From NCBI RefSeq assembly GCF_964204645.1, contig NC_134025.1:7254001-7318000 (forward strand): 64,000 nucleotides of DNA, in the 5' to 3' direction. Positions 1 to 64,000 of the stretch are shown here, piece after piece. Position 1 is the first letter of the stretch, and the number at the start of each line of letters is the position of its first letter. Position numbers and translations under genes: made by a program. The DNA comes from Tubulanus polymorphus. Its lineage: Eukaryota; Animalia; Nemertea. The notes under the pieces are model-generated. The model was not told the origin of the DNA. It did no database searches and saw only the letters and a program-made list of their open reading frames with translations.

Positions 1-1346
1 GATCCCCATTTTCTTCGAGAACATATTTCAACTTAAAATACACCGACACGAATAACACATTCGTTTCGAGTGCAAACTAAAAAGCTTTTCCTACTAAATG
101 ATACTAAGATGTATGTTAATACTACTACACAAACACGTACAGAGAATTTTCCATTACATGTTTTGTTTTTTGCTTCTTACGCGCATCACGTTTATAAAGC
201 CGCATTTCTATTAACACTATAATATGTTATAATAACAACAATACTAACCATTCAAATATTACAGTTTTAAAAACAATTCCGAGGATATGACGCGACAAAA
301 GACAAACGTATCGGAAGAATTTATCAACGCCAAGAATATTAACATCTGCATTATCATCTCTTCTCTCAGTCACAGCATCGCAAACCATCCAAATATCCCG
401 ACGGTAAACTCAAACATTTTGAAAAATCAGCACATTCAGTCTTTCTTACATTTTTGTGAAGAGATTAGAATAAAATCACGCACGACTCGAGTTACACCAT
501 TTTACAAGGATATCTTGATATCAGTCATTTTATTTCTCCCATTTTAACATCACTCTTAACTACATGCACCCTACATACGTTTACATGCAAATCTTTTCAT
601 CGACAGGTCAAAATTCCCACTCATGAAAGTATTACAAAACAACGATTATTCCCAGCATGTCGATTCATGAGAATCAATCTTGAAGCAAGTGTAGCTAAAA
701 CAACTGAAAATATCATATTCTATGCATGATGAACACGCAGCATTTTTTAAAACCCAATCAACACCAAGACACCAAACTCGATATGACAAGTCAAGGTCTG
801 CATTCTGTTTTTTTTTTTTACATTTTAAAATCATTTATTAAAGTACTAAATAAAGAGAGAACATGTTGAACACAATATTGTTGTTGTAGTAGTGCGACAG
901 TATCGTATCATTAGTTTGAACAATAAATGACATTTCCTGAGAATATCAAGACAGAATTTTACAAAATGAATTACGAGTGTCGTTCTGTAATGAATCCGTA
1001 GGCTCCAATCACTGGATGCGTGTTTTGGTCAGAGATAAATACTTACCACACCACAGGAGCATTTAACTCACAGAGAATTTTCACACTGTATCAACAACTG
1101 AGTTTCCAGCATTGCTGCAATAGCCAACTGAAAATATCGTCGTATTCTACCCTACATATTTTGTATCAGCACCTGTTTAACCTGAAACAAAAAAATATCA
1201 ATATTTTTATGGAGGGAGTATAAGAGCTATGTACACTAAATATAGACATCTTCCTGCTTCCCACATATTTCGTATTCATACATTATTTCATAATAAACAT
1301 GATTACTTACATAAACAAAGTTAACAACCCTAGCATGGGACAATCT

Positions 1347-5990
<4,644 letters not shown>

Positions 5991-6260
5991 TTTGAAATAG
6001 TACAAATTTTGACAAACATGGCGGAAATTCACAAAATTACCCACAATGCTCGAAAACCTAACCATTTTTGTCAACTAGCAACCAATTAATCAACCAATTA
6101 ATATATTACTGCCAATTAACAAATTATTCAATTATCAAATCTATGATACGTTTTAATTTTACATTAATGTAAGAAAATTCAAATTAGAGGCACTAGGTGG
6201 CAGCACCTCCTGGTACCAAAACCCGGAAGTAAAAAGTATTATTTGGAGAGAACTGTCAAA
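5991..6260. promoter_or_regulatory. Bidirectional promoter, PAPOLA / seipin
   Basis: Divergent ATGs about 270 bp apart. Contains YY1-like AAACATGGCGG (~6013), CTCF-like CACTAGGTGGCAGCAC (6191-6206) and ETS-type CCGGAAGT (6223-6230). Confidence 0.7.
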
Positions 6261-8333
6261 ATGATTTTATCATGGATAAGTGCTGTGATAAATTGGCTGA
6301 AAGTTAGCACATCAGTATGGGTTTCCAAAATCAAACACACAGTTGTAAGAGTAGTCCTCTCCATTAGCATTTTAGCGCTTTTACTTTGGATATCTATATT
6401 TTTATATGGAACTTTTTACTATATTTATATGCCATCGATATCTCACATGAAACCAGTACATCTCCACTTTCGGTAAGAGCAGTTTCGGACGTTTCGTATA
6501 TATTCTTCGCGTATTTCTTGTTGCTTATTAGATATTGCAAGTTAGAATAATTTTAAGGGCCTATTGTCATTACTGTAGGCTATCACAGATTTTTTTTTTA
6601 CTAATTGCTTGCTTGCTCAGACTTGCACGCCATTATAATGATTTCATTAATTGTCACCCTACATAGGCCTATTGATGTTTTTTCCACAGTTCTGCATCTA
6701 CACAAGACGATAAATATGCATCTTTCCCTGAAGCTGATGTCTCACTTGTATCTATTGACAAAGATCAGGTATTGCAGATTGAAATTAGATATGCCTGTTA
6801 TTGTTCTTGATTGAGTAAGCTAAGTTTTTTATGCTGAAATGTCCTTAATTATACCTAATTCTAGTTGATGGTCAGAGGTCAGCCATATATAATATGCCTT
6901 CAATTAGACATGCCTGAATCACCTGTCAATCAAAAGTTAGGTGAGTATGAGAAATATAAATGGTAATTATGATTCTCATTAAATCTAGCCATTGACTCAA
7001 AAATGATCTTTTGCTATTCTTACAGGTATGTTTATGGTGGCGTTACAGTTTTACAGTCGCAAAGATGAACCTTTACAATATTCTCAACGTTCGGTACGTA
7101 TGGATTTATGATTCCCACAAAAATTAAAACATATGTCCCTAAAGATATGTTTCAAGGTTCTCTCATTTTCTCCTTTTTTTCACAGGTTCTCCTTCGGTAT
7201 AAGTCTACTATGCTACAAACTATGGAAACATTAGTTTATTCACCAATGTTACTAACTGGAGCTCGTGAACAGAAACAGACATTGATTGTTGAGTTCTTTA
7301 ACCGGTATCTGGAAGATGCTGTGAGTATTCACTATTTTACCAAAACTGCCATGTTGTCGATTGATTGGGAAGGCTGAACTCATTATACTCCTCCTTGTAT
7401 AACAACTGCAACCATTTTCAGTATCATCCAGCAACAAAGGCTAAGATCATCATTGAATCACAGAAAGTGCAAATATATTCAGCTTCTCTAAAAATCTATG
7501 CTCATTTTACAGGTCTCAGGTAGATATGAATTTAGAATCCAAACTTTTAATAGTCCTTCAACAAGGAAAAAGCAATCAACAATAAATTGATTTTGAAAAT
7601 TACTGACATAATTCACAATCATACATGTATTTCCTGCTCTGCATTTTCTGATCATTAATATATGTGCATGTATATGTTAAGATTTCTAACATTTAATGAT
7701 CATTATTTCTTATTGGCAGATTCATCATGTTTAATTGGCCAATCCTGTCAGCTATTGGTGGTGTTGGAACAAACCTACTGTTCCTAATTGCGGTTGTAAT
7801 GTTGTCTTGGTATCGATTCTTGTGGGTACGACAAATTGATAGACCAGTTGTTGTTCACGTTCAATCAAAACATGGGCGATCATTGGATGAACGGAGAAAG
7901 AGCTTGCGAGCCGTTCTTAAAAAAGAAAGAACTGAAGGTAAACTTAAAGATGAATATACTTTTTCAAACATTTTCTTGATCAAGATCTTTGTAAATCAGT
8001 CCAGGTTATTTTGTACTTGTTGGTCAATCTTATTGTAATCTATAAATCTGATAGCGTATTCTAATATTTTTAGTGCGTACAATATCAAGTAGTCAGTCAT
8101 GTCCTGTGCTTGAACCAGAGACTGTTCCTGACGATTTTGAAGTTATAGATAAGAAACTAGAAAGACATGATTCGGAGGATAAAACTCTATTCATTCTCGG
8201 TGAAGAAGATGATGAAGGGCCTGAGAATGACACGGAAAATGTATTGCCAGAAACTTCTAACCAAGAAATGCAATTACGACGTCGTTTTGATAAAAAAATT
8301 ACGGACGAAATTAAAAAAGCTGAATTATCTTGA
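6261..8333 (+). CDS. BSCL2: Seipin (lipid droplet biogenesis), about 8 exons
   Basis: TM1 [19 protein letters not shown]; [26 protein letters not shown]; [24 protein letters not shown]; [28 protein letters not shown] followed by TM2; acidic tail ending at TGA 8331-8333. Confidence 0.95.
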
Positions 8334-9166
8334 CTAACATTCCGTTAGTCCATTCCAGAACTGACGACATCTCTATCAGATCGATAAACCTCATTTTAAT
8401 TTCGTTTGATGGAAATGTTTTACTTGATTTCAGTGATTTGTTGTCTAATTCAAGCATTATCAGTCAGGTACTTAAATTTAAGCTGAAATATAATCATAGA
8501 GTCAGCATTTACTACTTAAAATGCTGTACATAATTTTAGTTAAAGGCTGGAGGGTTGCTTCACGATAGTTGTATCAAGAGAATGGCTATTGAAGAGGGAG
8601 GGAAATATCAGCTATTGGTTTTTGAAAGGTTTGTTGTGACTAGCGCATGTTTAATGTTTCCTAGTTTTGGGAAAGGAATACAAAGCATGCACGAATTAAT
8701 GGTCACGTAGTTAAAACAATTATAGATTTAACACTCCAACCCTCTGTCTCATTATTTGAAAAAAAGTTTTGTTATATGTTACAAAAAAAGAATGAATTTA
8801 TAAAAAAAAACCTCAAAACTGAGTTACATCAATGAAATGAATTTATTTCATGTTGAGGCTTCTCCATATAAGAGTGGCTGTGATACAAGGTTATAGTGTA
8901 AAATTCTTTATTCATGATTGATGTGTTGTTTTTCTGATGATAATTGTCCTTTTATGGAGTCTATTCTGTCAAAACTGTGATCCTCATTGTTACGGTTTGT
9001 AAATCAAGCCTATCTTTAGAATGAATAAGTCAATGCGTCTTGCTATCTTCTTAGCTATAAGGCTTACATGTTAATTTCTACATTTCTAATTACACAAATT
9101 GAAATATGTATTGATTTCTTGTATAACGCACATAATATTTGACTGGTGCTATTATAATTTTCCATA

Positions 9167-9617
9167 GGGAGCGTCCAAAAATTACGTACCTCTTAATTGG
9201 GGGAGGGGGGTTACTGTTTGGTACATGGGGGAGGGGGGTCAGCAAAAAGGTACATACTTTGAGGGAGGGGGTATTAATCAATCTTGGTACATACTTTATG
9301 CACCAAACTCGAATGAAAATAGCCGATGATGTTTTATCGGCTTTTTGTAACTTGTTCAAGTGACTTGTAGTAGAGTTCAACTGGGAATTCCCGATACCAG
9401 GTACCGGTATCGACCTTACACGCACTTGTTGGAATCAGGTATTTATATTCTTTATATTTTGTTTTGATTTGTGTTCTTTGCATCAATATAATTGGGGGGG
9501 GGGGTCATGGGTACCATGGTACGCACCTATGAGGGGGGTCAGTGAATTTGGTACAAAGGTGGTACAAGGATCAGAAAAACGGGAGATTTTGAGGTACGTT
9601 ATTTCTGGACGCTCCCC
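9167..9617. mobile_element. MITE (~450 bp) with ~26-bp TIRs
   Basis: Left GGGAGCGTCCAAAAATTACGTACCTC; right end reverse complement GGGAGCGTCCAGAAATAACGTACCTC. Internal G-tracts and GGTAC repeats, no ORF. Confidence 0.85.
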
Positions 9618-10203
9618 TAGGGGCTTTCTTTTAAGTGACATTAAGGCATACAGTAAAACCGTTTAGAGTCCATGGTTAAACCCAATTCATCTGACACAGA
9701 TGAACTAACACGTTCCTGTAAAAATACGTTGAATCTTCATTCATCCGGTGATCAATAGAAAAACAAATGTTTTAACTTGAATTAAATATTATATAATAAA
9801 TGATTTCATACGCATTGTATTAATATGTATAAACAAATAAATGCTTAATAATATTCTATTTTTTGTCTTGCTTTTATTGTCATTGTCTCTGCATGACTGG
9901 TTCTCATCCATAAATAATCCAAGATGTACCCTCAAAAAAGACAATGGATGGAGTTGACTATTAACATGAGTTTTATTATTCCTTATTTTCCACTTTTTGT
10001 ACATGATTTGAAAACAAGCACATGCAAATCTCATAACAAATGACAAAAAGACTAGTAACGACACACTCGAGTACTAAAAGTCTTAATATTCAAGCTCGAT
10101 CAAATACAACACTCAATGCCAAGATGTGAGATTCGAATTCTGCCCAAAAACTAATCCTGGTTCATTCAACTGAGACTAATTCCATATGTCTCCAATTAAG
10201 GCA

Positions 10204-11517
10204 TCATACAGATTTTCTTTTACCAGTCTGTTTCCAGCCAATACGCACAGTTGCTATCAATAGTCCAGCTAGATAACCAATCACAGTACCAGCAACACAA
10301 GTAATCGGCCATGTCTATAATTGAAAATAAGAAAAGCGGTAAAAAGGCAGCAACTTATTGACAGCCGGACACTTGATTTTAGGATATTCACCTGCCATGG
10401 TCGATCCCAGTCTAAAGGTATTGGAAACGCTCCAATCCATGCTCCAAGTAAACTGGAAAATGTTGTAATGAGGATATTGGTCTCAAGGAAATTCTCTGGC
10501 CTGAAATTATACGAAGAATGAATGATGTATTTTTTCCACAGGAAATGGTCTTTATATCGAGGATGTAATTTTTACTTTAGTTCAAGATAGAGTCTTCGCC
10601 ATTCCGATAAAGATGCTCCAAGCACGCAGCAAGATGGAAGTACTGTAGTTGCTGATAAGAGTATTGAGAAATAGTATGTCTCTTCCATTTGTCTGAAAAG
10701 CAAGCATTTTTAGCATACATGACTGCTGATCCGGTCTTGTAGATGAATAGTCTAGTACCTAGCCATCGTTCGTTGTAGAGAACCCTTAACAACGACTGGT
10801 ATTCAGACTAATTAGTAGCTGAACTTTGTACAATTATAATACTATTACATCATGTGAATAATCCTTACAATTTTCAAGTACTTTTGAAAACACAAAATAT
10901 ATATGGTTTTAACCAGTATGAAGACTTACTCAAAGACAGGAGCTCCAAATAGTATTGCAATAGCATGATATATAATTGTTCCCATAAAGGTTATCAACCC
11001 ACATTTCAGGACATTCTGAACCTGAAAATAAAATAAGCAAACATACATTAATCTATGTATCCATAGCCCATGTCTTATCATGTTATCTTAGATATTTACT
11101 ACAACAGCAATAATAATGATCATGTATTAATTGGCGCATCCTTGGGAAAGAAAGATTGAGAACACAGATAGCAGTAATCATTCCAGGAACATACCCAGAG
11201 CACCAATACCAAGATAATATATTCACTTCTAAGCGGGTGATTGCCAGTACCTCAATACTCTTCTTGCGAAAGCTTTCAATTGTAGGCGCTACTTGTAGCG
11301 TTGAGACAATGTTCAACAAGCCAATAACCAGCATAAAAACCTTGATGGCGGCCAAAGGATGTTTGACAATGTGGAACAATTCAACCGTAGAATTGGCTAC
11401 GGCGAACAGTACCGATAGCCATACAATTTGGGTCAAATTAAACCATAGAAGGATAGAAATTCCCTGTTTAGAAAGAGAATAATAACCCAGAGTTTTATTT
11501 CCCCTGGGCGCTGACAT
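10204..11517 (-). CDS. PIGF: GPI-anchor biosynthesis protein class F (PIG-F/Gpi11), 5 exons
   Basis: Spliced: AILFGAPVFE|QMEETYYFSILLS...|LLGAWIGAFPIPLDWDRPWQ|TWPITCVAG (PIG-F signature); stop at 10204-10206. Confidence 0.93.
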
Positions 11518-11715
11518 CTTGGATTTAAGATTACTTACTACCTAGACTGGTTACCGGTCTCTATCTTCAATTCCCATATTGAATTGGACAGGCAACCAGT
11601 CTAGAAATAAAATGGCCAGATTTGTTACCGACTGGTGCTGCCACCACACTTAGACTGATCAGCTGTGGTTGTGATGTACATAAAATCATAACTTTTGTCT
11701 TACTGCCTCAGTGCG
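11518..11715. promoter_or_regulatory. Bidirectional promoter, PIGF / SLC35F6
   Basis: Divergent ATGs about 200 bp apart. Contains a hairpin (11542-11604), YY1-like AAAATGGCC and GGTGCTGCCACC (11634-11645). Confidence 0.65.
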
Positions 11716-14364
11716 ATGGCTTTGTCATGTTACCAAGTGTTACTGGCAGTTGGAATGCTTGTCACTGGAAGCATTAACACAATAAGTAAAAAAGCACAGA
11801 ACGATGTTAAGTAAGAATATGGCGCCAATGGGAATAGTAAAACAAAATAGGGATCACCCCGACACCCGTCCTACTTAAACATACTATATACACCCCTATC
11901 CCTATATGCCCTACTACAACAGTCTAATAATCGCATTCCTGATTCTCATTTTGCTCGTATTACATCGCAGCATTCTGATCATTATCTTCTTTGTAAAAAA
12001 AAACTGTATTCCACCAGTAGATTATGACTTCGCAAGCAGAGAGCGATGTAAATTGCAGCCGAGTTGGCACATCGTTCGACACCTGTTATTTTTATTTCAG
12101 TGTGGCCGGGTATTATAATGCTTCCGCCAACAACACGGCCACTCCGCATGATTTTCATCATCCCTGGTTTCAGACCATCATAATGTTCATGGGAGAATTT
12201 CTGTGTCTCATCGGTTTCGCTTATCACAGAAAAAAACAGCGAGATGAATGGCAGAAAGAGGTCAGTGTCTACACCTACCGGTCACCGAGTCACATGATAG
12301 AAAAAAGACACAATTTTCTTGAATAAACAAAGTTTAACAATATGTGTAGGCATGGAAACAAATTGTTAAACATTGCCGGAAATCATGGAGTCTCTTTTCT
12401 TTATTCAACCCCTTTCAATAAAGACGTTTTTGCAATCTTTCAATTCAGTGTAGAATGGATTAAAAAGACGATGTTACTAGTAACCCATCGACAGATTAGT
12501 TCACCTCCATTGTTTGCAATGTACAGGATCAAGTATTTTGTATTTTAGCTGCAAGAAAGATTTGAAAATGGAGAAGACATCCCAGATCCACCAGATCAAG
12601 GAAGGTACTTTATGCTGGCCAGAACCCCCACACAAAAATCATATTTTCTTAAAGATTATTTGATTTCATGTTTTATTTTTAGGGTTTGCCAGCTGATTTT
12701 AGCCATTCCTACAATTTGTGACCTGATAGGAACTTCAGTTGCTGGTACTTTGGAACCAAAATAGAGAACAATGATGAGCATCAACTTGAGCAGCAATTTA
12801 TTTTATCATTCTTTACAGGGATTGGCTTGATTTATGTAAATGGATCAGTGTGGCAAATGTTGAGAGGGTCTATGATTGTTTTTGCTGGCATCTTTTCCGT
12901 GAGTTTTAAAATGCTAGTTTTTAATCCAAGGAAAAGGTCTTTTGTATATTTGCTTGTTCTTTAGCTTATGCTGCATATTAATCCGCAAATGCTTATTCTT
13001 TGAAGAGAATCTTTTTAAAACGCAAACTGAAATTCATCCACTGGTCCGGTATTTTTATTGTCTGCTGTGGATTGGTGTTGGTTGGAATTTCAAGTGTTTT
13101 GGAGGAAAAGATTTCAGATGATGCCAAAAATGCTATTATAGGTAAGCATTTAGAAATGGAACATTTGCTCTATGATATTATGATTCTAAGTAATTCTCAT
13201 TATTTTAGGAATCGTTTTGATAGTCTGTAGCCAAATTGTAAGTGCTGGACAAATGATCATCGAAGAGATGTTTTTAAAGAAAAAAAATTTTCACCCTTTA
13301 CAAGTAAGTTTTAGAAATTGATCTGTGACAGCTTAGAAAGATTCGGGATATTAAACTATATGTTTTTTGCCCAGGTTGTTGGAATGGAAGGAACATATGG
13401 ATTTCTAATTATGGCATTTGTAAGTATGCAGTGCAAAGCACTGTTTGAAGGACCAGAATAGTGTATTAGAAGATCTTAATATTTTCCTTTATGAATTTAT
13501 TATTGGTTACTTTTAGGCTGTGCTTCCGGCCATGTACTTCATACCAGGTTCCCAGTTGAATAATTGTTATGAAAACAGTATTGATGCTCTGTATCAGATC
13601 AAAAACAGTCCTTCTTTATTGATATTCTGTATACTGTATCTGCTATCTATAGCATTCTACAACTACTTTGGTCTTGCAGTTACAAAGTCGCTCACAGGTA
13701 TGACTTTTCTATGGACATACAGTTCGACAGTTAGTTCTCAAGTTCTCAAAATTGGTTAATATTCAATGATCTAACTCCAGAATCGAATCTAAACCTAGAA
13801 CTGGCTGTCCCTGGTGGTGCCATTTAAAATGCAGTTCAATATTTGTGATCGATTTCTCTTGCAGCCGTTCACAGGACGTTGATTGATGCATGTAGAACAA
13901 TTTTGGTGTGGATAGTTGATCTAGTGATCTACTATGCATTCGATAAGGTTGGTCTTTTATCGAATTCATTTTATTACCATAGAGTAAAACTAAATGTTCT
14001 CTTATTTGATATTGCTTCATAATTTCATTTTTAGAATTTTGGGGAAGAATTCAACATTACTTATGGTTTATTACAAAGTATGTATCTTTATTTTAATTTA
14101 CATCTTGATTATTAAATTAATTTTGACTTAGCACAAATTGTTATTTTTGCAGTTGATGGATTCTTTTTCCTGATGATCGGTACTGCGTTGTACAATGAAC
14201 TGATCGATTTAAGTTGGTTGCCGTGTTTCCGTCAGTCGGGTCAACAAATGGATACAGTTCATACTGATAGACAAAATATACAGGACAACGATATTGATGA
14301 CAATGATGACATCGATGAACGCACCAAACTTCTACGGGATACGGACAGCGCTGTAAATAGTTAA
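11716..14364 (+). CDS. SLC35F6: Solute carrier family 35 member F6-like transporter
   Basis: MALSCYQVLLAVGMLVTGSINTISKK; FHHPWFQTIIMFMGEFLCL; IPTICDLIGT; SVWQMLRG; LQVVGMEG; SIAFYNYFGLAVTKSLTAVHRTLIDACRT; C-terminal acidic dileucine DERTKLL. Confidence 0.92.
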
Positions 14365-14996
14365 TGGACTTGTGATTGATTTCATTTTTTATAGTGATTA
14401 ACAAATAATGATATACATAATTTTTATAATCGCATATATTCTAAAGCAAATGAAAAAGTAACATTACCTAAAAAGCTTTGTGCAATCTTTTTAAATTGAT
14501 TTTTTTATAATACCTTTTCAGATAAATAAAGATATATTTTTATGATTCCTAAATTGTAAATTGTAATGATGGTTGATTTGGCAATTTTTATTTTGAATTC
14601 GTAGACGGACCTCTCAAACATGCTGAAAATCACATCGAACAAAAAACGCATGCAAAGAAATTAGTTTAAGAATTCTCCGATTTATTTCTTTGTGTAAATT
14701 AGAAATGTTTCAGTCTTGCAAAAATGTGAGTATATTACTGTGTCTAGGATCTGCATACAATTGTTTTCTAACAATTTTGGAGGATTATTTTGTACAGCCA
14801 TGTGGAGCAGGATTACAACAATCAATTGAAAAGAAATTCAATTCATTGGAATATGAAGTTCAGCATAATATACAAAAACTTAATAATGATAATTTATTTA
14901 CAATATGTACATGTATTTCTATACTATAACAGATTGAGGCTTTTACAAAAATTTCTTAGAATAATTTCCGTAAAGAAAGTATTTGAATTGATATCA

Positions 14997-17361
14997 TTAG
15001 GTTGTATTTCTTAGGGCCATTTCTTCATTGACTAGTTTTTCCAAGACTACGTTTGAGGTCAGTATCGGGGATACGCTGATCGCTCCGTATGCCGAAGTAC
15101 TCGAGTATTTTGATCTAGCAGCCTGTAGATTGAGAATATTTAAAGATTACGTATCAATCACAATCGCCCAATCCGATTGTGATATACGGACTAAAAGATT
15201 TTGTTTTTTCAAATCGATGATTTTTGCGGATTTCCAGGAGCCGGATCCGTACTTCAAGTTATTGAACAAGCCCGAGGTTAGAACTTACCGTATAACTACT
15301 TCTATGAATTTCTTCCAGCAATACGGCTAATTTTCGTATGCAAGGATAGATGTCTCTTTCGCTGTACATGCTGTAGAATGCTAGGGTCGGTGTCCAAACA
15401 CCTCGGGTAGTTTGTCGTAGAACTGACATACTCAAATACAATGCTGATGCTGCGATTTCTGATTTTGGAAATGGAATACATTGGGCGTCCGTCACACTCA
15501 AATCGATGATAAATAATGCAAGGTCCTGCACCTGAAATAATTGAACCTTCATTGTATTTTGGCGAGAATCCCAAGATACATTTATATGATATTTATGTTA
15601 TCGCTAGCTAATAGCTGGAACTTTGTTACAATAGATAGAAACCCTTAAAAACGATATCAATGATTATATATATATGAAATTGATGAAAACTGATAAAGAA
15701 AAACAAATTTTGTGTTCACCTTTTTATCGGAGGTTCTTGCCGCCAAAAGGTACCGGTTTAGGAAAAGATACGGCCCAGGGATGCTGAGGTCGAACTTGAG
15801 GTGGTGCAAAAGGACCAGCTCCATCTGTATCACGTGGTCATATGTATATGTGTTATCGGTTAAATGCACCAAATTATCGACCTTAGCAAATTATGTAAGA
15901 TAAATAAAAACGTTTATGAATTCATTAATCAAGTGAGAACAAGTGATTGCAATTCTTTTCAAAATCATTCATAAAATTCCGAATTCATTTAAAAAGCATT
16001 ACCTCTGGGGCAAACCTTTCGTTGTATTTGGCTGCGACGAATAAACTCGTGATTCCTAGAAGTTGAAATCGACTCAGTGAAATATCGGCGACTGTCAGAA
16101 ATCTGTCGATTATTGATACGGCCATGTGTAACGTATCTCCCAGTAGATTCAGGTGCATCTTTTTGAGAAAAAAATGATCATACACTCACGTTAAGTATCT
16201 CATTGATGGATTAGTGAGTGGTGATTATTGGACATAAATTGGAAGCTCTTTGATGACCAACCTGAACCTGGATTAACCAATCCATCAGGATAGTTCTCAT
16301 TTTAGGAGTAATATCACCACTGGTGTCCAGGTAATCTGGTGACATCGTATGCATTTCCTCTCTACTCTGTAAAATATTCACTTTTACTTGACAAAAAAAA
16401 ACAAGGAACTTGATTTTAGTTATTTTCAAGTGTGTCTCAAACCTTCAGATAAAGAATTATATCCTGGTAGTATTCTTGACACATAAATGGATCGGTGATT
16501 TGTGAATCTATATCTTCTATATCAGATTGCCTTCGTAGCATCGTCTGTATTCCAACGCCAATACCACTTATATCTATCGGTTCATCTACAGAAAGTGAAA
16601 TAGGAGCAACCTGTCAGGAAAATCATCCATTTATTGGCTATTCAATCTTCAGATCTTGCCTTACCCATTAGAACCATGGTTCTAGGGGCCTGGACATCGA
16701 ATCCGGCTCGACGCGCTTTTTTGGCTTGCATGATAGCCTCTGTATCTGATACCAGTAAAGTGTAATCATTTAAAGATGCCCGCCTGTTCGTTTTTGAAGG
16801 CACCTTTTGATGAAGTAACGGCCGTTCATGATGATACGGCGCCGTCACTGCTGGTAGAATCATAACTTCATCATCGTCGTCGTCATCATTTTCTGAATAA
16901 ATAGATTTATTACGAAAATTCGGCAGGCTGATAGAATTTCTAATTGGACGGATATATGTCTTTACCTGACGGTAGTTCAGCATAGTCGGTGCTTGAATCG
17001 TCTCTCATTTCAGTGTCCCGTAGCCTAATATCGTTAATAACTGCCCGACTCCTCTCTCGGGCTTTGTACGGTTCCGCTGGTGGCGGTCTCGGCTCTTGAT
17101 TTTGGATCCCTTTCAATGGCTGTCTCTGGAGAAAAGAAAAGAATGATACAGCGGAAAGTAGTGTTTAAATCAGACACCTGCTGTTCAAGGGTTCTTGGGC
17201 GTTATATCTCTACTCACTATTTTTGCTGAAAACGCTGGATTTGATGTCCTAAATGCTTTTTGTGCGGCCATCTTTTCCCGAGAAATTTTCACAGAATCAG
17301 GAGCATATTTTTTTCCCTTCCCTATTACCCGTTGCTTGAAGTAACCTAACCTGCTTGACAT
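14997..17361 (-). CDS. B-type (mitotic) cyclin, divergent
   Basis: Destruction box RQPLKGIQN (~17099-17125); DPFMCQEYYQDIILYL; cyclin box ITPKMRTILMDWLIQVQ, LHMAVSIIDRFL, FQLLGITSLFVAAKYNERFAPE; last exon AARSKYSS...RNTT*. B versus B3 not resolved. Confidence 0.88.
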
Positions 17362-17850
17362 TTTGGTGCTGTGATAGAAAAAAAGCATTATTTAGGAGTG
17401 GAAACTGATGAGCGAGTCAGCTGAATATTGAATTATCTGAAAATGATCATTAAAGGCAGACCGTTTTGTGTAAACTGATGTGAGGTTGTAAGACACTTCC
17501 ATTCTTAGAATGCAATAAGAATTTAGCAAGTGAAGAGAGATTACTTGTAAGCATATTTACCAAGATAATAAATGCAATAGATACATTCATTTAGCCATAT
17601 TGATAATACCGATTTACATGGAAAAAGATACATCACAATGTGAATTACATACATTCTATTTATTTTGAGTTTAAAGCTGCACATTCTCTCTATATATCTA
17701 TATAACGATAGTGAATTACAACCTTTAAAAGTAAAGGATATACGTGAATTCTAACTCTACATTACCCCTGCGTATACACTCCGAAATATAGGAAATGAAA
17801 TGTCACTTTACCCAATATCGTATACAAATCACATGACCTGGGAGCGATGG

Positions 17851-17926
17851 AGCGCGAAGCTTTTGATAGGGATATTCGAGTCAATCCCGGCAGATTCCAG
17901 GTTCAAAATATCATAACTTCGCGCGC
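17851..17926 (-). promoter_or_regulatory. Cell-cycle promoter motifs upstream of the cyclin (CHR TTTGAA plus E2F/CDE-like GCGCGAA)
   Basis: Minus strand GCGCGCGAAG...TTTTGAAC at 17926-17901, next to a likely non-coding first exon with a donor at ~17810. Spacing is not the canonical 4 nt. Confidence 0.45.
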
Positions 17927-18829
17927 TGAAATAATCACTGTCAACGCAAAACTGGGATTCAATTTGACAACAATTTTCATAATACCGATATATGATGAAA
18001 AAAAATCATGAAATTATGAACCATTGTCCGTTAATAACAATTTGTACTGGTTGAAAGGGTAAAAATGATTGAAAAAAGTGAAAATTATTTTTCGAAATCA
18101 AAGGTTGAAAAGCTACATGAAATAAAAAGGGCATCAAATCATTTTCGAGGATTTTGTTGTTAGTGTTTTATTCTTATTGTATCAATAGAAGATTGGGAAG
18201 TCTCCATAAGGCTGGTGCCAGTCAAAGAATACTTCATAAGTACTGAAATCTGAACCTGTGATAAATTAGATTAGCCTCATAAACAGCCCTGTAATGGAAC
18301 AAACCGAAGCTTTGGTAATCGTAGCGTATCGAGGTGTGAACAAACATTATCAACGTTAATCTGGTGAAACGTTTAAATCATAAGAATATTTATATATTTA
18401 CGTATGTCAGTACAGTTGTACAGTTAAGACGATTGCTGTAATAGAATTTAACATAAACACACGTTGTTTGAAAAGAAGATTGCCTCACGAGGACAAATCG
18501 GATGATCAAAAATTGATTTCGTAAGGTAGGGAATATAAAAATGTGGACGTTTGAAATCCCACAATTCTTGAATAAATGAGGGTATATTTAGAGCAACGTT
18601 TTGGCAATAAACGAATAGCCATGATGGCTACTGGTTTATAGTTTATAGTTTGGAGTTCTTCTTGAACTCTATCAAAATGTGGGAATTATTTTTTTTTTTC
18701 ATTTGCATCGAAAGAAGATCCTCATTTCAGCGTTTTCTGTTAGTGTTGGTGAAATAGAATTTGATTGTGTCCCGTGAGATTTCTTTCTATAAGTCTTTGT
18801 TTTTATCAGGTTTTGGTATAGATAAAAAG

Positions 18830-20697
18830 ATGGCAACAGGGTTTGAAAATCCAGCGCCTACAGATGAGAAAGAAACGGAGGAAAAACGAAAGAAAGTTTA
18901 CAAGCCACCAAAAATAAAAATGGTTTTGAATCTTTTAGTTATCTCCAAAAAGATTTACGACAAATATTCATTAATTTAAATTCATCGATTCAGGGGATAT
19001 GATAGCATTGAAACCTAAAATCGTGAAAGTAATATTCTTTTCGTTATTTCAGGATCTGAGAACAGCTGCAAAAGCTTTCGCATTTAATAAAGCTCTTGGA
19101 GGCTGGCATTCCGTACAAGTTGAAGGCTGTTCGGCGGCTACAAATGCTTTGATTTCTGGAGTAAGATGAATTCTTGTTATTCGTATATCAGTGCCGGCAT
19201 CAACCATTTTTCTATGAATGTTACCGTGAATATCATTAGAATTGGAAACAAAGTTTTCTAACATTCTTCATTCAAGAAAAGACGAAAATTGGATTTCATT
19301 AAATGAATATCAAGACATTGTTTTGAATGTGATTCTTATATTCTTATAGTTTCTCGTCAACAGACGAAATAAGAAGTTTATAACAAAAAAGACAAAAGAT
19401 AAAGCAGAAAACCAGGTAACGTTTATGAATACTGAATACTGATCATTAATGTTAAGATTGTAGAATTTCCGATTCGCAATTGAGTGAATTTTTTGTATTT
19501 ATTCAGGAGTCAGTTGACGAAGATGACGAGAAGTGGGAGACCTGTAGTATTACAGAGGTAAGGACTTCGTCACATTTTTTGTTTGAGTAATTTCCAGCAT
19601 TGGCTTATGTTGTCCACTACTGGACTTTTCATTTTAGAATCCCGTCGATGAGCCAGCAGTCATTGTAAGTCCATTCGATTCTTCTCAACATAAAAAGCAA
19701 AAGAAGGCCACGTATTCATGTTGGAAAATGCCGAACTTTATGGATAATATTGAAAGGTAATCCCAAAATTTAAAGCGTATCTTACGGCTACCTTCATTAT
19801 TGAAGTCACTACAGAGCGTCACGTGTGCATGCAACAACAGTTTTGATCTACTTGGGCCAAATTTGGCCCGGCCAAAAACGTCGGACCAGGCCCGGCCAAA
19901 TTTTAGTCAAATAATTGCGTGTGAATTACTACTAAGTTCTAGAAGTGACTCACTTGGCTCTGATAAGCACTGTTTAGTACCGAGTAAGTGATTTGCGTGT
20001 GAACGCGCTCTCAGGCCTGATCCGTCTCCGTGGTGAATAATTACGCCTTGTTAGAATTTCAGATCACAATGTGGTCATAATTGTCGTCATGAAAATAACG
20101 TTGGATTTCTTTATGCATTATTTTCTAAAGAAATAGTAGGTTCAAGTTTGCGCGACCCGAAAGCTGGATTCCACCGGGGGATAGTCCTTCAGTCGTTTCA
20201 CCGACAACTCAGGTGCATCAGTTACAATTGGTGCTACAGCAAAAAGAGAGAGAACTTGTGTTGTACCGACAACAGTTGAAAAAAGCTCACTTAGAAAACT
20301 ATAAAATCATCAAGTTACTGCAAGGGTGCGTAAGATAATTCACTTGTGGGCATGTGAATGTCACAAAAAGTAACCTAACGGAATTTTGAGGCATAACGGT
20401 AATCTCAGCGAATAAGAAGTATCCACGTTAAGAGTTGGAGATTCAAAAATGAATTCTGATTTCTAATGTTGTTTCGTCCTATTCCTGTATCGATACATAA
20501 GTATATTCGTTTCTAGGTTCACTGGCGATCAATACGAAGAATTATTGAAGGAGAACCAAATCGTCAAGGGGCACATGGCGCGTTTGTCGAGGGAGAACCA
20601 ACGACTGGTTGGAATGCTGAGACAAACGAAAAATCCCAAAATCGCTGAGATGCAACTTTTAGACAAACTTCATCAAACCAAAATATCGAATTCATAG
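18830..20697 (+). CDS. Uncharacterised multi-exon protein with C-terminal coiled coil
   Basis: Chain of GT-AG-bounded open exons: MATGFENPAP..., DLRTAAKAFAFNKALGGW, FLVNRRNKKF, ESVDEDDEKW, LQLVLQQKERELVLYRQQLKK, YEELLKENQIVKGHMARLSRENQRL...NS*. No family recognised; some junctions are uncertain. Confidence 0.65.
19813..20011. mobile_element. Degenerate MITE in an intron of the orphan gene
   Basis: Ends AGAGCGTCAC and GTGAACGCGCTCT are imperfectly inverted. Internal palindromes GGGCCAAATTTGGCCC and repeated TTGCGTGTGAA. Confidence 0.55.
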
Positions 20698-21748
20698 ATC
20701 GAATATGACACCCTCATTTTTTTCACATGTAACTGCTTAAAAGTCTCTTTACGATATTCAATAACAAGATACAATATTTGTTTCATGGACTTGTGTCGCA
20801 TTTTCCTTTTTTCGTCGTTCATGAACTTGTTGTTACGTGTCACGCATTTCATTTTTGTTTGAAGTAAAATGTATCAACAGTGGCTCTTCTGGGGGCCCGT
20901 GTGTGTTTTGAGGAAAAGTATTTGCTTCGTACGGTAGCGTACCGTGCACGTGCTACGGTCGCGAAAATTGCGTGCCCTATTTCATATTTTGTCATCCCCC
21001 GTAGTAAAGAAGACACATTTATTCGTATCTATCAATCCCCAAAAGTAGAAAAGGGTACAACTTAACAAGACGAGGCAGATACACAAACGGGCCCATTCTC
21101 AGTCGGGCATCAATTCCGAAAAAAAATCAAGAAAGGGCATTGTTTGTCTCCATCAATTCCAAAAATAGAAAAGGGCATATATTTCTGCAAGAAAAAGCAG
21201 ATGATTTTCAACAAAAGACACATCATTCTTCAGGATTTCAAAATTTTCGGGGAAGGGTATCAAGATTCGTTTGCCCTTTTAATAAGTTGCGCTACCGGTC
21301 AACAGTATGGTCCCTGTATCCGCCCGCTGGGGGGGGGTCATCCAATCTAGATGCCGGCGCACACTAAAAGATAATCAACCAAAAATATAACACTTCTATC
21401 GCGTGTTTCAGCAATGGGACATAGGTATAAAGAAACTGAGAAATTTCATCAAGGTCGATTTTCGTAGTTCCAGTCACACAGATCATTCAATGACTGATTC
21501 CCAGGAGGGCAATGCGGCCGCAGGGCCGTTTCATTTCCTTTTCACAGTCAGTCAATCCGCCAGACATGGACTCTAAAACGAAGACTCAATGGCTAGACCA
21601 GGAGTCTTTCCCATCTTAAAATGCTGTCATAATAGTGGAAATACATCGAGATAGACTATAGTGATCGGTGACCTGTGTCGGAGCCACCCTTACTTACTAT
21701 GTGCGATGCTGAATAAATGGGATTCGTACCTCATGTTTATAAACATAC

Positions 21749-21771
21749 GCGCATGCACATGCGCTTTCCGG
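21749..21771 (+). promoter_or_regulatory. NRF1-like plus ETS/GABP-like promoter elements upstream of SDHAF4-COQ8
   Basis: GCGCATGCACATGCGC followed by TTTCCGG. Downstream are candidate donors (~21785 or ~21850) and an acceptor TTTTTGCAG at 22177. Confidence 0.55.
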
Positions 21772-22191
21772 TCTCCCAGGGAAGGTCATCGAGCATTCCA
21801 TATATAACCTTTATGTAATAATAAATAGTAATTGAGTCTTCAAATCGTTGTAAGTATACCTTAAGCTATTCAGCATTAAACTTGTTTTTTGTCTTTCATG
21901 GTATAGAGTTGTGTTGCTTTTGTAATAATATTGAGTTTATTTACTGAGTCTATTATAGATATTTCATAGAATTATGGCTCTCAACATGCTCAATACAATT
22001 CACTTTGTTAAATTTAATTTTATTGTAGTCTACTAACTATAGAAACGTTTTGTTATCTACTTCCTTGATGAGACTGCACTTTAGGTCATCTCTCTGAGCA
22101 TTGTCTTGACTTCCTAGCTGTACCAAGAGGGTAAACATATTGTCATGTCTATCACACACAGTGTTAATTTTTTGCAGGATCATGTTATGAG

Positions 22192-22527
22192 ATGGCAATG
22201 TCTGTAATGTCTCTGAGAAAACTGCTTCAAACACCATATCCATTCGCTGTTCTTCGTCATTTTTCAACTAGTAAAACATCCAAACAGCAGAACAGTGATA
22301 ATAAACAACAGAAAAACAAACTGAAAAAGGCTACAACCCCATCAGGAAAGTTGGACGACAATATCGAAACTTCTGCAGAGAAAATTAACCCAACGGTGAT
22401 AATTCCACCATTTCCGAGATTCCCAGAAGATAAGAATCCAGAAACAGGAGAAATAGGAGGTCCACGTGGACCGGAACCAACACGCTACGGAGACTGGGAA
22501 AGAAACGGTCGCGTTTCAGATTTCTAG
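22192..22527 (+). CDS. SDHAF4: Succinate dehydrogenase assembly factor 4 (Sdh8), single coding exon
   Basis: Basic/hydroxylated mitochondrial-type presequence; [11 protein letters not shown]; signature [35 protein letters not shown] with the normal family C-terminus. Confidence 0.96.
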
Positions 22528-22554
22528 ACAGTTTTTTTCCAACAATTCGAAAAA

Positions 22555-25152
22555 ATGTCTCGATTCAGCGATGTACAAGGAATCCTACGTGGATTCAATG
22601 CAATTGCAAAAGCACTATGCACCCATCAGGAGAAGGAATTGCGACATATTTGGCGAAATTCGAGTCTGCGAACTGCGGCGCAGGATTGTCTGAACAAAGC
22701 TGAAGATAAATTTTCGGACTCATTAATTGGAAATCAAGGCCCAAAGGTAAGTTTTCTGTCGGAAAATCTGATTGTACTTGAATCATGAATCTTCCTGAAT
22801 AGAATCAGAATTCTTATGATTTGATATATTTTTAGAATTCAATCATTGATCGAATGACAGTTTTCCCAGCTCAAGCTCAAGCTTTGCTCGAACTTCTCCA
22901 GCAGCAAGTGTCCAAAACTGTTAGGAGTGGAGACAGCAAAACAACAAACGGTTCAGAAGAGTTTGATCCCGAATATGACCTGGGTCTTCCCGAGGATTAT
23001 ATATTACAAGATTCCAGTCCGTCTGTTACGCCAGGATCGACAAGTGGTTCTAAGTGGCAGGTAAAATCTGCATCATTGCGTGGTGTGAATTTGAAAGCGC
23101 CGCACTTAGAACTGAATCATGTGAATAACTTTCACTATGATTCGACTCTAAAGGAAATAACTGAAGAAGAATCGCTAAAAGAAAGTAAACTTAAAGAGAA
23201 TGGAAAAGCTGGTGCCAGCAAAGAGACTCCGCCGGTAGTCACTGAACGGAGACAACATATTATGGAAGCCAAGCCAGTGGACATTCCCATTAGTTCTACT
23301 GAGCCCATTGCAAAACCTGATGTGAAACAAAAAAAGGCACCAAAACTTAAACAAAATTTGAGTGAAAGGGCCAGGGAAAGAAAAGTGCCATCATCTAGAA
23401 TCGGACGTCTTGCTACCTTTGGAGGTCTTGCTGCCGGTCTTGGTGTTGGCGCTCTTGCTGAGGTTACTAGGAAAACTTTTGGTTTCAAATCAACGGGTAT
23501 TATGTCAGATATGAGCCCATTTCTGACCGAAGCTAATGCAGAAAGAATTGTCAATACCCTTTGCCGTGTTCGTGGAGCAGCTCTTAAATTAGGACAGATG
23601 TTAAGTATACAAGATAATACTTTCATCAACCCGCAGCTGCAAAAAATATTTGAACGAGTGAGGCAAAGTGCGGACTTCATGCCAGAATGGCAAATGGAGA
23701 CTGCATTGAATAAGGAACTAGGACCAGATTGGAGAGAAAAGGTCCAGTCATTTGACAGTAAACCATTTGCTGCCGCATCGATCGGACAAGTTCATCGGGC
23801 TACATTACACGATGGACGAGAAGTAGCCATGAAAATTCAGTATCCCGGTGTAGCAAACAGTATCAACAGCGATATTGACAATCTGCTATCGGTTTTCAAT
23901 GTCTGGAATATATTGCCAGAAGGAATGTTTCTTGATAGAGCAATGGATGTGGCACGTCGGGAATTAGCTTGGGAAGTTGATTACCTTCGAGAAGCTGAAT
24001 GGGGCAGGAAATTTAGAGAAGCATTGAAGGATGACCCGGTGTTTTATGTACCTGAAGTGATCGATGATCTCTCATCTGCGCAGATTCTAACTACGGAACT
24101 TGTGAACGGTGCACCAATAGATCAGGCTTTAAATAGTGACCAGGATACTAAAAACATGGTAATTAAGTTGTACATATATCTTTTTCCGTGAATGCTAAAT
24201 ATGACTGTCATCATCATTTGCCAGGATGTTTTTTTTTCATCTACTTCTGTGAAAATATTTTTTGAATCATAATTCAATTTTCAGATCGCTGAGAATATTT
24301 TGCGTTTGTGTTTGAAAGAACTATTCGACCTCCAGTTCATGCAGACTGATCCAAACTGGTCAAATTTCTTTTTTGACCAAGAGTTTAACCAGGTTAGTTT
24401 TTAAAGATTACGAAATGATTCTTGAAGAAATTTCTTGTTAGTTTTGATACTACAGTTTATCTTGCTCAACTAATACGTATTCAACTTGGACTTTCGCTGA
24501 ACTCCTACCAATTTTGCCATATTCAGATTTAGGCAATGTTGACTGTAATAATTTTTGCTCAATTGATATAATAAAGTATGAATTAATTTTCAGTTGTCTT
24601 TGCTGGATTTCGGGGCTACACGTCAGTTTGATAAGTCATTCGTAGATTTATACATCCGAGTTGTTAAAGCCGCTGTAGATAATGATACGGAAGCCGTCAT
24701 ACGAATATCTCAGGAAATGGGTTTTCTGACAGGTTATGAATCTAAGGTGAGTAGTTGAGGTTTTCGTTCTTCCATAGATTCATTGCCCTATGGATGTGTG
24801 TCCTAGAAGGGTATACTTTACGGTCTTATATTAGGTCAGTTGTATCCTTTTCTTATTTTAGGTAATGGAAAGTGCACATGTTGATGCGGTTATGATACTC
24901 GGTGAGGCGTTTAGTCACAATGGAATGTTTGACTTCGGTACTCAAAGTACCGCGTCGCGAATTAATAAACTTATTCCGATCATGCTGCGTCACCGATTAG
25001 TAGCGCCACCTGAAGAAACGTATTCATTACATCGAAAAATGTCTGGTTCGTTTTTACTTTGCGTAAAACTGTCAGCGAAAGTGAATTGTAAAGTAATGTT
25101 TGATGAAGTCTATAACAGATATAAATTTGGCCCTCTAGAAAGCACTCAATAA
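22555..25152 (+). CDS. COQ8: Atypical kinase COQ8 (ADCK3/ADCK4, UbiB family), 5 exons
   Basis: Exons approximately 22555-22746, 22836-24158, 24285-24392, 24594-24746, 24862-25152. Motifs [27 protein letters not shown] (KxGQ), [36 protein letters not shown]. Confidence 0.96.
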
Positions 25153-26428
25153 AAATTCTAATTTCCTTAGTTTGATAGTTTCCATACAAAGACATTTTTG
25201 AAAAACCTTAGTTTATAGGTAAAGCTTCTACAAAAAAACACATTGTATTCATGTTAATTAATTTTTGGATAATTGTGCTTATGATGATGCTAGTTTTAAT
25301 CTTATTGATTCCTCAGGTACCGGTATTTAAGATTACTTGGCAGTACGAATTTGGTTTTTAGAAAGATTTCAGCAATTGATATTTAGTATGTTATATATTG
25401 TATTGAGTGTTTCCTATAATATTGTCCTTGATGAGCAATACTGCCTAAATGAAAAATGTGCAGTGATGTGACTGTGGTGAAATCAATAATAAATTATGAT
25501 TGCAAGAAAAATGCTTGTCTTGTTTTTGTTGCATTTATGATTCGTCAAGTGGATTTCGTGATCTGAAGGACTACAATTAACTATAATTAAGATTGTTAAT
25601 CCTCGAGTTGGTCACGATATTAACCGTAATGCTTGACGACCCGGCGGCCGCAAGCGAATTAGCGTGTTATTAGTTTTTCGTTGCTAATTAGTACAACCCA
25701 CCAGGTGGTGCATCGGTATAAAATCGAATCGTAGAATTTTCGAAAATTTATCGAATTGGTAAGAAAGACACGTTTATTCATTGTTTACATTACTTTTATA
25801 TTCATGGAAAATTGTCTAGATTAGGATTAGTCAGTAACCTGTCTGTGGTTTAGTTTCACGATCGGATATTTTCACAAACCACATGGTATAAGCCCATCCA
25901 ATTATAAAAAGCTTACCACCAACGATTAGGTCTCAGGTAACTAATTAGATTAGGATAATCTAGCACAACTGAGGAATTCCCTTGTTTGTCTGACTTACAA
26001 GTAAAGAGACGTAAAATGAACTTCCACCACACAGTCACAGACACACACGACGACCGTCGACCACCACAGCAGAGAGTCCCTCTGTCCAACATGAAGTTCT
26101 GTTCTACATGAATTACTGTTACATTCATCGTTTCATATATTCTTTTTTGGCTTTTAAATATATCAAATTGAGAACCACCTTATATGCCAAAGAAGTCCAT
26201 CAGAAGAGAGAGGCTCCCCAGCCTCTCGACACTAACTAGTACTACATTTGTTGTTGGCCTACAATAGACGGGCAGCTACAAATCGTAACAAGTAAAGGCT
26301 ATAGAGCCTACATTAAGGAGTTTATTTTGAATGAGTTGTTCAATCAATGGGCTGACAAAATTAAGTGAACTCAATTAAACTGTACGGGTCTTATTGCTTA
26401 CAGAAGCGTGTGGCTTACATTGTCTAAG

Positions 26429-29400
26429 ATGGATGACAACGACATCATGGAACTGGAGGAGGGGAAAAAGAATAAGAATGTGCCTAAAGTGGCAAAGGTA
26501 AGCATATGCTAAAATGAGACTAAAATAAGACCTCAATTCAGATTTCTTTTTCAATCCTCAGATTTTGATCTTATGCAGACATTACTTTTTACCTATACGT
26601 GGTAATAGAACTAATCTTTTGATTTGTCATATAGGTTAAGAACAAGATGCCGGCCTCGGTACAAATTACAGCAGAACAGTTATTACGAGAGGCTAAGGAG
26701 AGAGAATTGGAAATGGTTCCTCCAGTAAGTTCAAAAATACAAACTTCAGTGTTTATTTTTTCGATTTTGGGTATTCACTCCAAATGTATTAATCCGATAT
26801 AATTTCATTCACTGCTTTTAGCCACCGAAACAAAAGATTTCTGACCCGGGTGAACTTGCCGCGTATAAGTTACGAAAAAGAAAGGTAACCAGAAGCTTCA
26901 AAATTCTTGAAAGATGGCATGTTAGAATTAATTGCCGCATTTAGCTGGATGAAACTAATAAATATTTCTCACCCGTAGCTAGAAGTTATTGTTAGACATG
27001 CGAAAAGACTTGTCTAACAATCATTCATTGCAATCTGCTTAAAACAGACTAACATTTTAGAATATCCCGATGTCTAAAAGCTGAAGTCTCATATTTCAGA
27101 TGTTTGAAGATAATATTCGAAAAAATCGGTCAGTGATGCCAAACTGGATTAAGTACGCCAACTGGGAAGAAAGTCAAAAAGAAATTCAAAGGTACCAACG
27201 AATTATAGCCTAATTGATATTCACTTAATTCACATCTCATATAGGCTAATAGTCGCAGCATTGTTACTGAAAATGAATTTATCTCTCTAAATAATGTCGA
27301 ATGTATCCTGCAGGTCTCGATCAATTTTTGAAAGAGCGTTAGATGTCGACCACAGAAATATCACGGTGTGGTTGAAATACGCCGAAATGGAAATGAAGTA
27401 AGTAACATTTGATACTTTCATGAGACAGATTGAACTTTTTTTCTTATACGCCATTAATTTTTCTTTGGTACAATCAATTCCCAGAAGCCGACAGGTAAAT
27501 CATGCTCGAAATGTCTGGGATCGAGCTATCACGATTCTACCGCGAGCGAATCAGTTTTGGTACAAGTACACGTACATGGAAGAAATGCTCGGTAATGTCG
27601 CCGGGGGTCGACAGGTTTTTGAGCGTTGGATGGAGTGGGAACCGGAAGAGCAAGCTTGGCATTCGTACATCAACTTCGAATTGCGATACAAAGAACTTGA
27701 TCGAGCTCGAAATATCTATGAACGATATATCCTTTTCATTCAATCATTACATATTAACGTTTGCGTGCTTCGTGGTCGCTTAGAGCTATGGTGTCGTAAT
27801 TTCCTTCACTATCTTTTACTTGTCATTGTGCATCCGGAAGTTAAAAACTGGATAAAATATGCCAAATTTGAAGAAAAACACCACTACAATAACAGCGCAC
27901 GGTCTATTTACGAGAGAGCTGTTGAATTCTTTGGCGAGGATAACATGGATGAGAAACTCTTCATAGCGTTCGCTAGATTCGAAGAAATGCAAAAAGAGGT
28001 AATGAAGTGCACTCTTGAGAAAGGGTTTATGTTGATAAATATATATATATATATATATATCACGCCTTGATCTTCATTGCATTTTCCTAGCCTATTTCAT
28101 TTATTTTTCAAGCACGAGAGAGCAAGAGTTATCTATAAATACGCTTTGGAACATCTTCCGAAAGAGAAATGCCAGGAAATCTACAAGTGTTACACGATTC
28201 ACGAGAAGAAGTTTGGCGACAGAGCTGGTATCGAAGATGTGATTGTTAGTAAAAGGAAATTTCAATACGAAGAGGTATGAATATATCGGGCAACTGTAAA
28301 AAAGATTTTTCTCAAAAATGAAATGTCTTGGTTCATTTATGTCATGCTGTTTTTAGGAAGTGAAAGCCAATCCTCATAACTACGATGCGTGGTTTGATTA
28401 TGTTCGATTGATGGAGAGTGACGGCGATCCTGAACAAGTGAGAGAAGTGTTCGAACGCGCTATTGCTAATGTACCACCATCTCAGGTAAGGCCTGATTAC
28501 AGCTGTTTGGTTACCAATTACTTCCCCAGTGATGAAATTGTAGTTCTGGTTGTAAATTTCTGGTAGAAGTTATTGAAAACATGATTCATTGAATTGGAAT
28601 ATGAAGAATATGGAACGATGAAAATTATTTTCTATCTCGACAGGTAAAAAGGCATTGGCGTCGTTATATATATTTGTGGATAAACTACGCTGTTTACGAA
28701 GAACTAACGATGGAAGACGCCGAACGTACTCGACAAGTTTACAAGGCGTCTCTCGAATTGATTCCGCACAAGAAGTTCACATTCTCGAAGGTTTGGTTGT
28801 GCTACGCTCAATTTGAGCTACGTCAACACGAGTTAACCACAGCCAGAAAAGCACTTGTAAGTTAGTTTCAACAAACTACCAGTTTTGTTTCAAAGTTGAA
28901 ATATACGTCCATTTGTTTCAATATACTATAGCTTCTCGACTCAATTCTTTTTTTTCGTGTATAGGGAGCTGCTATTGGTAAATGTCCAACCAACAAACTG
29001 TTCCGCGGGTATATCGATATTGAGATTCAGCTGAGAGAGTTTGACAGATGTCGTATTTTATACGAGAAATTTCTCGAATTTGGTCCAGAGAATTGTACAA
29101 CGTGGATGAAGGTATGAACAATCTTCTTACAGCGCTCTGTAATTCCACTGTTAAGGTACATCTTTCCTGGTTTGTGATAAAGTTTCTCTCTGTTTTACAG
29201 TTTGCTGAATTGGAAACGATTCTTGGTGATGCCGAACGAGCTCGCGCTATATTTGAACTAGCGATTAATCAGCCTGTACTCGATATGCCCGAAGTGCTGT
29301 GGAAGGCTTACGTAGATTTCGAGACTGAACAAGAAGACTATGACCGAATTAGGAGTTTGTATCGCCGTTTATTAAAAAGAACACAGCACATAAAGGTAAT

Positions 29401-30275
29401 AATGATGAAACTGAAATATTCCCGGATGTGCCTATTTGTTTATTAATTGCCTTAACACCCTTCTAAATAATGTCTTTTTAGGTGTGGATGAGTTTAGCTC
29501 AGTTTGAAATGACCACCGGTGAAGATGACTGCGTCCAGAAATCACGAGACATTTACAGGGAAGCCGTACAGGCAATGAAGACCAGCGATGATAAGGAATC
29601 ACGTTTAATGTTACTGGAAGCATGGAAAGAGTTTGAGGTAAATCATGAAATCTGATAGTTTCACTAATAACTAGCGATAGGTTTCCAGAAAAGTTTAGCG
29701 CCATTTCTACTTTAAGAATTGGCATGTATGTAGGGATTTCTATTATCACAATCATTTTTCTTTTTAGCATGAACACGGTGATGAAGATAGTCAAGAGAAG
29801 GTGCAGAAACTGATGCCTAATAAAGTTAAACGACGTAAAAAGTTGGAGAATGAAGATGGGGTGAGCACATTATTCAGGGTCCCTACAACTTGATTACTTA
29901 AAACTCCTTTGTGAAGATACTTTATCGGTGCATGAAACTACTTTAATTTGAGCAAAATGGCCAAAACTCATTTCAAACTCCTTCAATTTTGAGAAAAGGC
30001 AATTAGAAATTTTTTTCTCGTTTGTAGTTGTACAGTTGTAAAAGTTTGCTTATGAAACTTGGTTATTGATGAGATTATGTTGTATTTATTTTCAGTCTGT
30101 CAGTGGATGGGAGGAATACTACGATTACATATTTCCCGATGACGAAGCAGCGAAACCGAATCTGAAACTGTTGGCAATGGCGAAGAAATGGAAAAAGGCA
30201 CAAGAAGAAGATGCCGAAAATGATAAGGATGATGATGTTGACGATGGTGGGGAGGGTGACAAAGAAAATTCATGA
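26429..30275 (+). CDS. CRNKL1: Crooked neck-like pre-mRNA splicing factor (Clf1/Syf3), HAT repeats
   Basis: [29 protein letters not shown]; [29 protein letters not shown]; [15 protein letters not shown]; [30 protein letters not shown]. Confidence 0.97.
27727..27819 (+). other. U12-type (minor spliceosome) AT-AC intron in CRNKL1
   Basis: 5' site ATATCCTTT, branch site TTCCTTCAC (27801-27809), 3' AC at 27818-27819. Removal restores the conserved [14 protein letters not shown]. Confidence 0.93.
29875..30036. repeat. Interspersed repeat, copy 1 (begins CAGGGTCCCTAC)
   Basis: Collinear similarity to 57869-58017 (GGGTCCCTACA, TGAGCAAAATG, CCTTCAATTTTGAGAAA, GTACAGT). Confidence 0.75.
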
Positions 30276-31669
30276 CATGAAACATAAATGATTGAAAGAT
30301 TTGAATTTGTTGTCGATTCTTTAAGTTAACTAAAAAATCTTTGTGCAAAGTTTCTGTATTCCTGCCCAGTTTTGCAAAAAAAATTTAGATTTTTATGCAA
30401 CTTGCAGAAATACCACCCACGCCGCGAACCAAAGTTCACTTGGCACCGAGAATACTGGTTTGAATGAATAGAGTGCGCAACGCTAAATTATGCTAATTTT
30501 CAACATATTGTGTCATGTATTGTGCCTCTTATTGTAAAAAGAAATTATCAATTTAAGAATCATGCATTTAAAAAGATCTGTAAATAATTACATTCTGTAC
30601 AATTGTAAATAAAGATCTTTTTTTGTATCATAATTAAAAATTCAGTAGTTCGTGTATGTTGCATAGAGGATTAAACGAGGATAGCTCTTATTTGAACCGA
30701 GGACATCATGCGGCGCTGCCTGTGATGACGAAATTTCATAATTTTCTGGTGAATAGAAATAGTTGTAAAGGAAGAAACTTGACTGCTTTAACATATAGAT
30801 CACTGCTTTCTAAATCCTGATTCCAAAAACGTACAATCGTGTAGTTAGAACCAGTAGCCATTTTTCCACTGGCCTCTTGAAATTTCGTTCTAAGGTCGAA
30901 ATGGATCTGATCATATTTTCATTATATTATACTTATGAAGCTCCGGGATAAAAAGAAAAGTTAACCCATATTTTATGAGACATTAAGTACAGTAATTCTT
31001 ATTAGTCAGACATCAGACGTTTTTTAATCGTTTCATAATGTGAAGAAATTCCCGTTGTGAATTTGAAACGTTAGACGATAGTCGACAATGAAGCTAAGGT
31101 GTTTTATTTTACCAACGCGTCGGAGGTATTAATTTGCGAGCGGCTCGCAGCTTCCCGCGTAACGGATCCATCGCACTCTGCGTGTGTCTGCTGCATGATA
31201 GGGAGCTCGTCGCATATTTTTATTTTCCGCACTGAATCACATTTTTGATCTTCGAAAACAGGATATACGAGGGCGTTTTAGATTTACATATTCCGACAAC
31301 GTATCACAACTCTCGAAAGACTATATCGCAAGAGAGTTTTGATGTCCAGTGACACGTAAAATCAGCGCCTCGGGTTCGTCACTCACGGGACACCTTTTCA
31401 TTGTCAGTGAGAATCGTGGAGTAGAGAAACTACATAAAGATTTATAGTTCGCTGCCTTGTGCTTTAAGATTCGGTGAGCCTCAATTCATCGAATTAAAAC
31501 CACATACTCAACGTTCGTTCAAGCAAAAGACCCAAATAGAGCGATTATCGTTATGGAAATGTGAAATCTCGCAGTGTGGAATAAATAAGAGGAGAATCGT
31601 GGTAATACGTGCACTGTCCAGTTCATATATCTGCAAGTGAGGTACGATAGTCAGTCCTCAAAAGAAGAA

Positions 31670-34032
31670 ATGTTGTTAATACTGTGGATAGGACTGTTGT
31701 GCGCAATATCTTCAGTTTTTGCTGGGCCAATTGCCAGAAATCCAATTGGAGGGATTGTTTCGGTAAACGGAAGATGCGAACAGCCATGTGACCGAGCATC
31801 ATGCCCGAAAGTGATGTCTTGCATTGGGAACTCGTCGCCGATTCAAGACGCATGCAACTGTTGTTTGATATGTCCCTCGACCGAACAACAAATAGGTAAG
31901 ATTTCCCACATTTTTAAAACATAGAAATAGGCTTCAAATCAAGCTAATTATCACATAGCTAACGTCGTGTTTTTTTTTGTAACACAGAAAACTGTCATAC
32001 TCTTGATGGAAACTGTATCACATATGATTTAAACCTTTTATCTTATATCAAGTACATATAAAAAACCATGTATAAGCCTTCTAACTAAAGAAACTATACT
32101 ATGTCATATCACTTAGTATATATACACACATATATATTCAGATCACTCACAATGTTTTTTCAAACGTGTCTAAATGGTTTGCTAATGAATACCAGAAACG
32201 TGCCGATCGACTGTTCTGCAGTTTTCATTACGATATATCAGAGACGATATTTTTGGGAGTCGTCGTTCTGAGAAAAAAATTCTATTCAGATACAACATCA
32301 ACTTTTGTTCTCAACCCGGTACTAAGGTCGTAACATAAAGTCATAAATCTTCTTACGACGGCCATCGATTTCTTGATATAAAAGAACTGAAGATGAACTG
32401 ATGATCAAAGCAGACAGAAATCCGGGATAATGGGTTGCTGACATCACCCATCAAGAAATATGTATTGTAACCAAATGGAAAAAGTGCGTTAGGCATAAAT
32501 GCATAGTTTTCCCGAGGGATAAAAACTCTTAATTAGCGATTTTTTTTTATATTCACGATAAAATACTCTCGAGTTCATCTTGATAAAAGTTCTTTTTTCA
32601 TTTGTTTGCCTTTTTTCATTATTTCAAATTGAATTTGAACTTTTGCGTTTTGATATGTATGGGAAGGAGGGTTAACCAAAAATCTATCTACTCGCCATTT
32701 GGAAAAAAATAATCCGGGACCTGCTGGAAGTTTTGTTTGATTGAAATGTCGATTCCAATTTCAACCTAATCTTGATAAAAGAGATGACTTCGTATGATCT
32801 CGTATCTAGTGTCGGTATTCAAATAACACGCGAAATATAGTATTGCCTGAAATACAATAATCGACTTGTCGCATCGAATCAGTTTGACTACATCCTCCAT
32901 TACGAGATGGATTATTCCTCGAATGCTCGGTAAATATTACCGATAGTTAGGCATTTAGTGGTGTACTCCATAAGAGCGTGTCTCAAGTAATTATTTCATG
33001 CATAATACATATTAATTCATCAATCCCCGCATCTGCAGACTAGCGATAAATTCGTACATATATATCCCCTCACGCAAAGATACATCGCATTGAGTATAAA
33101 TGAAAATATAAATCTCATCTATTTTTGTATCGATATCCCGCAAAATGATACCAGTTCCCACGGGTTGTCGATAAGGTTTAAGTTCGCTGTATTCTCATTA
33201 GAATTAGATCATCCCATAAATGTAAATTCCCGCAGTTATTGTGGAATGGCGGTTTATTTAAAAATACTAAAAATATTTCAGGTGGTTCCTACCACCCTTC
33301 TTCGGTCTAAAACCTACATCCTCTTTTAGTTTATCCTATTTTTCAAGACCACATGATCAAAACTGACTGGCTCCACGTTTTTATTTGATATAGAATTACA
33401 TTTATGGGTTACAATCTGTTTTATATTCTTCACTTGTGTAAATGTAAATTTTTTTTAAAATTCCAGATCATGCATGTGAAGGCATTTCGTGTCCGAAAAG
33501 GAAAGTTTGCATGCTCAACATACAAGGTCTGCCTACATGCCGATGCCCGAGTATATTTTCATGCCCTAAAGGTGCAGCGATTGCCCGCGGTAAGAAAGCC
33601 GTCTGTGGAATGGACGGAATAACCTATAAAACCGCCTGCCATTTAGCTGTCAGCGAATGTGTTCATAACAAAAAGATACGGATTGATACTCCCGGACAAT
33701 GCCCCGTAGCGGACGTAGCTGTTTCGAAAAAGCAGTCGCAACGAATGCCCGTGAAAAGAAAGCGCGGTAAAGGCCGCAAAAAGGAATACAAGAAGAACCA
33801 TCACCGTGCGGACAAACCGTCAAAAGCCAATCGAGCAAAGTCACAACATCGAAAAAATCACGGCGCGCAACACCACAAGAAAAACAGCAAAAATAAATCA
33901 ACTAACAAAAAACAACAGAATCTCTTTCGTCGTCAAAAACGTATGAAACGAAAGCGCAAAAGACGCATGCGCCGCAGACTTTCGAGGGAGAGGCTTTTAA
34001 ACAGAAATATATCTAAATCATCGGATATATAA
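31670..34032 (+). CDS. Secreted cysteine-rich protein: partial IGFBP-N-like module, follistatin-N, Kazal domain, polybasic tail
   Basis: Exons 31670-31895 and 33467-34032 (phase 1). Signal peptide MLLILWIGLLCAISSVFA; CEQPCDRASC...DACNCCLIC; CEGISCPKGKVC...PTCRC; VCGMDGITYKTACHL...C...GQC; about 90 aa K/R/H-rich tail. Confidence 0.85.
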
Positions 34033-34137
34033 TGCCTAATTGAAAGGAATATTTCATTATTTACCCGCGAACAGTATAAGGCGTTATTAATCAAATGCTA
34101 GTCCGGCGGTATATATATATATATATTTGAAATTTCC

Positions 34138-34985
34138 TCACACGAAAATTACGACGATAAGTTTGGCGAAGATTGTCAGCGCGCTCAGCAACCAAAACAA
34201 CCACGTTATCGTTATAAACGTCTTTTTTATCCGTTCTTTTATTTTTCGTCGTCTGTGACGTTCCCGCCGTTTGTTGACCAGCTCGGCGCAGTCATCGTAC
34301 TTAAGCTGTAATAGTCGCAAACGATCTTGTAACGTCTCAATGGCCGACACGAGGCACTTGTCTGCCAATATTCTGGCGCCTATAGCTGCGTATTCCAAGT
34401 CTCGATTACCGTATTCCACTATCACTGGTATATTATTCACCGCCGAAATTTTCCTCTGTAAATATACGTTCCAAATTTAATAGGGAGACGATGAATTTTA
34501 AATTACCTAAATACATGATAAATTCGTCGTAAATTCGTATTTGTTTGCTCTGTCATACTCCTTCGATTGCGTCGGAGGAATAAAACTCCTTCGATTGCAT
34601 CGAAGTAATAATTTTAGTAAGCATTGTGACAGAACAGATAACCTAGCTAAGCTTACCCCAATCTGTGACATGTATTCAGTGATTGATAATTATCAAAATA
34701 AAATGTTATGTACCAAGTTCATTATATCATACTTGTAAATATGGAAAATAAAATACTATAGACAAGTAATTGATGTTTTCAATTTGTATACAATTTTCCG
34801 GTTTCCAATTTTCAGAATTGTCACAATTCATTCACTCGTATATTCGTGGAAATAAATCCGACTTTTCAGCTTTTATTATGATCTCCCTTTCCAATGAACC
34901 TTACCCTCCTTATGCTAACTTTGCGTTCTCTGCCCTTTGAACACTTTTGGTCTGTTTGAGTCTCCATTTGCTGCGATATCCCCAT
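34138..34985 (-). CDS. Putative small coiled-coil protein with C-terminal transmembrane anchor (2 exons)
   Basis: ATG at 34985, MGISQQ...SIRR|gtaagg, then atttacag|RKISAVNNIP...LQDRLRLLQLKYDD...FITITWLFWLLSALTIFAKLIVVIFV*. Phase-compatible splice sites; no homolog recognised. Confidence 0.5.
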
Positions 34986-37768
34986 TTCGTCGTAGAATTG
35001 TATTGACGGGTATTAGAAACCTCGACTTCGGCTGGTAAATTATTCGTTTGTTTACCGCGTCTTCGTTTGTGTGTGTGTGTAACTGGTTCACGTCAAAACT
35101 GGCAAATATTGATTCAGTCTTTCAGTGACAAACAAATTATTACTGTCAACAGAACATAATCCTGATGAATATGAACTCTATCTCACTCGCAGACATATTG
35201 GTGGTGTGATGCCATCGTCTCCGAGCGGTACTGAAGTCGAATATGCCTCGTACGTCATCAAACCGATCCTGCATTCAGAAACATCTGCACCTTTCCCAGG
35301 GACAGACACTGGTATTCTGTTATAATTTTAAGATAACGAACAAACGAGATAACCAGGCGCTGGGCGGATCCAAGGAAGGGTGCAGGGGTGCGCACCTCCC
35401 CCAAAATGTTAAGTTGCCCTGAAATTTCACAAGAAAATAGAAAATATTCTCCACGTCAGAATGTGGCGGCTGATTCGGGCCATGTAAAAAACTTACAAAA
35501 ATTGAAAATTTTTTTACAGACGCTTAAAGTCGTTTTATTGCGCAATAAAACGAAAATTACCACGGTAAAACGAGAAAAAGTCCCGAATCAGCCACCATAC
35601 TATCCCCGTAATTACGTGATTTTTAAAACGTCGTCCAAACCGAACAATTTGATACACATTTTTTATTCATTGAATCTAGAAAACTGAAGGCGGTGATGAT
35701 AAGAAAACAATAAATATTGCATATAAACATTACTTTGCAAGGAAAATCTTTGAATTCATATTCAAAGAATGAACTTTAGCTGAGAGAGTTGACACGGGCG
35801 TAAACACACGAATTTATTTGCGTTTGTTCTTTCCTTAACTTCATCTGAGCATTGTTTGCCCGAAAATAGCTTACGGCGACTAATTTTCTGACAGCTAAAG
35901 AAATTGATTGCTGTTCGTCAATAAAAGGTTATTAAATAACATCATTTGTTGCATAATTTGGCGTTATATGTTGTTTTTTTTAAATAAATGTGTTGTACGC
36001 GACGAATAAATATAAATCAAAAAGGTTAATGTCAATGATTTGTCTTTCAATTTTAAAGAATTACATTTTGAAAATGGTTAACATTAGACATGCATGTCGT
36101 GTTTGATGATCCCTGAATTAGTATGAGTACATCCACTTTGAATTGGTTCAACAAACATCCGTTTTATTTGACTCAACACGAGAATGTCATGAAATATCTT
36201 TGCTGACACGGGAGTGGGAGCCTACGAAGGTCAACAGTTACTTATTGTTGTCGTAATTCTCTAATGACTTCGTTATGAAATACCGAAGGCGTTCACCTGC
36301 TCCCATCTGAATTGACTTTGATACTCTACAGCCGGATATCCTTCAAAAGACCCCTTCAAAAACCACTTTGCAATAAAACGATTTGCTACAAGTTTCCGGA
36401 ATCAACAAGAAAATGATTGCCATGTCGAAATCTTTAATTTGTCAAATCCTAAAATATGAAATGTCATATCGGAAATTCTCCTCCCAATGATAAGTGAATA
36501 TGAATGAAATTTTCAAATTTTCTGAAATAAATTTCGCATGGAAAATAGAAATATGTCATGTTTAGATTGCGTTCGTTTTCAAGAGTGATTTAAGCAAGAC
36601 ATAGACAAGAAATTACCTAAAGGTGAAGGGGTATTGGTGACCTAAAGAAATGCCAATTTAGATGCCCACGATTTTGCCGACCGCTGATTGTATTTAAATG
36701 TCTCGCCACACCATGATAGTCACACCCAAGTGTGGCCGATTAGATTAGAATCAATCACGTGGGACATACTAATTGATCTATTTAGATTGTTTGAAAATCC
36801 CGGTTAATAACGGGGCGGTGGTCGAGCGAGCCGTCTAATTGAATCCCATGCAATTACGTGACGACAAAACAATATTTGGCCTGTTAATTGTATCTGTCTA
36901 AAATGTGTTTTCTAAAAGGTGTTCGTATACGCAATTGCTTCCTTATTGCATAGAAAAACATTTTGAAACCCAAAAAGACATTCACAAATTTATAAAACTG
37001 GTCACTGGAAAAAAGCCACACTCATATCTGGAGAATAGTTAATGAGATTGAAAACACTAGTTAGATTTAGATTAGAAATTAAAACTTATTTATCAAGGGA
37101 TGAAATCAAAATTTAAAGGTCATGACGGTTCGGAATCTCCACAGAGACCGTCGTCTTATCAAACTGGTCACGATTCGTCTTTGGTGTTGATTTAAAGGAT
37201 GAAATCAATGTTAGTGTCAAGTTAAAATCCCGCTATACCAAAGTCATAAAGAAGAAGGAGCTACAAAAATTCGGTGGTACAAAGTTTCGACTACAGAAAG
37301 AATAGGATACCCTACCAAAATGTTGAAGAATTAACAATTTTCCGTAAAGACAAAAAGCAGGAATGTAAATGAAGAAGGGCGATCGAGATCAGTCCTTATC
37401 ATGAATTTCGCCCCGAAAAATCATGTTTTTCAATTACTGTTTTCGTTGTGACAAACTAATTAGGTTTTTCTCTTTCGGTTCAACAATTTCCTTCCTCATG
37501 GGCCAGTATTACGTAATGGTGAATTTGTCCACGCGACACACGCGCCAATCCCGTTAGGGTCATCATGGAATGAATGGAGTCTGAAGACCAGACGGCCCTA
37601 ATTGGTAATTACATCGCATTAAGAAACGGCCCTGGCCGCCCAATCCATCTACACTTAATGCCCCGCCCACTTGATCTTCAAATGAATATATACGTCGACA
37701 TGAGGGGGCCAAGACAACAAATCGTATTACCAGCATCACACGTTCAGACTAGCTTTCTCAACTTCAAA

Positions 37769-38995
37769 ATGACATCGATGGATTTCTTGTTTATCTTCGA
37801 CAAAAAGATCAACTCGATCTGGGGCAATCACAGCAAAAGTAAAGCCGATCGATACGCCAACCTCGACTGTCTTATCATTGACTTACCGTTAAAAAGAGAT
37901 GCGTTGCCAAACTGGGCTGATTTCGACGAGAACGGAGTTTCAACAGATGTGGATAAATCTGACCGAATGCAGATGAAGTTACGTTCCGAACAACAACAGA
38001 AGCAAACGTCTGGATGGCAAATTCTTGATCCGACGATGCCTTTGCCACCAAAGTCTGGAAAAGGAAAACTCTTACTGCAACATATCTCGGAAATGGGTGA
38101 TTCAGATGACGATGAAGATTATTACGATGACGACGACAATGATGATGATCAAGACGTTGCTTCATCGCCGAGTAAAAGAGGCAGACATTTGTCAACAAGA
38201 TCTTCGGGATATTATTCATCAGAAGGATGCGCTGGACACTCCGATACAGACGATTTTGTACAAGTTAAACGACGTACCAGAAACCGACGCGCAATTCTTG
38301 GAAAGGGAAGATTGGTAAGCATATTCACGATGACTTATAGTCTTGGAATTCCGTAAGAACTCGAATTTGAAAAATAATGTCATTACGATATCTCATTCAT
38401 GTATTCTTTTTTCTTTTAGGAGTGCAAGTTTTGTAAGAAGAACGGTGAAACGAGAAAGATGTATCAATCACATAATCTAAAGACCGCGGAAGGTGTTGTA
38501 CTATGCCCTGTGCTACGCGCTTACGTATGTCCAATTTGCTCGGCAACTGGTAAGTTTTCACTTTTCTTATTGATCTCCTACACATCCTTTTAGAAAGTTT
38601 TAAAAGAAGTTGAAAATATTTACAATTGACATAGTGATTTCATTCTTGGCTTCCCATTTTCCGCCATTAATTGGTGAAACTTCAGGAGAAGACCCGAAAT
38701 TTTCATTCATTTTCATTTCCGATTGCTTTTTAGCCATAGACTGCAGTACTTAAATCAGATTTTTAGAATTACAAAAAAAATGTTAGCGTCCAAATTATTG
38801 ATTATTTTATCCGATATTTTTATTACGATATATTTATTTACAGGTGATAATTCACACACAGTGACCTATTGTCCGCGGAATACTGAGACAACAGGAACTA
38901 GCACGCGCCCATCGGTTTATTCGACTGGTCGTCACATAAGTAGCGGGGCTTCTAGAGTGTCTTCACAGTCATTTAATGTCGGAGTTTGGAAATGA
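37769..38995 (+). CDS. nanos: Nanos-family RNA-binding protein (two CCHC zinc fingers), 3 exons
   Basis: Exons 37769-38314, 38420-38549, 38844-38995 give [10 protein letters not shown]...YQSHNLK...[28 protein letters not shown], the nanos CCHC-CCHC pattern. Confidence 0.92.
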
Positions 38996-39982
38996 AGAAT
39001 GAAAGCTAAGAGAATTGAGTGCCTCAATTGACAATACGAATTGTGCTTTGCTATAGTGCTAGTAGCGCCGATTACGGTTGACCCGGTGCGAACTGTAAAA
39101 ATTCCTGAATTTAGCAAAACTGATTTGACTGAAAATTCGAAAATCTGAAGATTTGATTGAAAGATATACCTTAGTCGAATTGAGATATATCTAAAAAGAA
39201 TTGTGTGCGAGAAACTTATAATAATATAATGTTTCAAATATTTTGTAATAGGATTGAGCTTTCAGTGCAGTCGTAAACTTAGAATTCTTGGCGGAAAACT
39301 CTCGACTTGACATTCCATAATGGAATACATGTATTATGTTTTTTACAAAACGAACTGTGTGATTGTAAATAAGAAGACACTGAATTTGTGATACTGAGAT
39401 GCTTAGAGTTAAATTGTAATAAAATTTTATTTTGATATCTCTGGAAAACTTGTGATACTGATGTAACGTATATCATGTAATAAAATAAATATCGACCAAA
39501 AGCAATCTTCTTGTAGTCTCTTGTTTGCGAGGCAGGCCGCTCAAAAGATCATCTTCATCCGTCAAGGGATTCGGACTCACTTTACTAAAGCAGTTCCCCG
39601 AACAAGGTGTTCGGGAGCGATACCGGACCCCTGGCAAGCGAGGATGCTCAAAATATTATGAATAAAAAGAAATTGAATTATATTGAGTGTATGGCAGGCG
39701 AGTAAAGGATTTGTAGATGGCGCTAGGTGACGGTCTTGGATTTTATGAATTGACAGCTGAGCACAGACTTTGTACCAGCAGTGGGCTCCTAATGTCGCCG
39801 ATGCGTACTACCTGAATCTCTGTTGCGGATAGCGGTCATGTTGTACAACTTAGACCCGCTTTTAGTTTGTTATTTATTCGCTTCAACTATCGCAGTTGTC
39901 ATCAACTGGGTTGTCTTTTTCCGCTGGAGAAGCCAATACAAAAAGGTAACAAAACAGATCAATTAGTCAATCATTTATTCAG

Positions 39983-42900
39983 ATGCCATGTTTGTGTTGT
40001 CCCCTTCAAAACGAAACCGAATTTGACAATATGGTCACGATGGTTGAGGCAAAAATGACTTAACTAGAAAGGCATTGTAGTATACTGGTACCATGAAAAA
40101 GTTAGTGTCAATGCCTCCTGTTGCTGGTTCGGAATATCGTCACCTGTCCTGGTATTAAGGTCCTGGTAAAGGACATGTCTCTGAATAATCATCTGTCCTG
40201 ATGTGGTACATGATTTATGATGTAATCAGCTATTTCACTCATTTGATAAATCCCCCCCCATAATTACTGACCTAATCTTTGCTGGTCAGGTTTCATAATC
40301 AGATTAAATCGGGAAAATTATAGTCCGGTTACTGACTTAAGCCCCTCGGGCTCCAGGTTTTGTGAGTCTCCTTCTGAATATTTAAATGGATTCTAATGTC
40401 TGATCATTTATTTGTAGTTTTGTTAAAAATACAGAATTGCAGAAAACTCTATTTTTCAGGTCACCATCAATGAATTACTTGGCTATATCAGAGAAATTAA
40501 GGTAGACTTTAGCTGATATTGCTCATCAAATAATGGGCTTAAGCAAATGAATAATCAACAAATTATCTATATTCCAAAATTCCAAAATACATCATTCTTA
40601 GCCCTATCTGGATATACATTCCATCTACATATGGTTTTAAAACAATTTCCATTATTTTCTATTTATTCTTATATCAAATCCAGTTATTGGTTTATATTCA
40701 TTTTCAGCCCTTTCCAATTAGCCCCGATAAAGGCTGGTCTTTACATTCCTTCCAACATGGCAGCAGAGTTTGGAAACTGGAACTTGATAATTATTTGAAC
40801 AGTGGAACCAATTGCAAGCAAACAGTCTTTGCTTGCCACACCAAAATAGAAACACCAGCTCAGGTAAGTGACCTAAACTGATATATTATAATTTCATCCA
40901 ATGGAATCATAATGTTCTTAACTGGGACTAATTTTGTGATCTTTTATGTCCAATCTATGCAAGATTTTATGTTCTGAAATTGAATTTAATTAATTCATGT
41001 TGTCAGTCAGTCTAACACAAATAATTGGTAGTAGGCTACAGTAGACTCTGTCCTACTTGTTACCGTTTGACATGATAAACTGGCTGCGTCCTTGAAATTC
41101 CATAAAAATTTTCTGATCTTATGCATTCCTTTACTAAATTTATCACCTACTCTGTACGACCTCGGATTTTATGCTCAAATCCGTCTTCTGTCTTCCATCT
41201 TGAAATCTGTCTATATCTATCTCTTTGCAATAAGACTCTGAAATGGCTAGCAAAAGTAAAAAGAGAAAACTTGTGGCAAGGAAATTTGACGATAAACTGA
41301 AAATAACCAGTAAATGGACCAATTTCCATGATCAGCAAAATCAATGAAATCAAACTGAAAATAATCAGTAAATGGACCAATTCCCATGATCAGCAAATCA
41401 ATGAAATCAAACTGAAAATAATCAGTAAATGGACCAATTCCCATGATCAGCAAATCAATGAAATCAAACATTTTACTATGATTATTCCCCTTTCATACAG
41501 AAATTTCCCCGGTCGGTAGTCAGTTAACTCGGTAAGAAAAATTATGGTCCAAATAGAACCAAGTTAGATGGATTCTACTTAGGCCTATATCATAGATTTC
41601 TGATAATGGGTCTCTGTTCTAATGTATGATCCAACATAACATTTGAAATGCGAATGTTTGTTGTAATAAATTTTATACACATCTGTTACTCTTCATTCTG
41701 GTTAATTCTGTTTGATCGAATGTGATGACGATAATTTTTAGGCAAAATGGCTATGTAACAGCTGCACTAGTGACATTTACCGTGTTGACGTGTACCAGAA
41801 AATGATAATTGTCTTTATATCAAAAATAAGGTTATTAACATATCACCTCACGAAATTTTGATAATGTGTTATGCTAATGTAGGTCAGAGGTTGAATTGCA
41901 GTACTAATCATGCCATATAAGAGCTATATCATAAATCAGAATCTTCTAGGAATTTTGATCGAGTATGTAGAAAAATACAAGTAGCAAAAATCATTGTGGC
42001 TTTTGTCAGTGACTAGGCCCTTCTGTACCTTATGAAATGTTTTTCATTTCAACCATCTCAACCATGTGAACATTACAAGAAATGAATGAATGATAATATA
42101 AATGCATTATACTAGATTGAAATAGAAAATTCTGTTATATATTCTAGGTGGCGGCAAAAATGCTGTTGAATATTCGAAAAACGAAAGAATGGGATCCGGG
42201 TATAATAGAAATGAACCACATTGTAGCTGCAGTTGAGTCAAATGAAGCACCGCAGAGTACTCTCGGATATTTGACCCAGTGGGATATTGTATCCATCGTT
42301 CGCCAAGATGTACATTCCTGGAAAATGTTTCTCTCAAAACTGGTCAAACGTTTCATTGGAATTGAGTTACATTCCTATTCTTTACAACTATTCCAAAGGT
42401 ACAGTAACGTTGTAAACTTCTATGAATCAATAAGAATGATAAGAGCCATAGAATGTAACCTTTCGCATTCAAATCCAGGTGGATTTATAGAATTCTATGT
42501 AATTTTGTTGAATTAAGACGGCTTTTGCGTTTGATATTTTGATAATTTCCTGTGTTGCACGCTCAAATAGGTACTGGAACAAGGAAGAAAATGGATGTTG
42601 TTGGTTGATGAAATTAGACCTTCAAACTTCTGACTGGATGTTTTTCTTGATACAGCCTCTCGAGGGTCTTTTTGGTGAGACAGTAGGAGAAATTCAATAT
42701 CCACGTTAAAATAATTAGATTCATCGATTACCGGTAGGCCTAATTAACATTTAAAACCTATTTGAATTGTTATAATTTGATTTAAATCTTTTCAGAACCA
42801 GATCACAGTATATTAACCGTGATGTCACATTCCAATTCATGCAGCAGTCCTCAACCAGCCGTTTCAATATCATCATTTACCGATTATCTCAATATGACTA

Positions 42901-45104
42901 AAGACACTTGCGTGAAATTATCATCATTCAATCTACCGAAAACTAAATTGCCAACACCGAATTTCAATGAAAACAATTCGTTATCCGGTTCCTACGACGG
43001 CCAACAAAGTATATTCCAACGAGTTAAACTTCTACTGGCTCAGCGACGCGCTCATAAACGTGAGCAAGATATCAAAACAGCCAATGCGATATTCCGCACA
43101 AAAAAGAAGCCATTGGACGTGAACTCGAATACCGCGATTCTTGAGAAAACGCCCGATAATACAGTGGAATTCAACAAGCTAGAACTTCACGCAAAAAATA
43201 AAACGAGCACGCCTTGTACGAGCGCGGCCGAGTCATCAGAAAGAACGCCAGAAAAACCGATGACAACAGCGAAAAGAAATGGAATAATGGGGACTCGATC
43301 GATGAGTGTCTCGGCTACAATGATGAATATAAACGGTTATAAACACAGCAACAACAACAATGGCGACCTGACGAAATCAACTTCGATGGATTTAACTTAT
43401 TCAGACAATAAAATTGGACACGTTTCATTGGACAATTATGGTGAAGTACAGTATAGAACAATAAGCAATCAATGTGCGGCAGAATTATTGGCTCAGGTAT
43501 GCGCAGTTTTTTAGATAATACACTTTTACTGCATATTTTAGACTATATTCATATATAACTTGCATAAATCTACATTTCCATCTAATCGACGACAGGCTGT
43601 CAATGTGTCAAATATGGAATTATCAAGTTCAGCTGAAGAACAAGCAAGAGTTACTGGTGGTTGGATGTTAGTAGTTTGATGACAATATATGGGTATATCA
43701 GTGGATGGTTAATGAGTATTCGATATTTTTTCTGTTTTTTTTTTTACAAAATAGATTTGTTGGAGTTGAGAAAGATGTCGTTATAATGAAAAAACTTCCA
43801 ACCATAGAACCGCAACACAGGTAGGAATCTATCGCAAAAGAATATTCAAAAAAGTTATAAGCTCATTTAGAATCTTGGGATCTTCCAGGGTGAGACGGAT
43901 GAATCAGCAAATCTATTGTAACTATTGTGAAATGTATGTTTATTCAATTTTTCAGTTACATAGGGAAAGGTCTCATCAAAACTTCGCCGAAGACCGTGTG
44001 GGATGCAATACGAAATCCACGCACTAGATTTACTTACGATGATTCCCTGAAGGTAACAAACCTTGCTGTATTACAAGTGCACATTTGATAACGTAAAGTA
44101 TATGTGTAGTAAGAATAAGTATTATCTCCATTTCACTTCCAGAAAGTTAATATTCTTCATGATTTCAAGAATGGAATGAAAATAGGTAATATTTGATATT
44201 GTTGGAAATTTACAGTTGTAATTGTGAGAAATGGAATTATGAAAACTACCAGTACTTGTTACATGGATCTTTCGTTCAATTGTAGTGTACCTCTATCACG
44301 AAGTGTCTCAGCTGTTCAAGCGAGAATGTCGGGATTTCTGTTTCGTGCAAGGCGAACGAGTAGAGAAGGATCAGTCGCTTTTAACTATGCATTCAGTTCA
44401 ATGGATTGGGTGTCCACGAGCTGAGGAAGCAATACGCGGAAAGGTAAGTTTCAAATGTAAGAAAAACGAGGCTTATATTTTCGTGACTTGCTGGACTTCA
44501 GGCTTCTGTTTATTTTCCATTTCAGTTTTTGTCTAGTGGTTGGATAATTGAACCTGTGATCAAAGATAGACATATATATTCAATGGTGACGTATATTAGT
44601 CAGGTATGGTGCTTTAAACAAATCTGAATTTCATTGAGTGGAAAGATAGCGTTTCATAGTACCAGTAAATGTGGTAGCCTAAACCATGGATGTTAAATTA
44701 AAGTCCATGCCTACTGGTGATTAGTATAAGTTTTGTAGACACCTTTTAGAAATGATGAAAATGATTACATTAACCCATCTGAAATAATCTGACAATAAGA
44801 TGCTTCATCCAACACAAACATCAGTCTTAGAGTCACCGCATACATGTATTGATCGATGAAATACTCGGTGTTCATCTAAACATATGTGTCGTCTTTACGT
44901 TCATTTCAGATCAATCTTGGCTCAGGGGCAGTCGGTACATTGGTTGAAGAAATAGCCAGCAAGCAGGCGTCAAGTATTGCAGCATTGAGAGAATATCTCG
45001 TTCCAACTCCGTCTTTCATCAAAATGAGTGATATACCTGTAAAATCAGAGAAATCCGATGCCGAAAAAAGTAGCAACACGTCTTGCACAACTTCAGAATT
45101 TTAG
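39983..45104 (+). CDS. Protein with two START/SRPBCC-like lipid-binding domains
   Basis: C-terminal START (STARD9-like): GGWIFVGVEKDVVIMKK, YIGKGLIKTSPKTVWDAIRNP, RDFCFVQ, SGWIIEP, VTYISQINLG. N-terminal divergent START-like: KGWSLHSFQHGSRVWK, IETPAQ|VAAKMLLNIRKTKEWDP. The 5' end is uncertain. Confidence 0.75.
41039..41579 (+). mobile_element. Degenerate pogo/Tigger-like non-autonomous DNA transposon in an intron
   Basis: TA-flanked imperfect TIRs (CAGTAGACTCTGTCCTACTTG / reverse complement AGTAGAATCCATCTAACTTG). Internal stub MASKSKKRKLVARKFDDKLKI from 41243 resembles a CENP-B/Tigger transposase N-terminus. Confidence 0.55.
41294..41469. repeat. Tandem repeat, 3 copies of 57-58 bp
   Basis: Unit AAACTGAAAATAATCAGTAAATGGACCAATTCCCATGATCAGCAAATCAATGAAATC. 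Confidence 0.95.
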
Positions 45105-45239
45105 CCGTAATAAGATGGTGTTTTTGTTCCAGGATTGTTGAGCTTTGTAAAGATAAGAGTGATTGAACAATTTTTTGGTCAGTTCAACCGATATTGCTCG
45201 ATCAGATACTTAATCTGCAAGAGAGTAGCAATAAATATG

Positions 45240-45405
45240 GGTGTCATAGATTTAAATGCCTCCCCTTATTCATGTTCCCCTTGCAATAGATCCCAGGATT
45301 AAGGGTTAGGATTAGGGTCAGCAGTTCTTTTATGACTCTCCACTCAATCCGTCATTCTATTGTTGGGAGGCATCTGACATCAGGGGCATCTGATTCACTG
45401 ACACC
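45240..45405. mobile_element. Short interspersed element with GGTGTCA/TGACACC inverted ends and telomere-like internal repeats
   Basis: Inverted ends, subterminal ATGCCTCCC/GGGAGGCAT inverted pair, internal GGGTTAGGATTAGGG. Confidence 0.55.
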
Positions 45406-45742
45406 GGCACTAATGAATTTAAAAATTCCAGTAGATGCAGTAGAAAACTTGTGACAATAGTAGTTGCATTTAGATAACATTTACAACATTGTTTTACTAT
45501 ATACTATAGAATTAACCAGTAATTATGTTATTTGGTCAAATCTTGCGGTGCAGTAGAACACACAGCCTATATTGTACAACAGTGTAGTGTTGCTTCGGTT
45601 TATCTTTCAAGGGAAAGGTTTGATTTGTACTGAAGAGATATGTCAATCGGAATGATCTCAGGATTTTCATGACATTTCTACTGAATCCAGAAAGGTAATG
45701 CGTTTTATGCAAGATCATCCTACTTATGAGATTTAGAAATGT

Positions 45743-46041
45743 ATTGTTTTACGAATGAGTTCTTAAATAGTGATTCTTAAGTAATCTAGGTAGTCTAGAT
45801 GTACCCAATAGAATTCAACATGGGGGGTTTAAGAAAGTAATGATCAGACTCGTGACAAAAATCAGATATTGTTGAATATTATAGAAGTATTTTCGAAAAA
45901 GGAATTGTTTTACCAATGAATTCTTAACAGTGATTCTTAATTAATCTAGATATACCCAATAGAATTCAACATGGGGGGTTTATGAAAGTGATTATCAGAC
46001 TCACTGACAATAATCAGCTATCATTGAATATTATGGAAGTA
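45743..46041. repeat. Diverged tandem duplication (~160-bp period)
   Basis: 45743-45889 and 45904-46041 share TACCCAATAGAATTCAACATGGGGGGTTT and flanks. Confidence 0.9.
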
Positions 46042-48191
46042 CAGTATTTGAGTTTGCTTGTTGCATAACAGGTGTTATCACATAATATATTCAGTATACA
46101 TCAATGGCAATGGCAAAAAATATGGATCTTTGCCAAATTTTAAGGTCTGTTACTCTGTTAATATATTGGTTAAGTTATTTGAGTTTGAATATCCGGAGAA
46201 TTGGTTTTGGTCCATGTATGCAACATCTGATACAAAAATATACAGAGCCACCTCATTACAACGAACTTCACAGCGCTAGATAATCTGTTCAGTATAACTA
46301 ATAGTTCGACATAGCCAATTTGAAATTGTCTTGGAACAAAATTTATTGTAACGGGGTTCCAATGTAGTAGTAATGATATGTGTCGTTAAAGTTAGTGTGT
46401 GATGTAAATGTTGTTTAAAAAGTGTGAAATTGAGAAGAGAAATTGGCTTGAAAAGCCGCATGTGTCATGTCAGTATTGAAGTATGACTTTAGACCACTGA
46501 ATGTGCATTCCTTTTTCATTAAGATTGTGATGAAATATATACTGCCAAATATGGCAAATATGAATTTGAGGTATTGTTATTTTGTGAAAACTTTATTGTT
46601 ATGATTATGTAAATTGTATTTTTACGTGCTTCTGTCTAGTACCATAATACTGATAATAGATATGCGATACCATACATTCGTAATCTGAAAATTGAATAAG
46701 AAATATTTTGAAATGTATATTTTCAATATTGTACATGGGTATCCCCAGTTTTTTTCAAAGGGCAGGTCGAATTCCTCTTTAAAAGGGCCAAATCCACTAA
46801 ATTCTTCCACACACTGCCAGTAGGGCTTTTTAAATGAAAAAAATTATTGTTAAAATTTTGGAGCTAGATCTTGGTGTATACAGTTTGGAGCAGACTGCGT
46901 AATGTGTAAGGTGAAAAATATTTTTCATTATTTGAAGGGCACTACTATGGCATTTGCAGCTCCGAACCACTTTGGGGACACCTGCTGTATATTGATTTTA
47001 AGCATTGAGAACACTTTTCCACGTTGTACTAGATTTTCAATACCTAATACTAAAACTATCCATACCATCCATCTTACCAATTGTCAAAATTATGCACTTA
47101 GTGTTGTGCGCCCTCTATTGAGGAATGGGAGCATTTAGTAACTATATTACATCTGTGTTTTGTCTGATGAATTAAAATGGATCTATTAAATATTTCTTTA
47201 AAAAAATATAAATATGTGCAAGTTCTTTTGTGCTTGCTGTCTGAATTGAGGTCTAAAGTGGAAAATATGTATGACATCTTTGTTACTACTATTACTTTTT
47301 GGAAATTGGATGTTGGTAGGCCTTGAAACATCGAGTTTGTCAAGGTAGGGACAAGCTCAGGCTGGAGTGTAGTTGGCAAGTGACCGTTCAAGGTCTCGAT
47401 TCATGACTGCTGCGTTATCTGAGGAACAGAAATGATGAGAGTTGAGGACTTCCTCCGTGGGGCTTTAATTGACACTAATCACTCAAAATGCGTGTCCATG
47501 GTATGTGACAACAGCTCATACCAGTCAATGCCGATTGTTAGAGTTCACTGTGGATCTTGAAACTGGGGAGATTCCTGCATCCTCCATTCTAAAATGATCC
47601 CTTGAGAGAAGCTCGTAACAAAACTGCAGAAGTTATTAGATAAGAAAAATAGATTCTACTCTCAGTTTATTGGGAAGAAATAATGTGTAGTTAACATTAT
47701 AATATCAAGCTGAAACCATTATTCTTAAATAATAGACAGCACTTTCTTTGACAAGACTGATTTAGTAGTGTGTCACATCAGTGAAGTCCTTGGTGTCACA
47801 TTCACAATATTACATATAGAAATGACAAGTCATACTGAAATTACACTAACCAGTTCAAGACTGAGCAATTGAAATTATGTTTCTTCATCATTACCTAATT
47901 TCATTTTGACAGAATAATGTGGACAAGTCCAAATTGAAAACATCAAATGATTCCATTTTCTACCTATAGTAAGTATGATGTATCATACTTAGAGAAAATG
48001 CATACGAATTACAAAAAAATATAAATGCAACATACAGAAGAATAAACCATATATATACAGTTAGCATGAATTTGATTCCATGGTACTAAGCCCCCACAAT
48101 TACAAAATCCTTTCAGAAACGATATCACAGATCCAGTTACTATATATTGAATTTGAATCAGAAGATTGTAGAATATCTTGTCCATTTTGTT

Positions 48192-49681
48192 TCAAATAAC
48201 TATGTGCATAAAATCACAAACCTGAAAAAAGAAGAATGTGATAAATTAGATTCAATCATCTTTTCTCAGAAACAAGATTACAAATATGTCGAGATAAGAG
48301 GAAATGAAAGTATGAAAAATTGGAAATATGTAAAACATACCAGAGGTAATACAAGTTCACGAATTGGATCAATTGTAGAGTAGCTTACTCATTATTTCTA
48401 TTGCTGATTATTTCCAGTAGAAAATTTTCTCATCTGTTAAGACAAGCCATTTTATCAACAGCTCGTTACAGTGATGAACATAACTTACCTTACAAGTCAT
48501 CAGTAGATTATCAACTCCTGCGTCTTTCATAAGTCCAAAAACCACATTTTCATTGCACTGTTCACTGTGCATCAACAATCCTTCCTCTAGATTGGATCTC
48601 ACAAAATCAAGTGAAATGCAATCTTGCTGAAAATGTTAACTATTGTGATTACTTTGAATCGCGAGTTGTTAATGAACAATAAAGAAACTTCTCTATATAC
48701 CGTACCTCAGTGTCAACACGCAATCCGCATTTACAAAATATAATGTTTTTATTTTGCATAAGTGGAAACCTACAATGTAGAATGAGTAGAACAAATACAT
48801 TAAAATTCATAATCAAATAGCAGTGGCTTATTATTAGTGGAACATTATTCAACTTATGCCAATGACAAAGTGCTTACTTCTTGCACATAGGACACAGCAG
48901 TTCATTTGAATGTAGAGCATCTATTGATGCATGCATAGCTTTCTCATCTAATTCAATGCTTTGTTCATATTCATCAATAAGTTTCCATTCTACAACAAAT
49001 TTTGAGAGTTTACAAACAATATCAGAAAATCTATTCCTGCTTCTATAATTCAGGTAACTGATTTTTACCTTCTTTTTTCAGTTCTTCCTGAATTTCATCA
49101 AATACTGATAACATGTTTTCAATTTCATTTGACTCTCCGGCCAGAATCTGTAAATTCATAGTTATCAAAGTCAAATAGGGCCTAACCATTTTCCGCCCAA
49201 CTAATTGAAATTAATAAGCTTATCTGATTTGTAAAGGAAGAGTTTCATACATTGAGATCATCTTCCATTGTTATATCAGGAAGGCTACTGTCTTCTCGTT
49301 TCAGCAGCATCCATTCTTGACGCATGATCTCTCGAACATCCGCTGAATTCTGCTGAGATTTCGACTCCGTATCACCACATTTTCTCAGTCGATCGACAAA
49401 ACTGCGACGATTTCTTTTCAAATTATCAAAACATCTCTGGAAAAAGTTAATAACCACCAAATGCATTTTTACGAGAATTAATATATCAAATCTTATCAAC
49501 TGTTTAAGATCTGCTAGACTCCCACTTCTGCCCTGGCAAGTGAGGGTTATTTCAGACTTCCGTCAGAGATAGTTTTTACCTGCCTGTATTTCTCTTTCCA
49601 CGTCCCAGGACTGTTTGAAATTTTGTACAAGGCTTTGAAATCTTTGGGGGATTTAGTGTGATGAACCGAGGAAGCAGCCAT
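48192..49681 (-). CDS. RPAIN: RPA-interacting protein (RIP)
   Basis: ALYKISNSPGTWKEKYRQRCFDNLKRNRRSFVDRLR; acidic middle; C-terminal Zn-finger LLCPMCKK, CKCGLRV, HSEQC, LLMTCKVCDFMHIVI*. Confidence 0.9.
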
Positions 49682-50242
49682 AATGTGTCAGACTAGAAAA
49701 CGAAAGTTTTATCGAGCTTCGGTCGTGAATTTCGGCATTTCTCGCTTGAAGAATAGTAAATACGGCGCTGGTACCGTACAGTGGCGCCGCGTCTACTCGA
49801 CTGCCAGAGCGTTGTCGATCGAAATCTCGTACGGCAACGAGACGTCAACGCGACTTTACGAGAAACTATTTTAGCAACGGAGGACTACCTTTTAGTATTA
49901 AAACGATCGAATTTGTGTGAATCGGGCTCGACGAAACGAGCCGTGAATGAATGTTTCAACTGGTTAGAACTGTGGTAATTATAATGAACGATGATTAGAG
50001 TGGTGTTTAATTAATGCAGCGCTGATAATTAACTCCTGAAATCTGTGTCTGTTTTTACTGTTTCTCTCTGTGCTTTCCAACATGGCGGACACATTTTCGC
50101 CTTTTTAGACCCGTTGTAAACGGTATGTTTTCGCTATTCGATATTTGACGAAGTTGCCGACGTATTTGGGGCACTCGGATATTGTTCAGCTGCCGTGTAT
50201 GCGCCTATTTGAAGATCGGTCGAAGCCACAACCGCTGCCGCC
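49682..50242. promoter_or_regulatory. Bidirectional promoter / 5' leaders, RPAIN / PP2A-B56
   Basis: Divergent ATGs about 560 bp apart, CpG-rich. YY1-like AACATGGCGG at ~50079 and a leader intron donor at ~50123. Confidence 0.6.
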
Positions 50243-53200
50243 ATGACGTCCAAAGTAGTCGACCGCATCGACCCATTCAACAGTAAAATGTCGATTAAAT
50301 CAAAAAAGCAGAAGCGATCTCAGGGCTCTTCGCATTATCGGACTAAAAATGCCGTCGAACTTCAACCATTAGCACAGCTGAAAGGTAAGATGATTTGCAT
50401 GCCTTGACTTGTTTTGGGGGCAAAAAATCGCACCAAGACACAAGCAGAGCCAGAGCAGAGGCTAGAACTTGGCATTTCAGCAATGAATATTGTGAACTCT
50501 GCCAGAAATATCACCAGTAACTGTTGTCCTGATTGTAATAGACTGATCAGTCTGAAGTTGGTAGACAACTCAAAAACCTACGATCAGAGCCCAGCATATA
50601 AGCCAGGCAGAAGACTTCTAATCTATAAAATACTCAGAACTGAAACGTTAGAACAAATATCATGCTAGCAGTTCGGGTTTTTCCTTCACTTTTTACTTGC
50701 TTCTTCCAAACACATTTATTAAGCTATTTAAGGTGCCATGTAAGTCATCAAATCCTATTTGCTAATTAATCTATTTTCTTATTGATTATCAATACTATCT
50801 TGTCAGTGTATATAAACACTAGGCCTACAATAAAAAGCTAGCTTTTGGAATGTAGGGTATAGTTTCACAAAAAAAGGTTGAAATGTTTTAGCTTCCATTG
50901 CCATTAATGAAATTGTATATGTTGCCATTGGCAACCAATCAAACTATGCAGATGAAAAAGTCGAACTCAAATTTTGGGTTTAGTTGCTATTGGTTACTTA
51001 TGTGTTAATGTGTTTTCAAGACAATAATTAAAACTTTACCGTTTAAGGCACAAAACTTTTTCATGAATGTAGACCCCAGTTGTGGTTAGTTAACACATGT
51101 TTTTGCTTAGGCCTACTGGTAAATAGATTTGAAACTCATGCCATAATTTGCGGATAATCTGTAATGTTTATTGTCAGTGTTCGAAATAGATTTTAGCTCA
51201 TTAACAGCTTTTCTTCGGGACAGACAGTGATAATTCGCATTGGTTATGTTAATTTAATCATTTCTAAAATAGTTCTAACTAGCCCGAATGGGTCCACAAT
51301 TTCATGAAAAAGTTGAGCGGCTAAGTTTGAATTGTTTGCCTCAATAAAAACATGAATGACCAATAGCAATCAGATAAAAAATGTGAGTTTAAAGCCTAGC
51401 GCACATCGACAAAGCGACTGGAGACAACTAGTTGCTAGTGAGCGAGTACCCCGCGCACATCGAAAATTTAGTAAAAACCAGCAACTGTGTGGCTCATGCC
51501 GGTCGCTAGGTCCATAGCACACACATCGACAGCAACTGAGATGTGGTTCAGCAAAATTTTCTTGAGGGCATCACAAGTCACGTGACAAATAGCTTTGTTT
51601 TAGTCAGTTACAACCATGTGTTGTTGATTATGGAGCGCTCACATCGACGGATATGAGAGCAACTGAGTACAACTAGTTGCTCAAAAGTAGAACATGAGCA
51701 ACTGGGTGGAACTGGAGATAGATGGACGCTAACCAGTCGTAAGCTCGCTCACATCGACAAATTCGAGCAACTGATTGTATCCAGCCAGTTGCTCTCATGC
51801 GCCGAAAACTGCCTGGCAACTAGTTGTCTCCAATCGCAGTGTCGATGTGCGCTAGGCTTAACTCCTTAGTTTAATCTGGGTCCTGAACAATGAAATCTGA
51901 TGATATCCAATTTCTGACTACTCTCACATTATTTCCTTGAGTTTCTCAGTTGTCTGAGGAATTGTCCTGCTTACATAGAGTCATTCAATGCTGAGGAGTT
52001 CGGTTGTGGATATTCTTATAGAACATGTAGTTGAAATCTTAAGGAAATGCATTAAACCCTTTTAGTAGTTCAAGGTTAATGTAAATACTGGGCAAGTTAA
52101 GATTTGTATCCAGTCAGGTTAATAGGTCTGAACACAACATTTTTGTGTGATTATTTGTCCTACTATACATAAGCGATAGCGACACTTGTCATTTATAGCT
52201 TACTTGCCCCAGAGGGCTATTGAATAGTGGAATAACCAGGGGGTGATGAATACTAGACTATCAACAGTACCTATGCATATTTTGTAACCACTCTTGTTCT
52301 CAATTATCTGAGGAAGTCTGTATCGCATTGGGCAAAATGGTCGAAAAATAGTGGTGGCTGATACCAAGAATATTTTGTTGATGCTAGTTGAATGTTAGAT
52401 TGTTTTCGTTCATACCAATAGATGGAGCTGGGTTTTTAGTTAACCACCACCACTACTATCGCTGTCTGGTAAACTACAATTTATTATCAGAAATAGTTGT
52501 CTTCATCAAAGCATCGAGTGCATTTTCAATATGTTGGGCCAGATATTATAGCGAATCTCTTATCAAGATGATGATTGGGTTCTAGCCTCCAATGTGTATT
52601 TATATATAAAACTGGGAAGAGCTCGTTATATCTCTATCGAATGTATATAACCTGCTGTGTGTGTGTGTATGTGTGGTGTAACTGGTGAGGAGTAGGCCAT
52701 TCTGCAACCAACGCAACTCCTTATTTCGCTGAATTTTCATCAAATGCGTGCCATGAAATGTCTTCTTGAGAATTATTACAAAAATGCATAAGGTTGGTTT
52801 GTTGTTTAATAGCCCGATCGTGATCATTCAGGGCAATGATAATGATGATAATTTATTTGCTTTAACAGCGCGGCTCTATAAAAACAATACATCATTGCAC
52901 TTTACATTAGACTAAATATTTAAACATTATGGCAGATTAAAACAGTTAGCCTAAGTGTACAATTTTTTTTTAAATAAACGCGACTTAAAAAGATGAAACA
53001 GTGGGAACTTCACGAATATTTTGGAGTAAAGCATTCCATAATGTAGGTGTAATGAAAATAAAAAGCACCACGACCAGCAACTCGAATGTGTTGTTTAAGT
53101 AGTAGTAGTAGTAGTAGTAGTATAGTATATTCATAATCCATTTTGACTAGAATTGTGGGATCATTGCTGGATCTATGTGCTCGACTAGGAGCATGTTGCT

Positions 53201-56200
53201 GTTAAAGACTTTTTAGAAAATTTTTCATTAGATCAATGTTGAATTTTTTGTTTTATTGATTTTGTAGGAATAACTTTTCTCTCAGGTCATCCGATCATGT
53301 ATTTTGATTAATCGTCCAAATCAATTGTGGACCAATGGAATTCTTTCTTTAGGAAGATCCATATTAGAAAAATGTATACAATCAGTTCTATTACACATTA
53401 GTTGACAGAAATTATGTTAGGATTTCAGGTTCACTTGTATTAATGGTGCTGGCCTTTTTGAATTCTTTTCAACGTTGTACAGCAAATTTCATTGTTCGTC
53501 TTTCCTATTACATTTTGTAAATATTTTCATTACATGAATCTATTCAAATTATGATCTTTTTTGTCACGCCTCATGTGATCTGTGTGATTTTGGATATCAA
53601 AATTACAATGAGATTCCATGATTATAGGGTCTGCATCATTTTGAGCATTAATAGTCTCCTCTGTGGTGCCATTTTCAACTTATCAATTTTTCGTCCATTG
53701 TTATCGGTTTGTTTTCAACGCTATTCCCAATATGTAAGAAATCTCTTATTTTTGTAAATTTTTAGAAGCAGCCCCCTCCGAACAACAGGATCTTTTCATC
53801 AAGAAGCTGCAGCAATGTTGTATAGTGTTTGACTTTATGGACCCAGTCTCAGATCTGAAGAGTAAAGAGATAAAGCGAGCGTGTCTGAATGAATTGGTGG
53901 ATTTCATCACATCAGCACGCGGCATCTTACAAGAACCTTGCTATCCTGAAATTGTCAAATTGGTACGTCAAATCCATGAAAGAAAAGTCCTCAGAAGGGA
54001 AATGATTAAGAATTAGATAATATGCCATACCTGGGTACAACGACTATTTAGAGCGGTTTCTACTGTTTTTAAGACAACTGTTCCCAGAAATATCAAAATC
54101 AGAATTATTAGTAGATCATTTTCAATTAAACTACTATTTTTGATATAAAACTACTCTCAATTTTGGTGCAAACTACTTCAATTAAAGATGTCACGTACCC
54201 CGGTCTGATATGTGTGACCTATCGTGGTGGGAATCGGGAGCGAGATACAATCTCATATTTATCAGGATTGTCAGTCAGCGATTGCGGGATTATCTCATCT
54301 GTTGGCCAGTTAATCAATGTTGTTACTGACCACTTTATTGAATACATAGAATAGATAGATTGTACCTTATGCTATTGATACCAGTGTATTAAAACTGGCA
54401 TTCGACTGCAACCGGGTATGTATTATCTTGTATGTAGGTTTATATATATACTACCGTCGAGGATGTTCACGATAGATATTTTTCGCCGCGTAATCAATAA
54501 CGAAAGGTTACGTTTATATGAGCTTTTTGATGTACTCGCTGCGAAAAAATCTATATCTGGTGGACATTCAGAAATGAAAATATTGCGGTTTTCATGTCAA
54601 AATCCAGCATTATTAGAACTGATCAGTTGGATGATATTTCGCGACGAATATTTGTTGATTCGACGTGTTTACGATTACAGATAGCGTGTAATATCTTCCG
54701 TACTTTGCCTCCAAGTGATAACCCAGACTTTGATCCAGAGGAAGATGATCCTACTTTGGAAGCCTCATGGCCACATCTACAGGTAGGCCAAGTCCATGTG
54801 AGTAACACTACGTTATGGTATTGCCTCCTATTTTCTACTCAAGAACGAACGAGCTGCTTGGCATTTATTTTTTATTCGTCTGGGTCCGGGTCGTGGCAGG
54901 CGGACACGCTACGTATGTATATTCGTCATGTCAAATATTCATTGATTCTTCAGCCAGTGGAGGATGAGGGTAGAATTCGTAGGCAATGTCATAAGTCGGA
55001 GCTGATTACTATGTGATGCTAATCAACCATGTAACGCAACACTAATTCATATTATTAGTTAGTGATTAGTAAATGTCATTCATTAATGTGTATATGATGG
55101 TGAATGTTGGGGCTTGAATGCCTTCTCTGTTTCAAATTCATTCCATCTGTCACTAAAATGGTTAACAGAATTTTTGCTTGAGTTGCTGAATATATTTCTT
55201 TTTTTCGATCAGCTAAAACCAATGAAATAAGATGCATTATATCCAAAATTGTTCATTGTGTGGTAGTTATTGACCATTAGAATGTGGTTTATGTCAGCAA
55301 CATATGTTGCCTCAATATAAGCTGAGTGTATTATACTGAGAAGTCAATTTATTAAAACGAAGGATGGATGCATTATTCTTTCTTTGGTTCGGGCATTACC
55401 GATCGCATAAAATTCATCTTTGAAATCTTGAAACCTTTTTTAAACGGAATAGATTCTTTTGCTTTTGCATTTTTTTTTCAATGTTCCATCATACTATGCA
55501 GATTTATTCTAGAAACTGCTATGAAACATAGCGAAAAATAGGCAAATTTACGTCCATTATGATGAACTTCATTTGGAAAAAGTTTGGTCCAATAAATCTA
55601 TGTGAAATGTTATATTCTGCAGTGTAATTGGTCAACGTGATAAATTGTTGTTCATGTCATTCACATCAATGTTTACTTACTGCACATTGTAACAAATAGA
55701 TAATTAGTGTGATTTAACTGTTATGTTCAATGGAATTGTGGTGATTCTCCTAACTAATCTATTGTCAATATTGTTTGAGTTCAATCAGACAAAGAATAAT
55801 AGGTGTAGCCTCCTAATTTGACTCATGTAATTATCGCCAAACAAAGATGTCACGCTGCTTTAGTACTATACCTATAAAAAGCTGCACATTTGACCAGTCA
55901 TCACTTTTACTGTACTCTCTCAGTCCAGACATACATGATGATTTACCCAAATGTTCCTATGTGTCACCAGAATGAAGACGATAATATATTGTCATATCTT
56001 TTACCAAAACTTCAGCAATTAAAGTTGAATGGCATTGACAATTTCGGTCTAGTAGATCTCGTTGACCATTTAGAACCAGTGGTAAATATTTCAGCAATTT
56101 CAGCACTTACATATTTGATACTTTTAGAGTAGGCAGCTCCAGAATGACTGCAGTTTTTCAACCGGTTTCGTAGGAATTATATTTTCTTTGTTTATGTTTG

Positions 56201-59200
56201 CAGATCGTTTATGAGTTTTTCTTGCGTTTCTTGGAATCGCCAGAATTCCAACCTAGTATTGCAAAAAAGTACATAGACCAAAAGTTTGTATTACAGGTAA
56301 GATCAGAATATTCCAGAAATATTTATTGTTCTCATATGATTATGAAATAATCGTCTAAAAACGCTGTTTTTTATATTCTTTTCAGTTACTAGAGTTATTT
56401 GATAGTGAAGACCCAAGAGAACGCGACTTCTTGAAAACGGTACTTCACCGGATATATGGAAAATTTTTAGGATTAAGAGCATTCATTAGGAAACAGATAA
56501 ACAATATTTTTCTAAAGTAAGTCGCTTTTAATTGCGTTGAATCTGCTTGAATCAATGAAAGATTGCAACAGTTAGTTTATTTTTTAAAATCATAGCTTGT
56601 ATTCGGGTTATGAATGAATGTGTTAAATCACATTCTATTTATAGGTGGTGGCAAAATGGTAAATGATTCCTGATTAATGTTTCCCTATAAATGTTCCCTT
56701 TCTCAACAGATTTATATATGAAACGGAAGTGTTTAATGGAGTGGGCGAATTGTTAGAGATTCTTGGAAGGTAAATTAATTCAACTGAGATCACCACCTAA
56801 ATTTACATCTTAACCCCTTCACATTCGGCCCACTATTCCCCTGGGCTAGGTTTCATAGTTGTAGAACGTCAATAATCCCTGGGAACATTTTGAAATTTGT
56901 CAGTTATAACCATGGTTTCTCATTGTTACTATAGTGGTTGTCAACCAGATTGAGGATTTACCCCTAAAGATAACTACTTTGATTCTATGAAACCGGGACC
57001 TGGTTTTTAGTAATATAATTGAAAGGTATCGATATCAATTTCTGGGGCCAGTGTTGTATTCATTTTGGATCTGCCCCCCCCCCCCCTTGATCTTTGAAAT
57101 TCTTATATTTGATGTTGAGCAGTGATAATCAATGATTTTTCGCCCGCCTGCCCTATCTTTTACTGTTATTTCCAATCTGTTGAATGTGTAAACTATTTTT
57201 CAGTATCATCAATGGATTTGCGTTGCCTCTGAAGAATGAACATAAACAGTTTCTCATTAGAGTACTCATACCGCTTCATAAAGCGAAAAGTCTTAGTTTA
57301 TATCATGCACAGGTGCGTAATGACGTGTTCATAAGATCTACAGCTGCTAACAATTCACCAATTCTAAATCTTCCGATTCTCAACTTCAGATTTCTCAATA
57401 GACTTGAGAAATGTATTTTATGTAATATATAATCATACATAATATATACATATAATCATACATAATATCGTTCTTTAGTAAATCGTGCGCGTGTTAATGT
57501 AACAGCGTCTTCTGCATTATTAAAGGTTAACCACACATGGCAGCCCCATTTCTATAACTCAGCTACTGTCATAACTCAGCTACTGTCATATGTGACATAA
57601 GTTAATTACACATACGGCTTTACTGTATATGTCATGGTCAATACAGACTTTACTGTCTAATATAAGTGGGTGGATTCACTGTGTGATGTGTGAGATAATA
57701 TTTGATTGTTGAGTACATTAAGAATGATATTGGCCAGAAGATAGGTTGCTTCAGTGTTCTATTTCAGCCTCAGTAATACATTTAGTAATTAGTTGACCTA
57801 TCTATTAATATGACTATTACCTTATATACCGATATACGCGGTCAATAAAACCAGCCTCATAGTGTGTAAGGGTCCCTACATCTCCTTGATTCCTTGAAAA
57901 CAGAAAATGCTTTAAAAGGTGTTTGAAATTCCTTAAATCTGAGCAAAATGCTCAAAATTCCTTCAATTTTGAGAAATGCTTAATTGAAAATCTTTATCTA
58001 GTTTGAAGTCGTACAGTAGACTATGCATAAATCTGTACAGTTGGGACCAGAATTTTTGTTAAACCAAATAAGGTAGTTACTGGTTTAGAAATAGTTAAGG
58101 TAGTGTATAGAATAAAAATGTGCTTTCAAAAGCACTGAATTATGGTTTGCCTAGAAAGATAGTACTGATTTAGGAGGAGTGCACAGAAATTGGGATATGA
58201 AAGCGATGCAAAAACTTTGAAATTTTCTTCTTTGAAACTCCTTATAGCCAGGAATGACTGATCTTTAGGGAGCCTGTGTGTGGTTACTGATTTATTGACT
58301 GTTCTGTTTTTGGTAACTTTCAGCTGGCCTACTGCGTGGTCCAATTTTTGGAAAAAGATGCAGCATTAACCGAGCAGGTGAGGGTGCCCTATTGTCCGTT
58401 ATCATTATTACTAACTTATCCCTTACATTCACCCCTTAGTAACTATATATATATATTAATCAATATATGTTGCGCAGGTGGTTAAAGGTCTTCTGAAATT
58501 TTGGCCAAAAACGTGTAGTCAAAAAGAAGTGATGTTCTTGGGTGAAATTGAAGAGATATTGGATGTGATAGATCCCGCTCAGTTCCAGAAAATAATGGAG
58601 CCTTTATTCAGGCAGATCGCTCGTTGTGTATCGAGTCCACACTTTCAGGTAAATAGCTTTTACTCAAACCCTCTTGACAGTAATGATATTTTATCGTCAT
58701 AATACTCAGAAGACTTATGTTTTCCAATTTCCATTCACTAATAGGTGGCAGAACGAGCGCTGTATTACTGGAATAACGAGTACATCATGAGTTTAATAGA
58801 TGAGAATTCTAACATCATCCTGCCGATAATGTTCCCGAGTTTATATCGGATCTCTAAAGATCATTGGAATCAGACGATAGTCGCACTCGTTTACAACGTA
58901 CTCAAAACGTTCATGGAAATGAACAGTAAACTGTTCGACGAACTAACATCCAATTATAAGCAAGAAAGGCAAAAGTGAGTAGCAAAGAAACATTTCTAGA
59001 ATCACTTGATTCTGTTATCTGCTTAATTCGGATCATTTGGGACAAAGAAAATTCATCCGGTTTACAGGAAATTTGGATTATGAGTCATTTTCTTGTATTA
59101 TTAATGAACAAATGAACTGCAAGTATTGTCTGGATTAGACCAAAATCCGGATTAAGCGGGTTTGACTGTATGAACTATGGTTTCTAGCCGACAAGGATTT

Positions 59201-59312
59201 TGTGGATTAAACGCTTTGTTCTAAATTATTCAGGGAAAAGAAGAAGGAAAAGGAGCGAGATGAGTTGTGGAAGAAGCTCGAGAAATTAGGTGTAAATAAC
59301 AACAAAAAGTAG
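50243..59312 (+). CDS. PPP2R5E: PP2A regulatory subunit B56, alpha/beta/epsilon (widerborst) class
   Basis: GCCGCCATG start; [12 protein letters not shown]...LQPLAQLK; FIKKLQQCC; [18 protein letters not shown]; [14 protein letters not shown]; [18 protein letters not shown]; [10 protein letters not shown]; stop 59310-59312. The symbol denotes the likely co-ortholog of vertebrate PPP2R5A/B/E. Confidence 0.95.
51393..51858. mobile_element. PIF/Harbinger-type MITE (466 bp) with TAA target-site duplication
   Basis: TIR AGCCTAGCGCACATCGACA is perfect for 19 bp and extends to ~43 bp with 3 mismatches. TAA on both flanks (51390-51392, 51859-51861); internal CACATCGA and GCAACT repeats. Confidence 0.92.
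56840..57003. mobile_element. Short MITE-like element
   Basis: Ends CCTGGGCTAGGTTTCATAG and CTATGAAACCGGGACCTGG are imperfect inverted repeats. Confidence 0.65.
57869..58017. repeat. Interspersed repeat, copy 2 (related to 29875-30036)
   Basis: Shared collinear blocks with copy 1. Confidence 0.75.
59010..59170. mobile_element. Tc1/mariner-pogo-type MITE remnant
   Basis: Right end CCGGATTAAGCGGGTTTGACTG|TA; degenerate left counterpart GCTTAATTCGG. Confidence 0.5.
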
Positions 59313-62300
59313 AAAAATAACACATACAATGGCAGAATAATACGAATACTACAATGTGTAATCTATCTGTACAAAGAGAATGCACTGACCATTGTAAACG
59401 GTTCACATTTGTGGCCACTGATGTAAACAATGTATTTGTAAATCTACCACCAGACCATGTCGCAAGTTCATTCTTCGTCGTGGAAGGTACAACCGGAACA
59501 ATATGACCACTAACAAACCGGGGTTCGAGTCGCCCGGTATATGGTGGCCAGCTACTTTGGTGCTTCTACCACTTGTGTATGGACCGCTTCGCTTCATATT
59601 TTTAGTTTGTTAATTTATTATTATTGAGATAGGAATTTATTTCTTCAGTTACATGGTCTATAGTTGTATATGTACAATGTGTTTTTTGAAATTTTAATTA
59701 TTGTGTTCTTAGCGTACATCGCAGAGGAGGTGTCACAACAGGACCTCCGACACTAAAATGAGATATTTCATACAACGGCAAGAAATTCATCATATCATAA
59801 GCGGGTAGTATGCCTGCCTGCTGCATGTTTCAGGATTTGTGTAGCCAATCCTCATACTTATGTGCGCTGACTCTAATACGGAGAATGAATCGCGATTCTT
59901 ACGACCTCTACCGAGAAGATAAGTGTGGAAAAAACTACTTGTACTACATTAGACTGTGGTCAATTATCTAATATAAATAAGTATAGACTTTTATTATATG
60001 TGTAAAGTAATCATTCAGTATGCGAACGTGCATGCACTATAACAGCGTCGAAGAAACATAACCGGGCAAAAGGGCTACGAGAATCGCTTCAGTAGATATT
60101 ATATTTATTATTTAATCGACCTGTACATAAAAAAGAAATCATATTGTATAAGGATTTGTAAAGAATATAAGCGTCGAGATGTGGTGTTTTACATCGTTGG
60201 TGTTAGTCTGTGATTTCACCCCCTCCCCCACTGTCTATATATTGAAGTTGTGTCAAATCCTCCCGTAATAAGAACTATCGTGATGATCTTTGCGCATGTT
60301 CAATAATGTGATTCCGTCATTGTGTAGTGTATTATTTTCATTTTTGGGACGGCGTGAATACACATTTTCCCCCTGACAATATTGGCCAATTGTGTCATCA
60401 CACTGTCTTTCGTAAGAAAATAGAAAAACAATGAATGATTGTGAAATTGATATGTACATGTATTTTCTGTAGAATTGGTGAAACGTTGACTAAAAGTAAT
60501 TCTCAAAACTGCTTGTTTTCAAAAACTTTCTATAACTGAATACCGTACTACCGTATGAGAGGCCCTTGAAACAATTTTTTCCATCTCTCGTATCTCGTAT
60601 GCATGGTTACTGCAACTTGGTTCATGCCGATTTTTATTTTTTTGTTTGTTTTGTAAGCAGTTTGATGGAACTTGTTATTTGGTTCTGTATAATTTACCTG
60701 ATAGAAAAATAATTGCTAACTGGTTTGTACGATGATTAACGCATGAAATGAATTAATTTCAACAGACAATTTAATCTCATGAATAATGTATACGCCAGTA
60801 TAGGTTACTCGGGTTCATCAATATTGATTGTTCACTTGCTTTCTCTCGTCTCGTGTGCGCATGTATGATTTTTCCAAAAATCTATAAATGTTTTATAAAA
60901 AAAAATAGAGAACAGTACAGTACATTAAAAAGGGCTTTTTTAAACTAACAAGCAAAAATAGGATTTTATGGCACTATCTCATCTATATATATGAATATCT
61001 ACTCGTCTATTATTCCTTTATAACTAGTAATTGTCTAGCACTTGATTACATTGGAAGATCTTTATTTCATTTTTTGAGTACTCTTGAAATCTCTTGATAA
61101 ACATAAGTTGCCAAAACATTTGTATGTTATGTTTATCGATTTGGATTCTTGGCTTAACGATAAATCAAATCGAATGAGGATGATTTAATACTCTGCTGTT
61201 AAAAAAATCATTGCTCAATGGGTCGTGCTGAAAATTGTACTTAATTGAAAGATCTAGGGACATACTGCTAGTGCTGTCATATGTCCTAAGCATTATTAAA
61301 CATGTGTAACTAGAACACCTTGGCCAAGTTTTTCAGGATTATTTAAGATTTAGAACTTTATTCTGCATCTTTTCTGCTGTTGTGAGTTGATAAATTTGGC
61401 TCAAACTTTAGCCCACTTCTGTTTAACTGGCTCCTGAACAGTTGTGAGAAGCGAGAGAATTTATAAAATTGACTTGCTAGTAAACATTTTGTGCGCCATT
61501 GTAACAACTCTACTTCTGGTTCAAAGAAAAATGCGAACAATTTTTATTTCTCAGATATTAAGTTGCACCATCCTCTCATTGATTATTGCGATTGAATCTT
61601 GTGAAATTTTCATGTTGTACACATCAAACCATGAATTAGAATATGCTAGCTTTGTAATGCATGTATAGAGCTGACATTCAATCATCCTGTGCCCCTAAAA
61701 GAGTTTCGCAGACTTTCAATTTCGTATTGCTGTATGAGAATTATATTCCGCAGTCACCTGTTGAAATAAGAGGGTTTTACATGAAATATGTATGACTAAA
61801 TGTGTCCATTTGGGTACATACACCATAGGTGGACATCTTAAGAACTTGCATATTCTCATATGTACAGGTACTTGTTCTATGGATGGTCCCCAAATAGGGT
61901 ACATTAAATGTAACTGTCTGCTACTCTGGGATGTTTTTATAACAATAGAGTTACAGTAGATACTGATGTGTAATGATGCGTATAAGCTGTTTATAATGTA
62001 CATGAATATGGTTTATGAATACAATTTGACGGGATGCACGTGAAAACAAAAATCTCAATGTAAATTTAGTGTACCGGTAGATGCAAATATTTTATGTCTT
62101 GTGCACGGGCAACTGAAGAGAATAACTGTGCTCTCTCCTGGAAAACGGGATTAGTTTTAATGATTGATATCATGGACATGTTTAGTGTAAGTGCTATATA
62201 GGGTTTCGGTGCAGAAAATGATGTAGTGATCGTTATTGATATTAACAACCGTGCCTCGAAAATAAAACATGTTTCTCTCTTTTGCCACTGGAAAATTATA

Positions 62301-63618
62301 TCTTGTTTGGATTTTGAATTGAATCGGAAAACCTGAAGTTAGTGCAGCAAGGAATTTCCACCACGCAAGAAAAGATATTGTTTTTAGTTCTTTGTGTATT
62401 GTATTGTGTATACCCTTTATAGAGTAGCCGACGCACCTTTCTGTATAAAATCCTGTAAAAACATTATGGTCTGGCTCTCATTGCACTGAGAAACGATGAC
62501 TGACCTCTGATAGATCATTACATGTAGAATCCACAGATGGAAATTTCAAGTGATGAAATATAAGGGAACTTTAACACATCTATTGTCAATGATTCCATAA
62601 CCTGGTAAAATGTACATGTATGCATTAGCTATTTCAATAAATTATTTGTTTTTCTAAGAAAGAGCTTCATATTCCTTGTTTTTTTTATTGAATTGGTCCA
62701 GAAGCAATTTTTATCAGGTTATGGAAAATGAATCTGAAGATAAATACATTTCGTATCATAAGATCTTTGGTTAATTAATAATTCTTGTGAGACTAGGCTA
62801 GAAATGCTGTCCCCAACAATGGAGGATGAAGGAAGTATAGTACCATTTGGTATTGACTAGCTACCCTTATATATCTTTACTACTTACTACATCGGTGCCG
62901 AGTAAAGATTATTCAAAACTAAGAGTTAAAGATAATCGCCATCTCAAACAGGATTTGGTATGTGATATAATGAGGACTAGTAGAATGGTTGTTCCATCTT
63001 TCGACTGATCTTGTAGGAATCTGCTCTGTATATACAGGGAGGCAGGGTATACTCCCTGGTACCGTTTATATAACAGCATGATTCTTTTCGCTGTCTTAGT
63101 AAATGTAAATGGCAACTGTATTATGCTATTAACCTGTAATTAGATGAATAAAAAAAGCTCAATTTAAGTTTCTATTTTAGCAGTATTCATTCAAGATCGT
63201 TTTAGTCAGGTCTCTGAACCTTTATCATAGGTCCAAGTTAGCCAGACTTTGATAATAACGTATATTCTTGTAGTTTTCCCGTATAAAGTTAGTCATCATG
63301 TATAACCAAGCAAGTAAGGATTTCACTTGCGGCAAGATCAGCATCTATCAATACATCAAATCTATAATAACCAAAAGTAGAATATCAAGTAAACCACAGT
63401 CTACAGAGGTAGGTAATGCACATGATATCACAGCCAATCCAATCTTATTGGATGTAAAATGAACTATAGATGTGTGACATACGTGTATAACTGCTATCTG
63501 CTAATGTAAACTGAGCTTTTCAAAAATAACAAACTTACTACGTATGTATGTTAGAATTTATTGAAATAATAGCTTCTTACTCAGAACATGCTGAACCAGA
63601 ACATAAGAAACAAATATC

Positions 63619-63811
63619 CAGGGCTGCCAACCTCGGATCAGTAACAAATTGAAATTATTTCAGTAACATTTTGTTCAAATTAATTGGTAATCAAACAATG
63701 AGACGCTCAGTAACATCTTTTATATTTCTGTATGCATCAAAACAAATCCAATCAGCATTTCTCGTTAAAAATAGTAACAAATATTGAAAATCAGGAATAG
63801 TAGCAGCTCTG
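63619..63811. mobile_element. Non-autonomous DNA element with a 6-bp target-site duplication
   Basis: Imperfect TIRs CAGGGCTGCCAAC / GTAGCAGCTCTG; AATATC on both flanks (63613-63618, 63812-63817); internal TCAGTAACA repeats. Confidence 0.65.
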
Positions 63812-64000
63812 AATATCTAGAATATGAAATGAATCAAATCACTGAATCAGCGATGGTAATCAAATGAGTTTTTAACGCAATTGCAATTTGATGTCCATGT
63901 ATTCTTTGTTAGATCAGAAAAATTAGGTATAATTTCCTTCATATATCAATTAGTAACTGGTATGAACAGATTTTTGTAATATATGCGGGCAAAAACAATA

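What the first reader, a model, noticed from the sequence alone, without database searches (positions are those of the whole stretch)
21749..25152. SDHAF4 and COQ8 appear to share one bicistronic transcript, in frame and separated by a single TAG
Seen: the complete SDHAF4 ORF ends at TAG 22525-22527 and the COQ8 ATG is at 22555. The 27-nt spacer (ACA GTT TTT TTC CAA CAA TTC GAA AAA) has no AATAAA, no room for a promoter, and is in frame with no stop. Only one promoter-like module (NRF1-like plus ETS) lies upstream, and one acceptor (22177) precedes both ORFs. Known: SDHAF4 assembles complex II, and COQ8 is needed to make ubiquinone, the electron acceptor of complex II. Inference: an operon-like animal mRNA co-regulating the two proteins. 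COQ8 could be made by reinitiation or leaky scanning, by alternative acceptors (TTCTAG/ACAG at 22527-22531), by SL trans-splicing, or by stop read-through giving an SDHAF4-COQ8 fusion. The in-frame register has about a 1 in 3 chance prior, and TAG-A is not a classic leaky context.
Basis: partly seen in the sequence, partly recalled or inferred. Interest (0 to 1): 0.85.

Follow-up and report, generated by a model that had tools for sequence, protein, structure and literature searches.

The report
Two mitochondrial genes on one mRNA
In a ribbon worm, spliced RNA assemblies run through both an unannotated complex II assembly-factor gene (SDHAF4) and the ubiquinone-pathway gene COQ8 27 bases downstream, and the two are likely made as separate proteins from one message by ribosomes that skip the first gene's start and scan on to the second.

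Summary
SDHAF4 (22192-22527, 111 aa) is followed by a 27-nt in-frame spacer and COQ8 (ATG 22555, five coding exons, 688 aa, identical to a Tubulanus polymorphus RefSeq protein). Spliced contigs from two studies run from one non-coding exon (about 21775-21849) through SDHAF4, the spacer and COQ8; one 2,869-nt contig spans everything. Contigs cannot prove single molecules.

New here: from SDHAF4's third Met to the COQ8 ATG, 345 nt hold no ATG in any frame, the longest such gap on either strand of the window (p about 0.002-0.1 by control). Two tiny uORFs (22182-22190, 22187-22207) sit on SDHAF4's starts, the layout of the KSHV ORF35-36 mRNA. Best reading (0.55): a bicistronic mRNA on which uORF-loaded ribosomes skip SDHAF4 and reinitiate at COQ8. 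Translation is untested.

A read-through fusion is unlikely: SDHAF4 homologues end at the terminal Asp-Phe, COQ8's Met aligns with homologous first Mets, and no fused protein was found. The genes lie on different contigs in 7 molluscs and Lingula, so conserved co-regulation is unsupported; no other nemertean could be tested. Animal mitochondrial bicistrons are known; I found no paper on this pair.

The parts
21748..21771 (+). NRF1-like and ETS-like motifs just upstream of the 5'-most RNA contig end; likely core promoter region (motif names recalled)
   Evidence: motif matches at 21748 and 21766; RNA contigs begin at 21775 (X3) and 21797 (X2); variants at 21750 and 21760 in runs X4/X5 fall inside the motif
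21775..21849 (+). non-coding exon 1, with a weak-context start-stop ATG TAA at 21813-21818
   Evidence: spliced contigs X2 and X3; ATG list on the mRNA model
21850..22177 (+). 5' leader intron, 328 nt, GT..AG
   Evidence: joint 21849>22178 in X2 and X3
22182..22190 (+). uORF1: Met-Leu-stop, A at -3 in the spliced RNA; ends 1 nt before SDHAF4 Met1
   Evidence: translation inferred
22187..22207 (+). uORF2: 6 codons, out of frame; its ATG overlaps the uORF1 stop, it covers SDHAF4 Met1 and Met3, and its stop shares a base with the Met6 ATG
   Evidence: translation inferred
22192..22527 (+). SDHAF4 ORF, 111 aa, one exon, in-frame ATGs at 22192, 22198 and 22207, ends in the terminal Asp-Phe; not found in the protein collection
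22210..22554 (+). 345-nt stretch with no ATG in any frame
   Evidence: longest of 2,671 inter-ATG gaps on both strands of the window
22528..22554 (+). 27-nt intercistronic spacer ending in an A-rich start context (GAAAAA before ATG)
   Evidence: covered by spliced contigs in X2 and X3
22555..25152 (+). COQ8 coding region, 5 exons (22555-22746, 22836-24158, 24285-24392, 24594-24746, 24862-25152), 688 aa
   Evidence: all four introns seen as GT..AG joints in X3, three in X2
25153..25493 (+). 3' UTR with AATAAA at 25488 (another at 25148 overlaps the stop)
   Evidence: X3 contig ends at 25488, X2 cover ends at 25460; hexamer scan

Best explanation
Spliced RNA assemblies carry the whole SDHAF4 ORF and then COQ8 behind one leader exon, and both are likely made as separate proteins from one bicistronic mRNA, with ribosomes predicted to reach COQ8 by skipping the SDHAF4 starts and scanning a 345-nt AUG-free stretch. 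Shown: one leader exon spliced to an exon that holds all of SDHAF4, the spacer and the COQ8 start; two short uORFs packed onto SDHAF4's three start codons; no AUG between those starts and COQ8. Inferred step 1: ribosomes that leak past uORF1 and uORF2 start SDHAF4. Inferred step 2: ribosomes that translate uORF1 or uORF2 terminate on or 1-16 nt before the SDHAF4 AUGs, too close to have regained initiator tRNA, scan 347-364 nt and reinitiate at COQ8. Plain leaky scanning past all five AUGs would add a minor share. Inferred step 3: COQ8 translation would clear downstream exon junctions and limit decay of a message whose first stop lies 219 nt upstream of a junction. The link likely arose by juxtaposition in this lineage.
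For: Run X3 (study P2) has one 2,869-nt spliced contig from 21775 to 25488; run X2 (study P1) has a 633-nt spliced contig from exon 1 through SDHAF4 and the spacer into COQ8. In the spliced RNA there is no AATAAA or ATTAAA between the SDHAF4 stop and 24964. The AUG-free gap of 345 nt is the longest of 2,671 in the window; 0 of 1,719 COQ8 windows of that size lack ATG; P(0) is 0.004 by mononucleotide shuffle, 0.03 by dinucleotide shuffle and 0.03 by synonymous recoding; five animal-like SDHAF4 loci carry 2-10 ATGs over a like span. All 3 codon junctions that could spell an out-of-frame ATG avoid it, against 20 of 23 that spell it in COQ8. Two out-of-frame ATGs within 10 nt before an ATG occur at 7 of 2,673 ATGs in the window (a post hoc count). 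KSHV ORF35-36 has the same layout, with the uORF1 stop overlapping the uORF2 start, uORF2 overlapping the first cistron's start and a 332-nt scan (PMC3561293 Discussion). AUG depletion upstream of ORF2 marks scanning-type bicistrons (PMC11892635 passages).
Against: Only contigs were available; they can merge overlapping transcripts and show no starts, ends or strand (tool caveats). There are no ribosome or peptide data. The AUG-gap statistic depends on the control: the codon-avoidance probability is 0.002 with COQ8 alone, 0.016 pooled and 0.10 with the four non-COQ8 exon stretches alone. SDHAF4 is naturally Met-poor: about 51% of 101 homologues lack an internal Met. An internal COQ8 start site would select for the same AUG gap. 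The X2 contig over SDHAF4 has lower depth (128.8) than the one over most of COQ8 (209.8), which fits either 5' drop-off or extra COQ8-only RNA. uORFs are common and their conservation could not be tested. The pair is unlinked in 8 of 8 other species checked.
Confidence: 0.55

Rival explanations
1. SDHAF4 is made from the long message, but most COQ8 comes from its own monocistronic mRNA, started inside the SDHAF4 coding sequence or spliced from exon 1 to an acceptor at 22519, 22527 or 22531.
For: Most Drosophila dicistronic loci also have a monocistronic form: only 45 of 159 are exclusively dicistronic (PMC4528330 passages). CpG o/e is 1.27-1.41 at 22400-22700, with CACGTG and CCGGAA motifs at 22463 and 22471. 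Depth is higher over COQ8 in X2. TTTCAG at 22519 resembles used acceptors. An internal start would also explain the AUG gap.
Against: No such joint and no break in the X2 or X3 contigs across the region. The motifs lie in codons of an invariant peptide, and CpG o/e reaches 1.0-1.1 inside COQ8 exon 2 as well. Under uniform cover, at least about 43% of X2's COQ8 RNA would carry SDHAF4 (rough). An alternative acceptor would not need the AUG gap.
Confidence: 0.22
2. COQ8 is made by ribosomes that reinitiate after finishing SDHAF4 itself, across the 27-nt spacer, or by internal entry there.
For: The spacer is very short, with a U-rich run and an A-rich start context. Reinitiation after long ORFs exists, mainly with dedicated viral elements or proteins (PMC10275272 passages).
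Against: It would not need AUG depletion 100-340 nt upstream of the stop. No Rfam family matches the region. Reinitiation after a 111-codon ORF is generally inefficient in cellular mRNAs (recalled).
Confidence: 0.1
3. The contigs merge two overlapping monocistronic transcripts: an SDHAF4 mRNA that ends inside COQ8 at a non-canonical site and a COQ8 mRNA that starts inside SDHAF4.
For: De Bruijn contigs can join overlapping RNAs (tool caveat). The X2 cover is in three contigs of different depth.
Against: No AATAAA or ATTAAA in the spliced RNA before 24964. X3 is one unbroken contig. The X2 breaks lie at 22847 (a variant site in other runs) and in the 3' UTR, not near the spacer.
Confidence: 0.06
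4. An operon resolved by spliced-leader trans-splicing at an acceptor beside the SDHAF4 stop.
For: AG dinucleotides flank the stop. A short leader would probably be pruned from contigs as a tip (inference), so its absence is weak evidence.
Against: No loose ends at 22519-22532 in X2, X5 or X6. The AUG gap would be unnecessary. Two paper searches found no report of spliced leaders in nemerteans, and the SLIDR paper's main text does not mention them; this is absence of a report, not of the process.
Confidence: 0.04
5. Stop-codon read-through yields a functional SDHAF4-COQ8 fusion.
For: The spacer is in frame and has no stop.
Against: 141 of 150 and 118 of 120 homologues (overlapping lists) end at Asp-Phe, none has a COQ8 N-terminus behind it, and 0 of 130 COQ8 homologues carry the SDHAF4 motif. 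None of 13 longer SDHAF4-bearing proteins has an ABC1 domain. The best 150 hits of the read-through query match no further than residue 116 of 185. The two terminal residues insert into the SDHA active site (PMC10784507 passages). COQ8's Met aligns with Met1 of homologues.
Confidence: 0.03

Closest known systems
Drosophila sloth1-sloth2 bicistron (SMIM4/Brawnin homologues; PMC9681215, passages read)
   Same: Animal nuclear mRNA with two mitochondrial respiratory-chain factors, a very short spacer (5 nt), a strong A-rich context at ORF2, linked in some lineages and split in others
   Different: There two small paralogous peptides are balanced by a weak ORF1 start. Here ORF2 is a 688-aa kinase-like protein, ORF1 has three in-frame starts, and two uORFs overlie them.
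KSHV ORF35-36 mRNA (PMC3561293, abstract and Discussion read)
   Same: Two short uORFs, the first's stop overlapping the second's start, the second overlapping the first cistron's start, then a scan of about 330-350 nt to the second cistron
   Different: Viral and shown by mutagenesis. Here it is a cellular spliced mRNA and the mechanism is inferred from sequence only.
Green-algal bicistrons such as TOM22_SDHAF3 (PMC7896298, PMC11892635, passages read)
   Same: Short ORF1, long ORF2, AUG depletion upstream of ORF2, enrichment for mitochondrial assembly factors, one of them a complex II factor
   Different: Different partners, conserved across algae, and driven by a weak ORF1 start; SDHAF4 and COQ8 terms were not found in either main text.
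Human STREMI-SLC35A4 and MIEF1 bicistrons (PMC13303939 abstract and passages; PMC4383229 passages)
   Same: A conserved small mitochondrial protein in the 5' leader of a larger gene; two independently older genes joined in one lineage; ORF ratio changes under eIF2 stress
   Different: Other partners. The retroposition origin proposed for SLC35A4 was not tested here, and COQ8 keeps four introns.

Membership tests
SDHAF4 (PF07896/DUF1674) | Pfam match above the curated cut-off | tested here: met
   75.3 bits against 23.5; PDB SDHAF4 chain E 2.3e-16
SDHAF4 (PF07896/DUF1674) | Conserved terminal Asp-Phe that contacts the SDHA active site | tested here: met
   D110 and F111 invariant in 27 aligned sequences; role from PMC10784507
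SDHAF4 (PF07896/DUF1674) | Mitochondrial presequence and import | tested here: inconclusive
   first 30 aa have 4 Arg/Lys and no Asp/Glu; composition only
COQ8/ADCK3-4 (ABC1, PF03109) | ABC1 domain with KxGQ and AAAS motifs (motif names recalled) and the animal COQ8 N-terminus | tested here: met
   245.8 bits; alignment; identical to XP_074662126.1
Bicistronic mRNA | Both complete ORFs on one mature spliced molecule | tested here: inconclusive
   met at contig level in two studies; no long or raw reads
Bicistronic mRNA | Both proteins translated from that molecule | not testable with these tools
   needs ribosome profiling, proteomics or reporters
Leaky-scanning bicistron (algal or sloth type) | AUG depletion upstream of ORF2 | tested here: met
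   0 ATG in 345 nt; p 0.002-0.1 by control
Leaky-scanning bicistron (algal or sloth type) | A single weak start context at ORF1 | tested here: not met
   three in-frame ATGs, each with G at -3 and Met1 with G at +4, plus two uORF ATGs; the species' own start consensus was not measured
uORF-bypass reinitiation (KSHV ORF35-36 type) | Short uORF overlapping the first cistron's start, then a long AUG-free scan | tested here: met
   uORF2 22187-22207; 347 nt to the COQ8 ATG
uORF-bypass reinitiation (KSHV ORF35-36 type) | uORF translated and required for ORF2; position conserved in relatives | not testable with these tools
   no reporter data; no nemertean DNA obtainable
Spliced-leader operon | Leader trans-spliced onto the downstream gene | tested here: inconclusive
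   no loose end at the candidate acceptors, but contigs only
Programmed stop read-through fusion | Fused homologues or tolerated C-terminal extension | tested here: not met

The most novel reading that the evidence does not exclude
A cellular animal mRNA that uses a herpesvirus-type dual-uORF bypass to divide ribosomes between a complex II assembly factor and a ubiquinone-synthesis kinase. The ratio of complex II assembly to CoQ supply would then be set at initiation, and shifted by eIF2 status, on a single message.
Probability: 0.3. Interest if true: 0.75.

Novelty: new member of a known kind. Interest (0 to 1): 0.5.

Why it matters
It recovers a conserved respiratory-chain gene that seems to be missing from the protein record for this species because it sits in another gene's 5' leader: none of three start variants is in the collection, while COQ8 is. 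It adds an independent case of a small mitochondrial assembly factor joined to a larger gene on one eukaryotic mRNA. The leader is compact and makes a sharp prediction (uORF-dependent access to ORF2) that a few reporter constructs can test. The metabolic link (complex II passes electrons to ubiquinone) is attractive, but it is not conserved in molluscs or a brachiopod, so selection for co-regulation is not shown.

Tried and rejected
No whole genome is held for this window, so a second SDHAF4 copy and the genome-wide frequency of such loci could not be checked. The run search listed no holder on record as RNA. X2, X3 and X6 count as RNA here only because they are spliced (joints; exon-junction loose ends). 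X1, X4 and X5 show no splice joints and were not used as RNA; X7 laid nothing, which is no evidence. Contig depth was used only for one rough bound, against the tool's caution, and does not rank genes. The metagenome scan returned the best 80 of 582 relatives from 6 of 64 parts of the collection; none of the 80 holds COQ8 by tblastn or by a COQ8 N-terminal profile. Of the 20 whose context I printed, about six look animal, and I could identify none as nemertean, so this says little on synteny. The 'longer' protein search had only 101 candidates and is weak evidence by itself. Only 120 of 1,240 SDHAF4 hits were listed, so an annotated Lineus or second Tubulanus SDHAF4 may be hidden. Rfam found nothing in 20500-26500. 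Repeats near the locus are short and probably chance. Local folds of the spacer were run without shuffle controls and are not used. A retroposed origin for SDHAF4 was considered and left open: the SDHAF4 matches in L001-L005 also run as single stretches. Literature: (SDHAF4 with bicistronic, dicistronic or COQ8) listed no paper on this pair by title or abstract start; searches found nothing on nemertean trans-splicing; fly gene names (recalled) were absent from 12 searched supplements of PMC4528330, but file 1 was not searchable and may be the dicistronic list. Earlier-finding look-ups were empty. No structure or complex prediction was run.
Full report
Observation. The coordinates are right: SDHAF4 ORF 22192-22527, a 27-nt in-frame spacer without stop or AATAAA, and the COQ8 ATG at 22555. 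The first ORF scores 75.3 bits on PF07896 and matches the solved mitochondrial SDHAF4 chain 8dyd_C. Five exons give an open 688-aa COQ8 identical to P0134, which the collection names COQ8B-like of the nemertean Tubulanus polymorphus, XP_074662126.1. The SDHAF4 ORF, tried from each of its three starts, is not in the collection, and no near-identical protein headed the homologue list. It is therefore probably unannotated (inference).

RNA evidence. Seven runs were listed, none on record as RNA; all seven were laid, as contigs. X3 (study P2) has a single 2,869-nt contig with five GT..AG joints, from 21775 through a non-coding exon, all of SDHAF4, the spacer and all of COQ8 to 25488, where an AATAAA lies. 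X2 (study P1) has a 633-nt contig from the same exon through SDHAF4 and the spacer to the first COQ8 junction, then a 1,961-nt contig for the rest. X6 (same sample as X3) has short pieces over SDHAF4 and COQ8 with a gap across the spacer. X1, X4 and X5 show no splice joints, and X7 laid nothing. No joint enters at 22519-22532 and no loose end lies there among those shown (one search hid 107 loose ends; one search showed all for its four runs). The spliced RNA has no AATAAA or ATTAAA from the SDHAF4 stop to 24964. Contigs can merge overlapping RNAs and lose rare forms, so this supports but does not prove one molecule; I put a real SDHAF4-to-COQ8 mRNA at about 0.9.

How COQ8 could be reached. 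On the spliced model the AUGs are 21813 (start-stop, weak context), 22182 (uORF1, 2 codons, A at -3), 22187 (uORF2, 6 codons), the SDHAF4 starts at 22192, 22198 and 22207, and then none until 22555. That 345-nt gap is the longest of 2,671 on both strands of the window. None of 1,719 windows of that size in COQ8 lacks an ATG. Null probabilities are 0.004 (mononucleotide shuffle), 0.03 (dinucleotide shuffle) and 0.03 (synonymous recoding). All 3 codon junctions that could spell an out-of-frame ATG avoid it, against 20 of 23 in COQ8. The other four coding stretches give only 7 of 13, so this probability runs from 0.002 to 0.10, and about half of 101 homologues have no internal Met anyway. The signal is modest, but it is the one that scanning predicts (PMC11892635 passages). 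Five AUGs within 28 nt are a poor substrate for plain leaky scanning. The two uORFs, however, end on or 1-16 nt before the SDHAF4 starts and 347-364 nt before COQ8. KSHV ORF35-36 has this layout and was shown to use it: ribosomes translating the overlapping uORF bypass the first cistron and reinitiate 332 nt on (PMC3561293 Discussion). Two out-of-frame ATGs within 10 nt before an ATG occur at 7 of 2,673 ATGs in the window (post hoc). I commit to this bypass as the main route, at 0.55 for the whole model; every translation step is inferred.

Read-through. SDHAF4's last two residues are invariant in 27 aligned sequences and contact the SDHA active site (PMC10784507 passages). 141 of 150 and 118 of 120 homologues end there (overlapping lists); the exceptions have short unrelated tails or are cut short, and none matches a COQ8 N-terminal profile. 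No fusion appeared among 13 longer proteins, among the best 150 of 2,826 hits to the read-through query, or in 130 COQ8 homologues. COQ8's Met aligns with the first Met of homologues. The in-frame register is best read as chance.

Conservation. By the contig lengths that the protein searches report, SDHAF4 and COQ8 lie on different contigs in Gigantopelta, two Haliotis species, Mytilus edulis, Patella, Littorina, Batillaria and Lingula: 8 of 8 species in which I could place both (tabulated). Three of these pairs are on scaffolds under 4 Mb, but genes 27 nt apart would rarely be split by assembly. None of 80 metagenome loci holds COQ8, but few are animal. No other nemertean locus was reachable; the Lineus COQ8 was found, its SDHAF4 was not among the hits listed.

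Comparison. Bicistronic animal mRNAs are established: 159 dicistronic pairs in Drosophila, 45 of them exclusive (PMC4528330 passages). Mitochondrial examples include sloth1-sloth2, MIEF1 and SLC35A4/STREMI, and algal TOM22_SDHAF3. This locus works like these and meets the AUG-depletion feature, but not the single weak ORF1 start. It meets the positional features of the KSHV type, with function untested. Searches listed no paper on an SDHAF4-COQ8 transcript; the library lacks most subscription papers, and one supplement of the Drosophila paper could not be searched. One earlier AI note on a fungal locus describes a similar kind of arrangement; I did not test it and it carries no weight here.

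Verdict. Real, new as a pair, a member of a known kind. Interest 0.5. If the uORF bypass is confirmed in this cellular mRNA it would merit about 0.75 (probability 0.3).

Noticed in passing
P0001 and P0006: Public gene models in Dimorphilus gyrociliatus (558 aa) and Argiope bruennichi (674 aa, CRTC1) join an SDHAF4 lacking its last residues to an unrelated protein. These may be annotation merges of SDHAF4 lying just upstream of other genes, which would hint at further SDHAF4-first loci.
   Followed up: partly
window 21750 and 21760: Variants in runs X4 and X5 fall inside the NRF1-like motif, so the motif is polymorphic.
   Followed up: no
window 25826-25931: A very high-copy short repeat just past the COQ8 3' end (summed depth above 100,000 in X1, many unrelated flanks), probably a small mobile element.
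   Followed up: no
window 25165: A 14-nt insertion allele in the COQ8 3' UTR in run X3.
   Followed up: no
window 22836-24158: One 1,323-nt exon carries most of COQ8, which has only four coding introns; vertebrate COQ8 genes have many more (recalled). Intron loss or partial retroposition was not tested.
   Followed up: no
window 10284-54013: Neighbours by Pfam: PIG-F (-, 10.3 kb), cyclin (-, 15.3 kb), crooked-neck-like HAT protein (+, from about 26647), IGFBP and Kazal domains (+, 31.6-34.0 kb), PP2A B56 (+, 53.7 kb).
   Followed up: partly
L013:3792 onward and L021: In bacterial-looking loci the SDHAF4 homologue is followed closely by an ORF whose start resembles SdhC (recalled likeness).
   Followed up: no
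proteins P0281, P0302, P0311, P0335, P0357, P0370, P0393, P0406, P0091: Homologues that run past the terminal Asp-Phe mostly continue with Trp, which suggests gene calls that read TGA as Trp rather than real extensions.
   Followed up: no
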